A DNA stretch of 63,927 nt, filler included, from Hyphochytrium catenoides (Eukaryota > Protista > Hyphochytriomycota), in assembly GCA_900088475.1 (NCBI GenBank). It is 10 parts of 10 records of this genome, joined end to end, with 100 filler letters (N's around TTAATTAATTAA, not from the genome) between each part and the next. Parts side by side here need not be neighbours in the genome. Positions count along the whole stretch, not along the records: positions 12,157 to 43,677 come from FLMG01004158.1; 9 more parts are not named here. One strand, given 5' to 3'. Positions 1 through 63,927 of the stretch are shown one piece after another; the stretch's first letter is position 1, and each line of letters begins with the position of its first letter. The notes beneath the pieces were generated by a model that worked only from the letters and a program-made list of their open reading frames with translations, did no database searches and was not told where the DNA came from. The translations under genes were made by a program, and so were the position numbers.

Positions 1-155
1 AGGGGGGGGGAGAGGGGGGGAGACAGAGAGAGAGAAAAAGAGAGGACATAGAGGTGAAGGACAAACGGACAGCTTAAGAGAGAACGAGAGAGACACACAC
101 AGGGGGCAATAGAGAAGACCGGAGAAGTAGACAAAGAAGCTGGTTCACAACTCAC

Positions 156-650
156 TTTCAGCTTCTCTGGCTCTCTTCTCCTTGCTCTTGGTTCTCTCTT
201 CCAGATCCTCCCGGAATTGCTTGCAGAACTCAGGATTCGCCTTCTCAAAAGCCTCATCGGCAGCCTTAGCCTTTCTTCTCTCTTCTTCTTCTCTCTCTTC
301 CACTGACACTTCGTCAGTCGGTTCCCACGTGCTCCAAAGGCTGTAGTCATTCGCTATTTGCCATCACAGTGGAACGGAGACGGAGAACAGAGAGACAAAA
401 AAAGGAGAGTTAGGAAGTGAAAGAGAGTGTGGTAGATAGCTAATAGAAAGAGAAGGGCGACAGAGACGAAGAGTGAGAAAGAGAGAGAGAAAGAGAGAGA
501 GATGGAAGAGAGAGAAACCGTAAAGGAACAGGCGACGACAGAGGGTAGTACAGCTAAGAAGTTCTTCTATGAGAGAGGAGAGGGTCGAAGCTCTACAATC
601 GCAAAGGGAGACGCAGGAGGACACACAAAGAGAGAGAGAGAGAGGGAGAC

Positions 651-682
<32 letters not shown>

Positions 683-1372
683 GGGGAGAGAAAGAGAAGA
701 AAAGAGAGGTCTGCGAGTCACCATCTTTAAGCTTGTAAGATGCCAACACGCGGTTCCTCCATTTCTCTTCCTCTATCTCTTCCCTTCCTTTCTCTCTTTG
801 TCGTCTTTCCTCATCGTTCTCATTCTTAGGGAAGAGTGCATCAGCCTTTCTCCACCACGACTCTCTCTCTTCTCTTTTGGCCTTGGCCTTGGCCTCTGCC
901 TCCTTTCTTTGGCGTTCTTCTTCTCTCTTTCTGCGCTCTTCTTCTTTCTTTGCTTTCTGTTCTGCCGTCTCTGGCATCTCCTCAGGGCTGAGAACATAAT
1001 TGGGGTCTCTGAGCTTCTTGATTTGACGCTCAACCTAGAGAGAGAGAGAGAGGGTGTGAGAGTGAAAGAGAGAGAGAGAGGGAGAGAGAGAGAGAGAGAG
1101 TACAGACAGAGAGAGAGTACAGAGAGAGAGAGAGAGAGAGAGAGATACGTCAGAGCCGCGTTAAAGAGAGAAGCCATGCGGATAGGGATGAGATACTGAG
1201 GAAGGGCGAACAGAGCCCGGCCTAGCCGAGGAGAGAACATTTCCTGCCTCAGGACGTCAAAGGCAAGAGACAGTGCTCGTGTTACCTCGTCTACTCTCTC
1301 CAGGAAGGCTTGTACGTCATCATCTTTCACGCCGGTGCGTCTCTGGACGCTCATCATCGACTCAATGTCCAT
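156..1372 (-). CDS. TTC12-like TPR/coiled-coil protein, 5' exons (continues off window start)
   Basis: GT-AG exons 1372-1286, 1034-722 and 353-156 join in frame: MDIESMMSVQ...VQAFLERVDEVERQIKKL...ANDYSLWSTWEP...FREDLEERTKSKEKRAREAE. This resembles the TTC12 N-terminus (FLxxVDE motif, helix before the first TPR). The TPRs lie outside the window. Confidence 0.55.
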
Positions 1373-2198
1373 CTCTCTCAACTCAAAGGAACCACTCTCT
1401 CCCTTGATATTCACTTCGTGGTGTCTTCTCTGCAGTGAGGCAGAGAGACGGAGATGACGGGGCACACGGTGTCTGACGGCGCGCCCTCAGCTTTTGGCCC
1501 AGGCTGGTCACGAGGAGGACATGTAATGACAGAGAGAGAGAGGAGGGGAGAGAGAGAGAGGGGTCGAACAGAGAGAGAGATAAATAAAGAGAGAGGAGTT
1601 GGAAAGANNNNNNNNNNNNNNNNNNNNNNNNNNNNNNNNNNNNNNNNNNNNNNNNNNNNNNNNNNNNNNNNNNNNNNNNNNNNNNNNNNNNNNNNNNNNN
1701 NNNNNNNNNNNNNNNNNNNNNNNNNNNNNNNNNNNNNNNNNNNNNNNNNNNNNNNNNNNNNNNNNNNNNNNNNNNNNNNNNGAGAGAGGGAAGGAGAGAG
1801 GGGAGAGAGAGAGAGTAAAAGAGCGAGAGCGAGAGCGAGAGAGAGAGAGCGAGAGAGAGCGAGAGAGAGAGAGCGAGAGAGAGAGAGAGTGGGGCCGAAC
1901 AAAGAGAGAGAAATAAAGAGAAAAGAGTTAGAAAGTGAGAGAGCGAGAGAGAGCGAGGGAAGGAGAGGGAGAGGGGAGAGAGAGAGAAAAAGAGAGAGAG
2001 GGAGAGGATTAAGAAGAGAGAGAGGTGGTTGTCTGCCTACGAGTACAAAATACAACTTTCTTCCACAACCTTGACGCTTCGCCATCTGACCGATGATATA
2101 GAACGATTCAGAAATCGTGGATAGGTATTGCAGAGACGATTACAGTAGTATAACGTTCCAAATTATAAGTGTTGCATTATCATCCTCTATCAACTTGT

Positions 2199-2271
2199 GT
2201 CCGCGTGGCGCAATGGATAGCGCGTCTGACTTCTAATCAGAAGGTTGTGAGTTCGAGTCTCACCGTGGACG
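2199..2271 (+). tRNA. tRNA-Arg(UCU), intronless
   Basis: Acceptor GTCCGCG/CGTGGAC; anticodon arm TCTGA-CTTCTAA-TCAGA; T loop TTCGAGT; T5 terminator at 2276-2280. Confidence 0.97.
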
Positions 2272-2412
2272 AATCTTTTTCTTTTACGTTTTCCACGGCT
2301 GTCAATCTTCCAGCTTCGTCCTCTCTATACTCTTCCTTTCTACTCCAGAGAAACTCATTTTGAGTGGAGCGCTTTCATAAACCCTAACTCACCCTTTTGT
2401 CTGTGTGATAGC

Positions 2413-2483
2413 ACGCCGATAGTTTAGTGGTAAAATCTCTGATTCCCATTCAGATGTCCCGGGTTCGATTCCCGGTCGGCGTA
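2413..2483 (+). tRNA. tRNA-Gly(CCC) with A1:U72 pair
   Basis: Acceptor ACGCCGA/TCGGCGT; anticodon arm TCTGA-TTCCCAT-TCAGA; T arm CCGGG-TTCGATT-CCCGG; followed by TTTCTTTTT. Confidence 0.93.
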
Positions 2484-3062
2484 TTTCTTTTTCACCTCTA
2501 TCGGGAAACCCTTCTTTCGCCTTTTTATAGAAACTTTTGAGCTTCAGCTTTTGATTTTCCGCTGCGCTTCGTCATTGGCTTTTTGCGGAGCCTCGCTCGC
2601 CCTCTTCCAATGTCTTCAGAAGGTGTCGGCACGTCTCATCGCCAGATCTCAGTGTGTGCTCTCGGGCTGCTATAGTGGCCCCGTCATAGTCTAAAGAGTT
2701 AGACTGACTTGCAAGAAGCAGTGGGAGTCTATAGAACAGCAATAGGGTTATGCAATAATAAGCATGCAGAAGGATGCCACTGTTTATCAAGGCTGGCTTC
2801 CTCTAGAGAAACGTCTCAGCCAGCCTCCTGTCGCTGAGTATGACACATCCTCCCTCTCGAAGGCTCATCAACCCCTCGCCAGCGCTTGGGGATCTGACCT
2901 AGTTGTCAATGTGACGTCCCAGTGCTTAATAAGAGAAAGACTGTGCAGACAACGGCCTACTCTTCTTTGAACTTGCTTGACCTTTGTAACACTCTGAGAA
3001 CGTTCTACTACATGACCTACGCTGAGCCCACCCAAGGCAACCCTCCCTGCACAGATACCTCT

Positions 3063-4548
3063 CTATGGTTTGCGAAGGCCCTTGAGCAAGGCTAGTAGTT
3101 CAGGCCTGGATCGCCGCAAGAACTCGCTGACCTTGCCGCGCGGAGGNNNNNGAACGTCCGAAGATCGCCATACCGAAGAACACGATTAGCAGAGGTCAGG
3201 AAAAGAGGGAAAAAGCGAACGGGTTAGGACTGGACCAAAGAAAAGCTTGTGGAGACAGATCGAGTAGGAGCCAATGCCACGTGAGTATGCTCAGCGGGAT
3301 TGGCGAGACTCTTGGGCCGGCAGATAAGGTGACAGATCATAGGGATCAAGAGATGAGCAAGATCCAAGATTCAGCCAACTGACATGGTGAAGGAGCGCCT
3401 TTCAGTCCTAATAACAGCGAAGGGATGTAATGTCTTATCAGCCAACAGCGAGGCTAATGATGGTGCCGCTGATGGAATAGAGAAGCACGATGCTTTAAGG
3501 GTCGTCAGAATCTGTCCGGAGTCCGTCAGCTCACTAGCAACACGAAACATAAAAAGGTAAGATTTTTGCCGGGCCGAAGCAATTGCTGAATAGGTGACGG
3601 CCAGATAGGAAGGGTAGAGTTATCGACAGCCAGAGAGCCAAGCAGAGCTCAAGAAAGACAATTTCTTAGAATGGATGGCGGCGCCGTACCAATAAGACGA
3701 CGCGTCATCGACAGCCAGAGAGCCAAGCTGAGCTCAAGAAGACAATTTCTAAGGATGGATGGCGGGGTGGTACCGATAAGACGTTACGCGTCCGTCTACA
3801 ATATGTGGAGCAACGACTTGGGATTCAGATGCCGAGCGCCGCTTCATAACGTCAGCTTCTGTTTCCACTTTAGTCCTTGAAGGTCCTATTTTAAGCTCAA
3901 ACACGTCGTCTCTCTGCCGGAGCCACCAATCTCTGCGAATCAAAGCGTAGTCCCTTGTGTCGAAGTATGTATCAGTGAAGGTCCTGACACCTGGTGCAAG
4001 AGTAGTGGTAAGCTTAAGAGTATTGATTGTAGCTGGAGAGGCCGGAGATGGTAGGAAACGCAGCGCCAGAACAGTCGGGCCGATAGACTAATGTACAGGG
4101 ATAACAAAGGATTGATAGCGAGCTTACCTGTGCAACTGGCACCTAGGGTCCTAAGCCTTGCCAACAGAGCGCGCTCTCCGCCCTCATCGATAGGAAACTT
4201 TCTCTCTATCTCAAGATAGCCTCCCAGATGTTGGTGGTCAACTCCCGCCTCCCCGGCAGACAAACTTTTCCCGTCGGTTAAAGATCTCTGAGTAGAGCTA
4301 ACTGAGTGACAAGAAGGAGTTCTAGGAGAATCACATGGAAATGGGCGGAAACAGATATGTGTGCAGGTCTTCAAGAGTGATCCGTGATGGAGTTGCCTAT
4401 AAGCAAGAAAGGTCCAGCTCCTTCCGACGTAACTTGGACTCGGCAAGGCCTTAGCGCGACATATAAAGTCAATCATTCTTCGCTCTTTATAGCTGCATCT
4501 CTGCATATAACTCGTCTCGGCCAACAATGTAGAGAACGTGAGGCGCAT
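3063..4548 (-). CDS. CYTH-domain thiamine triphosphatase-like protein (multi-exon; start uncertain)
   Basis: LEIERKF (CYTH ExExK), TFTDTYFDTRDYALIRRDWWLRQRDDVFELK, HPFAVIRTERRSF, and C-terminal GKVSEFLRRSRPE with stop at 3063-3065, all in THTPA motif order. A small gap lies at 3147. Confidence 0.8.
3622..3792. repeat. ~85 bp tandem duplication in an intron of the CYTH gene
   Basis: ATCGACAGCCAGAGAGCCAAG...GACGCGTC-type unit starts at 3622 and at 3707, with several differences. Confidence 0.85.
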
Positions 4549-7367
4549 GAATGCTCGCTTGGTCCTTCGCTATTCGTCTCCCGATAGCTGCTCATGACGG
4601 TTTGGCATGCTAACCCTAGGGCAGGATCATGCATGACGACGATGCCAAGGAACTACCTGGCCCTTAAGCATGCTGCCTGATAGGGCATCTCCCTTGAAAA
4701 AGGACTGCATGATGCTCAGTGGAGCTAGCTAACGTTACTCATCGCGCCATCATCCATCATCATTGTGTCTCGCTTCCCAAGATCACAGATGTCAAGAAGA
4801 TCGATGATTCTGCTTCCTTCATCCGCTTCTTCAACTCAGATCGTACCGGCAACGGCTACCATTCCAGCAAGTAACTGAGGTGATGATCATGGAAATAGTT
4901 CAAATTCAGTCTTTTATTCAATGATCTGCAGCGAAGAGAAGCTCAGAAATCTTCACCTCCCAGGAAGAGCGCCCAACTCCATGATGGCAAGGAAAAGTCC
5001 AAGTTCTGAATTCTGAAGCTTCTCTTTGCGATAGAACCTTCGTTGCGAGCTGATAGTAGGACAGAGCAGGCATTCTTCTGTCCCTGGGTCTGTGGGTTGG
5101 GGATCTTATAGTCGTGCAGTGCTCTCCTTCCAAGCGTTTGGACGCACGAACCAGAGATCTTCACTGATTGGCTGCCAACATCAAGGAAAGATGATCACTG
5201 CGTACCTGCATGCCTTCATCATTCACGTCATTGGGTACGTGTCCTGGTCACGAGCTGGACAGTAATGGTGCCTTCAACTCTCCACTAACGTCTATACATA
5301 TGCAGCTCTGTTGGTCTTCTTGCCGCTGGGTATCAGACGCTCAAAAGTATGAGGACACATGGATCGAGGGCACAGGAGTCGCGCTGGCTGAAGTTCTGGT
5401 ACGTCTGAGTTTCAAAACCTGCTTCTCTGCCAACACCTATCTCACCTTGGTCTTTGTCGCACCCTTCGTTATGGCGGTTATCAGGACTCTGGTTGTCCTG
5501 TCACATCTGCTGGCGACATATTTATGGTGAGCCTCTAGCTACTGACATCAGATGGAAGAGACTTAGCGTAGCTCATTTCTCTTGTATCGTTACTCTCTTA
5601 CTTAGGGCTCGACTGGCAGAGCTAAGAGCAATCATGATCCTTATCTTCTTGTTACCCGGAGAGGTAAGCGCCGGCTGTCGATGGGTATCAATGGCATTGG
5701 AGAGGTAGACGTAAAAGAGATAGACAGTGAAGAGATGGAGAAAAGATTGGACGGTGGCTGTGCCCACAACAGAGTTCACTGACAACTCTTGCTGCACAGC
5801 ATGGGAATAAGGCCACGCAAACTGCCTTTGCTCATTTAGAGCCAGGCCTTGTAGCTGCTTGTCGGGCGATTGAGGACGGGCTTAGCGTCGGTTCTTCCAG
5901 AGCTTATGGCGCCTTTCGTGGCACGATCAAGCTCTCTTTAGATAGTCTCTTCTCCTTTTGCGTGAAGTATTCATCCGCCGCCCGTGAGTGTCTTCTCGCT
6001 CCCTATCTCCTCACTTGTAGCCCTTTTCTAACTTGTCCCTCTGATGTTGTCCGTGGACCCATGTAGAGCTTGAAGAGTGGAATCGCCAGCTACAAGTTGA
6101 TCTGAAGGTGCTGCAGGTACAGCCGAGCTCTATTCATTGATGCATCTGTCACGCACATTGCCTAGAGCCCGTCCGCCATCCTTACAATCCTCTGTTTCTC
6201 ATTTGACGCCCACAGAAGGAGAAGAGGAAAAGAGAGATCGATGAGCTGCAGCGAGCAGCATCAACGGTGAGATCGCCGCTATGTCTGTGGTACTTAGTGT
6301 TCTTACTGTTCCCGTTAGAGTCAAGCATGCATCTCCCATGCCCCTTCCTGGCTCTCTCCTTTCTTTCTTTCTTTGTCTAACCGATAGGTGTCCGTCTGCT
6401 CTCTAATGTTCTGAAAAATTCAAAGCTTCCAGGTGTCCCAGCCACCGCAGAGGGTCCGTCGCGCTCTTTTTCAAGGGAGAACAGTCTTCGCATGGGCGAG
6501 CTGACTTCTGGTCCAGAGCTTGTAGGCGTTAAGGCCCGGAAATCTCGTCATTCCACGGGAACCAGTCTGAAAGCAGCGACAATGTTCGCCGGAATGTCAG
6601 CGGAATGAGTTTGTCTCACCCATCGACCTGGGGCCAAGCATGTCAAGAGATACAAGGGCTCTGACGGCTGTCATTATTATTTATGCGGAGTTATTAGAAG
6701 GGTAGATGGCTTGCCTACACGTAGGAGTTCTCAAGAGCGAAAGTCGCTGTGTCAAATCGGACATTCCAGCTCCAGCCTGTCTTCTGATGCCAGTTCTTGA
6801 TAGCTCTCTCTGTTTATCTGCGCTGGGAAGTGACGATGAATAAGCAGGAGACACGGTCTCTTTTGAAGAGAAGAAGAGATGCAAAAGAAGGAAGAGCGAG
6901 AGACACAGCTGAGTTACAGAGCAAGAGAGAGAGAACAAGAGAGAGAGAGGGGGAGAGAAAGAGAGAGAGAAAAGAAAGAAAAAGAGAGCAACGAGAGAGA
7001 GAGCAAACAATCCTGTATTTCCTAACATCGTCGTGTTTGATGCAGGCTTGTTATAGCAACTGACAATCAGTTTTATAAAATACCACACGTGATATATACA
7101 CGTCTATATTCCCATCTAGTATCCTGTAATATTCGCAGTAGCTCCTCTATGCAGGTGAAAGTCAACGAAGATTTCATCAGATCTTCATCGCGCTTCTCAC
7201 ATCCTCCGATCTCCGTCAAAAGCCCGATGATTAGCAAGCTTCGGATTGCATTGTCAGCGCGTTGGAGCTCTTCAGCACCTTAGATTGGTCCATTAGCCTT
7301 CCCAGAGGGTGGGCCTAGAGTCTCTTTCTCTCTGAGTTATATCCCCGCCGCCATTGCAAAGGAAGGG

Positions 7368-8072
7368 ATGGAGCTGAACTCGACGCAGTTTACCCGCTGG
7401 CTGTTCACGCCAGAAGAGCTCACCCGTGTCCGGCGCCTGCGGACGTACAAAGCCTTCAAATATCTCTCCTCAAGAGATGCACAGCAGGGCGATTCTTACA
7501 TCGCTCCTAGTAAGGACGAGTCTATAGGTGAAAATGGCTCCGCAGGCTCTGTTGAAAGTGTTCCTCTGCCAAAGAAACCAGTCAGAGCTTTCGCGCCTTT
7601 GCTCTGTGGCAGGAGCGCGCATAACAGAGAAAAGTCCTTGGGCGAGGAGGAAGATATCACGGAGCCCACTGACGCCGAGCTCAGGTACTTGTCTCTTTCT
7701 TCGCGTTAAGCCTTCACCTGTCGACGCCTGGCTGACCCTTTCAATCAGCGAAATGGAGAAGCATCAGCATAGATTCCTGACTGCAGACGAGGAAGAGACG
7801 ATAAAGTTCTTCTTTGAGGACAAGATCAGAGAGTCCTGTGCCTTGCTCAGGACATCAGACAAAGTGCAGGTGAGAGGATTGCTTGAGCTTATCATCTGTT
7901 TCTTCTTAGGGCCAGTCGCTACTGCCTCTCGGCTAATGCGCTGCGACGTACAGTCTCTCCATGCCTTTGCTCTCTTCTTCCATTCTTTTTCTTTTCTGTG
8001 AAGGTATCTTCTTTCTGTTTGTCTGTCTGTCTGTCTGTCTCTCCCTCTCCTTCTTTCTCTCTCTCTCCTTCG

Positions 8073-8140
<68 letters not shown>

Positions 8141-10200
8141 TGGTCTTTGTCTTCCCTTCATTCTATCTTCACTGTCTCTTTTGTTTTATTCGGACCACAC
8201 TTTGAGCTTGTCCATTGATTAAGCTTATACATCCCCATTGCTCTTGATCTTTCCCGCTGCTTCTTTCCCTCCTCTCCTCTCTCTATTATATCCCTACTCT
8301 CCCTCTTTCGTCGTCTCCTTGAACTCTCTTCCTGCTGCTTTTTCTCTCACTCCTCACGGCTCCTTACATTCTCTTTTGCTCAGGCCACGGCGGTCATTCT
8401 CTTCAAGCGCTTCTTCTTGTCAAACAGCGTGATGGAGCACCATCCGAAGAATATCATGCTTGCGTCTCTTTATGTTGCGGGAAAAGTAGAAGAGCATTAT
8501 CTTAAGGTCGACACCATTGCAGATGAGCTGCAGGTAAGAGCAAAGAGAAGAGACTGGGTTGTAGAAGAGAGGCGGACAGATAGAGACAGAGAAGAGACAG
8601 AGAGAGAAGAGAGTGTGCGTGTGTGAGAGAGAGAGAGAGAGATCCAAAGGGAATGTCCGCCTTGAAAAAAGGAATATTTTGCTTGAAGAACAGAAAGGTG
8701 AGAAGAGAAGAGAAAGAGATGTTCGAGTGGAGAGAGAAGCCAAGAAGCTTGAAGAAAAAGGGAGAAAGGAGATGGGCAAGCAAGTCCGTAGAACAGAGAT
8801 GTCAAAAAAGAAGGAGAAAAGAACAAGGGAGAAAGACAGTCCTATTGCCCCCAGCTATCTATGGCGCTTACCTTCCTATGACAGGTGGATTTCGCGGATA
8901 TTCTTCAGCATGAGATGATTCTCTTGGAAGGCGTGCGGTTCCAGCTGATCTGCTATCATCCCTTCCGACCGCTGCTCGGCTTTATAGATGATGCGAGGCG
9001 GAGAGCAAAGGTCTGCCTTTGAAGATGGGGTTAGGAGAGGATGGATCCTGATGTCGCGGGCATTTGGAGGACAGGTCGAGAGAGAGAACGGGGAGCGGTC
9101 AAAGAGCGATGGAGACACAGAGGGAGAGAGAGAGTTGGGAGAGAGGGAGAGAGAGAGAGAGACAGGTATGATAAAGAGGCCCCGAAGGAGAGCAAAGACA
9201 GTTTGACGGATGAAAAGAGAGAGGGAAGAAGAGAGGGAGAGAGTGCTGTCGTGCACAACTACTTCTTGTCTTGCATGATGTTTCTACCCCTCCTTCTAAC
9301 CCGTCAGTCACTCTTCGGTCTCCTCCTCCACCCATTCCTTTCCTCTCCCTGCCTCCTTCTCCTTCTGAAATGTCAGGAGAATGGAGAGAAAGTGAACGAT
9401 GAAGATCTGCAGAAGCTTCACATCAACGCCAACGCATTGGTCAAGCAGCTCCTTCTGACGGACGCGCCTCTGCTCTTTGCTCCAGCACAGATCGCCCTGG
9501 CAGTGCTCTCTTTGGCCTGCAACACTACCAAGACAGACGGTAATCGAAGAGAATAGGAGAGAGAACAGGGGATTGGCATTTTGGCATTGGGAAGATACAC
9601 TAGGGAAGAGACGTTGAGGGTCTGTTTATCAAAGAAATAGATACAGAGAGAGAGAGAAGGGAGAGGGAATGACGGGGTTGAGAGAAGAGAGAGAGAGGAC
9701 GGGGGGAGGAGGGGCGAGAGAGAGCGAGAGAGAGCAAGAGAGAGAGAGAGAGAGAGAGAGAGANNNNNNNNNNNNNNNNNNNNNNNNNAGAGAGAGAGAG
9801 AGAGAGAGAGGGATGGAGAGAGAGATATGGAGAGAGAGATGAAGGTCCAAAGCAAGTTACTCACACTAAACTCTTCACAGGAGACAAGCCCGTTCTAGAC
9901 TTTGATCAGTATATTCGAGGCTCTCTCCCGAAGAAAGGAGAAGTAGAGAAGGTGCTGGCTGCCGTGGAAGAGATACAACGATATGCCGGAGAGCCCAGTC
10001 AGCCGCCAGACAAGGGAGAACTGAAGAGAGTGAATAAGAAGATCAAGCCTTTCTTTTCTGAAGAGAAAAAGAGGAAGGCGGAAGATGGAGAGCAGGCAGA
10101 ACCTGGAGAGAGAAAGAGAAAGAAGCAAAAGTCCTCCAAGAAGCATAAGAAAAGCAAGGGAGAGACTGTCAGCAGAGAAGCGAGTGATGCGGAGACTTAA
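7368..10200 (+). CDS. CCNH: Cyclin H (CAK/TFIIH subunit), multi-exon
   Basis: NSTQFTRWLFTPEEL; LTADEE; ATAVILFKRFFLSNSVMEHHPKNIMLASLYVAGKVEE; EMILLEGVRFQLICYHPFRPL; LTDAPLLFAPAQIALA. GT-AG introns join in frame. Confidence 0.95.
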
Positions 10201-10524
10201 ACGGACACCTTTCTATCTTCTCTCTTTCGTTTCCTCTCTTCTACCTCCGCTGTCCTCTCTTCTAGCTCTCCTCCACGTAGAAGATGATCCTTTCTCTATC
10301 TGCTAGGGGATCTTGGCAGCTTAAGCCTTTGCCCTAACCTTCTTTTAGGCTTCTCTCTCTGTGTCCTTCCCACATCTTTCTCTGTCTCTCCAATTCAGCC
10401 CTCGTCTCTCTTTCTTTCTCTCTCTCTTTCTCTGTCTCTCTCTCTCTCTCTCTCTGGCGTGTGACCCTTACTCTCTGCTTCTATTCCAATAATCCCCCTT
10501 CGGGGTTCAAGACATACATATTTA

Positions 10525-12056
<1,532 letters not shown>

Positions 12057-12100
12057 NNNNNNNNNNNNNNNNNNNNNNNNNNNNNNNNNNNNNNNNNNNN

Positions 12101-12112
12101 TTAATTAATTAA
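12101..12112. other. Artificial contig-joining linker TTAATTAATTAA (also at 43722, 46270, 50747, 52169, 53514, 56576, 61041, 62694)
   Basis: Identical 12-mer with stops in all six frames, always centred in a ~100 bp N block. Confidence 0.95.
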
Positions 12113-12895
12113 NNNNNNNNNNNNNNNNNNNNNNNNNNNNNNNNNNNNNNNNNNNNGAGAGAGAGAGAGAGAGAGAGCACAGAGAGAGAGAGCACAGATT
12201 GAGAGTGAGAGAGAGAGAGCACAGAGAGAGAGAAGAGAGAGCACACGGAGAGAGAGTGGAGACAGAGAGGGACAGGGGTGAGAACCAAATAAAGGGGAAG
12301 AGAGTGAAAGAAAGGAGGGAAGAGGAACAGGGAAGAGAGAAGCTAGAGGAAAAGAGCACCACAAGACAGAACGAAGAGAAAGAGAGAACGAAGAGACAAG
12401 GGAGAGACAGAGAAAAAAAGAAAAGAGAGGAGATAGCTAGCACCCTCTGACGTAGACATCCCGACCTGACAACCTGCTACACTGTGGAGGCCGAAGATCG
12501 CCGCTGATCACGAAGAACACTCACAGCTCCTTCGAAGGGCTCCTTGACCAGGCCTCGAGGCTTGTGGGAAGTTAGCGGTGTTCGTCAGAGAGAGAGAGAG
12601 AAGAGAGGAGAGAAGAAGAGAGGAGAGGAGATACCGAGCAGAAAAGAGAGAGAGAATGCAAGGTAAACTGTGCCTCGTGGTGGAGTGACAGTCATATTTC
12701 AAATCGTCCACTGACAGAGAAGCTACTGTAAGAGAAGAAGAAGAAGAAAGAAGCTCTCAATAAGCTACGAACTGTCAATAGTCCCTGCTGTTGTCTAGCT
12801 ATTGCCTGGAAGAGCAGCACCCTTCTAAAGCATTTAATCAAGTCAAGCCATCTTTGCCGCCCAGCCAAGGGACGACGAACCAAAAAACAAGCACG

Positions 12896-13222
12896 ATGGA
12901 AAGCAGTGGCCTCAAGGATATGCTTGCTGCTGGCGCACAGGCTGTCAAGAACACTCTAGGGCGACCAACGGAACGAGTGACAAACGGAATGACCCCGGAC
13001 CGACACCAGGTCACGGCGGCATCCATCGGCGGCGTCCACCCAGGCACAGACCACCATCCCAGCAGAGAAGAGCTGCAGGAACGTCAAGAGAAGGAGCCGC
13101 TTCTCTCTACAGAGGGGACTATCGGCAAACATAAGTACGGAATAGGCGCAGTCACAGGCATCCAGCAGCCCAGCCACGGAGGCATGGGCTGGGAGTCAGA
13201 GCCCGGCAGCGACCACAAGTAG
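12896..13222 (+). CDS. Small hydrophilic Gly/His/Glu-rich protein (108 aa, hydrophilin-like), function unknown
   Basis: Single uninterrupted non-microsatellite ORF MESSGLKDMLAAGAQAVKNTLG...ESEPGSDHK with an A-rich leader. Confidence 0.6.
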   Translation: MESSGLKDMLAAGAQAVKNTLGRPTERVTNGMTPDRHQVTAASIGGVHPGTDHHPSREELQERQEKEPLLSTEGTIGKHKYGIGAVTGIQQPSHGGMGWESEPGSDHK

Positions 13223-13746
13223 ACGGACTATAAACCTCGGTGCTCTGTCTAGCATTCACTCAGTACTATATCTATTATGGTGGAGCATACCTCGTGGGTA
13301 GTCTCCCGACGCTAAACACGCTAAGCCTAAGTAACTCTATACAAAAGCGACGCCTAATCCATCTCTTGAGACGTTTGACTGCAGCCTTCGCAGGGCTTCG
13401 TAGGGTTTTTTCATCTTCAGTCACTGAGGAAAGTGGGTTAGTTCCAACACACCATGTGAGAGGCTCCACCTCAATTTTGGCCAAGAGCAGGGATGTCAAT
13501 AGGGAGAGAGGGGACGCGGTGCAGCAGCGTAGAGAAAGAGCGGTGAGAGCATTGATATTTGGTATCACAGCATGACAAGATGCTACACTCCTAACAAAGG
13601 CCGCCAGCGGGGCTGCACCATTAGCGAGGGCTAGCATTCGATTCAATTATTCAAGCAAAAGATTGATCCCATAGGTCTATCTATTGTCTGAGTGGCCTGG
13701 CAGCAGTCAGTTCTGTCGAAGGTCCCTCCTAACACACAGAAAATCC

Positions 13747-14989
13747 TTACTCCCGGGTGAAGTCCTCCACAAGAACGATATTCATGAGCCACGCCATCTC
13801 TCCAGCGGGTTTTGCAGCGCCTCCTCCCCTGTGGAAAAAAAGGCTTACATTTGTCCCGGCCTTGAGTTCAACCATACCAGAGATGGTACATGTCTTCGGA
13901 ACCTTGTCATCACTGGTAGCGGGGACTGCTCGCTGAATGCAATAATCATCGCCGAACAGACAGAGCTGGTCATTCTTGCCCCATTCACCACCAGCCCAAG
14001 AGAAGCGTGCGTACACCCGGTAAAGGCCCTCGCGGACCACTTCCACGGCTCCGTTCTCGTCCACCAGAGCGTAATTGTCCCCATTACTGATGGCACCATT
14101 GTCTTCCCAGCAAACGCATTCGTCAACCGCCGTCACTTCAGTGGATCGAAGAGACAATGGAGCGTGCTTCTTAGCTCGGCGTTGTTGCTCGTCACGCTCA
14201 GCAAGGACGCTCTTCAGCTCTACGATCTCCTCATGCAGATCTCTCATCTGAGCCTGGAGGATGTCAATGGTCTCAATCGCTAGAGGGACCATGGGAAACT
14301 TATACGCGGGCATCCAATAGGGCAGGAGCTTGACTTTCAGAACAAGCGTGACAGAGCCATCAGTGCCGCTAACAAGATCAACGTCCGCGGTGTCTGAGGC
14401 CTCGGTCCTTGTAGCATTATGACTCTCATGGTCCCCTCCTCCGGTTTGAATGGGTCTTGAACCAGTGGACTTTTTGGCTTTCTCGCTGTTTGCTTGCAAG
14501 GCGTGCTGTCAACACAGAGCACAGAGAATTGTTAGGCAAATAATTGAGCTAGCTTCGCAGACTCAGAGGCAACTTATAAAAAATACTGCCTACTAGAATA
14601 TTACCTTCAGAGCAGTCAAAACTACAGAGCCCGGGATTTCAACTCCTTCCGGGGCAAAGTCTTTCACGTTCTCAATTTTACACTCCCTACATCACAACAT
14701 TAGAGATTTTGCAGCCAAACACCTGCACTGATGCAGGATAAGGGCCCAAGCCTTCTTCTTGGTGGCCTCACCTTTGCAGTTTTGTGCGCTTACATTCCAG
14801 CCAGATAGTGACTGCCATGGAGTCTCCAGCGCTCCGGACTTGTACTCTATAAACGTCATCTCGTGCCTGAGAAGCGAAGATAAGGCGCGAGAGCTCCAGC
14901 TCCACATTCTGGGGCTTCACAACCTCTGCGGTCGCCCGTTCTTTGTGGGAAGAAGAAGATGTCGCTATTGGGTCGATCGGTGTCGTCAT
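13747..14989 (-). CDS. Three-exon protein: globular head + coiled coil + C1q/TNF-like beta domain
   Basis: Exons join in frame: IWLECKRTKLQRECKIENVKDFAP...YKFPMVPLAIETIDILQAQMRDLHEEIVELK...VEVVREGLYRVYARF...MVELKAGTNVSL. The C-terminal pattern matches C1q/TNF strands. Confidence 0.7.
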
Positions 14990-16349
14990 CCTTGAAAGCC
15001 GTTTATTGTTCGAAAGATGAGAGGAGAGAGGATCGTGTCAAGACGTTCTCCAATAAATCTGCCTAGCAATTAGTTGGTTGACCCTTAGAGCTGAATGTAG
15101 CGTATGGCGGCGATAAAATACCTTCTCCTGCTGTGGCCAGCGACGTGCGTCCTTCTCTTCGCAATTAACAAAGCGGAGCTTGACAGCCTCTTAACGGAGC
15201 GTTAGAGGGAGAATAATGGTCTCAGTGTTGAGAGCGCTCTGTAGAATTGCAATCGCTGTCAAAGTAGGTCGGCACCACCAGTGGCAGAGGTGGCGGTGCG
15301 CTATCGTATCTTTGGCGGCAAGGGCGCCGAATCTTTGGAAATTCCCGCCAATGAAGTGCCTTATATTCGTATATTCTGCTGCACTACCTCTAAAACAATG
15401 AAGAAATTTCTTGTCCTGCTTCTGTAAGTACTATTCTAGCACTATTCTGGCGGGAAGATACACTTTCCGAAAACACAAGCAATGATTCTGTGGCGGGAAC
15501 GAAAATTGAAGGTTCATCAAACATCCACTGCCTGTAGCTCGTACAAGTAATGTTATTACAGCACCTCAGGTCTCACAGGTTCAGTGGGTTGAGGGAAAAG
15601 GGTTGGCTTTCTACGAAAAATGAGCTTTTTCCGCCTCCACCAAAGCAATTTCGCCATTCTCCAATTCATTCTCAACAAGCCTTGGAATTCAAGCTGGAAA
15701 ACGCTTTCCGGAAACTCTGTTCGTATTGGGACTGAAGCTTCAGAAATGCGGCACCTTTCTATATAGCACAGAAGCTCTGTACTAGCGATGCTTTCGTTAA
15801 AAGTTCTCAATCTCGACATTCCAGCCTGTTGGTCAAGCAGACCTTGAGGAGGCGTCTGCGCTAATACATGCCGAAGCTCAAAACTCCTTGGACACGCGGT
15901 TGCCTCTGACCCCTTGCAGCTCAAAGCTCTAAGTCTACATCATACTACTTCCCCTATCGGTGCGTGTGGCCGGGGGAGTTGAGTTGAATCTTGCCACAGT
16001 TTTGCAGATTTCTTGTTTCTTCTTTATGTCCAATGCCTTCCTAACTGCATTTACGCCCATGAAATGGCACAGGGATCTTCCCCGAAGCATTAGCTGTCAG
16101 TGCCCGCTCGTTCCGCTTAGGATTGACTATATACCTAGTTTCAGACCAAAGAACTATTCTCCTTAGCTTCTCTTCCTAGCCAGGTGTCGCTGCTTCAATT
16201 ATACTGTCTTTACTCGTCGCCGAGCAACATTATTTTGTGTGACTTATAATGGAGGAAAGGTGTGAATCTATTGCCACAGCGCTTAATAACAATAGGGTCT
16301 GGGCACTATAGCTCAGAGAGAAGAAAGCCGTAAGGAAGAAGGAACAGAG

Positions 16350-19300
16350 CTAATTTTCGTACTGAGACTCCGCACACGAGACCAAAGCAGCGTCTGAGAT
16401 ACTTTGCAGCTCCCTCATATCGGAGCTTTGAGAATGGTAGAGGTTGTTGGTTGGACGATAGTCTCCTCCTGAGTATATCGGTTGTTCTCTGTCCCTATTT
16501 TCAGGCTCGTGATCCGCTTGTCCCGCATAATAGGTCTCAGAGCCATTGTAATGAAGACTGTGTTCCTCTCCGCTTCGCTGGTGGTCCAGGTGGCTCTGGT
16601 CATAGTAATGTTCTTCTCCTATTCTTTCCCCTCCGTCTGCCAGTCTTCCCCTTTGAAGGATCTCAGCGCTATGTGGATCCACGTTGGAATCACCCACATC
16701 GCCATCTTCTGAAGCACGGTAATCCTCCGCTGCCTAAAAGCAGCCAAAAAGCGAAGGTTCAGCGCCAGGGTATAACAAGCACACATATAATACACAAAAG
16801 GGCAAGCACTTGTGAAGTTTCGCAGGGTAAGACTCAAATGAGGAAGCTGCGAAAGAAGCTGTATGTGGCCTAGACAGCATCTCAAGAGTAATGGGTAAAG
16901 CACAAGCATAGGTAAAGCTTGAGGACGTCTTCAGAGAGGAAACAGAGTTCTACTTACCCTTGTACGTATCTTCTTTTTGGTTGGAGAAGCCAACAGGATT
17001 TCTATCACAAGCTTCCTGTAAGCTGACTCGCCAGGGGCAAGAGCAACCTTGCGATACTTTCTCTGAGCTAATTCCGCGAGGGCGACCTGCAAATAAGAGA
17101 AGAATAGACCGTCGGTGGGTTGCAGCGATCTTAAGGCCATGGAAGGGAAGACATTGGCTGACAGCCGATGCCTTGCAACAACAACGAAGGGAAGGAGGAG
17201 ACGAACCTTGAAAGTGTCGATATTTAATCTACGTATCGCATTCGCGTTTGCGGCACCTGCCCCTCCTCCGCCACTTGGCGCCTTAGGAGTGGCTGCTCCT
17301 CCCTTAGCCTTCTTAGGTTGCTTATCCAACCCCAGCGCCTTCGCGAAGATGACATCCGCAACTCCTGGAGTGATCTTCCCTATCAGAAAAAGACGTCAAT
17401 GGTAAGTGTGCTCTAGCAGTTCGGTAGCTCAGGAATGTAACTAAATTTGACAGTGGAGAAGAGCAGGTGCAAGGAAGTACGATTCTTAAGGACAAGGGCA
17501 GCGGTGAACCTTAGTTACAAGAAGAGTGTTGGTGGCGCGGCTGTATACAGATTGGGCTGGTAGATGAAGCCGAATAGGTACCAAGGAAGACAGAACGTTA
17601 AGAAGCTAGCCGAGGAGGAGGCAAGGATAGTTGATATTGATAGAGAAAACAAGAAGAAAGGATGAGCAGTGAGAGGAATGCCTTTGACAGGGAATGAGTC
17701 ATCGGGTGGCAGTGTGAGGGTCAGCACCTGAAAGGAGGCTATATTCCCTGAGAAATTTGAAGAACTTCGCATTGTTGAGGTACTTCAGGTTGCTCCTATC
17801 TCCGAAGGAGCAGTAGTACTGGAAGAGTTGCTTCAGATCCTCTCCATAGTCTTCCCCAAGCTGAGTGTCCAGAGCCTGCACCGCAATGGTAAGAGGGCCG
17901 ACGCTGGAGGATTCTCCCGCCACGGGAGATAGAAAGCTGCCCGTAAGGTCCGAGGAGGATCCTGTAGCCTCTCTTGGGGAAGAAGGAACATCTGAGGATT
18001 CTTCTTCATGAGCACCTAGTATCATCACAGCCTTGTAAGTACCGTGGACTTAGAGGAAGCTAGACCAAGGGTAGTCTCTCTTTTCTTGCATATAGTCGCC
18101 CATTCTCATATCTTCTATAGTTCACTATGGTGGCTGAATATCTTGCTTCTTCGCTTACCTAGGAAAGTGTGTCTTCTCTTGGGATTCAGGGTGAGAGGGA
18201 ACACCTGGGAGCCGTACGCTTCATTTATGCCGCTCATAAGCATCACCACGCGGTCTGTCACCGTCAGGTACTGTTGAAGAGAAATGCACATTTAAAATTT
18301 TACATTCAACCGGAAGAGGTACTTCACAGGAACCGATGCGGAAACGGCCAAATAGAAAGAAAGAGCTCCCCTTACGTTGGACTTGTCCTTCCCATAAATG
18401 ATGTTGGCCGAAGCCACGATGGCGTTTACGAAGCCTTCGAAATCTATGACCTCGGCCTCTCCTAATACGTTGGCGCGGAAGAGATTCACCAAATTTCGCT
18501 GGCTAAGTCGCTTGGAGATGCCAGACTCCTCGACCAGGTTTGAGAATTGCTGAGGTCAAGCAATCTTGCGTCAGTAGAGGAGGTTGGCAACGGGAAACGA
18601 TTGAGAGAGAAAGAAACGAGAGACGAGAAAGCCTCTAGTAGGACAGAAAAGTGTAAAGAGAAATCTGGAGTCGTTTTTAGATGAGGCGTTGCAGAGGCCC
18701 GACAGAGGCGGCGAGATAAATGCAAGAGAAAGTAAAGAAAGATCAGAATGATGGAGCTATCTATTATAGTGACCAGCACAGCCCGGCACGTAGGCATCTC
18801 ACATGTAAGTCCATGTAGGTCTGAGCACTGGCCTGGAGAACGGCCACTGCAGCTCTGAGCAAACCTTCCTGCGCGTGTTCAAAGATCGGAGGACTTGGAG
18901 TCGTCTACAACGTAAAGGTATGATTAACAAGCCGTGGCCCCATTTGATATCAGGTTAATGTCCACAACTTAGCTCACAGCTCTCACTATTTGCTTGCTCC
19001 TCCTCTCGTTCTACTGCCAGCAGATAAAGCCCCATCGCTGCTTAGCTCCTAATGTCTAAGCACTAGACCCCCGGATAATGTTTGCTTTGTCCTGTCTACG
19101 CATCTCGTTCCATCTCTCTTCCTCAGCGGTCATGAGGGCTAATCTAGCAGTTTTAGCTCGTCTTTCATCTTACCTGGACGTTGCTGACTATCTCTCTCAT
19201 GCCATCTGCTAGAGCGGATCGGGGAAGGGAGTACGAAGAGAACAGGCTCCTCAACCCCACAGCCTGCCCACAGAGGAGATCGGCAAGATCCTGCAATTCC

Positions 19301-21524
19301 ACTGGAGGAAGGGCTGGGAGAAGGACAGAGAATCTCGACTTCAGCTGGAAGAGCTCATCTCCCGTCGCGCTCAAACCTAAAGGAAAGCGCTGCGAGCCGT
19401 CATGGACAGGAGACCAGCGGTCGTCTTGGATCTCGCTGCACATAAAACAGTATGGTACAGGAGAGTAATGGAAGTCTGAGGTGAGTGACAGCAGGTAAAC
19501 CGAGCCCGCCCTCATTGGCCATTTGGGGAAAAACAAAGGCAGACCATCGACCAAAGCGGATCAGGAGACCAGATGCCCCAACAAGGAGAGAGAAACAGAG
19601 GACTACAGGTAATCAGGGGGACAAAGGAGTCGGATAAAGAAACAACGGTCTAACCTGGTCTTTACGTCTATAGAGAGCTTCTTCCTCCTCTGGTTGACTG
19701 GAAGATGGTCATCAAAGGCGTTTGGCTTCGCCTTCATAAGTGAGGACAGAGTCGGCTTGGAGAACTCTGGACCCCGCTGATATGAAGAGCGGTGTCCTCG
19801 AGGGACAACGCCTGGATGATACTTCTCAAGCAGCTTTCTCTCATAATCTGGGTCTTCCAGCATCCTTCTCTCCACCTCTCTCCTCCTGCTCTCGTTCTCC
19901 TCCTCTCTTGAAGCTTGATCTTCATAACCCTTATCCAGTTCCTTATCGAGGTCTCCTTCTTCATGGAGCTGCTTGATCTCCTCTGTGGCGATGCTTTCAT
20001 GGCTTGCTAACAGGTCCTCCGACTCTCCATGAGGGTACTCTTCTGCCCCATGGGGCGCGTAATCTCCTTGCGTTGTCCCCGTATAGTTTTGTGTGTCTCT
20101 CTGAGTATAACCCCTTCTCTCTCTATCAATATAGTTCTGCTCCTGGTGATACTGCATCTGAGACTGGATCAGCTCTCGAGAGGACATCTCCATGCCCTTT
20201 TGGTCCTGATAAGTGCCCTACGCAAGAAAAGTCAATCGCACGAGCTCCAAGGTAGAGCACAAGATGCTAAGGGTTACACAATTGACTTGGCATGCCGAAG
20301 CTGCCCCAGATGCAGAAAGGACAAAGAAGGAACAACAATTCATACAGAGAGATCAGTGCTGTCAAACTTAGAAAAAAGAGCGAAGTGTGTGTGTCCGGCT
20401 ACCTCCTTCAGCTCCAGAACAATCATACGGAGCTCCTGCACCTCTTCCTCCAGCTTCTGATTTTTCTGTATGAGCTGCAGACGCTCTGTCTCCTGGAGCA
20501 TTAGCTTCTGGCCGAGCTTCTCATACTCCATGAGGATGTAGCGCAGTCGCTCTGTGTGTCTTGTCTGCTCCACCCTGTACCGCTCCTCTGATAAGGTAGC
20601 GAGCGAGAGAGAGTGAGACGGTTCAGGAAGAGTCGTTTAAGTTATCCTCTCCTCAGCTTCTGTCCCTTCCCGATTGCGCCTTCTGACCTAGCTGTTGTTC
20701 CTTTCTCCTTCAGTTACTCCTTGATGTTATTAGTCGGCCTGCTCTGGTTTGACCTAGGGCCGACCCCTCTCTCAGAAGATACCGCCGTCCTGCACACCTT
20801 CTGCTGCGTTCTATGTGACTATATACTATTCTATATCTCTCGTCTCTCTTTCTGTGTCGGTAAATGTCTTACCTCTCTGCTCCTGCGCGTCCCATGCTGC
20901 TGCATATTTCCAATGGAAGAAAGCTGTCATTATACTCCGTGACCGTCGCAGGACGAACTGTTTCATCAGAGGATCTTTCGGGTTACTAATCGGTGCCTCT
21001 CTTTCTCTCTCTCCCTCCCACTTTCCTGGCCCAAGCAGCCGGCTGCTGTCGGTCTCAGCCGACGATGACGATGCTCCTCTCACTGTACAGAAACACCGGA
21101 GACAGACGAGAGAGAGGTTGAGTCAGCCGTAGGCTCGAACATGTCTAGCAAAGCAGAGGGCAGACGTAAAAATAGGTGTACCTAGTCCAAGCTTCTCCTT
21201 TCCCTTAGAAAAGAGCGACCAAGTGCCCTTGAGCAGGTCGCTGGTGGGAGAGGCCAACGAAGGCGGAATGATCTCCTCAGATCCGATTTCTGCGTTGTCG
21301 TAGATCCCGTGGTCCGCTGACCCTGGTGAGAGAGAAAAAGATCGGTGCACTGCACCACCTCCTGTAGCTGGCACCTTAACGAGACGGGCATCTTCTCCAT
21401 CCTCCTTTTCCCTCATCCTATCCCCCTCGCGGGATATCCCTGAGGGGCTGCCCGACTGGAGTTCATCTGCCCGATAGGGATGGGTAGAGCCCGCTGGGGT
21501 TCCTCCTCGAAGATCCTCAGCCAT
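16350..21524 (-). CDS. Large multi-exon coiled-coil protein with p25-alpha/EF-hand-like repeats (last-exon frame uncertain)
   Basis: Coiled coil EQTRHTERLRYILMEYEKLGQKL; LKQLFQYYCSFGDRSNLKYLNNAKFFKFLRE; ITPGVADVIFAK...RRLNIDTFKVALAELAQRKY (TPPP/p25-alpha-like); IDFEGFVNAI. Confidence 0.65.
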
Positions 21525-22623
21525 TCTGTCCAGCCCTCGAGGGTCTTTGGACCTGAGATTGGCGTCAAAGGCTCGAGGCCTCTATTTATTGTGACACGCT
21601 CTTATACCTCTACACTCCATATTTCTCCCGCTCCAGGTCCACGCAATGATTCCTCGCCGGCTCTGGCTTTCCTAAAGTTCAGCTCTTCTTTGCTATGCAC
21701 TCCTCAAGGTGGCTGACGAAGTGTTAGGTCTACTTGCTCTGTCTAGCGTTCTCTAGGGCGTTTGGTGGCGTTAGAAGCAATCCGTGTTGCGGGCCTACAA
21801 AGGGTGCCTGGTGACGGGTTTGGCGCGTCAGTCATGCAGTTAGAAGAGGTTAACTCTTGCTTCCAAGGTTAGATCAGCCCTGATGATGAGCAGTAGCTCT
21901 CCTGCGCTCTGTCTGCTGACCTAACTTTCGCCCCGATCTCCCTCCGTCCGCGCTCTTCCTCCTGCTCTGTCTGTTCGCTTTTCTCTGCTCGTTGGAGGGT
22001 GGCTTCGCATCCCCATGGTGACCTGGTACTGCGAAGCGATGCACTGGGAGACAGAGCTAAACAATTAAGGAGGAGCAAAGAGGGAGAGAGAAGAGAGAGA
22101 GAAAGAGAACCACCATCCCATAAAACTGACGTTGGCTCTTTATTCAGAATAGCCGCCAGCTTATGGAATTACTTTAAAGAGCACCACAAACAGGAGACCG
22201 GTACCGGCTATCCTCAGGTAACGATCAGTCACACATACTACCACGAGGACGACGTCGTACCGCCATCAGGTATCTAGGCCGCTAACGGCCTTCCCAGCTG
22301 ATGTGTGTTGGCGAACAGCGCCTAACATCTACAACACCGATATCGGATCTCTGCAGATCGCGGATAATCGAGGATAATGGAGTTACAAGGCTTTCTTGAG
22401 CTCCATGAGCTCCATAAATAGGCGCCTCTCGTCCCGCGCGTCACCGCCATCTTCATCTGTAAGACGCTTTATTTGGGGTTGAAGTCCAACCAGAGTGCCT
22501 TCCTAGTCTTGACAGATGTCCGTTGCCGCTTGGAAGATGGCATAGACTGAGGAGATTGGACGGAGTAACTTGCCTTCCAGGACTAGCTTGATTTTCTCTG
22601 TCGGCTGGGAAGTGGCAGGAGCC

Positions 22624-23576
22624 ATGGCCGCCTCTTCATATTCGCTGGATGAGCTTCGGATGACCCTTGCTGCTGAGCGTGAGAAACAGCAGCATCTCAT
22701 AGAGTGAGTTAGCTGCTTTCCTCCCTCTTTTAACCTGCACAGTCGCACCATTAGGCTTAGACGGTCCTCTCTTTAGCGAACAGGAACAGCTTAAGATGCT
22801 TCGTGATGAGAAGCTCGGTACCCTCATGAGTTTAGAGGAGAACCTTATCAAGGTGGACAAAAGTTCGTCATTCTCTTTCCCAACTTTAACGTAAGCTGCT
22901 AACCGCGCCTTCCTGGCAGGCCAAGTGTCAGTGGCGAGAGCTTCAGCAGATCACTGACCGTCAAACAGCTCAGAAACGGCAGAGGACTCCCGCGACTGTG
23001 GGGTATCCCCTTCCAACCTCTGTAGACTCAGATGGTTCCGTAATCTTGGACACAGAGTCCGAGGATGAGCCTATTCCCGGTGTTCTTAGCACTGAGCAGT
23101 GGCAAAGGAGTGCGCTGTTCCCTGCGGCACAACGATCTGTGGAGGCGGCAGCGCAGAAAGATGGGTTTCCCTTCACAACCGGAGAGGCACTAAGAGTAGA
23201 GTCCAGACAGCCTGCAGAGTCTTACGCAAAGATCATAACGCCCAGACCCAAGACCGTTAAGAAGCCACCAGTGAAGAAAGTGAAGAAGACAGTGCCTGCG
23301 TCTAGCAATAGGAGCAAGATAGGAGTTGCTAAGACAATAGGGAAGGGTAAGGTCAAGACAAAGGTAAAGAAGACAGGCGGAGGAGCAAAGAGAGAGAGGG
23401 GAGAAAGCCCTGCGGCCAAGAGCTCTAAGGTCCAGGAGAAGAAGAAGAAAGACCGTCTTCCAAGCACGTCCTCCACCAAGAAACGGCCGCGGGCCAGCCC
23501 TTCAACTGCCAAGACGAAGAAAAGCACAAAGTCCACAAAGAGCCGGCTGCTGAAGAAACCAAGGACAAGAAAGTAG
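22624..23576 (+). CDS. Protein with short N-terminal coiled coil and long Lys/Ser/Thr-rich basic tail
   Basis: Three GT-AG exons join in frame: MAASSYSLDELRMTLAAEREKQQHLIDEQEQLKMLRDEKLG...AKCQWRELQQ...KTVKKPPVKKVKK...KKPRTRK*. Confidence 0.7.
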
Positions 23577-24197
23577 AAGAACTCCGACCGCTTCACGTCC
23601 GCCTGTTTGCTTCCCGCTTCTCTCGTCTACCTGGGTATGCCATGGCATATCTCTTCTCCCGTTCTCTTCTTCCCTTGTGTCTCTTTGTATTTCTCAGCCA
23701 GCAGGCTCTCATCCTGTAGCATAGACATCGCACAGCTTCTTATGGCCCCACATTATCACTAATAAGTGGGATAAACAGTTATTATCTAAGCAGCAAGAGA
23801 GTGCTGCAAGGGAGAAGATGGAGGCAAAGAAGTCCGTCACACGAGGAAGGCTTCGGCAAGCAAAGCTCCCGGTACTCGACACACATCTCTGAGCACCACG
23901 CCTTCTCCCTAGCTCTAGCTCTACAAGTAGAAGTCTACTGGGGACACACAGTCTGCAGTAGCGTAGAGCATATCATGGAGATGACTCTTGACGCCATTTC
24001 TTGTTTTCTCTACTACTCCAATCAGTCCATTTCTTCGGCCTTATACTCTCTCTGGGTCGTCTTTCTCTCTTTCTATCTCTCTTTCTCCACATCTACTATG
24101 GGCTTCTGCACGACCGTCTCTACTCTGCACTGAAACACCCTTTCTGTCTCTTCTCTTCAGCGTCCGCATCCTACTTTGGCCCTTTCTCATACTGTTT

Positions 24198-27144
24198 TTA
24201 TTGCCCAGCCATGGCTGTGCCTAGCGTAGGATCGGAGAGAGGGGAAGTATACACCGCACGAGGATCCGCCGGCAGGAACTGCAAAACAGAAACATTATAG
24301 CAGAAGAGCAGGGACGTCGTGTGCACTCTTAGTAACGCGGGTGATTGAGAGGCAACGGCAAGAGTGAGAAATGGAGCAAGAGAATGAAAGACACGGCAGA
24401 ATCAAAGCCATGTACGCATGTCTCCCTAGACGGTAGATTAGGGGCTCCGTCCACAGAGTTATAGAGAAGTCTACGGGATGGGGGAAGAGATTACGCAAGA
24501 GACTTTCCGCACCTTCTCTATCGCGCGTCCGACATAGGCACGATTTTTAGCCTCTACATTGTCTGGCTGAGTAAAATCTTCCACTTCTACCTCTTCAGGA
24601 GGAGGCGGGGCCGGTGGATAGTACTGAGGGCCAGGGGCGGTGTAGGTTCCATAGTTGTACGCAGCTGGATAGGTCTGAGGATTGACTGTCAGATAGCCGC
24701 TCAGATGGTAGAAAGAAAAAGAAAGAAAGGAGTGAGAGGACGGGTAGGGGAGAGTGAAGCGGAGGCAGGGGAGAGAGGAGGAGGGGCCGGGTAAAAGAAA
24801 GAGAATGAGGGAGGAAAAGGGAGAGAAGGAGAGAGAGAGAGAGCTCAAAAGTGTAGACAAAAAGCGAGAGGGTGACAGACAGTATCTACAAACCCGAACA
24901 AGAGCAGGAAGTCTTAGAAGTGCAAGAGCGAGGCACGCACACGCACGCACATTGGGCACACCGAGAACTCATAGTGGGCAAAACAGAGTCAAGCTATGAG
25001 GGGTAGCAGAGAGTTGGGGAGGGAGAAGAGACCAGGTCGGTCGAAAGAGAGAGAAGGAGCGGAGGAAGAGATTATACGAGCTAGCTACTATGCCAGACTA
25101 CATCAAGCGACCTACCGCGTAGACCGCTGGCTGTTGTTGATAGGCCTCGTACCCGCCATAGTACTGCCCATAATAGCCGTACGCCGCAGGAGCATAAGAC
25201 GGGTATCCATACGCAGCAGCCGCTGTGGCTCCTCCTGCTGCCGCTGCAGCTCCTGTGGCTCCCGGCGCCCGGCCCCATCCAAGCCGGACCTTCGTAGGGC
25301 CAAGCTGCGTGCCATTCAACGTTTGAATGACCGTTAGGGCCTGGTAGTGGTTCGCAAATTGGACAAATGCACATCCTCGGCCGGGTGGGATCTTGACGCT
25401 GAGAACCTCTCCCACTGAGGAGAAGTGTTTCTTCACCTCGTCCTCGGTCACCTGAGCAGAGTCTATACCTCCAACGAAGACAGTGGTGTTGGAGGCGTCT
25501 TCAGATGCGTTCAGCGGAGGAGCGAGAGAGAGAGACTCGGCAGGATTGAACGAGGAGGGTGCGTTTCTACGGGTCGTGGCGGCACTAACCCTCATAGGTC
25601 TGCTGGTGCAATACACTCCATTCATCGTGGCAATGGCCTGGAGGTGACAGCAGACAGGGGAGAGTAAACCATGAGAAAGAGAGTGAGAGAGAGAGAGAGA
25701 GAGCGCGAGAGAGAGAGAGAGAATAGGAGAGAGAAAGAGAGAGAAAGCAGAGATTCAGAAGTATAAGAGAAGTAGCTGCAGAGGCCATATGTACTGCCTC
25801 TAAGGCACTCCGCCCCAAGACCTCTCTACCTGCTCAGATTCCTCTTTCGATGCAAAACGAACAAAGCCAAAGCCCTTTGAGGTCCCTGATACCTGATCCA
25901 TGATGACCTGAAAAGGAGAAGAAGAAGGAGAAGGAGAGAGCTCATTAGTACGCTTCAAAAAAAGGCCCGCTTCAAAAGAAGAGAGACTCCCCATAACGTA
26001 GCTAAGCCCGTGCCCACCAAAGGAAGACTTCTCTCTCTCTCTTTCCGTCTTTTTCTTTTTCTTTCTCTCTTTGTATCTGAGCCCCCTCACCTTAGCGCCC
26101 CTGACAGTGGTGAATCTGGAGGCGAAGGTGGTGTACAGGATCGCGTCCGTGACATCTGAGGACAGATCCCCGACAAAGACGGAGTATTCCTCCTGCTCCA
26201 CCCGCCGCCCACCAGCACCCCAGTTCAGACGGAAACGGAAGTTCGTGCCCGCTGATGGAGAGAGAAGAAGAGAGAGAGAGAGACAGCGGGGATTCAAGGA
26301 GAGAGAAAGGAGCGCGAAGAAGAAGACTGAGTTAAGGACTTCCACAAGCAAGACAGAAGGGTGTTATGTATGGAGAACCGACAGAGTCTGAGGCGAGGAA
26401 CATATTCGGGTTAAGGCGAGCGAGCGAGCGAGAAAGAGAGAGATAGCGGGAGACAAGAGGGGTGACTTAGGGGAGAGAGAGAACCACGTGAAAGGGAAAA
26501 GTAAGAAGAGTAAGGAGAAAGGCGGCAACAAAGGACGAAGCTCAAAGAAACGGTCTCAAGGAGCAGATCCTTCTCCACCCGAAAACAGGTGGGAGGGAAA
26601 GAGAGAGCGAGAGAGAGAGAGAGAGACCAGACAGAGAGAGAGAGAGAGAGAGAGAAAGAGAGGGACAAAGAGAAAGAGAGGCTATTGGCAGTACAGCCAG
26701 CAAGGAACGAAGAGAGAAAGAACCGCCTCATGAGTTCCGCGAAGGGTGGAAGAGAGAGAACGGACACTGCGGAACGCTGCGGCGGTCACGTACGAACGAT
26801 TTGTCCATTCAAAGCATCGAGGACCCGCTGCGCCGCCGCCTTACTGCTGAACTCTAGGAATCCGTAGCCCTGGATGAAGCCCGTCACCTTGTCGCGGATC
26901 AGCTTGATCGTAGGCGTCTCTCCTGAAAAGAGAGAGAAAGTGTGTGCGTGAGAGAGAAAGAGACAAAGAGAGTGAAGGGGGAGAGAGAGAGAGAAAGAGA
27001 GAGAGAGAGGAGAGAAGAAGAGAGAGAAGGAGGGAGGCGCTGACCATAGGGCGAGACCATGGAGCCGATGAAAGCCTCATCCCAGGTGGGCTGCACATCT
27101 CCAATCCAGAGCGTCCGGCACTCCGCCTCACCATAAGCCTCCAT
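24198..27144 (-). CDS. Three-RRM RNA-binding protein, RBP45/RBP47/Nam8/TRNAU1AP family
   Basis: RTLWIGDVQPTWDE, IRDKVTG..GYGFLEF, FRLNWGAG, YSVFVGDLSSDVTD, SKGFGFVRF, NTTVFVGGI, GRGCAFVQF, VRLGWGR; Tyr/Pro-rich tail with DNVEAKNRAY. Confidence 0.92.
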
Positions 27145-27823
27145 CTCTTGGTTAAAGAGGAGAGAGGGCAGAGAGAGAGAGAGAGAGAGAGAAGGAGAGA
27201 AGGAGAGAGAGAGAGAAAGAGAGAAAGAGAGAAAGAGAGAAAGAGAGATTGAGAGAGAGATTGAGAGAGAGATGAAAGAGAGAGAGAGAGAGAGAGAGAG
27301 AAGGGGAGACGCCTTAGAGCAACAGAGGTGATGTCCTGGAGATAGAGAAGGATGATGGCAGTGGGGCCACACTCTGCCTTTACTGAAGTCCGGGGAGAAA
27401 GAAGCTTCAACTGTGGACACTGGGCGGGGAGGAGAGAGGAGAGAGGAGAGAGAGGATGCGACACCGTTCTTGACACCTCAGAGCACCGAAAAAGCAACAA
27501 GCTTCACAGCCAACTTGGGCGGGAACGGGGACCGACAGAGAGAGAGAGAGGGGAAGAGAGAGGGGAAGAGGAGAGGGAGAGGGAGGGAGAGAAAGAGACA
27601 GAGAAAGAGAGAGAGAGGAAGAGAGTATGTAAGGTTGAAGACAGGGTCAGAGGAGGGCCTAGCCGTTAGCCGCTGCCGTGAGTTGTTGTACAGGACATAT
27701 CTCGGCATCCTCTGGCTCTTCATCACAACCCAGAGTACATTGTTCTACGCCTGCATGACGATATGTCTTCCGCTTCTGTCTTGCAGGCCGACATGTACTT
27801 TTTCTCCATTGTCCCTCTCTTCT

Positions 27824-27854
<31 letters not shown>

Positions 27855-28422
27855 TTCTCTAGGTTGCCTTTTCTCTCTCTCCCTCTCTCTTCTGCTGCTC
27901 TTCACTCAGTCAACGGTCTCTCTCCCCACTGCCGCGCCTTTCTTGCGGAGCTTGTATCTGGCGTCTCACAGCTCTACTTCAAAGGTCCAGTAGAGAGAGA
28001 GAGAAAGGGACAGAGCAGAGGAGAGTGGAAGAAGGAGGAGATTAGCGCGAGGTTAGGAAGTTTCTCAAGGAAGCGAGAGCCAGCGGGAGGAAGGCAGACG
28101 GGTGAGAGAAAGGGCAGAACCGCGCACGGCGTAGAGAGTTGGAGGCCAGAGAGGAAAGACGGAGAAGAAGTAGAGAGCCTAAAAGCGGTTAGCAGAGAGA
28201 AGGAACGGAAGCAAGAGGACTGTCGCCCTGTTAGCACAACAGACACAAAGAGAGAGTCAGGATTAGGTGAACACCTCGTCTCCTTCTTCTCTCTCCCTTC
28301 CCCTCCTTGGACCATGGACCCTGACCTCCTCGGAGATAAGGGAACCCAACGGACAGAGAAGGAGACCACGGGTGATACGCATCGTCTCCATAGAAGATAA
28401 GGAGACTCACAGCTGCTGCTCC

Positions 28423-31400
28423 ATGGTGCAGCCAGCCTCTCTCTCCCCTTCTCCTTCTCCTAGCACTTGCCTCCTGCCGCCCTGGAGCTCTTCCTTCCAG
28501 CGTCGGGTGGGCGAGCTGCTGCGCGCGGCACCTGGGACGCTTCTGGGGCGACTGCTAAAGATCGAGAGCGCCGTGAAGGCTCGATGCTTTCTTTATGGGA
28601 AGAGAAGCGAACTCAGCACGGGCAGAGAGACGCTCCTTGCCCTGTGGGAGTTCCTACTGAGTGAGATAGGTGAGGAGAGAAAGACAGAGGAGTCAGCGTC
28701 GAGTGGGCACATGGAGAGAGAGAAGAAGGAGCGACGGTTGAGGAGCTGAAGAGCGAATATTACTCATTTTCTCCCTTACGTTACAGTCCAGGACGAGGGA
28801 GCACCTCCTGACTTAAGGAAGACAGCGTGCCGCCTGATCTCTGGTGGGTTCTTCTTTCTTATCCTCTTATGCTTTCTTTCCTCTCCTTCTTCTATCAACC
28901 CTCCTCCCTGTCTCTGGCTCAGGAATGTTTTTGCTTTGTCCTTCTCTCTTCATATCATTCAGTCCATCCTTCCTGCTCTCGCTCCATCTCACTCGAGGAA
29001 CCATCTCCTTGTCTGTACTCTGTCTCTCTCCCCGCCTCTCTCAGCGCTACTGCTGCGTCGGGAATTTTTTTTGGAGGAGGTGGAGCTGGTCCCGAGAGAG
29101 AGGTCGACGATAGAGACTCTGCTGACCTCTCCGTGGAGCCGGGCAGAGGAAGCAGAAGAGCCTCGGACAGAGGTCCCGACGTCTCCCTCTCCCCACCTGA
29201 AGCATTATCAGTTCCTCCTTGCCAAGACGCTCAACGCACTCCCAGGGTACGTTGGCCTTCCTTTAGCTCTTCTTCTACATAATCCTTCTTTCAATGCCGG
29301 GCGTCATTCCCTCTCTTCTCAATCCTTCTAAACGCCAAGCCTTGATGGCTCCTCCTCGAGTTCCGAGCTCCCTCCTATCATCGCTATATCTTTATCTATC
29401 TATAATCTTTTGACTGACTAGTTTGGCATTTTTGCCTCTTGTCTGGGGGTTAACTGGGCTGAAGCGGCTCTCACTAGTCTCTTCGCTTTTACTACGATCG
29501 ACTCCAATGTGCCCGTTCACTTCCGTCTAACTCTCGCTCGGGTTTATCTTTGTCCTTTCTTCTATTGTGGCTCACAACTCCCTACAGCTGGTCTGTCATT
29601 CAGCCGTTAAGGGTTGTTGAAAGAGCGGCTGGAGAAGGCAACGGCGTTCCGGCGAGCAAGCTGACAGAACTCTCCGAGGTATTGAACGACTACTGCCTCT
29701 CCTGTTTACCTCTTTCTACCGGTTCTGTCCTATAGGCTGAGATTGCTTTGCCTGGCAATGAATAGAACTCCCCGTGTACCACTCGTTTCCTCTTTCCGTT
29801 TTTTGACTTTCTTATACACGAAGCTGATAACTGCGCTGACTAACTCTGTCTATAGGAAATCAAGCTCGCTGTTGATGTGGTCTCTTCTGCATTCTTCCGC
29901 CTCCCAGCGTTCACTCAGATGATTGTCAGTGACGTTATTCAGGCGACCAAAGAGCGAGGAACGTTCGCGCCCCACCCCAGAAGAGCATGCAGAAGGGTGA
30001 AGGAGAGACACACGGCGCTCTCCGTCCTAGTAGGTAGGTCCTTCATAAGCAAGGATAGAACAGAGAGAGAGAGAGTTATTCTTGCGTAGAGGGGAACAAA
30101 TAGACACTTCAAGGCGCTGGAAGCAAGAGAGAAGCAGGAAGAGCCAAGGTGGAACCCGCACAGACCCAAGCGTCTAAGGATTGATTCTTTCTCTCACAGC
30201 CCAGAAGTGTCCCCCATCAGTTCACCTAAAAGCAGAGAAGGACTTTATTCGCGATAATCCCTCCCTGTTCTCATGGATTTGGATAGAGCCAGACGTCACC
30301 AATGTACTTTCTCCTCTGTCGGCCTCATTGCATCGCCTCTCTCAACAAACCTCTTCTTAAGCAATCCCTCCTGCACAAGCTTCCTCACCCTTTAGCAGCT
30401 GCGCTTGGCAGATCCTCTGATCTTTCGAAGTCTTACTCCCTCGTGTACCTCTTCTTTCAGTCTGAATTCACCTGCCCCTGGCTTACCTTAGCTTTTCTCC
30501 TTGGTCCTTGTCGCTCTCACACGCTAGATGTGTGATCCCACCCAGTTCCGCTGCTGGCTCACTGAAGTCTCCGGCAGCTCCCAATTCGTGAGCGAGTTCG
30601 TCTGCGCCTTCGTCTCCCATCTCCTCTCTGTCGCCAGCGGCCCCATCGTCTGGACAGCAGTTCCCGCTTACCGACACCTGGTGGGCCTGTTCGTGTCCAT
30701 TCTGCAACAAGCTTTCACCTTCCTCGCAAAAGGTGTGTCCCGTTACTACGTCGCCTGCACCTTTCATCCACTTTCCTTTACACTCATGTTCTTATCTTCA
30801 GCTTGCCACCGGTTGTATGTCTCTCTCCAGCTCCCTCTCCCTGTCCCAAAGCTGTTATCTGTACCTTCCCCCTTCTCTTAGACAATCTCGTTTGCGGATC
30901 GACATATTCATCCCTATCTGATGTCTCTGTAAGCTCTCCGTCCGCCACTATTACCTTCTAGCCTCTATGAACATCCGCGCCTCTGTTATCCCTTTCCGGT
31001 CATTCTCATCTCTCTCCCGCTGCGCTTCTCCTTATTCTCATGCGTCGCAGGCGTCACGGATTTGCTGGAAGTGACTGATCCAGAGGTGAAGAGACTTCGA
31101 GATGAACGCTCCGGAGTAACGTTCAGGTAGGACCGCTCCTGTTCTGAGTCTTTCTGCTGCGGAGAAACATAATCGCTGTTCCTTTCCTGCGTTTCGTGTC
31201 CGGGAGATTTGTATTGCACATGTCTGGGATCTCTCCCGCCTCAAAACTCAAGCCCCTCTGCCCCTCTTAAATCTGCAGATTGACCCACACTCTGGCTCGA
31301 GCGATTATGGAATCTTCCTGCTGGCTTCTGGCGGATCAGCGTGTGCTAGATATCTGGATAGTACTTGCCTTTTCCTCGACCAACTTACACGAGATGCGCA

Positions 31401-33009
31401 CGGTCTACCTTTGCATGGAGCAGGTGCTGCCCTCGTCTAGAGTCTCCTTTGCTAACGTCAATCTTTATCTTTGCGCAGACTGCATAAGCAGAACGTCTTC
31501 CCTTCTTCTTCCCTCCGCAACCCACATACACGAATGTACGCTCACCGCTAAACCCTGGCGTACTGTTCACATTCCTCTCCCCCACGTATCTGTGACCTTG
31601 CAGATTAAGACCTGGTTTCGTTGCTCCTTACGCGATGAGGTTCTTCCGGTGACTGCAGAACTGGAGGCGTCAGGCTTCCGCCTTCAGCTCATCCCCCCTG
31701 TGGAGATTTCGTTCCTCTCCGACTGTCTCTCAAGAGTCCTACGTGCAGACAAATTTGAAGCCGTTCGCTGCGCCATCTACTTCTTTTTTTCCACTCTTAT
31801 TGTTTTCAAGGTTCGTGATCCTCGCTACCTTCTTCCTTAAGTCTCCCGTGTGTAGCGGCTTAAAGTTGACGTTGACGGGAGCTGAGTAAATTGTCCCTGT
31901 TACTGGTCTCTCCTTCGAAGAGTGCTCCCATCTGACTTTGTTAGGTAGCCTGCGAGACTGTCGCGAAGCTCCTTCAAGGTCTCTTTGCCTCTTCTCATCT
32001 TTTAACTCGAAAAATTTGCCTTTTTCTGTCGTTCCTTTGTGCCCTAAGCCTCAGGATCGCCAAAAGCTGACTGAGAGCGTCTTGCTGGATCCGATGGCTT
32101 TCCATGGCCTCTTTCTTCACCCAAACCCAGAGACTAGGACTGCATTCCACTACCTTCTTGTCTACAGGGTAAGAACCTCAACTTTCACTTACTTTCTGTG
32201 AACCTTTTAGGAGGAGGTCTTGATATGCTGTCCTAGGCACGATAAGTTGGGCTACTCCTATGCTTATAAACTTTTATCTCCGTCCTGTGATTGAGCAATC
32301 TCTCTTATACTTTCCCACATTAAAGTTCCCATTCTCTTTCCCGCCCGTCTTCTCCAGCTCTTCCGCCACCCGAGGCCTTTCCTTGAGATTGTCACTGATC
32401 GCAAGTTGGATGCTTGTCCTCAATACCATGACTCTTTTAGCCGGAATCGCATAGGTACACACATGCGTAAAGAAAAATAGATTGAAATAAAGGATGAGAA
32501 GGTTGGAATAAGGGATGAGAAGATTGGAATAAGGGATGAGAAGGGAGAACCAAAGAAGTTTCACCGCAGGTTCAAAGATGACTGAGCTATTGTTGCCCCC
32601 ATGTCTTGCCTCTTCAGCTTTTATGCGTGACGACACCTTCCGGAGGTGGGATGAGCAGGGCTGTCGCGATGTTTGGGAGACAGAGTTCATTGTGGACATG
32701 AAGATCAAACAGAAATATGAGGCTTGCTTGATCACGCTAATGGACCAGATTATCGCAAATGATCCTAAGGTAGCATCACGTCTTTACCAATTTATATGCA
32801 TCTCCTCATGTTCCTCAATCCTACCTCTCTAACAGCCTTCCCCGGTTGAGCGTGCAATACCTGGTAACCAGTCTGTCTATGGGAAAACTTCTCTGGATGA
32901 GTTTCGGCTGTTGGTCCGCGCCTACTACGAGGCCTGGGAAGTAGATCCTAATTTTGATCCGCCGGACCCCCGGTTCTTGGAGGATTCTTCGAAAAAATTA
33001 AAAGGGTGA
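28423..33009 (+). CDS. DUF1765-like helical protein, multi-exon (start uncertain)
   Basis: SSCWLLADQRVLDIW..STNLHEM..CMEQ/IKTWF; AFHGLFLHPNPETRTAFHYLLVYR; C-terminal VYGKTSLDEFRLLVRAYYEAW. Family assigned from recalled motif pattern only. Confidence 0.6.
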
Positions 33010-34092
33010 TGACTATTCCGCGCCCATGCGCGGTCGCAATGTTCGTAGCACCTCACAAAAGGGAGAGGAGAGCACCCGTATTCAGTCAACACTCTATATC
33101 TGACGCCCCGGAGTCCATTGGACGGACGGACGTCCATACCCTTCGGGAAGCAGAGACTTCGCAATGGTCTATGCCACAGCTACTAAAAACAGAGCTTGGG
33201 GACAGCGATATTCTTCGGTTCCTTCTGCAGGGACAAGATCCCAAATAGCAATGCTGCGACTTTTGGGGGTTTCTTGTTCTCACTTTTCTAACCTCTCTGA
33301 GACTACCTGACGATGCTGCTGCTGCCACGTTCTGGCTGAAACGTAGCTGTGGAGTTTGGTTTGTTTTCTTTTGGGGGGGTACCAACCGCAACAATGCACT
33401 CGAAGATCGGCGCAAGAGCAACAGGAAGCGAGGCATCATGCCTCCCATTGTCCCTCGGCTCTTCTCTCTGTGTTTCCTACTACTATCCACACCTTCCAGC
33501 TGGCGTACTCCCAGTGACATATTTATTTATTTTCTAAGGTGTTCAATGGTAAATAGTAGTACGACAATGTAACCTAAGCCGTCGCCTTCATACTCCTTCC
33601 CTGCATACCGAACAGGAGATTGCTGACAGTATCACTCCAATGGTAGTGTTCTCCTCATCTCAACGCTTGCTAATCATAACCAGGACTGTAATCGGCCAAA
33701 AGAATCTTGCGGGGTTGACTTTCTTCTCTACTCCTTAGGCGGGCTTCTCTAATCATCTCTTCCTGCTGCTCTACCCTCCTATGATCATAACATATAAGAC
33801 TCCTTTATGTGACAGGATCATCATCATTAGGCTCATAAAAAGGGCAGAGCCATTAAGGTCAGAAAAAGGGCAGAGCAGGCCAACTCGACACTCCAAGTCG
33901 AGACAAATTTTCCAGTCATTGCTTCCACTTGGTGACGTGATTAGAAAGCAGCACAGCTTCTAGGGATGACCTGATGAGTCTAAACCACCAATATGTTGAC
34001 GAGAAGAAGAGTCACTCCTGATACCTCTTCCACTAGCACACGACTCACACCATATCTCATTGATTATACAGGGGCACAGCTCTACCTAGAGG

Positions 34093-34397
34093 TGTTAGTA
34101 CAGTTAAGAGTGATTAGATAAAGTGATCCGGAGATACTAAGCTTGATAAGGACTGAATAACGGGCGGGCCAGAAGATAGAGGATGGCACTTGCCATCAAT
34201 AGCCGCTCTAAATAAGGCAGTTCTTTTGCGCCACCATCCCAAAAATGAGGGAAAGAATATAGGGCGCCATTTAGGAGTTTTCTACTTAATTGTAGACAGT
34301 TTACCATAGAAAATGATCCCTAGCTTGTGGGATCCTTGGCGGGAATATAAGCTACCTTTATTTTAGTAACTGACTGTTGTCCAAAACCCATACAACA
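34093..34397 (+). mobile_element. Probable isolated LTR (~305 bp)
   Basis: TGTTAG...TACAACA termini. Shares the CTAGCTTGTGGGA + TATAAG motif and 3' end with the LTR at 40748. No TSD seen. Confidence 0.5.
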
Positions 34398-34409
34398 ATG
34401 CAAGAAGTA

Positions 34410-34870
34410 GCCTATGCAATTGAAATTTGGAGTTGAAGGTCAACCACCGTAAAACCTACCAGAATTGATGCTCTTCCAACTTTTGGTGTTCGGTCAGCCG
34501 ACACCCTCTGCCGTATGTGCACGCATTGTATACCTGTTGAGTTTGGTATGTAGAGGGGTTCCAATTGTTACTAGCTTGCGCCATTACCTGTTGCATATGT
34601 TCTTCTGTTTTCACTTGTGTTGTTCTCCCGTGGTAGAGAACACGTGGATCCCGAAAATTTCTCAATATATCTCGGTGAGCTCTTTATCGCTGTAAAGACT
34701 GGCCGCTCTCTGGTTACCAGTCGGGGGCGTGTGCTTTTCAATTATCCATCTGTTCCATAAGTTTGTTACCACCGTATGCGTTGGTGGACATGCGTTGGTT
34801 GGACCTATTAGGAGTTGGCTTTGTTTCGCATGGACTCCAATATTGTATGTCACAATATCTACTGAGTTCA
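34410..34870 (-). pseudogene. Possible degenerate retrotransposon integrase fragment
   Basis: Broken frames give LYSDKELTEIY*EIFGIHVFSTTG and NWNPSTYQTQQVYNA, resembling the rve core. Weak. Confidence 0.3.
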
Positions 34871-34886
34871 TCGCGTAGAACAAAGC

Positions 34887-36325
34887 ATGGCTTCGAACCT
34901 AGTCTTCTGTGAGCCATGCGTATGTATCCGCAAGTCGGCGGACGGGTCTAAACCAACCATCATCTCCGCTTTCGCCGACGACACACTGATATTCGCTCCA
35001 AACCTCACTTTCACCCAAGTCGAACAACTACTTGCGAATCGCTTCGATGTAAAGGACTTGCGAAAGGTCAACTATTTCCTTGGAGTCGAAGTATTCAGAG
35101 ATCGACAAAACCGCAAGATACATCTTCGAGAATCAATATGTATTGAAGACATACTGAAGGGATTTCGAAAAATGGAGGAAAGCAGCCCAGTCGGCACCCC
35201 AGCTTCGCCAGGTGATTATCCTCCCATGGCGTGTGAACTCCCATCCTTGAGCCCAGCTGGAAATTAGGAGTTTCACAAACTCCTTACCGCAACGCCGTCG
35301 GAAGGTTACTACATCTTATGGCTGTAACTCGACCAGGCATAGCCTACGCAGTGCAGGCAGTGAGTCAACAGATGGGAAACCACCGGAATGTCCACTGGAA
35401 GGTGAAGAGAATCTCTCGGTACTTGAAGGGCACTAGCGCCGCCTACGCACTATGTCTGGGAGGGGGAATGCCGGTCACAACCTCAAGCTTTTTGCTGATG
35501 CCGACTGGGCTAATGACACGTCATTCAGTCGTGAGTCAGTCAATGGGATAATTCATGGCACTTGGGTTCCGGTGCCTTCGCGTGGAAATGCAAAAAGCAA
35601 GACTTCGTGTCATCCTCAACAACTTAAGCTGAGTGCATCTCTCTCTGGACAGGATCCAAATATGCAGCACATATAGTCTTTTCCTTGGCTGAAATCAATT
35701 ACCTACAAGCCGGACCTGTCGAAGCATTCCAAAGTAACTAAAGTACCATTACTGTCTGTCAAATGCCAAGGCCAAATCTAAATACATTGATGTCAAGCAC
35801 TGTGTTGTCAGAGACAAGGTCAACCGCAACGTCCTAAGGATAACCTACTGTCCGTCTAAGAATATGACTGCGGGAGTTCTTACAAAAGCACTACCACTCC
35901 CGCTGTTTCAGGCCTTGTTACCTCAATTTGAGATAGTTACCAGAAATACCACCCATTTAATCCTCCAACTAGAAAGAAAATATCCCAACATCTCTCACCT
36001 AAAGACGTTTGTTTGAAACTGTGGGGAGGTGTTGAACTATGGACTACCTGGATCATACTTTATAGGGTTAAGATGTACCAGCTCAGCCGCCCAAATTCCA
36101 GTCCAAAACTCCAAGTAGAAGCAGAGATATGAAAGAAGAAGAGAAGCTCTAATATCAACTATGGCTTATGCCTATATGAGACCAACCTCTCCCTATTCAG
36201 AATAGGATTAAGTAGGTTCTTGAGCCTATAACCTATAGGGTCCCACAAGCTAGAGAGTACTCTGCTTAGCTTTAAGGCGACATGCTAACTTTAATAAGAT
36301 TGTCTCGAATTCCATACATTCTACA
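34887..36325 (+). mobile_element. Decayed Ty1/Copia 3' part: RT, RNase H, PPT and 3' LTR (36030-36325)
   Basis: EPCV...AFADDTLI (YVDD), DLRKVNYFLGVEV, TRPGIAYAV, FADADWAND, SKYIDVKH, all with stops or frameshifts. Purine tract GGGGAGG is followed by TGTTGAA...TTCTACA. Confidence 0.9.
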
Positions 36326-36379
36326 ATTTCTTCGGAGCAAAGGAGAAGCAGAAGCCAAGTTGGGGGAGCTCATTCTTTT

Positions 36380-38120
36380 CATGAGAACCAGACGGGTGAG
36401 CGCGTGAAGGAGATACGCTCCGATCGCGGGGAGAGTTAGTTAGCAGTGCTGCTGGCAGAGTGTGTTCTCGCCGGGGGATCCTGCACTCTCCTACATCTGC
36501 TTATTCCCTCTAGCAACGGATGCGGTGGACGCTGGATGAGGAATGAGGACTGTCATGCAGGCCACGAGATTCCTGTTGATTGCTACTGACCTGCCTCATT
36601 TTCTATGGGGAGATGCATTGGCCTCCGCAGTTCACGTGTTCAATCGCTGTCCTATTGCCTCACTCACTCGATGGCTCTACCCCTACGAAAAGTGGTACGG
36701 CAAGCCGCCTGATCTTGGTCACCTACGCGTCTTTGGTTCACTTGCGTACGCTTTAAAGCCGTCCACGATGCTGCGAAACCTTGATGCGCGGAGCTCTCGG
36801 TATATCTTTGTAGGTGTGACTCTGCACTACTCATGGGTATCGACTGTATGATCTTGTGACCAAGAGAATCTCTGTGCGGCGTGATGTGGTTATCGACGAG
36901 TCTGGGTCTGGGGCCTTTCTGTTAAAGCAGGCCAAAAGCCCACAACATCATGATTATTATTATGTCTCTTTGTTTCCCATTATAGGGAGCGAAGAAGCAA
37001 CTGCCGTTGAAGCAGGGCAACTAGGTGGTGAAGAGAGTGCAGCGAAACAAGCAGAAACAAAGAAATGCCTTCGTTTGACGCAGCCAGTCCAGAGGAGCCC
37101 ACCAATGACTTTCTGGGGCCGAAGCCAGAGAGCAGCGGTGCTGATGGGACGGAGACGAGCGAGCTTGGCGAAATGAAGATCATCCTGCAGCTTCTTCTCC
37201 CTCCTCTCGGATCACAATCACTTCTCCACTCGGGTGATCGTCGCGGGAGACTGCTACAAGAAGACTCTCTCTCTTTTCCAATAGGCCAGGCTAATCTTCT
37301 GCATGTCTCTGAACCGAACAGTCCGCGAGGCACTCTGTGGACCTCATGCCACAGAACGGCTAGCTGCCATTACGTCAGAGCTCACATCAATGCAGTCCCA
37401 TGAGGTTTAGGATCTAGTGTCTCCACCCCCAGGCGCTCATATTATCGACTCTCGTATTTAGGTCAAGTTGCATAGCGATGGCTCCGTGGACAAGCACAAA
37501 GGCACGTCTGGTCGCTCTTGGCAATCGACAGAAGCAAGGTATTGACTTTTTTAGCGGACTCTTTGCTCCAGTGATAGGGTATGATATTGCTCTTCTTTGC
37601 TCCAGTGATAGGTATGTATGCCTGCTCGTCTACGCACCACGTCGATACTAAGACCACCTTCCTGAACGGCAGCTTAGACGAGCAGGTATACATGCGGCGG
37701 CCACCCGGTTATGCAGCCCGCGGTGGACAAGAGGATCACGTCTGGAAGCTGACGAAGCCAATATATGGTCTCCGCCAGAACCCCAAGATGTGGAATGACA
37801 CGCTGCACCATTACCTTATTGAACAAGAAGGGTTCCAGGCGGCGTCTGTGACTTTGGAGTTTACGTCAATCGGCACTCTTCGAGACTTGCGACCTTGAAG
37901 TCATCGGCGTCTTCTTCGTTGATGACATGCTCCTCTTTGCTCCCACCACCGAGCAAACAGCAGGACAGCAGGTCTCAAGACCATGCTCTCTGCTCGTTTC
38001 TCCATCGCCGATTTGGGGAAGCTAGAGTACTACTTGGGCATTCAAATAAAGCGGGATAGAGCAGCTAGCTAGATTTGCCTTCGACAGTCCAAGTACATAA
38101 CAGAGATCTTGGAGCCTTCA
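36380..38120 (+). mobile_element. Decayed Ty1/Copia pol: integrase, SH3-like region, RT
   Basis: LPHFLWGDALASAVHVFNRCP, PYEKWYGKPPDLGHLRVFGS, RDVVIDE, HKARLVALGNRQKQGIDF, TFLNGSLDEQVYMRRPPGY, YGLRQNPKMWN, FVDDML. IN precedes RT, the Copia order. Confidence 0.93.
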
Positions 38121-38621
38121 ACCCACTTGATGCATATTCCAACCCTATCCCGGCGCTCCCAAAGACGTACCCGCCTAGAGCTTCTACTTTTCCTCCCTTT
38201 GACGCTTAGGCTTGTTGAGACTTGAGCATCTCCCAAAAGCAACAACAATCCGACAAGTGATAAAAAGGATCTGTAAGTCAAGACCGGCAACGCCTAGGAG
38301 GCGCAAACGGCTTCAGCTACAGTCCTTTTTTTAATGGGTGAATTAAAGCTGATTAAAAGTTGGATAAAAGTACACAAAAGGTAGGGACGTCATCACGGCG
38401 AAGTTTAGGTAGATAAAAGCATTACGACAAGCGTAGGAGTTACGGCAGGAAACACGCAAGTAGGAACAGAATATTAGAATGAAGGTCAGGTCCTTGAGAG
38501 GATTGGACGTAGAAGCTCTTCAGTTGAACTGTGATTGACGCTGAAACCAAAAAGTGTACAGCGGACGACGCAGAGGGGAAGAACTCCTGGTATATAAACA
38601 AAAAACGGAGATTAGTCAAGA

Positions 38622-38702
38622 GTACGTTTGGTGTATGGTGCATACTGGTTAGGGTGTCGGCATCAAAGACAGAGGTCCTGGGTTCGAATCCCGGAGCGTA
38701 CA
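38622..38702 (+). ncRNA. tRNA-like RNA (tRNA-Pro(AGG)-like) in 5' LTR
   Basis: Acceptor GTACGTT/AGCGTAC + A73; A-box-like TGGTGTATGG; TTAGGGT loop; AGGTC; T arm CTGGG-TTCGAAT-CCCGG. Upstream TATATAAA (38591) and TTTT at 38707. Anticodon arm non-canonical. Confidence 0.8.
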
Positions 38703-38778
38703 AAACTTTTCTCCGGTATATCCAGACACCCCCTCCCATATTAATTAAGTGCTCACCATCCAATGATAAAATTTAACA

Positions 38779-38792
38779 TGGTGTACGCTCCG
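38779..38792 (+). promoter_or_regulatory. Primer-binding site TGGTGTACGCTCCG
   Basis: Directly abuts the LTR end CA. It is the reverse complement of CGGAGCGTACA (3' end of the LTR-borne tRNA-like RNA) plus CCA. Confidence 0.9.
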
Positions 38793-39007
38793 AGCGATAT
38801 AACTCGGGCAATATAGTGAGCCATTTGGTTCTGTGACCACGGATACGATGACCATCACAGTTCCATTTGAATCTAGAGCTTACAGAGGTCTCTAGATCCC
38901 GGGAGAGTGTTGACCTGTGATCGACGCTGAAACCAAAAAGTGTACAGCGGACGACGCAGAGGGGAAGAACCCCTGGTATATAAACAAAAAACGGAGATTA
39001 GTCAAGA

Positions 39008-39091
39008 GTACGTTTGGTGTATGGTGCATACTGGTTAGGGTGTCGTCGGCATCAAAGACAGAGGTCCTGGGTTCGAATCCCGGAGCGTACA
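39008..39091 (+). ncRNA. tRNA-like RNA, copy in 3' LTR
   Basis: Identical to 38622-38702 except for a GTC duplication 3' of the anticodon-like loop. Confidence 0.8.
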
Positions 39092-39180
39092 AAACTTTTC
39101 TCCGGTATATCCAGACACCCCCCCCATATTAATTTAAGTGCTCACCATCCAATGATAAAATTCAACACTTCAGTAGCTCA

Positions 39181-39478
39181 TGTTGAATGTATGGTATTCG
39201 GAGACAATTATATTATGGGTTCCTCCTCGGCTTATAGCCAGAAAGGGTAGTCTCTAGATTGTGGGGCCCTATTGGATTTGGAATCCTGAATACTACTGAG
39301 ATATATTCCTAATAGAGAGAGCCTGTTCTCTCCTGGTAATATGCCATACTTAACACCAGACTCCACTTCTTCCATCATATCTCTGCTTCTACTTGAAGTT
39401 TGGGACTTTAACTTGGACAAGTTGGTCTGGTACATCTTAGTCCTATAAAGTAAGGCTCACATAGTCCATGCTTCAACA
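39181..39478 (-). mobile_element. Isolated LTR, same family as 36030-36325, inverted
   Basis: TGTTGAA...TTCAACA termini. Its reverse complement shares the blocks AGTAGAAGCAGAGATATGA, TAAGATGTACCAG and CCATACATTC with the 36030 LTR. Confidence 0.85.
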
Positions 39479-39494
39479 GTTTATCCTATAGTTA

Positions 39495-39684
39495 TGTTAG
39501 GAGAGAGACTTAGGCACTTGGCACTCAAGGAGGCTTAGGGAGGGAAAGTGTAGGGCCATGATGGTTAGGACTTTGGGTAAACTCCATAGGTTTACTGTAT
39601 AAAGGCGAAAGGGACTGATCGGGTCACTTCTGCTCAGTCAGTTTATTCTGGAACTCTCCAAGCAACACTCAAGTGTCTTCAACA
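39495..39684. mobile_element. Possible short isolated LTR
   Basis: TGTTAG...TTCAACA termini only; no second copy or TSD. Confidence 0.3.
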
Positions 39685-39825
39685 GCCATTGCTGCACCTT
39701 AGAAGGATGGCATTGCCCCCAATCTTGGTAGTGAATTCTAGACCGGCTTGAGCACCGCTTTCGCAGAACCTTTGTGCACTTGTCTTTTGCCGTCTAGCGA
39801 CGCTGGAGCTTGCTGTTTCAATAAG

Positions 39826-40747
39826 GCTGACGACCGGCTGGCTCGCACTCCTAATCGCCAAGCAGTTGGTCTTTGCTCTATGTCATGGTGTGCACGCGGC
39901 TTATTATCGCTTATGCAGTGCAAGCTGCGAGCCAAATTGTAACCGCCTTCCGCCATGTCCATTAGGAGGCTCTCGGACGTATCTTCACCTACCTGAAGGT
40001 AAGGCCACCCAAGGCTACTCCTTGTGTCTAGGAGGAGATGCTTTTATTCAACACTCGGTGCAGGCTGATGATGCTGATTCGGCTAGTGACCCAGTTGACC
40101 GAAAGTCTATCACAGGCTATTTATTTATTGAGCCTCAACGGCGGTGCTTTTGCGTGGAAGTCAAAGGAACAATCTCTCCGAGCGTCGTCAACGACGGAAG
40201 CGGAGTGCGTCTCTTTTTGGTCCGCAAGCCAGGTCGCAGAGCAATTCATCGTATTTCTGAGCGAGCTTGACTTCTCTAACCAGCTGCCCATTCCTATAAG
40301 CCAGGACAACAGGAGCGCGATTAATTAATTGTTCTCTGCTCCTCGTCGTCACGACCAAGTCAAAGGCACTCCAAGCACTGTGTCCTGCAAGAGAGGTCAG
40401 GTCGACAATGGGAGAATTAGTCTGGTCCATACTTCCTCCTCCGTAGCCCTGGTACCCGATTGCCTCACCAAGCCTTTACCCGCTAAAGTCTTTCAAACAC
40501 TGCGTCCTCACCTTGGAGTCCTCCTCCTAGTACCAGTACTGATACAGTACTCTTGGTACTACCCACCTACGGTTATCTGGGGAAAGAGAGTGAGTGAGAC
40601 AACAATTTGGTGAGTTAATTTGACCATCACCTGGTGATCCAGGGAAGCTAGGTATGATGGGGAGTCGAGTGCTACAATGCTCGTTGCCAGTAGTACAGTA
40701 GTCATTCTCTATGCACACTTAGTTCTCAGAGACATAGACGTTACAAG
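39826..40747 (+). mobile_element. Decayed Copia RT end/RNase H, 3' UTR and start of 3' LTR
   Basis: DADSASDPVDRKSITGY, GGAFAWKSKEQ..SSTTEAE, QDNRSAI, DCLTKPLP. Then GGGGAG and GAGTGCTACAATG (LTR start ~40664), cut at 40748 by another LTR. Confidence 0.88.
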
Positions 40748-41059
40748 TGTTAGAGTCTGAGGGCACAGCTACGTGGAGTGGACTATAAGCTGGCAAGCTT
40801 AGCTACCCCAACTTCCAGCTCCAACTACCCCATTAGAAGCCGAGAATTGAAGCAAACGAGTTGTCGCTGTTTATATCTATGGTTTATGGTCAGTACCCCG
40901 GAACATCTTCGCTCTGGACAAGGTATCTTTATGTCTGAACATCTTAGAGTTTGTTAGGAATATAGTTGGCATAGTCAGAATAGTTCTAGATTGTGGGACC
41001 CCAGCTGGGTTTATAAGTAGAGCACTCTCATCTATAAAAATACAACAGGTTATGATCCC
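40748..41059 (+). mobile_element. Copia 5' LTR (40748-41047) plus half-tRNA-iMet-type PBS
   Basis: TGTTAG...TACAACA followed directly by GGTTATGATCCC, complementary to a CAU anticodon stem-loop as in copia-type priming. Confidence 0.8.
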
Positions 41060-41289
41060 ACGCGCCCCCAGGGCTCCGAAATTTGTTCTGAGGCCCCTGA
41101 GCCAAGAACTGGACCGTTGCAATCCCGGCCGAGACCAAGATTAAGTCAGTCCCCTGAGCAGCCAACGAGCTCCACTGGGCAGTAACGGCTACCTAGTACC
41201 GCCAGCAGCCACATCAACTAGCCAGTAGAGGCCATCCCGGACAATGCCGAACGGTAAGAGAGCTGTTAATGGGACTCATATCCATTGAA

Positions 41290-41460
41290 ACTCTTGCAAA
41301 ATTACCGAGAATTGCAACCACAACGTCTCCACAGAAACGATAAGGCACGCTTCGCGGCATGAACCATGCGGCGAGCTGATTCTACAAGAGTGTGCGGTTT
41401 ACCTTCAACGACGCCACATTGTGCTGGTGAGCACGGTGTTCTGAGATGTGTACTATTCCG
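41290..41460 (-). pseudogene. Copia integrase fragment
   Basis: TPCSPAQCGVVEGKPHTLVESARRMVHAA matches the PQQNGVAER.NRTL.E.AR.ML consensus. Confidence 0.75.
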
Positions 41461-41467
41461 CGTGCTT

Positions 41468-41655
41468 GACAAGAGTGCTACGCTGGTCCTTGTCAGTTGT
41501 AGCCACTCTCTATCCACACCTAACTCTCAACGAGATAGGCGTTACCCGTACAATTGGGTTATGGGAAAGGGAGATATGAGGAGAAGAATTCCATGAACTT
41601 TTCCTTGTAAACACTAGAGCACAGGGAGAGTGAGAGATTGCGAGGGAAGCTGATT
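41468..41655 (+). mobile_element. Diverged partial copy of the 40664/42664/43099 LTR family
   Basis: Collinear blocks GAGTGCTAC, CACTCTCTAT.CACACCTA, GTTATGGGAAAG, GAGAAGAATT and GAGGGAAGCTG. Confidence 0.7.
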
Positions 41656-41689
41656 TTAGATGTGTTTGGGATGTATTGGACAATCTCAT

Positions 41690-41974
41690 TATATGGAGAG
41701 TGCTCTACTTATAAGCCCAGCTGGGGTCCCACAATTTAGAGCTATTCTGACTATGCCATTCCTAATAAAGTCTAAGTTGTTCTGGCATAGAGATAGCCGT
41801 GTCCAGAACAGTCAGTCCTAAAGGTATTCCGGGGTACCGACCATAAGCCATAGGTATAAACAGGGACATTTCGTTTGGTTGATATCTCGGCTTCTACTGG
41901 AAGTTTGGACCTGGATTTTGGGTACCTAAGCTTGCCAGCTTGTAGTCCACATACCTGTGCCCTCAGACTCAACA
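41690..41974 (-). mobile_element. Inverted copy of the 40748 LTR family
   Basis: Reverse complement begins TGTTGAGTCTGAGGGCACAG and shares AAGCTGGCAAGCTTAG, GGCATAGTCAGAATAG and CCCCAGCTGGG.TTATAAGTAGAGCACTCTC. Confidence 0.85.
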
Positions 41975-42663
41975 GCTGACATGATTCATTTAGAGAATAT
42001 TCATCATATCATTCATTACCCAGTCCCTCTGCTATTGTGTTATTTAGATTGTACTCATACAGAAGCTTCAGGCATTGCCATTCAGCTTTGTAATTCTCAT
42101 CAGAAAGCAGAGTCATTCATGGCTTCGCAGCAGTATTACCTCCTCGATCGCTGAATTTTCTGTATTTTACGTTTGATCTATCGTTCTGCTAATCGAACAA
42201 ACGTGTCCAGATGAGTGATCACTTCATCACTGCTTTTCAACAAACAAAAAATTAGCCCCGTGTGTGTTCACCTACGAAGACGACGTAGTAGCGGTGTCAA
42301 CTTAGGCTAAGTGTATTGGCAACACCCACATCAGACTGAACCAGCTCGAGGGGTCGTGAAGTTCTAAGACCTGCTTTTTTAGGGAATTTACGGTGTCTCA
42401 GTTTGCCCAGAATGCATGGGAGCACAATGGATCCTCATTTTGATTGAACTGATGGCCTTCAGCAACTTTGGGTAGCTTCTCAATGCCTGGGATGTTAACG
42501 TGCCCCGGGGCCGCGATGCCAAATGGTAAGTGACACAACTGGCATCGGTTCGTGGTGATTATACTACTGGTGGATCATTTTGGTGTTTCAGATGTGATTC
42601 GTACCTATTATCGAGAGGTTTTAAACTTAGTCCTCGGAGTAGAATAGCGTACCGACGGCAGTG

Positions 42664-43099
42664 TGTTGAGTGCTACAATGTTCGTTGTCAGTAGTACAGT
42701 AGTCACTCTCTATACACACCTAGCTCTCAGGGACATAGATATTACGGGTAGACCTGTGTTATGGAAAAGAGGGATGTGAGAAGAATTTCCAGAAGAACAC
42801 AGGAGCAGCACAATCTAGATGAAACGATAACAAAGGGACTGGGTATTGATCTATGATTGAGATTTCTCTGAATGATGACTCAGTCCAGAGCTTGGTCTGG
42901 ACTCGAGATCTTTTGCTCGGCCCCAGCTTCCCTCATCATCTCTCCTGTGCTGCTCCTGTGTTCTTCTGGAAATTCTTCTCACATCCCTCTTTCCCATAAC
43001 ACAGGTCTACCCGTAACGTCTATGTCCCTGAGAGCTGCTAGGTGTGTATAGAGAGAGTGACTACTGTACCACTGACAACGAACATTGTAGCACTCAACA
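42664..43099. repeat. Long inverted repeat of LTR sequence (arms 42664-42812 and 42946-43099)
   Basis: TGTTGAGTGCTACAATGTTCG...GAGCAGCACA and its near-perfect reverse complement, with a 133 bp spacer. Confidence 0.92.
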
Positions 43100-43677
43100 T
43101 TCCCCCTCCTACCTAGCTTCTCTGGAACATCAGTGGTGAGGGTCGAAGTAACTCACCTAATTGTCGCTCTCACTCACTCTCTCCCCCTCAGACGAAGCTA
43201 GGTGGGTAGTGGCAAGAGTACTGACACTAGGAGGGAGCACTCCAAGGTGAGGAGTGTCCGAAAGAGAGGAGCAGGTAAAGACTTGGTGAGGCAATCGGCT
43301 ACCATAGCTGTAGAGGGAGTATAGACCAGCTTAATGTTCCCATGGGCGACCTTCTCTTGCAGGACACAGTGCTTGACATCTAAAGTCTTTGACTTTGGTC
43401 GTGAAGAGGAGCAGAGGACAATTGTGCTTTGGTTGTCCTGATTAATAGGGATGGCCAGCTGCTTGGAGAAGCCAAGCTCGCCAAGGAACACACACACTGA
43501 AGTGCTCTGCGACCTGGCTTGCGGACCAAAGAGAGACGCACTCCGCTTCGGTGGTTGACGACGCTCTGAGAGGTTGTTTCTTTGACTTCCATGCAAAAGC
43601 ACCTCCGTTGAGGCTCAAGTTCAGTCGGTGATAGACTTGCGGTCAGCTGGGTCACTAGCCCAATCAGCATCAGCCTG
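43100..43677 (-). mobile_element. Copia RNase H, 3' UTR and PPT; same family as 39826-40747; runs into gap
   Basis: FLGELGF..PINQDNQSTI..SKTLDVKHCVLQEKV..VYTPSTAMVADCLTKSLP. PPT AGGAGGGGGAA abuts the LTR start at 43099. Confidence 0.9.
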
Positions 43678-43777
43678 NNNNNNNNNNNNNNNNNNNNNNN
43701 NNNNNNNNNNNNNNNNNNNNNTTAATTAATTAANNNNNNNNNNNNNNNNNNNNNNNNNNNNNNNNNNNNNNNNNNNN

Positions 43778-44304
43778 ATTACGGGCCTGCTAGGTTTGTT
43801 CGCGGCTCTATAAAGGCTGGGATAGCTGAGGCCTTCCTCACGCACTGCCTGAGCGGCTAGAGCCTCTACTGTCTCTGATGGCCGCAAGTGGGAGAGCTCT
43901 TCGCGGTCCAAAGGAGTCACAGCGCCCTGCCGTATCTCAGTTCCAGTGAGTAGTTCACTCTCACTCTGAGTATCTGCCCCTGGGCAATCTGTGGAGTCCT
44001 TCGCGGTCAGATCTCTAGGAGAGGGAGCCGGTTGAGTCTCCTCATCCCCTTGCTGACTCGAAGGTGTGACAGGTACTGCAATTTGTGCTTGGTGTTTGAG
44101 AGATGACAGGACTTCCTTCACGATCGCTGCCTTCTGCTGCTCCAGCACCTGCCGGGTCTCCTCGCGGAGTTGCTGGGATTTTAAAGGTTAGATAGGTTAT
44201 GACAGACAGGCTTAAAAGAATAGCGTCCGACCTACCGCAGCGAGCTCCTGGAAGATGCGCTCATGCTCTTCCCTAGAGATGGAGCCTCCGCTTGTCTGCT
44301 CCAT
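43778..44304 (-). CDS. Hypothetical protein, 5' exons (runs into gap)
   Basis: MEQTSGGSISREEHERIFQELAA, short intron, QQLREETRQVLEQQKAAIVKEVLSSLK..., open to the gap. Confidence 0.5.
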
Positions 44305-44762
44305 ACTGCAGAGTCTATGCCTCTCACAGTCTCAGGCTAATACTATGCCGTCCGATGGGCTGGCTTTGCCCGTCATTATCTCCCTGGAGTTTGTATCCCT
44401 GCCGAGAGCTACATACGTGGCCACATGGGACGTAATGGACTGCAGAGACACCTTCTGGCATCGCTTCTGGAGTCAGTCCGCCTGTAGGGACAAATAGCAA
44501 TAATCTCCGTTGATATATATCACCTTTATCCTCTTGCTCCTCTGGAGCCCTGCAGATGGGGCTGCGACTTTGTTGGAGGCGCAATAATCTTCGCAGCCAA
44601 GAAAAGGCAATAAATCTTCAGTAATTCGCGTGCTCAAGCAGAATGTAACGCTCTTTGCCTATTCAGTACTTGCGTTCGGAATGGAGGCCATCTTGGTTGT
44701 TCTGATGAGGAATATGCATGATGGCGTGATGGTGTCGTTTGGGGCTTCGCATCTCTTTCCTG

Positions 44763-44794
<32 letters not shown>

Positions 44795-45681
44795 CTCTCT
44801 TGCTCCCTCTCGCTCTGTGTCTCTGACTCTCTCGCTCCCTCTCTCTCTCTCTCTCCCTTCTCTCTGTGTGTCTCTCTGCCTCTCTCTCAGTCTCTCATTC
44901 TCCCTCATCTTCTTTCCCTTTTTGTTGCTCTCCTCCTCCTCTCTCGCTCTTTCCTCTTCTCAACTCTCCTCCTCTCCCTTCTCTCCCCCTTCTCTCCTTC
45001 TCTCTCTCCTTTTCTCTTTTTTCGTCTACCTCTTTCTTGTCCTTCTAGCTCCTCCTTCTCTCTCATCACCATCTCATCAGCTCTACAAGTTGATGGCTTG
45101 CTCTGTCTCTGCTGTTGTTCCTTTCTCTCTCCCTCAGTTCCCTCCTGCTCTTTCCTTTCTCCACGCCCTCTCTCCCACCCTATCTTATGACAACCTTAGC
45201 TCTTCCTTCCTCTCTCTCCCTTTCTTTTTGATAGACTGGTGACTCTTAGTTTGGCGTCAGCGTCTCGGCGGCTATCCTCCTGTACTAAGTGGTGATCTGT
45301 GTCTTTCTCTCTTTCTCTCTCTCTTTCTCTTCCCCTCGGCCATTTTTAGTAATGCCTTGACTCTATCGAGAGACGAAGCGTCCCGGCCACACAGTGAGGG
45401 CAGTGAGGGCCCAGGCGTCAGAGATCAAGAAGAAACAGAGGGAGGACAGTGAGAGACAGAGACCGATTGCACAGAGAGCAGGACAGGGAGAGAAGGAGGA
45501 GGAGAGAAATGCGGTAGGAAAGAGAGAACTCTTGAGACGCAAAGATAGCAGGATGGAGCTCTCAAGACTCAGCTGCTCGACGAAGCCCTGTCCAATAGTC
45601 AGAGAGAGTGCGCTACCCTATCTCTCCCGCAGATAGTGTAGGAAAATCAGTGCTANNNNNNNNNNNNNNNGAGAGAGAGAG

Positions 45682-45879
45682 ATGGAGTCAAATAAGCGGG
45701 TTCGGGTTGTTTGCCGCATTAAGCCAGCGCTAGGAGGAGACCAGCAGACCATTCAGTATAACCTGGACCAGAAGGTGACGTCTATTTGGACCTTTCTATC
45801 TGGATTCCGCACTTCTCTCTCCTATCTTGCTGTCCATTCTCTCCCTCTTTCGTCCTCTCTTCTTCTGCTGTTCTCTCTC

Positions 45880-45946
<67 letters not shown>

Positions 45947-46225
45947 TCTCCCTCTCTCTCTCTCCCCCCATCTTCTCTCCTTTCTTCTCGCTATGTTCTT
46001 CTTCCATACTTATAGTCCGTAATGAAAAGCCGCTCCTTGACCCATTTGCTCTGTTCCTTGTCAGAATCCTTCTATCTGTTAGCTAGGCCACAACTGGTCT
46101 TTCTGCCTCTCTTCCTCTCTCTCTCACTCTCGCTCTCTTGCTCTGTCACCCTTCAGGCCATCCAAATTCATCAGGCGAGGGATGAGAGAGGCGGCGCCGT
46201 GAACAATCAGATCGAGACTTTCTCT
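45682..46225 (+). CDS. Kinesin motor N-terminus, kinesin-9 (KIF6/KIF9)-like, truncated by gap
   Basis: KRVRVVCRIKP, then in-frame exon AIQIHQARDERGGAVNNQIETFS (kinesin-9 VNNQ...F.FD pattern). Confidence 0.75.
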
Positions 46226-49200
46226 NNNNNNNNNNNNNNNNNNNNNNNNNNNNNNNNNNNNNNNNNNNNTTAATTAATTAANNNNNNNNNNNNNNNNNNN
46301 NNNNNNNNNNNNNNNNNNNNNNNNNGATCGCGATTTGCCTTGACCTAGCAGTAGTACCGGTACAGAATGTAAAGCCGAACAATTGGATCGAGCGGATTGG
46401 GTTTACGGTTGAGCACTCTTTGATAGCGCCGCAATGCATTTTCTTCGGTATCATCCGTGGCTGAGCCATCAGAGTACAGCTTGGGCGGCAAGACGAAGGT
46501 AGCTCCTGAAACTTCTGTGTACCTTTCTTGCCGTGCTGGACTCCTGATCATGACCCACATACTTGTCGTCTGGCGAGGATACATCACCTCTCCGACTGCT
46601 TGGTGCATCTGGGGCTGTTGAAAGAGATAAGAAATAAAGATGTTTGAGCGCGAAATCTCCTATAGAGGTAAAGACCACACTCGCCTCCCTCATTATCAAT
46701 AGCTGAGCATGTATTCTTATCCGGTGCGCAATGCACGGCCATTGAGCCCTGCTGATTATGGCCAGAGTAACAACGACCAAGCGAGCATGCCTGAAGAGAA
46801 CAGGGGTGAACAGGGAGAAGCTGGCAAATATGGATAAATTTGTTAATGGAGCGAACAGAACTCAAATTGTCAACATCTTCTATCTTCGGCTGCTGATGAC
46901 CGGCAAATCCATTGTGATGACGGCTCATGTGGATGCAAATATGTAGCCAGCTTGAAGGCAGCGTGAGAAGGGTGGCGCGTCTTCTGGACAGTTCGACAGG
47001 CAGAGCCGGCGAAGTGGCGACAGCGAAATGACAAATGTTCCACCTCAAGGGCTAGATACCATCGGAAAGGGTACCGGAAGTGAAGTCGCTGAGTGGATCC
47101 TGTGTTCCCAAGGGATACGCAGCTGTACATCATCACCAGGACGACTCAAGAAATTTAGATTTTTATAGTCTGATGAGGACTATAATCAGTGGCTTCGCTT
47201 GCGATAAACATCTCAAGTTGCCACGGACACGACACCAGCTTTCCTGTCCTATCTCTTCCTCAGTTCTATATCGGACGTGCCACTTTCCTCAGTGCCAAAG
47301 CCAATCAGATCAATCTGTGGGAAGCCATCTATTGGTCCCGGAGCACGATGGGGGATGCCAGTCAAGCCAAGGAGTTGCGACAAAGAGAAGTGGTATTGAA
47401 GTACCAAGGTCATAATGCAGTTAGATGATAGTAGGGGAGACGGAGAATAGGAACACTATAAAGCAGAAGACTAAAGAAGAAAATTAACAGCCCTGACTGA
47501 TACTCTTCAGTGCCAGACTGCACTTCCTCTCCTCTAGGTGAAAACATAGACGGACTATGTCTCTTACCTCAGGCAGCCATTACTCACTCTTTGTCTCTTA
47601 GAAAATGGCAGAGACGCGATGGACCGCTCAGTGTGGGGCAGACCTGAAGAGAAAGAGACGACGAGATATAGGCAATCGCAAAGTCAGACCAAGTCAGATA
47701 AGGCGCCTGAGAGAGCTGAGCCTCCGAACCATCCTTGAAGGCTCACCACTGGCGTCTGATATGCACTGAACGATCCTCAGTCCGATAGTGTAAGAAGCTG
47801 TGTTGGATCAGTACCTGCGAAGCCATGAAAGCTGTCAGAGATCCTCCACGCAGAACAAAGCCGCAGAGTCAGAGAGGCCAAAGCGAGCACCGAAGATGGG
47901 TGCCTCTTCGAAGCATTCAAGATGTTAACGTTCGCCGTGACTGTAGTAGCTAGGTTGTTGTTAATTTGTCTTCAATCGGCTTTGTCTCTGAACTGAAGAC
48001 ATGCCATTCTTACTCCTTGTTCTGCGCCTCTCTAATGGTTTATAGAGGACTATGGCTCTAAACTGAAGATCCGCCATCGTCACTCCTAGTTTCTTTGATT
48101 TTATCGAAGGGAGACGAAGAGCATTTAATGCGGACTGGGTCTGAGAGGACGGTACACAGGCAAACAGAATGTCAGACACAATCAGATGGTGGTCTGAGTC
48201 TGATGTTTCCGTCCGCGTCATGCAGGAACCGCTTTCGGTCTAGGACCCACGAAGCCATGAAAAGCCACCGGTCAGCGACCCACAGAACAACGACGGACTT
48301 CGCAGGCTTCAGAGGAGATCGCGAGCACTAACGTTGTCTGCCCTTCTCATCACAGCACACAAATGATTCTTTCCAACGAATATATACGTCGTTTAGTCTC
48401 GCTGTCGTTGTAGCTAGGTTCGACGTCATTTTAGTCTTCAATGGTCTTCCTCACAGCGCTGAGAATCACACTCAAACTCTACACCCGAGGCGAACGAATC
48501 CGGTTGACAACTCACCTCACTCAAAGTTTTCCTCTCACTAGCCCTCCCTTCTCTCGTAACCCTTGTCGCTCTCTTGCAGCCCGTAGTCTTCTCTCTACTA
48601 CTAGTACCATCACTGTCTCCCTCTTTGAGCAGATTAGCGGGCCAAACGGCCATTGGTCCTTCAGAGCATGGCCTGGTAGTCGCTTAGTAACGCTCAAAGC
48701 TGTAGGAGTGCCTTCGGCTGTTGGACAGGATTGCCTGGATCTCGCCAGCGTCCCGGCGCTATAAAGTGCTCGCCAACCAGGAAAAAGACGGTCGGGTCTT
48801 TGCGGGTACTACAGCTGGCACGGCGGAGAGGAAGCAAGAGGTATACTACCTATTTGAAGAGTGCTGCTGTGGTTTGGTTCGCTGTTGGGCTGGCTTCCAA
48901 AGTCAAAGTTAGGAAGTCCCTTCGCCACGCAGCAGTCTGAATCCGTCCATCACTTCAAAAAAAAGCCAATCACTAGAGGAAGAAGTGCTAAATCAACCCC
49001 TTCTCAGCCCCTGCTGGGGTTGGAGTGACAAGAGGAACCTCTCGCCACTCGAAGCCCGTTGGTGAACTACGCAGTTCCTGAATATATAGCAGCCGATGAA
49101 GACCAAACAGGTCTGGGTGGCGATCATTATAACTGAACAAAGTGTTGTTGCGGCCACATAGGTTGGTCTTATATATTGCCCTCCTCCTTTGCTTTCTGGG

Positions 49201-52200
49201 GACATCCGTCTCTAGCTCCCAAGAACTGAAAGTGGAAACATAACTGTTTGACAACGAATTTCTGGCTTTGATTGACTAATATTGGACCACACTGCCATCC
49301 TCAATTCTCACACCATGAGGATAAGAAGCATGCTTGACGATACCATTAGAGTGATTACTGAAGTGAGTACAGAGCATGACAGCGTCAATGGAGCGGACAG
49401 AAGTCAGACCGTCAGCCTTCATTCTTCTAGCCTGGTAAACGACAGCTACGGCTAAGGGTATATGCACTTTCTGGACTGCTTGAGAGCACGTACAGAGAAC
49501 GAGGAGCTCCCTAGAGGGCGCTACAGATCAGCGGTGGCAGAAAGGCAAGGCCTACACCTCTATGGCTAGATAAAGGGAAAGCTAGGTTTCTGACTGAAGT
49601 AGGCTGTTGCAAGATGATAGAAAAATGGAGGACAAAGAGCAGGACCAGCTTAGTAACACCGCGTGGCAGGAACGTCTTATTAAAGTGTCACAACCTTACT
49701 AAGGTTACCCGTCCTCCTCTTCTATTCTGAGGTCCCATTCCGTCAATGCTAAAAACCAAACACTGCCAAACAAGGGAAAGCCATGACGCTATTAGGGAGC
49801 AGATGGCGGATAGTGGTGAACAAGACGAAGTCAGGAGTTGTTGAAGCAAAATAAATGGCTCTGAAGCGCCAGGGTCATAATGCAGTGGAGACGGGAAGAG
49901 GAGAGATGGCGGAACCGAACATTTGCAATGTATGGGCCCAAGGGAAGGAGGATTCAACCTTATTTGAGGGCGAATCTTTTAACTTCAATTTCTAGTTACA
50001 GACCGCACTCTCTCTCGGCCAAATGAAGGGAAGGGCTATAACCCTTAACTAAAGACGAACTATCCCTCACTCTTTGGTTGCCTTCAAATGGCAAAGCAAA
50101 TACGAACACGCCTGAAGAGGAAAGAGACATTGTAGGGAGTTGTTATTAGATCATACCAACTGATGAGCCTGAGAGCTAAGCAAGTCCTTGAACCATACCT
50201 GGTGGGTGCCCTGCGGTGATGTCGATTGCGCGAATCGCAGTCTGATGGCCTTCTATCCCTGCTCCCCAGAAGCCTCGCCACTATTCAGGATATCCGCTGC
50301 AATGCCCGTCGATAGCTGCCTGTCAGGGGTAGAACGAACAAGCAGGCAGAGGTTGTTGTTGGCAGCGGTCAAAGGAGATAGTATGATGCAAGCACCGAAA
50401 AGTTGCCGAATCGAAGTACATGCTTGATATAACTCCTCACCGATCTTCATCCACGTGAAGTATTTCTTCGCGGGTTCGTAGCTGGCTTGATCTTAGTCTG
50501 TCTTCAATCGTCCCCGTCACGAGAGGTTCTGCCAACCATACTTCAAGCCACACCGAGGAAGGCACTTCCAACTGCTGACCCACCCCCAGTATCTTCCCTC
50601 TCACTAAGTCATCTCTCTCTTTCAGGCCCTTGTCTCTCTCTTGCGACCGTGCTTCTCTCTCTACCACTCTCAGTCTCTCTCTCTTCAAGTAGGTCAGCAG
50701 ACNNNNNNNNNNNNNNNNNNNNNNNNNNNNNNNNNNNNNNNNNNNNTTAATTAATTAANNNNNNNNNNNNNNNNNNNNNNNNNNNNNNNNNNNNNNNNNN
50801 NNGTTTTCTTCAGCAGCTTTGCAGCATCTGGTGGGAGAGCAAAGTCAGCAAAAGTAGGAGAGGAAATCTGGAAGATATAAAAGGAGAGAGAGGGAGGGTA
50901 ACAGGGTGTGGAAACGAACCCAAACCGCTGGCGGTGCGTTGGGTGTCAACAGATAGACACCATGGCTATGGTAGGATACTTCGAGGTAATGGCTTAATGG
51001 GAGAGGAAGAGGCTGCAGATGTCAGGACCGAAGAAAGGAGAATGGGGGGAAACATAGTGGCGGGGTTTCACCTCTTCTAACCAGGAGCGCTCCAAGGCCA
51101 GTTGGATAGCCAAAGATTTTATAGAAGGAGATAGAGACGAAGTCGGCTGGGGTCGCTGTCAGGTCAAGCCGAGACGTTGAGACGTACTTGGCAGCATCCA
51201 GAAGAACCAGCCATCGCCTGTGGAATAAAGGAAGTCAGAGTCATCAAGAGGAACGGCGCACCCGCCCTTCTCTCGCTATCATTTATGTCTTGTCTCCGCT
51301 CAGTTCGATTGCCTCTGTCTGTCCCTTTCTATCTTTCTCTCCCGACCACTCACTACGTGGGGCTCTGGGTATGGCTCTCTCTTTCATCCTCTTTCTTGTG
51401 CTGCAGCTTTCTCCCCTTGAAGGCACATACCCATGACTCCCTCTGACTCCGTTCTGCTTGACGCTTTGGACGATGTCCAAGGGATATCTAACGCCGTTAA
51501 AGTTACTTTCTGCTGGAAATGCTAGGAGATGATAGAGCTCTTGTCTTCCGTTTTGATCTTCCCCTGGTACTTGGAAGCTCTCACTTTCACTTTCACTTTG
51601 GCCGCCATTAGCAGTGATCTGTCGGTAAGAGCAGGTCCGTTAGTATCGCACGCGCCTTTCTTCATATCTGGCAGCTCTATCTCTTCTTTCTGCTTGCTCT
51701 TCTCTTGGATAATGCTGATGTCTTTCTCTCCTTTTGGCTAATGCTCTAGTCTCTGCTCTCACCCATTAACCATCAATTGCACAGCAACGACGGGTCTACT
51801 GACAAGGGAACATGACGCAAAACTCTCCTGTCTCAGAACCTTGTCTCTTTTGCCCTATTCCAGGCATCTCTCACCTCCTTTTCAGTAAGATTCCTCAGCT
51901 CCTCAGGTTCTAGGACTCTGACACTGGCGCCTGGTCTCTCTGCATATCCTCTAACTCCTAAGACGCTGGTATGATTGTCTTTCGATAAGATAAAGTGACT
52001 CTCTTCGCTCCAGGGAAAATTCTCTCCGACCAGTTTTATCGCGGCCGTCGCTCCAGAGGTGAAGATGAGAGAGTATTCCTCAGGAGACGCAGAGAAGAAA
52101 GAGAGAAGTCTGGAAGAGACCTCTNNNNNNNNNNNNNNNNNNNNNNNNNNNNNNNNNNNNNNNNNNNNTTAATTAATTAANNNNNNNNNNNNNNNNNNNN

Positions 52201-53818
52201 NNNNNNNNNNNNNNNNNNNNNNNNAGAGAGAGAGAGAGGGAAGAGTAAGAAAGGTAGGAAGAGAAGGCAGGAAGGAAACAGGGAATGGAAGAATGTGAGA
52301 GATAGAGAGAGAACGATAAAGCAGGACGGAGAGCGAATTGTTAGAGGAAGAGCGAGACCGACGAGAAAAACGGAGAGAGAGAGAGATGGAAAGAGGAAGA
52401 GAGGAAGAAAGACATTCGCGTATGGGAACGCCATAGAAGACAGAGATGCATGGAAAAGAAGCAAGAAGAAAGAGACGAAGGACGGAGCAGATCATAGGCC
52501 AGGAAGAAGGGAAGCGCAAACATCATTGGAATAAAAGAGAAGAAAGAAGTGTATCAGGAGGAGAAAGAGACAAGCGGCAGCAATTCAGAGAGAAAGAAAA
52601 GGAAACGTATACCAAAAAGACAGAAGAGAAAAAGAGGAAGAGACAACTATCTAGGACAGTAATTTAAGACATGATGATGTGACACAGAGAGACAGAGAGA
52701 AAGAGAAAGAGAGAAAGAGAAAGAGAAGCTTCTGACCTGTAGATAAACAGTCGATAAGCAAGAAAAAGAGAGAAAATGAGAAGGAAGAAGAAGTACAAGA
52801 CAGAGAAGTAGAAAGCCCAGTCGCCCGAGGTATAAATGGGGAAGTTAGATACGCAGGGATTGGGCCAGAAAGAGGAAGTAGAGCAGTCCATTCCCTCAGG
52901 AGNNNNNNNNNNNNNNNNNNNNNNNNNNNNNNNNNNNNNNNNNNNNNNNNNNNNNNNNTCTCTCTCTCTCTCTCTTATGCTTCGGTCTCTTAGTTAAGGA
53001 AATGAGAGTTGACGTAGACAGATTATGAAGGAAAGCAAGCTTTTCTAGGAGAGAGAAAGTAGATGAGAGAGCTATATTCAGCTCCTTGGCGGCCTGAGCA
53101 GAGAAAGTAGATCCTTTTCTCTTTCTCTTTTCTCCCTTCTCTCTTTCCTTTTCCTCTTTCTATCTCTTATGCCTCCCCCTGTCCTCCTCCTCCTCTATGG
53201 TCTTTCTTTCACCTTTCTGCTCTTTCTGTTGATCTTTGTCTCTCTCTTTCCTTCCCTCAGTCTCTTTTTTAATGTATTTGTTGGTCTCTTTTCTCTCTTC
53301 TCTCTCCTCCGGGCAATAATCTTCACCAGCAGAGCTCCAGCTTGGCCGCTGTGAATGAGAGAAGACACAGTGGACGAGAGAGAAAGGAAGAAGTGGAGAC
53401 AGAGAGAGAGAGAGGAAAAAAGACAAGCGAGGCGGATGCAGTGATGCTAAGAGTAGCGGCAACAGCGAGNNNNNNNNNNNNNNNNNNNNNNNNNNNNNNN
53501 NNNNNNNNNNNNNTTAATTAATTAANNNNNNNNNNNNNNNNNNNNNNNNNNNNNNNNNNNNNNNNNNNNAGACCTAGCGGAGAGCATTTCACGCTGGACC
53601 CTGTCCCCCCGAGTCTCTCACAATTACCTTCCATAGTGTGATGCCTGTGGCCCTTCACCGCCTGCGCTCGTTTCTTTCCCTGCGCCATCAAATGATGGGC
53701 TTGTATTTTATTCCATGATTTATCCATGTCAAATAGCAGTGCCTTCCTCTCTACAGTTCGCTTGTTCTCGCATATCACAAGTACCTGCACTTACCCTCTT
53801 GCACGATGAATCATGAAA

Positions 53819-56431
53819 GGCATCTACAGACGCTGGCCACCGTTCTTCGCTCCAACGATCCGCATCCTATCACTTATTACTCACGGTGAGAATGGGCGAG
53901 TTGGTGCTGAAAGTGCTACCTATTGCTAGACAGATTAGGATAGACGTATCCCCTTCTCCGGTTGTCTCCTCCTTGCAATGTGTTCTTTAACTTGTTGCAT
54001 TGTATAGTACCTACATGGTTCTTTCTGTATAAGTTGTCTCTAGGAGGTGCTCCCGCTGCTTCTCCTCCTTTCCCTGCCTTCTCCTAATTCTGTCTCCTCT
54101 CCCTTATTGTATACCTGGCTATCTCAAGTCAATTCCTCACGTTGAGTGATGGCGGAGTGGTTACTCTGGACTGGGCCCATTCACCTCTTCGGGGATATGA
54201 GACGGTCGTGAGAGATCTACCTACCGTGGTGAGTTGTTGGCGAACTCATCGTCCTCTTCCTCATCTTGGTGTTCGTCGGCTTCTTGTTGTTCTTCTGTTT
54301 CGTCAGCACTCACACAATCCTTGCAACAAAGGTTATCTTGCATGGGACCACAGGAGGTAGCCAAGAGGTAAGTTAAGTGTCAGAAAATTTTTAGGAGTAA
54401 GGTTGCAGCTAGGAGCAGACTTAGTAAAGACACTGCATAGACCAGTATGGCGATTGAGGGTTCTATGGCGAGATTGGGTCTTCTTGTGGGGTCAGAATCT
54501 CCGCGCTTGTGCGGAAGGGTAGCGGAAGTAAGAAGTTGGAACGGCAGGAGGGGCAGCCACCTATCTGGCCTTGTATGGAGAGTCAAGTGGTAGCGAGAAT
54601 AGGGTGCCCTCAAAGCGGGGGTACACATTCTGACTCCCTGCCTTTCTTACATTTACCTTCTCTATCAGTCGTACGTCAGAAATGCCGTTTTGGACTTTCA
54701 TAGCGCTGGCTGGCAGGTGGTGGCCTTCAATGCCCGCGGCTGTGCAGACTCCCCTCTTGCAACACCTCAGGTCTTGTCGCCCAAAACTTTCTCATCGTTG
54801 TTAAGGGTCCTTTCTCCGTGGTGTGCAGCTATACCCTTTCTTGTTGTCGTGTGTCATTGCTTGTATACTTTGCACGGTCGCTTTGCCATATCCCGCTAGC
54901 TGGCCGGGCCTTATCAGACTCTCAGCTCTACATCTTTCCTATGCATAGTCCTGTGTCAACTTCTTGTCTGTTCTGACATCATGGTTTCCTCGCTCTGTTA
55001 GATGTATTGCGGGGCTTACACCCAAGACATACGAGAGGTGGTGGCGTCTATTAGGGAGACGGTGAAGGATTCTCCCCTTGTTGGGGTAGGGTTCTCTCTT
55101 GGAGCCAACATCCTGACTAAATTTGTGGGCGAAGAAGGGGAAAAATGCCAGCTGACGGCTGCTGTCTCCGTTTCCAATCCATACGACATGGTTCAGTGCA
55201 GCAGGTAAGTGTCTGCACGAGTTCTATAGCCGTGTAAGGGTAGAGTTGGTTCGAGCAAGTGAGAATCATATGGCAAGTAAGGCTAGAAATGATATCTCAT
55301 CCTCCCGTGTTAGGTCAATGAAGAAGTTTCCCCAGAGGTACACGTACGACAGAGTTATAGCTTCCAACCTTTGTAACTATCTCAAACAGGTCAGAGCTCT
55401 CATACCTTACAGACGTAGTGGAATGACGCCAAGCAGGGCAACGGAAAGAGTCCTATAGAGATCGCTGCAACGAACCGTTAGGGGCAAAGAACTTGAGGCG
55501 GAAGAGGCGCTGAAAGAGGGAAGAAGTGGACAATGGGCGGCGAGACTAACTTTATGTTTCCTTAGATGCTTAAATGGGGTGTCTTCGGTCCGGAATGCCA
55601 GCCTGAGATTGAGCATGCCTTGCAGTCGAAGTCAGTGAAAGACTTCGACGGCCGTATAACAGCGAAGATGTTCGGGTAGGTTCGACAACTTGACTGCTTG
55701 CTTTGTCCCGGACAATGTGCTAGGTCATCTTCCTACAGCCTTTCTCTTGCTCCTACAGCCCCTCACCTAGGATATCTCTTATAGGTCGTGCCGGCTTGCG
55801 CTTTCGTTTCACTATTTAGCATCTTGCTTGCCCTTTCAAGTTAAGCTAGGCAGCCACTTCGTTGACCTCTATCAATCTTTCTCATCGACAAGTACTGACT
55901 CTGACCTAACCCCTGGGCTACTGCGGCCTTAACGACACAGTTATGGCACGGCGCACATCTATTATCATGAGGCTAGTAGTTTCAAATGTAAGGAACAGAA
56001 GCTGGCCCAGTAGCAGAGGTTTCTCATGCCTCTGTCCTGGTAACCCCTTGGTTCTCATGCCTCTGTCCTGGTAACCCCTTGGTATATATGGCTCAATCGC
56101 CCTCTTCCAATGCCCTTGAGCACAGATATCCCTCGAATTGCTATTCCCACGCTATTCGTCACTGCCAAGGATGACCCGATCTGCCCGGAGTTCGCCATCC
56201 CTTACGACGAGATTCTGTAAGCTTTGCGTGACCCTGTTGTTGAGGTATTTGGATCGGAAGTCTAACAATTTGTGTGACGGCCATAGGTCTAACCCGAACA
56301 CGATACTCTGCACGACTAACGTCGGTGGGCACATGATGTGGGCGACAGGAGTCCTGCACATCAAATCTTGGCTAGATCCAGCGGTGGCTGAGTACCTGAA
56401 GGCTATCTTAGTTCTATATGAAAGAGGTTAG
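53819..56431 (+). CDS. Alpha/beta hydrolase, ABHD1/3-YheT-EHT1 family (5' end missing)
   Basis: HLQT, SDGGVVTLDW, ILHGTTGGS, VAFNARGC, GFSLGANIL (Ser), AKDDP (Asp), GGHMMW (His). Confidence 0.95.
56022..56084. repeat. ~31 bp tandem duplication in intron
   Basis: TCTCATGCCTCTGTCCTGGTAACCCCTTGGT occurs twice. Confidence 0.85.
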
Positions 56432-59389
56432 AAGTCTGTCATTATCAATCTGAGGTTATGTTGACGGACCACCATGGACGTCATCCTAGGAGAGATAACC
56501 AAGAGCCAGCCCCAGGTCGCCACCACGCTCTNNNNNNNNNNNNNNNNNNNNNNNNNNNNNNNNNNNNNNNNNNNNTTAATTAATTAANNNNNNNNNNNNN
56601 NNNNNNNNNNNNNNNNNNNNNNNNNNNNNNNTTAGCTGGGCTGCTACGGATTCATTCGCTTAAACTTTGCTAAACGTCAGAGACTCCATAAATATTATCT
56701 ATGGACGTCGTCTTGTTGATAACAAGCTTTCCTATGGGAATCCAAAGAAGTGCAAGTTCTATCAATCAGGAATTATGTTTCTTGGCCACCACAAGAAGGC
56801 CCAGGTGTAGGTATCCAGATGATGGATGGATGAGAGAGAGCAAGACTAAGGTTGTTCAAGAACGACCAAGGACACGGACTGCTGCTACTGAGACGACAGA
56901 ACATCTGTCTAGCAGTGCAGCCCCTTTTATAAACCTCATTGGCACCAAAAAGATTCCGTTGGTCATTTGAAGCCGAGACTGCTCTGCGGAAACTGAAAGA
57001 AGAGGCAGTGCAGAAAATTCCGATAATTTAGTTAGGACCCTTTCACTACTACTGGATAACAGAGAATACTTCAGGCTCTGCTGCTATTATTGGAGCGTTT
57101 CTCATGCAGCAGGACCAAGGGTTAAGGTTTACGGGCGTGTGCGTTCTTGTCGCGCAAGCTGTCAGGCCTAAAGAGAGAACTATGCAGCTTACAAGCCACG
57201 ATACTCAGCTACCAGTCACTCTACTAGATAGCTCACAGACTTCTGGATAACTCAAGGGTTTGTGAGTTGAAGCTTTACTCTGTCTGGAAAGTCACCTGTC
57301 CGTGGCCCACAAGTTCAGAGTTCAAGATGTCAATGAAGGAGTGAGTTCCATAATAAAACGATAGAGGTGTCTGAACACATCATGGAATGTACTCATTTTG
57401 CTCTCAACAAACCTTCCAAGCGGCGATGTTCCTTCTTTTCCTTCTGCCCAATGCACAATGAGCACGTCGTTTGTGGCGGAAGGAGGGGAGAAATCTCTTC
57501 TTACAAGCGGATGTATAGCACCGTAGACTTGGCCCTCAAACTCTACCGGGTTTCTTGCGGGCTAAGCTGTCGCGGCAAACATGAAATGACCCTGGGAGGT
57601 AAGTAAGGCTGTTCACCCTCTTCGAACTTTGTCCCCACTGCTGTGTCCAAGCCCTTATTTGGCATTTCTAGAACTCTCTGGACCCGCTACCCTTTGTGGT
57701 GAGACGAGGTGCAATGTGGGTCAAGCATGGTGGAGGAGGTACTAGGAAAAGCATCTTCTCTCTGCTGGACAAAGGATAGGGTGCAACAAGGCCAAGGTCT
57801 GAGATGGTAATCACTACTTAGCTGGTATGATGTGAGGACCCTCTAGGGGCGCGTGGCTGTTAAGGATCGAAGACACAATGAAAAGAGAAGCGGAGACTTG
57901 GGGGACGATGGGGGAGAGGGTGAAAGGCTCCTCCTATCCTTCAGATCTCAACAATCACCAAGGCTGCCAAGGGCAAGCTTCTTCGTAACTCTAACGGCGG
58001 TCTCAACAGCATGGATACTGAAAAGTGTCACGGGGGGAGAGGAGGTGAGCTAGTTACCAGCTAAAGTACTCCCTCAGTGGCCGTTCTGTATGCGGAGGGT
58101 CAAGTTTCAATGGCTGAGACGTGCTCGTCCTTGGGAAGCTTGCATCACCGAATCCCTATAACAATTGATACTTCTAAGGAGTGGGAATGTCGCCTTTAAA
58201 TTTGCTGCAGGCAACCCCAGCGAACGCAGGAGGTTAAGGAGCGATAAAGGTTAGTTTTTCTTGCTGTCTAAGCTTCTACAGTTTGTCTTGCCTCAAAACG
58301 AGCTTCTTGCTCTAGGGCAAGTCACTAGCTCAAAACCATTCGTCATGATGATCAGTAGTGGCTGCTCCCGCTCATCTTTAGATGGGCACTCACTCAACTG
58401 TCCCAGCCCATGAAAAGAAACTTGTTGAGCTGAAAGGTTATAATCGGTTTGGGGAGATCCTTGCGGTCAGCGCCTGCATTCATAACGTTGACCTCTGGGT
58501 CCGCGGTCATTCAGCTTGTCAACACTGTCCTCATCATGACTTTTGTCCTCTTTCTGAAGGGCGGCATAAGAAGTTCGGGACACTCATGAAGAGACCCTAG
58601 CAAGCACCATGCGTAGGATAGACAACATGTTCTCTCGCTGATGATGATGCCTGCCTTGTGAAGAGATGTACCAGGAAGCAGCCTCGAGGTCTAGCTCACT
58701 CAAGGGACAGAGGTCTCCTCTCCTGCAGCGGCCAGCAGCAGCCTTTGTATGGAAGGAAGGAAGGTCAGTCATAACATTAGGAAGACACACGACCGTTATC
58801 TGTCTATCTCGGATGAAACGGACAGAGCCCTACAAGTGCAGGATATTAGCTTCGTAGGAAGTGTGGGTCAGGTTTTTGGTCATCAGATTGTGGGGATGCT
58901 TGTGGAGGGCCGTCCGTCCGCCAATCACCACACTGTCCACGTGCTCCTGGGGAAAAGGGAAAAGACACACTCCCTAGAGACTTGAGGGACACTGGGAACT
59001 GAAGCTGGAAGAGGATAAGATGAGGGCGACAAGCAGGCCACGCTGCTAGTCAAAGCGGAGACAGAAAGTTGACACTATTATTAGTCTGCCAATGAGTATC
59101 GAGCAGTAGTTTCTTCTTTGCTGATGCAGCAACAACAGCAGATGACCGTTCGCTGTTGTTAGCGCTAGAAGTAGGAGAAAGTTGAGAGGAGGAAGCGTCG
59201 ACACTTGCTCTTTATCACCGGCCGTCAGTGGAACAACTAACAAGGCCTCGAGGTCACAAAGAGAGCAGCAAGGGTCACGAGAACTCTTTATTCTTTGCAT
59301 CCCGCCAGTGTGTCTGCTTGTGTGGCAATCACCCGAAACTGCACAACAGGAGAAGGATGAGGTGCAGCAGCAGCAGCAGCAGTAGGAGG

Positions 59390-60914
59390 ATGACCACCTC
59401 GCTCCTCATCGCTTGTTCGCCGTGGAGATCCGGGTGGGGTTCGGGACATAAACTCTATCGTAGTATGGGCTATTATGCCGGTACATTGGACCCACAGAGG
59501 ACCACGTCCAAGCTACATCAGGTGAGTGGTTCGGCCTCTGATGAAGTCGAGGGTGCCCACCGCTTTAACATTTCGTTCTCTCCTCTTCTCCGAACTGACC
59601 CCTTTGACTATCTTTGTCTACGTAATATCTCGGCATGTGTCGCTGGAATGCAGAGGAACGCCGACAGTTTGAGTAAGCTTGGCTCCATAAAAGCAATGCA
59701 GTCAAGGTCCCACCATCCGGACTTGGACCAGGCGTTCGCACAGTGTGTTGCTGATATAAGGTCAGTTTCCATGGAAGGGTGGCCTTTGGGAAATAGCCTT
59801 ATGGCTGACGGGGCCGCTGCCATTCCTTGGTTATTCCCTTTGTGCTATGTTCGCTCCGATCCTGCAGGCAACAGTTAGGAAAGCGAAAGGCGGCTCTCTC
59901 CTGTCTCTTCATTTCCTCCTCGCATGCCAAGAGCCTTCAGGAAAGATATGCATCTCACCAACCGTTGGAGTATCCGAAGGGTTGGACCTCCTCAGTCATT
60001 GGATGTGTCACGCGTGGACTGCCAAATGAGGAGAGAATGCTTGGCGATGGAAAGAAGAATGAACAGCAGTTCGTATCCATCGTCAGTTTCCTAGAGACTA
60101 GCCACGAAGGACAAAAAGCGGCAGCCAAGATGGTCCCATTCCACATTTTATCCTCCTCGTTGCCCTCACTTCCAGGTAGAGAATCTGCAGTGCTGAAGCT
60201 CGAATAAGAGCACAGCATTTGCTGCTATCTTCTGTGATCTTATCCTCACGCTGACGTTCTCATCTTCCTAGGTGTCGACTACGCAGAACTGGTTCTCGAG
60301 TCTCAGCCCCATTTCCTTGTCATATCGAAGAAGAGATTCTTCCCTCGGACGCTGTTGAAGCGGCTTGATGCCGCCTTCAGTCCAAAGACAGCCAAGGTGG
60401 TCGCTGCAGCAGACGACCCTTCCATATTACTTTTTGCCACGGAAGTATGTCGACCCTCTCCTTTCATAGGCGTATGCCATCTACATCTGAGATTATCATC
60501 AACTTACCCATTATGCTCAACTTTTAGGGTGGGTCTGTAGGGGAAGGACAGAAGCTGGAGATTGTGGACGGCTTCGGGGTGGGAGCAGCTATATATGGAC
60601 CCCGTCTAGACATCGAAGCTTTCTGTCAGATAGCGCTTCGTGCCCTTGGCAACGTTGGGTTCTCATCTTATTCGTTCGGTGAAGCAGCAGCTAGCGCTCT
60701 CTTCCCTGTTAAGGACTACGCTTCCTGGAGCGTCAAGGAGAATAAATCACCCTCCTCCGTTTCAGCTGGCGAGAACGAGAATCAGGATCCGCTCAACAGG
60801 TTCCCATGTTTTTCGTCTGTTAATGCTGGACTGAAGGCGGGAAGCAAAGTAGGAGGGGCCCATCTCATAAAAGTGCCCATTGTGCCTTTCCCAGGTCATA
60901 GCTATCACATGTAG
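59390..60914 (+). CDS. FIST-N domain protein, multi-exon
   Basis: HPDLDQAFAQCVADI..LFISSSH..VIGCVTRG..VPFHILSSSLP..PHFLVI..LLKRLDAAFSPKTAKV..GVGAAIYG follows FIST_N motif order (recalled pattern). Confidence 0.6.
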
Positions 60915-61119
60915 GTTGCCTCGCACTAGATGATAGGCCTCTATCGGCAACTGTTACTAAAGAGCTGCACTGCTGCCACTTGTCCAGCCTAACTCANNNN
61001 NNNNNNNNNNNNNNNNNNNNNNNNNNNNNNNNNNNNNNNNTTAATTAATTAANNNNNNNNNNNNNNNNNNNNNNNNNNNNNNNNNNNNNNNNNNNNAAAG
61101 AGTTAAAACCAAAGCTTAC

Positions 61120-62649
61120 CAGCACTTCAAGAGCCAGCCTGCCACTGCCCATCTAGGGATGACCTTGGACTGTAGGATCTGGTTGGAAGGATGAAAGCAT
61201 ACACAGATGTAACGAATCAGATCTGCCACCAGGCTTTCGCTCTCCGGACACTGAAGGAACTTCTGTTGGAACCACTGCTGGTATCGTTGCTGGCGGCCCA
61301 GGTGGACGGAGGTCTAATCAAGTTGAGTCACTCAGTCCAACGGTTATGAGTTTTGCATGCACATATGGCCAAGCTCTGATCTGTCTGCCGCTTTCCTTTC
61401 TACTCTTCTCCCAGTCTTCTTCCTTAGACCAGATATATATTGATGACCCACGGCACTCGCTAGTTTGAGCTGTACTCTCTCATACACATTTTCATGGCCC
61501 ATGGCACTCTCTACTTTGAGCCATACTCTCCCATACCAATTTCATGGCCAATCTCACGTCCGAGGGCGCCTTACCATGAGGAACAATAGCTTGTCCTCCA
61601 TATCTTTAGTCAACCTCGACTTCAAATATTTTCGCGGTGTCGGTATGCTAAAAAGAGATGAGATGCTAAGCCCCTGGGCCTGTGGAGGAGGGTCGGGAAG
61701 CGCGACAAGCTCCTTCCAGATGGAATCGAACCCTGGTATCTTAGGGACAGTGAGAAGAGTCCTCGATCAGTCGGATAGGAGCCATGCGGACGTCGAGTCA
61801 GCCCTAGACGCTACGAGGGAATGCCCACCTCCTTTGCATCATAGAGAGCCCGTACTAAGTCCCTCCCAATGGCCGCTATCTCGGTCCGCTTTGCTCTCCA
61901 TAGCTCCAAGCAAAAGTTCGCCTCTTTCTCCCTAAGCGCGAGATGGCGTTCTTTGCCGTGGTCAAGCACCAATCGGGCATACGTGTAGAAGACGATGGGG
62001 ACTGAGAAATAAAAAGTGAGTACGTTAGTCTCCCAGTGGTTTAGCCATAGTCATTCTCATGGCCATCTACTGGCTAAATGACGTGGTCTCTATGATCTCC
62101 ATGCCATAGCTCAAGCTCAATGTTGACCATTGTGTCCAAATTAACAGCTTACCCAGTCCGCCACTTGCCCCAGAGTATAACCAGTCCCTTCGCATTTCTA
62201 GGGTATTAAGCACATGCTGTGCCAACCAAACGTTCTTCGATCCTGGGTCTGCGCCAGCAATTTGGCGGAGAAGGCAGTGAATGACGCTGGTGAAGTAGCA
62301 ACTTTTAGCTTATGGGAGGAAGCGGAAGTGAGGATCCGATGGGGGAGCAGACAGGGACGGATAGAGTACAGAGTGCTTGGGATGGAGTAAAGAATGGCAG
62401 AGTAGAAGCAAAGAGTCAGCACGTCAGCAGGGTCCAGGTCATGGGAGGAGAAGTAGGAACTTCCCTTCAAGTTCATTCAGCAGAGAGGAAGACAAAGCAG
62501 CACCTATTGTACTCTTAGACTAGGCCAAGGAAACAGAAGGCTTACCTGTGAATATCTGCCGCCTGTAGAGCGATAAGCTCTCTACAAAGCCACAGAAGTT
62601 GGGCACGACTTTGATCCAGGAGCTTGTGATACTTCTCCATTATCAGCCG
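61120..62649 (-). CDS. INTS3: Integrator complex subunit 3 (SOSS-A), internal exons between gaps
   Basis: IMEKYHKLLDQSRAQLLWLCREL; FYTYARLVLDH; IGRDLVR; YLKSRLTKDMEDKLLFLM; GRQQRYQQWF..DLIRYICVCFHPSNQILQSKVIPRWAVAGWLL. Confidence 0.93.
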
Positions 62650-62758
62650 NNNNNNNNNNNNNNNNNNNNNNNNNNNNNNNNNNNNNNNNNNNNTTAATTA
62701 ATTAANNNNNNNNNNNNNNNNNNNNNNNNNNNNNNNNNNNNNNNNNNNNGGGTGTGTG

Positions 62759-62798
<40 letters not shown>

Positions 62799-63014
62799 GA
62801 GAGTGAGGGAGAGAGAGGTGAGAGTTGAGAAGCGGGAGAGGATATAATAAGAACCCAGAGATTCCGCGTGTAGAGCGAGTGAGAAAGAATTAACGCCTAA
62901 ATCAGTGGACGCCGATATTGAGAACGGTTAACGCACAGAGAGAGAGAGAGAGAAAAGAGACAGAGAGTAAGAGTGAGAGAGAAAGAGAGAGATTGAGAGA
63001 CAAAGAAAAAGAGG

Positions 63015-63054
<40 letters not shown>

Positions 63055-63121
63055 CGAAAAAGAAAGACTACAGCTATAAAGGCGAGCATTCAGGCGGAGG
63101 CAGAAAGGAGAGAGACAGTAC

Positions 63122-63826
63122 CTGCTTTGCCTGTATCTTCATTGAAAAAAAGGAGGATAAGCCGAGGAATGACGGGGATGAGGAGAGAGAAAGAGAGAAT
63201 GTGGAAGAAAACCATTATCAGCGTCCAGCGCAGGGTCAGAGTGTACGCTCTCTCTTCTCTCTCTGCTTCACAATGAGAAGCAGCGTTATCTCTTTCCTCT
63301 CTCTCTCTCTCCCCCTTGATATCGGGATCATCTCTCTTCTCTCTTGAAAGTCGAGGAGAGAGTCCGTCCCCTCTCTCCTCTCCTTTTCGTCTCGATGTTG
63401 TCTGTGAGGGGCTTCCAGGACCCGTCATCGCCTACAAAAGAGTGAGACATTTTATGGAATGAAGTCAAGAAAGAGAAGGGAAGGGACAAACAGAATGGCA
63501 AGTGAGCGTTAGACAAGGGAGGAAGGGAGAGAGAGAGAGAGAGGGGGAGAGNNNNNNNNNNNNNNNNNNNNNNNNNNNNNNNNNAGGGAGACAGAGGAGA
63601 GAGAGAGAGAGAGAGAGAAAAAAAAAAGAAGAGAGACAGAGAGCGAGCGAGCGAAGAGAGAGAGCGAGCGAGAGAGAGAGCGAGCGAGAGAGAGAGCGAG
63701 CGAGCGAGAGAGAGAGAGAGAGAAAGAGAAGGAGAGCGAAAGAAGGAGGAAGGGAGGACCAACCTGCAACAAAGGAACTCTCTCTGACGCTCCAAACTCC
63801 TCTTTGGACGCGGCGTGGTCGGGCAT
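63122..63826 (-). CDS. MFS transporter (TetA/MFSD14-like), first two exons
   Basis: MPDHAASKEEFGASERVPLLQ splices in frame to AMTGPG...IMVFFHILSFSLLIPVIPRLI (MFS TM1). ERVPLL is an acidic dileucine motif. Confidence 0.65.
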
Positions 63827-63927
63827 GACAGCCTCTCCTCTCTCCGCGTCTCTCCCTCTTTCTTCCTCTCTCTGTCTCTCTCTCTTCCTCTCTCTGTCTC
63901 TCTCTCTGAGCACTTTTGAACGTGCAG

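What the first reader, a model, noticed from the sequence alone, without database searches (positions are those of the whole stretch)
38522..39167. Miniature LTR retrotransposon that appears to encode its own tRNA-like primer
Seen: two ~97% identical LTRs, a TSD CTTC(A), a PPT and no ORF. Each LTR holds a tRNA-like gene ending ...CCCGGAGCGTAC-A. The PBS directly after the 5' LTR, TGGTGTACGCTCCG, is the perfect 14-nt complement of that RNA's last 11 nt plus a CCA that is not encoded (the genome reads ...GTACAAAA). Known: LTR elements normally prime on host tRNAs. TRIMs with Pol III-derived LTR sequence exist (Cassandra with 5S; Helenus with tRNA-like), and Tf1 self-primes without tRNA. Inference: this element supplies a private primer matured by host RNase P/Z and the CCA-adding enzyme. 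I am not aware of this LTR-tRNA/PBS self-match being described, but could not check the literature.
Basis: partly seen in the sequence, partly recalled or inferred. Interest (0 to 1): 0.95.

Follow-up and report, generated by a model that had tools for sequence, protein, structure and literature searches.

The report
Mini retrotransposon with own tRNA-like primer
A 645-base non-coding LTR retrotransposon carries a tRNA-like gene in each repeat, and the end of that RNA plus an added CCA exactly matches the element's primer-binding site; no ordinary tRNA gene in this genome matches it, so the family probably supplies its own primer, which has not been described for LTR elements.

Summary
Window 38523-39167 is a TRIM of the Helenus type. 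It has two LTRs (256 and 260 nt, 96.5% alike), a 5-bp TSD (CTTCA), a PBS, a short PPT and no gene, and it sits inside a decayed Copia element. Each LTR carries a degenerate tRNA-like Pol III unit. The 14-nt PBS is the exact complement of that unit's last 11 nt plus a CCA that the genome does not encode.

The family has about 100-170 LTR copies and about 38 internal regions in this 61-Mb genome. Five genome-wide pattern searches found no ordinary tRNA gene with this 3' end. All 26 exact PBS occurrences lie in this family.

The LTR ends before TGG, so the primer must end in CCA. That rules out a Tf1-type encoded self-primer.

The only paper on Helenus elements (Kojima 2024) looked for this LTR/PBS complementarity and found none.

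Some copies are cut exactly at the tRNA-like 3' end, two of them followed by CCA. This hints that the site is processed in vivo.

There are no RNA data and no covariation evidence. I put 0.6 on the element supplying its own primer. Whether the primer is a free small RNA or the genomic RNA's own 3' end is open.

The parts
38518..38522 (+). left target-site duplication, CTTCA
   Evidence: Read. The same five bases follow the 3' LTR.
38523..38778 (+). 5' LTR (256 nt). Proposed layout: U3 about 1-95, R from about 96-101 to 181-190, U5 to 256.
   Evidence: Repeat families D1/D2. 96.5% identical to the 3' LTR. About 174 candidate copies in the genome.
38591..38598 (+). TATA-like box about 30 nt upstream of the tRNA-like unit
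   Evidence: Read. Conserved in the alignment of 71 LTR copies.
38622..38702 (+). tRNA-like Pol III unit. It has a 7-bp acceptor stem (GTACGTT/AGCGTAC), an A-box-like segment at 38629-38640, a perfect B box at 38681-38691 and discriminator A at 38702.
   Evidence: ARAGORN; fold; alignment with host tRNA-Gln.
38707..38710 (+). T4 run, a weak Pol III terminator. Together with its twin in the 3' LTR it is the only T>=4 run on the sense strand.
   Evidence: Six host tRNA-Gln genes end in T5-T7.
38779..38792 (+). primer-binding site TGGTGTACGCTCCG, complementary to the tRNA-like 3' end plus CCA
38793..38900 (+). non-coding internal region with two short hairpin-forming inverted repeats
   Evidence: About 38 copies, all in this family.
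38901..38907 (+). short polypurine tract, GGGAGAG (GGGGGAG in most copies)
38908..39167 (+). 3' LTR (260 nt), starting TGTTGACC and ending ...TTCAACA
39008..39091 (+). tRNA-like unit of the 3' LTR. It has three extra bases in the central part, read as a 3-nt insertion (GTC).
   Evidence: ARAGORN.
39096..39099 (+). T4 run behind the 3' LTR tRNA-like unit; proposed 3' end region of the genomic RNA
39168..39172 (+). right target-site duplication, CTTCA

Best explanation
This is a non-autonomous Helenus-type TRIM, probably moved by a Ty1/copia element. The evidence for Copia is the TGTTG...AACA termini and the 5-bp TSDs. Its family primes reverse transcription with its own RNA instead of a host tRNA.

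Proposed mechanism (all steps inferred unless marked otherwise):
1. Each LTR holds a tRNA-derived Pol III unit. Its acceptor stem and T arm (the 'top half') are intact and its centre is degenerate.
2. Pol III transcribes the unit. At the weak T4 terminator, some transcripts stop and give a short precursor. Others read through and give the roughly 480-nt genomic RNA, which ends at the same unit in the 3' LTR.
3. Host tRNA 3'-end processing (RNase Z, then the CCA-adding enzyme) produces ...GGAGCGUACA-CCA.
4. These 14 nt pair perfectly with the PBS next to the 5' LTR, and the partner's reverse transcriptase extends them.

Any of the roughly 80 intact LTR units, including solo LTRs, could supply the primer in trans.

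Shown by sequence: the anatomy, the complementarity, the need for a non-encoded CCA, and the absence of a host tRNA gene with this end.

Inferred: transcription, processing and priming.

Of the 0.6 total, I put about 0.4 on a free small RNA and about 0.2 on the genomic RNA's own CCA-tailed 3' end.
For: 1. Complementarity. The 14-nt PBS equals the complement of the last 11 nt of the LTR tRNA-like unit plus CCA. The PBS is exact in 26 places, all in this family. It is exact in 21 of 31 internal-region copies.

2. No ordinary host tRNA gene. Four pattern searches were run over the whole assembly: T loop plus RGCGTACA; TCRA plus AGCGTACA; T loop plus CGTACA; and the acceptor pair GTACGYT...AGCGTACA. 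They hit only LTR copies, one divergent sister family, and chance matches at the control rate. The host tRNAs with the same T arm are tRNA-Gln, and their acceptor stem is unrelated.

3. The primer must end in CCA. Solo and paired LTRs end ...AACA next to 5-bp TSDs (AGAAG, CTAAA, GGTTG, CTTCA). TGG therefore lies outside the LTR and is covered by the primer. The LTR reads GTACAAAAC in 67 of about 105 copies.

4. Pol III signature. The B box is perfect and an A-box-like segment is shared with host tRNA-Gln. T>=4 runs on the sense strand occur only directly behind the unit, against eight A>=4 runs. Host tRNA-Gln genes use T5-T7.

5. Truncated copies. LTR copies are cut at or within a few bases of the tRNA-like 3' end (positions 180-188 of 256) in L009, L031, L063, L064, L032 and L020. 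About 1.8 would be expected by chance. L009 and L031 continue with CCA.

6. Extended PBS. The PBS in L027 reads as a 19-nt complement of the unit plus CCA.

7. Pairing energy. The PBS duplex is -29.4 kcal/mol against -6.7 for the acceptor stem.
Against: - There is no RNA evidence. No RNA run exists for the organism.
- The unit fails the Rfam tRNA model, and its fold is no more stable than shuffled sequence (z = -0.35).
- No compensatory PBS/acceptor changes were seen. PBS variants in decayed copies do not match their own LTRs.
- LTR pairs are 84-97% identical, so the family may no longer be active.
- The CCA in L031 can also be read as part of a 4-bp CCAT duplication or microhomology.
- The inverted structure in L063 lies on a 1-kb contig, and its junction was not confirmed by independent contigs.
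- The assembly is fragmented (4759 contigs) and some stretches read N.
- The conservation profile is biased, because the copies were collected by their 3' end.
Confidence: 0.6

Rival explanations
1. The primer is the 3' end of the TRIM's own genomic RNA, in cis or from a second copy, and not a free small RNA. The 3' LTR's tRNA-like unit is cut by RNase Z and CCA-tailed. That end then anneals to the PBS. This is a sub-variant of the best explanation, and its 0.2 is counted inside the 0.6.
For: All four copies that stop exactly at the tRNA-like 3' end begin at LTR base 1 and include U3 and the leader (L009, L031, L063, L064). That boundary is expected for an RNA or plus-strand piece delimited by the PPT/U3 border. 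A mature tRNA-like RNA trimmed by RNase P would not include U3.

L063 and L020 carry U3 and the tRNA-like unit, a 3-4 nt link, and then antisense U5 starting at the last LTR base. This is the layout of strong-stop DNA still joined to such a primer.
Against: - These are a handful of rearranged copies.
- L063 is unconfirmed.
- The link in L020 is AAAC, not CCA.
- L009 lies in a foldback element without a TSD, so it may be a cDNA captured at a break.
- None of these copies shows a productive cycle.
Confidence: 0.2
2. An ordinary host tRNA with the same 3' end is the primer. The LTR unit is simply a copy of that tRNA, and its gene is missing from, or masked in, this assembly.
For: The assembly has 4759 contigs, and some stretches are withheld or read N. 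The Rfam-based tRNA scan scored only 63 of 1710 candidates. tRNA-derived LTR inserts usually descend from host tRNAs or SINEs (PMC10886601).
Against: - Four exhaustive pattern searches, which do not depend on the scoring shortlist, found none.
- tRNA families are normally multicopy.
- The nearest host tRNA by T arm (tRNA-Gln) has a different acceptor stem.
- In the alignment, the LTR unit's 5' acceptor strand lies upstream of the tRNA-Gln-like body, which looks like a newly formed stem.
- A scan of 241 million metagenome records for the T arm plus this end gave one chance hit, in a bacterial coding sequence.
Confidence: 0.1
3. The complementarity is not used for priming. It may be a cis RNA structure in which the 3' acceptor strand pairs with the PBS across U5, serving packaging or strand transfer. 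Or it may be a relic in a dead family.
For: The encoded 11-nt match lies only 76 nt upstream of the PBS on the same RNA and would form a stable stem. LTR pairs are up to 16% diverged. Tf1-type elements in fungi use an intramolecular pairing with the PBS (my own knowledge).
Against: A cis stem explains 11 nt but not the TGG. TGG lies outside the LTR and matches only a CCA tail. A relic of a shared origin would still need a host tRNA with this end, and none exists in the assembly. No other primer candidate for this PBS exists in the genome.
Confidence: 0.12

Closest known systems
Helenus (TRIMs with a tRNA-derived sequence in the LTRs; 'TRIMp3'; Kojima 2024, PMC10886601)
   Same: It shares the short LTRs around a non-coding internal region with a PBS and PPT. 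It shares the tRNA-like unit with A and B boxes in each LTR. Its 645-bp length falls within the 311-1263 bp range. It has the 5-bp TSD of fungal Helenus, Copia-like termini and many solo LTRs.
   Different: Described Helenus PBSs match host tRNAs, either at the 3' end or at the anticodon loop. The paper states that no complementarity between the LTR tRNA-like sequence and the PBS was found. Here the match is perfect over 14 nt including the CCA, and no host tRNA fits. Diagnostic strings of this family are absent from the paper's sequence supplement.
Tf1/Tf2-type self-priming LTR retrotransposons of fungi
   Same: The element supplies its own primer sequence, complementary to a PBS next to the 5' LTR.
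   Different: Tf1 uses the first 11 encoded bases of its mRNA, freed by RNase H, with no CCA. Here the last three primer bases (CCA) are not encoded and the complementary stretch is the 3' end of a tRNA-like fold. The TSS was not determined.
Cassandra and Ajax (TRIMs with a 5S rRNA-derived Pol III promoter in the LTRs)
   Same: A Pol III small-RNA gene sits inside each LTR of a TRIM.
   Different: Those elements carry 5S-derived sequence, not tRNA-derived sequence. No Rfam 5S match occurs here. Their PBSs match host tRNAs.
tRNA-like 3'-end modules processed by tRNA enzymes (MALAT1 mascRNA, plant viral tRNA-like structures, the Mauriceville retroplasmid transcript)
   Same: A tRNA-like fold at or near an RNA's 3' end is cut and CCA-tailed by host enzymes. 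In the retroplasmid, the CCA end is where reverse transcription starts (my own knowledge).
   Different: None of these is an LTR element with a PBS. Here the CCA end would act as a primer on a separate PBS, not as the template start.

Membership tests
TRIM / Helenus (Kojima 2024) | Two short LTRs flanking a short non-coding internal region with a PBS and PPT; total length under about 1.3 kb | tested here: met
   LTRs of 256 and 260 nt, an internal region of 129 nt, 645 nt in all, with a PBS and a 7-nt PPT.
TRIM / Helenus (Kojima 2024) | A tRNA-derived sequence with conserved A and B boxes inside the LTR | tested here: met
   ARAGORN calls one in both LTRs and in 86 family copies. The B box GGTTCGAATCC is perfect. 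The A-box segment is shared with host tRNA-Gln.
TRIM / Helenus (Kojima 2024) | 5-bp TSD (fungal Helenus) and solo LTRs | tested here: met
   TSDs CTTCA, AGAAG, CTAAA and GGTTG. There are far more LTRs (about 174 candidates) than internal regions (about 38).
TRIM / Helenus (Kojima 2024) | PBS complementary to a host tRNA (3' end or anticodon loop), with no complementarity to the LTR's own tRNA-like sequence | tested here: not met
   No host tRNA gene matches. The PBS matches the LTR unit plus CCA. This is the point of difference.
TRIM / Helenus (Kojima 2024) | Sequence identity to a described Helenus family | tested here: not met
   Four diagnostic strings were searched in the supplement as held in text form. 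The three strings specific to this family are absent. The fourth, an 8-nt PBS prefix, occurs twice, in unrelated P. coronata internal regions. This is a new family as far as that text goes.
Genuine tRNA gene | Reaches the Rfam tRNA model; canonical anticodon arm with a 3-base anticodon | tested here: not met
   There is no RF00005 match even at E<=1. ARAGORN gives a 4-base anticodon or inconsistent types. The centre folds as one long hairpin.
Tf1-type self-priming | The primer is the encoded 5' end of the element's own transcript, and its duplex with the PBS abuts the LTR end | tested here: not met
   The encoded match covers PBS bases 4-14 only. TGG lies outside the LTR in copies with TSDs, so a CCA-ended primer is needed. 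The TSS itself could not be tested.
Cassandra / Ajax | 5S rRNA-derived sequence in the LTR | tested here: not met
   No 5S match in the Rfam scans.
Pol III-transcribed TRIM ('TRIMp3') | Transcripts start at the small-RNA promoter and are made by Pol III | not testable with these tools
   Only indirect signs exist: T>=4 runs are avoided on the sense strand except behind the unit. No RNA runs are available.

The most novel reading that the evidence does not exclude
This would be a fourth priming strategy for LTR retroelements, after the host tRNA 3' end, the host tRNA anticodon half, and the Tf1-type encoded 5' self-primer. The strategy is an element-encoded, Pol III-made tRNA-like RNA that host enzymes CCA-tail and that then primes the element's own reverse transcription. 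The same tRNA-like unit would also define the 3' end of the genomic RNA. Every solo LTR would then remain a working primer gene for the family.
Probability: 0.5. Interest if true: 0.85.

Novelty: new variant of a known kind. Interest (0 to 1): 0.78.

Why it matters
Primer choice is a defining and conserved step of retroelement replication. Every LTR element studied so far either borrows a host tRNA or, in the Tf1 group, folds back its own 5' end.

A family that makes its own CCA-tailed tRNA-like primer would be new in several ways:
- It would show that a parasite of a parasite (a TRIM that depends on Copia proteins) can free itself from the host tRNA pool.
- It would give a function to the puzzling tRNA-like inserts of Helenus elements beyond a Pol III promoter.
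- It would turn solo LTRs into trans-acting helper genes.

It also matters for annotation. About 100 tRNA-like units in this genome would be primer genes, not tRNA pseudogenes. The claim can be tested directly with tRNA sequencing.

Tried and rejected
- Host tRNA search. An Rfam tRNA scan of the genome scored only 63 of 1710 candidates, so it could not settle the question. I replaced it with exhaustive pattern searches.
- Apparent alternative PBS. TGGGCCCATAACC follows the LTR in L002, L018 and L033. It turned out to be the flank of solo LTRs inside another repeat, not a second PBS.
- Reading L009 as another LTR family primed by this tRNA-like RNA. I rejected this. The neighbouring sequence is one arm of a foldback/MITE-like element whose repeat continues past the junction in other copies.
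- Autonomous partner with the same PBS or internal region. None was found. All matches lie in the TRIM family.
- Covariation. PBS variants (CTCAG three times; CTTCG, GTGCG, TAGGC and others once each) do not match compensating changes in their own LTRs.
- Metagenome scans. There was no hit to the family, and one chance hit in a bacterial coding sequence.
- Sequencing runs. Only DNA runs were listed, none on record as RNA. Contigs laid on L063 were short unitigs that did not bridge the key junction.
- Organism identity. One protein search gave no named relative. The host is probably a fungus (Copia pieces, Helenus-type element, small shares in soil and rhizosphere runs), but this is an inference.
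- Conservation profile. It shows the tRNA-like part as the least variable, but it is biased by how the copies were collected. I do not use it as evidence. That script also printed a majority line of the LTR alignment as a by-product. It was used only to list the A and T runs of the LTR and is not reproduced here.

Full report
WHAT IS THERE

Window 38523-39167 holds two direct repeats, at 38523-38778 and 38908-39167. They are 96.5% identical in a global alignment. CTTCA flanks both sides. The LTR ends ...TTTAACA and is followed at once by TGGTGTACGCTCCG (38779-38792). A 129-nt non-coding internal region ends in the purine run GGGAGAG, just before the 3' LTR's TGTTGACC.

ARAGORN finds a tRNA-like gene in each LTR, at 38622-38702 and 39008-39091. 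The element sits inside a decayed Ty1/copia element. An integrase SH3-like piece and an RVT_2 piece lie upstream, and RNase H-like ORF pieces, judged by eye and without a Pfam match, lie downstream.

THE tRNA-LIKE UNIT

The unit has the following features:
- A 7-bp acceptor stem, GTACGTT/AGCGTAC, with one G-U pair.
- A D-like arm.
- A perfect T arm and B box.
- Discriminator A.
- A centre that is not a normal anticodon arm.

ARAGORN reports a 4-base anticodon or changing amino-acid types. Rfam's tRNA model is not reached even at E<=1. The fold is no more stable than shuffled sequence.

The unit's T arm is identical to that of host tRNA-Gln genes, and it shares their TGGTGTA A-box segment. The acceptor stems are unrelated. 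In the alignment the unit's 5' acceptor strand lies upstream of the tRNA-Gln-like body.

The unit therefore keeps exactly the 'top half' that RNase P, RNase Z and the CCA-adding enzyme are known to recognise. That last point is established knowledge and was not tested here.

THE FAMILY

The genome is 61 Mb in 4759 contigs. The unit's 3' end occurs about 86 times with at most one mismatch. A DNA search gives 174 LTR candidates. The internal region occurs about 38 times, always in this family.

Two subfamilies differ at the T-loop purine (TTCGAAT or TTCAAAT), which is a position where tRNAs allow either purine.

Intact copies have 5-bp TSDs: AGAAG, CTAAA, and GGTTG for a solo LTR. Their LTR pairs are 84-97% identical, so the family was active in the past and may not be active now. 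The TGTTG...AACA termini and the 5-bp TSDs point to a Copia-type integrase (inference, in line with PMC10886601).

IS THERE A HOST tRNA WITH THIS END?

I ran four pattern searches over the whole assembly:
- T loop, then seven free bases, then RGCGTACA.
- The acceptor pair GTACGYT...AGCGTACA.
- A looser T loop that also covers initiator-type loops.
- T loop, then nine free bases, then CGTACA.

Every hit is an LTR copy of this family, one divergent sister LTR (C3723), or a chance match at the rate of the reversed-pattern control.

I read the sequence upstream of the hits for the 84 copies in loci I had fetched. All but two carry the family's peculiar central sequence. The exceptions are the divergent C3723 unit and one copy interrupted by another element.

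I also searched for the PBS on both strands. That search would detect any gene encoding ...CGGAGCGTACACCA. It gives 26 exact hits, all inside the family.

Within the limits of a fragmented assembly, the only genomic source of an RNA that can pair with this PBS is the LTR unit after CCA addition.

WHY CCA, AND WHY NOT A Tf1-TYPE SELF-PRIMER?

Copies with clean TSDs show that the LTR ends at ...AACA. TGG is therefore not part of the LTR. Minus-strand DNA starts opposite the last LTR base, and the primer covers TGG.

The LTR reads GTACAAAAC behind the unit in 67 of about 105 copies, so the CCA is added after transcription. An encoded fold-back primer of the Tf1 kind would explain only 11 of the 14 nt and would place TGG inside the LTR.

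SIGNS OF Pol III USE

On the sense strand of the whole element, the only runs of four or more T lie directly behind the tRNA-like unit in each LTR. Both are T4. There are eight runs of four or more A. The six host tRNA-Gln genes I read end in T5-T7.

A T4 run would be a leaky stop. This fits a unit that yields both a short precursor and a read-through genomic RNA of about 480 nt, with R running roughly from the unit's start to its end. This is inference. It is the 'TRIMp3' idea of Kojima 2024, applied here.

TRUNCATED AND REARRANGED COPIES

Among roughly 50 partial LTR hits, six stop at LTR positions 180-188, which is at or just behind the unit's 3' end. About 1.8 would be expected by chance.
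- L009 (C1131) and L031 (C2516) belong to different subfamilies. Both run from LTR base 1 to the discriminator and then read CCA before unrelated sequence. L009 lies in a foldback element without a TSD and looks like a captured cDNA. In L031 the CCA can also be read as part of a CCAT duplication or microhomology.
- L063 (C3117) and L020 carry U3, then the unit, then a 3-4 nt link (ACA or AAAC), then antisense U5 starting at the last LTR base. This is the layout of strong-stop DNA still joined to its primer. L063 is a 1-kb contig, and its junction was not confirmed by other contigs.
- L064 joins the unit's end to a new LTR start.
- L027 has a PBS that reads as a 19-nt complement of the unit plus CCA.

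Taken together, these copies suggest that RNA or cDNA ends form at the unit's 3' end and that CCA-tailed forms exist. They all include U3, so they fit the genomic RNA's own 3' end better than a free mature small RNA. They are few and they are aberrant, so I treat them as hints.

WHAT IS KNOWN

TRIMs with tRNA-like LTR inserts are known as Helenus. They occur in rust fungi, some mushrooms, bivalves, wasps, fishes and one lycophyte (PMC10886601).

That paper assigns their PBSs to host tRNAs. [quoted passage not shown] Three strings specific to this family are absent from its sequence supplement. An 8-nt PBS prefix occurs there only in unrelated internal regions.

Full-text searches for self-priming, tRNA-like LTR primers and TRIMp3 found no description of such a match.

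VERDICT

The element is a new Helenus-type TRIM family. It differs from all described families in that its PBS matches its own LTR-encoded tRNA-like RNA plus CCA, and no host tRNA fits.

My probabilities are:
- 0.6 that the family supplies its own primer, split as about 0.4 for a free small RNA and about 0.2 for the genomic RNA's 3' end.
- 0.1 for a host tRNA missing from the assembly.
- About 0.12 for a non-priming role or a relic.

Still missing are RNA evidence, primer identification on strong-stop DNA, and covariation in related genomes.

Noticed in passing
window 36543-37898 and 39866-40328: The TRIM lies inside a decayed Ty1/copia element. An integrase SH3-like piece and an RVT_2 piece lie upstream. 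RNase H-like ORF pieces lie downstream; they are broken by stops, were judged by eye and have no Pfam match.
   Followed up: partly
window 42664-43099 (partial copy at 40664-40744): A foldback/MITE-like element of about 436 bp has terminal inverted repeats of about 160 nt starting TGTTGAGTGCTACAATG. The same family interrupts LTR copies elsewhere (L061, L070) and flanks the CCA-ended fragment in L009.
   Followed up: partly
L093-L096 (C444, C770, C1910, C3723): Four host tRNA-Gln(CUG) genes read CCA in the genome directly after the discriminator base, before a T5-T7 terminator. The two tRNA-Gln(UUG) genes do not. Encoded CCA is unusual for eukaryotic nuclear tRNA genes.
   Followed up: no
L058:893-987 and L104 (C3785:1326-1341): Two copies of a related element have a homologous U5 end and internal region but the PBS TGGTGTACGTTGCG. 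That PBS would still pair over 11 nt (one G-U pair) with the same CCA-tailed RNA. No tRNA-like unit was seen in what is left of their LTRs.
   Followed up: partly
L070:742-821, minus strand (C3723): A divergent sister LTR has its own tRNA-like unit. The T stem and centre differ, but the last 9 nt (AAGCGTACA) are nearly the same as in the main family. Its PBS is unknown because a foldback element interrupts the LTR.
   Followed up: partly
L006 (C948:784-1554): A tandem array, LTR-internal-LTR-internal-LTR, in which both PBSs carry the same variant, TGGTCTACGCTCCG.
   Followed up: no
L024 (C4311:9810-9823): A deletion derivative in which the tRNA-like unit's bases 8-14 (TGGTGTA) are fused to the identical first 7 bases of the PBS. 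With CCA added, the RNA's last 7 nt are also complementary to its own bases 8-14, and the predicted fold uses that pairing.
   Followed up: no
L008, L017, L072, L047 (several contigs): Another short repeat starts TGTTGGATTTGTATGGG and ends ...AAATCCAACA. It is often inserted into this family's LTRs, several times inside the tRNA-like unit.
   Followed up: no
L036 and L068: Two LTR copies are split by insertions of about 500-700 bp at the same spot (LTR position about 95), just upstream of the tRNA-like unit. This may be targeting upstream of a Pol III gene, or it may be chance.
   Followed up: no
whole genome G000: The Rfam tRNA model's first pass gave 1710 candidates in a 61-Mb genome, and only 63 were scored. 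The genome may hold more tRNA-derived repeat families than the one studied.
   Followed up: no

Follow-up and report, generated by a model that had tools for sequence, protein, structure and literature searches.

The primer of LTR retroelements is generally taken to be a cellular tRNA, the Tf1 group using the 5′ end of its own mRNA instead. Cassandra, a TRIM confined to vascular plants, carries a 5S rRNA-derived Pol III promoter and terminator in its LTRs, is proposed to be transcribed from the module in the 5′ LTR to that in the 3′ LTR, and has the usual iMet primer-binding site (PBS), TGGTATCAGAGC. The tRNA counterpart of Cassandra, Helenus or TRIMp3, has already been described as a kind (Kojima 2024; PMC10886601). 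Helenus elements have a total length of 311-1263 bp, with LTRs of ~110-320 bp and a short non-coding internal part holding a PBS and a polypurine tract (PPT); the LTRs contain tRNA-derived sequence with A and B boxes, after which T4 follows, and the fungal and plant families have a 5-bp target-site duplication (PMC10886601). Kojima (2024) proposed in an origin model that the LTR module possibly came from a SINE insertion, inferred priming by host tRNA, PBS types being shared with copia or gypsy partners, found complementarity between module and PBS in no Helenus family, and left the Pol III transcription of Helenus unvalidated (PMC10886601).

The window, i.e. the whole stretch of DNA analyzed, comprises 63,927 nucleotides from Hyphochytrium catenoides, and all coordinates given here are those of the window. 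Within its 31.5-kb piece FLMG01004158.1 (positions 12,157-43,677) lies a non-autonomous TRIM-type LTR retrotransposon that is present in high copy number and has recently been mobile (Table 1). It has short LTRs with a PBS by the 5′ LTR and a PPT by the 3′ LTR, both between the tRNA-like units where a preliminary description had put them, and each LTR carries a box A and a box B within sequence derived from a tRNA. A direct-repeat comparison gave 96.5% identity between the two LTRs, and a Pfam search of all ORFs in the 645-bp element returned no domain match.

Table 1. Features of the element, in window coordinates
Feature	Position	Strand	Remarks
Whole element	38523-39167	+	645 bp, complete, non-coding, two LTRs
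Target-site duplication CTTCA, left copy	38518-38522	+	repeated at right edge
5′ LTR	38523-38778	+	256 bp; termini (T)GTTGAA...TTTAACA
TATA, TATATAAA	38591-38598, 38977-38984	+	first base 31 nt before tRNA-like start
tRNA-like unit, 5′ LTR	38622-38702	+	ARAGORN call, odd 4-nt anticodon
A-box-like motif, TGGTGTATGGTG	38629-38640, 39015-39026	+	
B box, GGTTCGAATCC	38681-38691, 39070-39080	+	perfect
TTTT, putative weak Pol III terminator	38707-38710	+	separated by AAAC (4 nt) from discriminator A
Internal domain	38779-38908	+	130 bp, non-coding
PBS, TGGTGTACGCTCCG	38779-38792	+	directly abuts 5′ LTR
Internal hairpins	38790-38807 (CCGAG/CTCGG), 38831-38860, 38872-38896	+	
PPT, GGGAGAG	38901-38907	+	short; adjoins 3′ LTR
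3′ LTR	38909-39167	+	259 bp; direct repeat of 5′ LTR
tRNA-like unit, 3′ LTR	39008-39091	+	ARAGORN call Pro-AGG; 3-nt insertion relative to 5′ copy
TTTT, 3′ LTR	39096-39099	+	4 nt (AAAC) past tRNA-like unit
Target-site duplication CTTCA, right copy	39168-39172	+	

The element is almost certainly a member of the Helenus type. Its sizes and layout are like those given above, its LTRs have the same succession of A box, B box and T4, and the 5-bp target-site duplication and the copia-type surroundings are likewise as in published families (PMC10886601). Helenus-1_AmAr and Helenus-1_SMo resemble it in their LTR termini, TGTTGAA...TTCAACA, and in the T-arm stretch GAGGTCCTGGGTTC. The closest Helenus look-alikes come from Agaricomycetes and Selaginella. 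When Data S1 of Kojima 2024 was searched with twelve words of 7-14 nt from the element, none indicated the family and nine had no match at all; the matches of the other three, TGGTGTAC, GCGTACA (unrelated families) and GTCCTGGGTTC (Helenus-1_SMo), are chance or the common T-arm stretch. By this word search, the present family appears to be absent from that sequence set. It differs from the families described there in its module, which resembles tRNA-Pro(AGG) but has lost its anticodon arm, and in its PBS type, TGGTGTACGCTCC, which is none of the types given. The preliminary description arrived independently at the notion, already published for TRIMp3 and Cassandra (PMC10886601), that a small-RNA Pol III promoter drives an LTR element; as a kind, its claim is not new. 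What goes beyond Kojima 2024 is the complementarity of the PBS to the element's own module and the T4 pattern in the Helenus consensus sequences of rusts.

Other known systems share single traits with the element. As in Cassandra, a small-RNA-like gene resides in the LTRs and the same scheme of transcription from module to module is proposed, whereas the PBS differs from that of Cassandra; identity with Cassandra was rejected, as the module is tRNA-like and the Rfam 5S_rRNA model gave no match at E <= 1 over the whole piece. Tf1 and Tf2 obtain the primer from the element's own transcript and not from a cellular tRNA, which is the same idea as that considered here. In Tf1, though, the first 11 nt of the element's own mRNA fold back and are cut by RNase H, whereas the candidate primer here is a separate CCA-tailed tRNA-like RNA; self-priming of the Tf1 type does not apply, the 5′ end of the putative transcript having no complementarity to the PBS. 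With tRNA-derived SINEs (SINE2) the module shares a tRNA-derived head and an internal Pol III promoter of A and B boxes. SINEs, however, lack LTRs, PBS and PPT and are moved by LINEs through target-primed reverse transcription, and the module here is part of a direct repeat of 256 bp, the two copies of which enclose a PBS and a PPT, so that assignment to the SINEs was dropped. Retrozymes are likewise non-autonomous, with LTRs that hold a functional small-RNA motif and are unrelated to partner LTRs; unlike the present element, they have a self-cleaving hammerhead ribozyme and a circular RNA intermediate and no Pol III gene.

Evidence for mobility comes from sequencing run X1. About 598 of its contigs fall on the element, including 162 that are >=99% identical to it, and the summed contig depth over most of the element is ~60-400 times that of the flanks. 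One contig of the run represents the empty site, joining 38517 to 39168 and skipping 650 nt, and copies with different flanks turned up in a rhizosphere metagenome and two further organisms. The insertion lies within a degenerate Ty1/copia element and is flanked by the CTTCA duplication. The duplication could alternatively be 4-bp CTTC, if the LTR begins with a mutated T at 38522; in a contig from another organism the match begins exactly at 38523, with a T just before. Further copies were found neither in metagenome scans with TTCGAATCCCGGAGCGTACA and GGTGCATACTGGTTAGGGTG, nor in a viral-contig scan and a prokaryote-genome scan, nor with the LTR's spurious ORFs as queries in a large protein search and exact look-ups.

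Both tRNA-like units are tRNA-Pro(AGG)-like: the loop is TTAGGGT, the variable region AGGTC and the T arm of the Pro type. Acceptors of eukaryotic tRNA-Pro are typically GGG/GGC...C73, from which the module differs with GTACGTT/AGCGTAC and A73. In the unit of the 5′ LTR this acceptor stem, the D-arm GG and the T arm are intact while the anticodon arm is broken, and in the MFE fold the acceptor stem is retained with 7 bp and the T stem with 5 bp and its TTCGAAT loop, but the anticodon arm does not form. With the Rfam tRNA model, a search of 131 nt found no match at a cutoff as loose as E <= 10, and recognition was confined to the T arm; a functional tRNA gene was rejected on this ground together with the 4-nt anticodon of the first copy and the unformed anticodon arm. 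The TATA motif 31 nt upstream, the A-box-like motif and the perfect B box all lie at the positions named in the preliminary description. The A-box region TGGTGTATGGTG has the TRG...GG elements, with T at the fourth position where C is usual, and TATATAAA could serve Pol III as an upstream TATA element or, fitting equally well, be the TATA box of a Pol II promoter.

Variation in the family is sparse over these motifs. Frequent variants of TATATAAA are absent, with one rare change in the 3′ copy at position 38979. TTTT at 38707-38710 has no variant at >=10% in the ~598 contigs, and for the PBS region (38774-38798) no variants are listed in the family, so that the PBS is invariant. The sole frequent variant within the tRNA-like module, G>A at 38686, turns TTCGAAT into TTCAAAT and retains the B box. 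Polymorphic sites number 1 in 81 positions of the module versus 11 in 175 of the rest of the LTR, a trend only (p = 0.11).

The PBS is the perfect 14-nt reverse complement of CGGAGCGTACA (38692-38702) followed by CCA, which differs from Kojima's Helenus families, in none of which such complementarity is present (PMC10886601). After the discriminator base the genome has AAAC and not CCA, so the first three bases of the PBS pair only once CCA has been added. The preliminary description had proposed that termination at the first T4 yields a pre-primer, and this match lends it indirect support. Of 20,000 shuffles, 10 contained an 11-nt PBS match (without CCA) at some place in the LTR, and here the match falls exactly at the predicted 3′ end of the tRNA-like unit; it exceeds chance. 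No other stretch of the LTR is complementary to the PBS, the 5′ strand of the module having PBS sense. The match ends at 14 nt: at position 15 the PBS has A, the complement of which is T, whereas the module carries C, and the family shows no variant that would correct this. Beyond it the reverse complement of the PBS runs on as CTCGG, a valid 3′ strand of a T stem (C61), where the module has CCCGG.

Runs of T>=4 occur on the + strand of 38523-39167 only at 38707-38710 and 39096-39099, each 4 nt past a tRNA-like unit, as originally noted, and the ~475 nt given there for the read-through RNA agree with the 478 nt by which the second T4 follows the start of the first tRNA-like unit. A depletion of such runs within this copy was not significant: when the 386-nt unique unit was shuffled by mononucleotides, <=1 TTTT was present in 65% of the shuffles and none in 34%, and the shortage of extra T4 runs in the single copy is at chance level. 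The proposal that T4 is leaky gained indirect support from elsewhere. T4 is a weak terminator for yeast Pol III, and an adjacent acceptor stem aids termination (PMC9278858). In a by-eye count over Data S1 part 1 of Kojima 2024, made on consensus sequences from three Puccinia species that are not independent of one another, exactly T4 and never T5+ followed the module in 25 of 25 Helenus LTRs, U3 lacked T4 in 24 of 25 and had it in one, and the internal regions had T4 in 0 of 23 (~3.2 kb) versus 19 A4+ runs. Throughout the Data S1 file, runs of >=5 were rarer for T (44/244) than for A (90/215; Fisher p = 2e-8). Counter to the T4 rule, some wasp Helenus LTRs carry T6. The exact T4 and the T4-free internal regions of rust Helenus fit a putative Pol III read-through past a weak terminator, and this pattern at the level of the class is the first sequence-based argument for Helenus genomic RNA as a Pol III read-through product.

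In the mechanism that we propose, the module would be a type-2 Pol III gene with an upstream TATA, an A box and a B box. A stop at the TTTT 4 nt past the module would give a ~90-nt pre-tRNA-like RNA, and its intact acceptor/T-arm half would permit processing by RNase P, RNase Z and the CCA-adding enzyme to a module RNA of ~84 nt with the end ...GCGUACACCA, the CCA being non-templated. This 3′ end, ...CGGAGCGUACA-CCA, would anneal over 14 nt to the element's own PBS and prime minus-strand synthesis inside particles from an autonomous partner, probably copia. Because T4 is a weak terminator, a part of Pol III would read through to the TTTT of the 3′ LTR and produce a genomic RNA of ~480 nt, the terminal redundancy (R) of which would be the tRNA-like module. 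We put the chance that the genomic RNA arises by Pol III read-through at about even, while the use of the element's own tRNA-like RNA as primer can be suggested only tentatively. As the best explanation this mechanism has a chance of not quite even, and that all of its steps hold together is rather unlikely. That this Helenus family encodes its own RT primer, with a weak T4 determining how much Pol III product becomes primer and how much genomic RNA, is as a combined statement rather doubtful. If it is true, a small Pol III gene yielding its own primer would be a third priming solution, the element would be the first LTR retroelement known with a dedicated primer gene, and the intact acceptor/T-arm half-tRNA in a non-coding parasite would be explained despite the decaying anticodon arm.

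Against these steps, processing of the primer by RNase P and RNase Z would also deprive the read-through RNA of the module at its two ends: a module that is a good substrate, as the primer needs, would by the same cuts lose R from that RNA, and in MFE folds no protective cis pairing between PBS and acceptor is predicted. Were the module RNA to prime in every cycle, with copying past the 14 nt, corrected PBS variants would be expected, and the family has none. The Helenus class in general does not self-prime by its module, since Kojima (2024) found module-PBS complementarity in no other family.

It is possible, though we think it rather unlikely, that the element is primed by a host tRNA. The module would then serve as no more than a promoter cassette for Pol III (or as an enhancer), and the primer would share the 3′ end of the module by descent, from the tRNA or a derived SINE, or by mimicry. 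Kojima inferred host-tRNA priming for all other Helenus families (PMC10886601), and a host tRNA ending in CTCGGAGCGTACA-CCA would pair over 16 nt versus 14 for the module, given the CTCGG with which the reverse complement of the PBS continues; the mismatch at PBS position 15 is also fixed in the family. Such a primer calls for a host tRNA gene outside Helenus copies with the 3′ end AGCGTACA, but ARAGORN finds no such tRNA in the 31.5-kb piece, the acceptor joined to the Pro(AGG)-like body is unlike those typical of eukaryotic tRNA-Pro, and common ancestry of module and primer is seen in none of Kojima's families. An improbable reading takes the complementarity between R and PBS as a cis leader stem that controls primer access, dimerization or packaging. 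The encoded complementarity of 11 nt joins segments 76 nt apart on one RNA, and PBS-occluding leader stems are common among retroelements. Yet neither the MFE nor the centroid fold of 38618-38810 contains this pairing, the PBS pairing locally instead (ACCAU/AUGGU and CCGAG/CUCGG), and a stem leaves unexplained why the complementarity stops at the discriminator base and resumes as TGG, the complement of CCA. The preliminary description further suggested priming in cis, the tRNA-like 3′ end of the read-through RNA being trimmed, CCA-tailed and folded onto the PBS ~300 nt upstream. Its sole support is the PBS-module complementarity, with Tf1-type elements showing that self-priming is possible in principle, and we consider it very improbable: RNase P would sever the 3′ module from the genomic RNA, no fold supports it, it adds nothing beyond a short RNA acting in trans, and we know of no precedent for cis priming by a trimmed tRNA-like 3′ end.

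Transcription may instead be that of an ordinary Pol II TRIM, which we regard as a minority possibility. Here TATATAAA would be the TATA of U3, with a start at ~38620-38630, and the 3′ LTR would provide the poly(A) site in its AT-rich U5; the module would merely be part of R and the T4 runs irrelevant to the genomic RNA, and Pol III might still transcribe the module separately. A canonical TATA without frequent variants lies 23-31 nt upstream of the module, so placed that a Pol II start falls at the same place, and the AT-rich ATTAATTAAG...AATGATAAAAT downstream in U5 could contain a poly(A) signal. This route also sidesteps the read-through of the element's own terminator, and the T4 scarcity of the present copy does not speak against it. 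Pol III genes of fission yeast and of plants, too, normally have upstream TATA elements. It is the rust Helenus sequences that argue against Pol II: sense T4 is missing from all 23 internal regions and 24 of 25 U3 with A4+ common, and without exception the module is followed by T4 exactly, patterns that are unexpected for Pol II templates.

As to the host, atlas neighbors indicated Streptophyta or Oomycota. An RRM gene is located near the element; its best relative is a Logan contig, at 71% and with introns of 47-57 nt. Elements of this type swell tRNA gene predictions and, being compact, lend themselves to work on the tuning of Pol III terminator strength.

The element at 38523-39167, a miniature LTR retrotransposon (TRIM), is 645 bp long and ends in two direct repeats that are 96.5% identical. 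A 3-nt indel within the tRNA-like unit that each LTR carries (the module) distinguishes the two copies. The TATA box, A-box-like motif, B box, tRNA-like units and TTTT runs named in the preliminary description were all found in place. The internal part (130 bp) is non-coding, and a Pfam search of all ORFs of the element gave no matches. The first of its three hairpins, CCGAG/CTCGG (38790-38807), takes in the last bases of the primer-binding site (PBS) region, and a 5-nt deletion at 38842 is frequent among copies of the element.

Features of the element and of the Ty1/copia remains around it
Feature	Position	Sequence or remark
Target-site duplication (TSD)	38518-38522 and 39168-39172	CTTCA, identical at both flanks
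LTRs	38523-38778 and 38909-39167	direct repeats
TATA box	38591-38598 and 38977-38984	TATATAAA
tRNA-like units	38622-38702 and 39008-39091	called by ARAGORN
A-box-like motif	in tRNA-like unit	TGGTGTATGGTG
B box		GGTTCGAATCC, perfect
TTTT	4 nt 3' of each tRNA-like unit	sole T≥4 runs on + strand within element
PBS	38779-38792	TGGTGTACGCTCCG, adjoins 5' repeat at its 3' side
Hairpins, internal domain	38790-38807, 38831-38860, 38872-38896
Polypurine tract, short	immediately 5' of 3' repeat	GGGAGAG
Degenerate fragments	35300-38100, 39866-40744, 43013-43672	Ty1/copia
Integrase SH3-like fragment	36543-36851	Ty1/copia
RVT_2 fragment	37581-37898	Ty1/copia
RNase H-like motifs	near 40100	Ty1/copia
Inverted pair	40069-40744 / 43672-43013	78% identical

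Logan contigs from four public runs were aligned on 38400-39300. The element is mobile and multi-copy. About 598 contigs of run X1 lay on it, 162 with an identity of at least 99% and 257 at 95-99%, and the summed contig depth over most of the element was ~60-400 times the flank depth. One contig from an empty site connects 38517 straight to 39168, which confirms the element boundaries. Contigs from two further organisms and a rhizosphere metagenome contained the LTR with other flanks at 90-98% identity, and traces of the element occurred in soil, rhizosphere and plant metagenomes. Language-model neighbours fell in clusters of plants or oomycetes; a tentative guess at the host is a eukaryotic microbe of soil or plants, probably fungal. 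Two contigs with differing flanks have a T directly before GTTGA; therefore the LTR termini are probably canonical TG...CA (TGTTGAA...TTCAACA). In the present copy the first T of the LTR was either lost, giving a 5-bp TSD, or changed to A, giving a 4-bp TSD. Almost every other copy differs at six sites (38773, 38799, 38826, 38888, 38904 and 38914), which are private mutations of this rather old copy; none of the six falls in the module or PBS.

The element agrees with Helenus in size, LTR length, TSD and copia context, and its LTR termini and the stretch GAGGTCCTGGGTTC also occur in Helenus-1_AmAr and Helenus-1_SMo. Helenus is found in rust fungi, a few Agaricomycetes, several animal phyla and Selaginella, and forms TRIMp3 together with Cassandra (5S) and Ajax (Kojima 2024, PMC10886601). 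Kojima Data S1 was searched for twelve 7-14-nt words of the element. Nine were absent, TGGTGTAC and GCGTACA matched unrelated families only, and the match of GTCCTGGGTTC was limited to the shared T-arm stretch of Helenus-1_SMo. By this search the element's own family is absent from Data S1, and we classify it from its sequence as a new family of the known kind Helenus/TRIMp3. At the centre of the preliminary description stood the proposal that the element is driven by a Pol III module within its LTR. This is a re-derivation, since the TRIMp3 concept already states it; for Helenus the concept itself is plausible and experimentally unvalidated (Kojima 2024, PMC10886601).

The module is similar to tRNA-Pro(AGG) in the anticodon loop (TTAGGGT), variable region (AGGTC) and T arm (CTGGG-TTCGAAT-CCCGG). 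Its MFE fold retains the T arm and a 7-bp acceptor stem, GTACGTT/AGCGTAC, with one G-U pair. The anticodon arm is destroyed, and ARAGORN gave copy 1 an anticodon of 4 nt. The Rfam tRNA model left the unit unmatched even with a search space of 131 nt and E ≤ 10, the T arm alone being detected. A decoding tRNA was rejected on the loss of the anticodon arm and the lack of a match to this model. Because the acceptor stem and T arm are kept while these other parts are lost, the module is a degenerate tRNA 'top half' carrying the promoter boxes. The sole frequent family variant within the unit, G>A at 38686, turns TTCGAAT into TTCAAAT and preserves the B box.

The PBS matches this same module. Its reverse complement reads ...CTCGGAGCGTACACCA, the module ends in ...CCCGGAGCGTACA, and the genome then reads AAACTTTT. 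With CCA added, the module pairs perfectly with the PBS over 14 nt, from the first base past the LTR to the last base of CCA; the TGG of the PBS pairs solely with the CCA added post-transcriptionally. Among 20000 shuffles, 10 contained an 11-nt match at any place in the LTR, and the real match lies exactly at the predicted 3' end. The complementarity is a real, non-chance feature. It is an exception among Helenus and contradicts the sole published survey (Kojima 2024). In the simplest functional reading, a short RNA made from the module by Pol III would be processed as a pre-tRNA to yield the primer; the half that is kept, acceptor and T arm, is the very part recognised by RNase P, RNase Z and the CCA-adding enzyme. 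The complementarity turns the notion of an LTR element that encodes its own primer into a concrete and testable hypothesis, possible in our judgment but somewhat short of an even chance. The proposal that the 3' module primes in cis has this shared complementarity as its sole support.

Alternatively, the PBS would pair with a host tRNA ending CTCGGAGCGTACA-CCA, which would fit over 16 nt. At position 15 the match to the module breaks off, with T implied by the PBS against C in the module, and this mismatch is fixed across the family. The fixation could be because the hairpin CCGAG/CTCGG uses the end of the PBS region. The acceptor stem is presumably unlike the tRNA-Pro acceptors of other eukaryotes, a point against the module being a simple descendant of host tRNA-Pro. 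No host tRNA genes were found in the 31.5-kb piece.

One leaky TTTT (T4) Pol III terminator had been proposed to yield both the primer and a ~475 nt genomic RNA, with depletion of T4 runs as a check. In this copy depletion did not go beyond shuffle expectation: 65% of shuffles of the 386-nt unit contained at most one TTTT, so the absence of further T4 runs is uninformative and proves nothing. The same check could be applied to the published class. T runs were counted by eye in part 1 of Kojima Data S1 (consensus sequences of 25 LTRs and 23 internal regions, all of three Puccinia species); the families are related, hence not independent, and the counts are raw, not composition-corrected. In all 25 LTRs of this part a T run follows the module at a distance of a few to ~20 nt and is exactly TTTT, never longer. 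A second TTTT lies further along U5 in 2/25, and U3 holds a TTTT in 1/25. The 23 internal regions (~3.2 kb) hold no TTTT versus 19 runs of A4 or longer. Excerpted Agaricomycete, Hemileia, Selaginella and ctenophore entries behaved in the same way, the exception in the excerpts being T6 in two wasp LTRs. Word counts over the whole of Data S1 were 244 tttt and 44 ttttt versus 215 aaaa and 90 aaaaa (Fisher p = 2e-8). The text of Kojima 2024 (PMC10886601) contains no discussion of terminators in Helenus. For yeast Pol III, T4 is a weak terminator, moderately efficient with an RNA helix such as an acceptor stem just upstream (PMC9278858).

In the proposed mechanism Pol III would both stop and read through at the same T4 signal. 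A conserved minimal terminator, with avoidance of sense T runs in the internal region and U3, would be expected in that case, and the T4 after the module in 25/25 LTRs together with T4-free internal regions resembles a signature, shared across the class, of Pol III reading through a deliberately weak terminator. A Pol II template would make the conserved T4 and the avoidance of sense T runs difficult to account for. The TATA box suits a Pol II promoter as well as it suits a Pol III upstream element. The leaky terminator thus gains indirect, class-level support, this copy is like its shuffles, and read-through is unproven. Making two products from one promoter also carries a tension. A good RNase P/Z substrate, as needed for the primer, would have the same cuts strip the module from both ends of the read-through RNA, and the terminal redundancy for strand transfer would thereby be destroyed. 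Unfolding of the 5' module by the PBS in cis, which would protect long transcripts, involves a pairing absent from the MFE folds.

The element sits inside degenerate Ty1/copia debris. Together with a copia pol fragment, the Helenus copy lies between the arms of a 300-bp inverted repeat (36030-36325 / 39181-39478, 72.6% identical); these arms may themselves be LTRs that belong to separate nested elements. A near-perfect long hairpin on the - strand within the copia fragment (37614-37693) scored as mir-552-like (28.6 bits, gathering score 100, E = 0.076); most likely this inverted repeat arose by chance. A MIR408 match at 27434-27705 (20.6 bits versus a gathering score of 64) is spurious and derives from a (GA)n-rich low-complexity tract. 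A gene of several exons on the - strand (25269-27129) encodes an RRM protein (Pfam RRM_1) of the TIA-1/Pub1/RBP45-like kind. Its introns measure ~120-600 nt; in its closest database relative (71% identity, Logan contig L001) the corresponding introns are just 47-57 nt.
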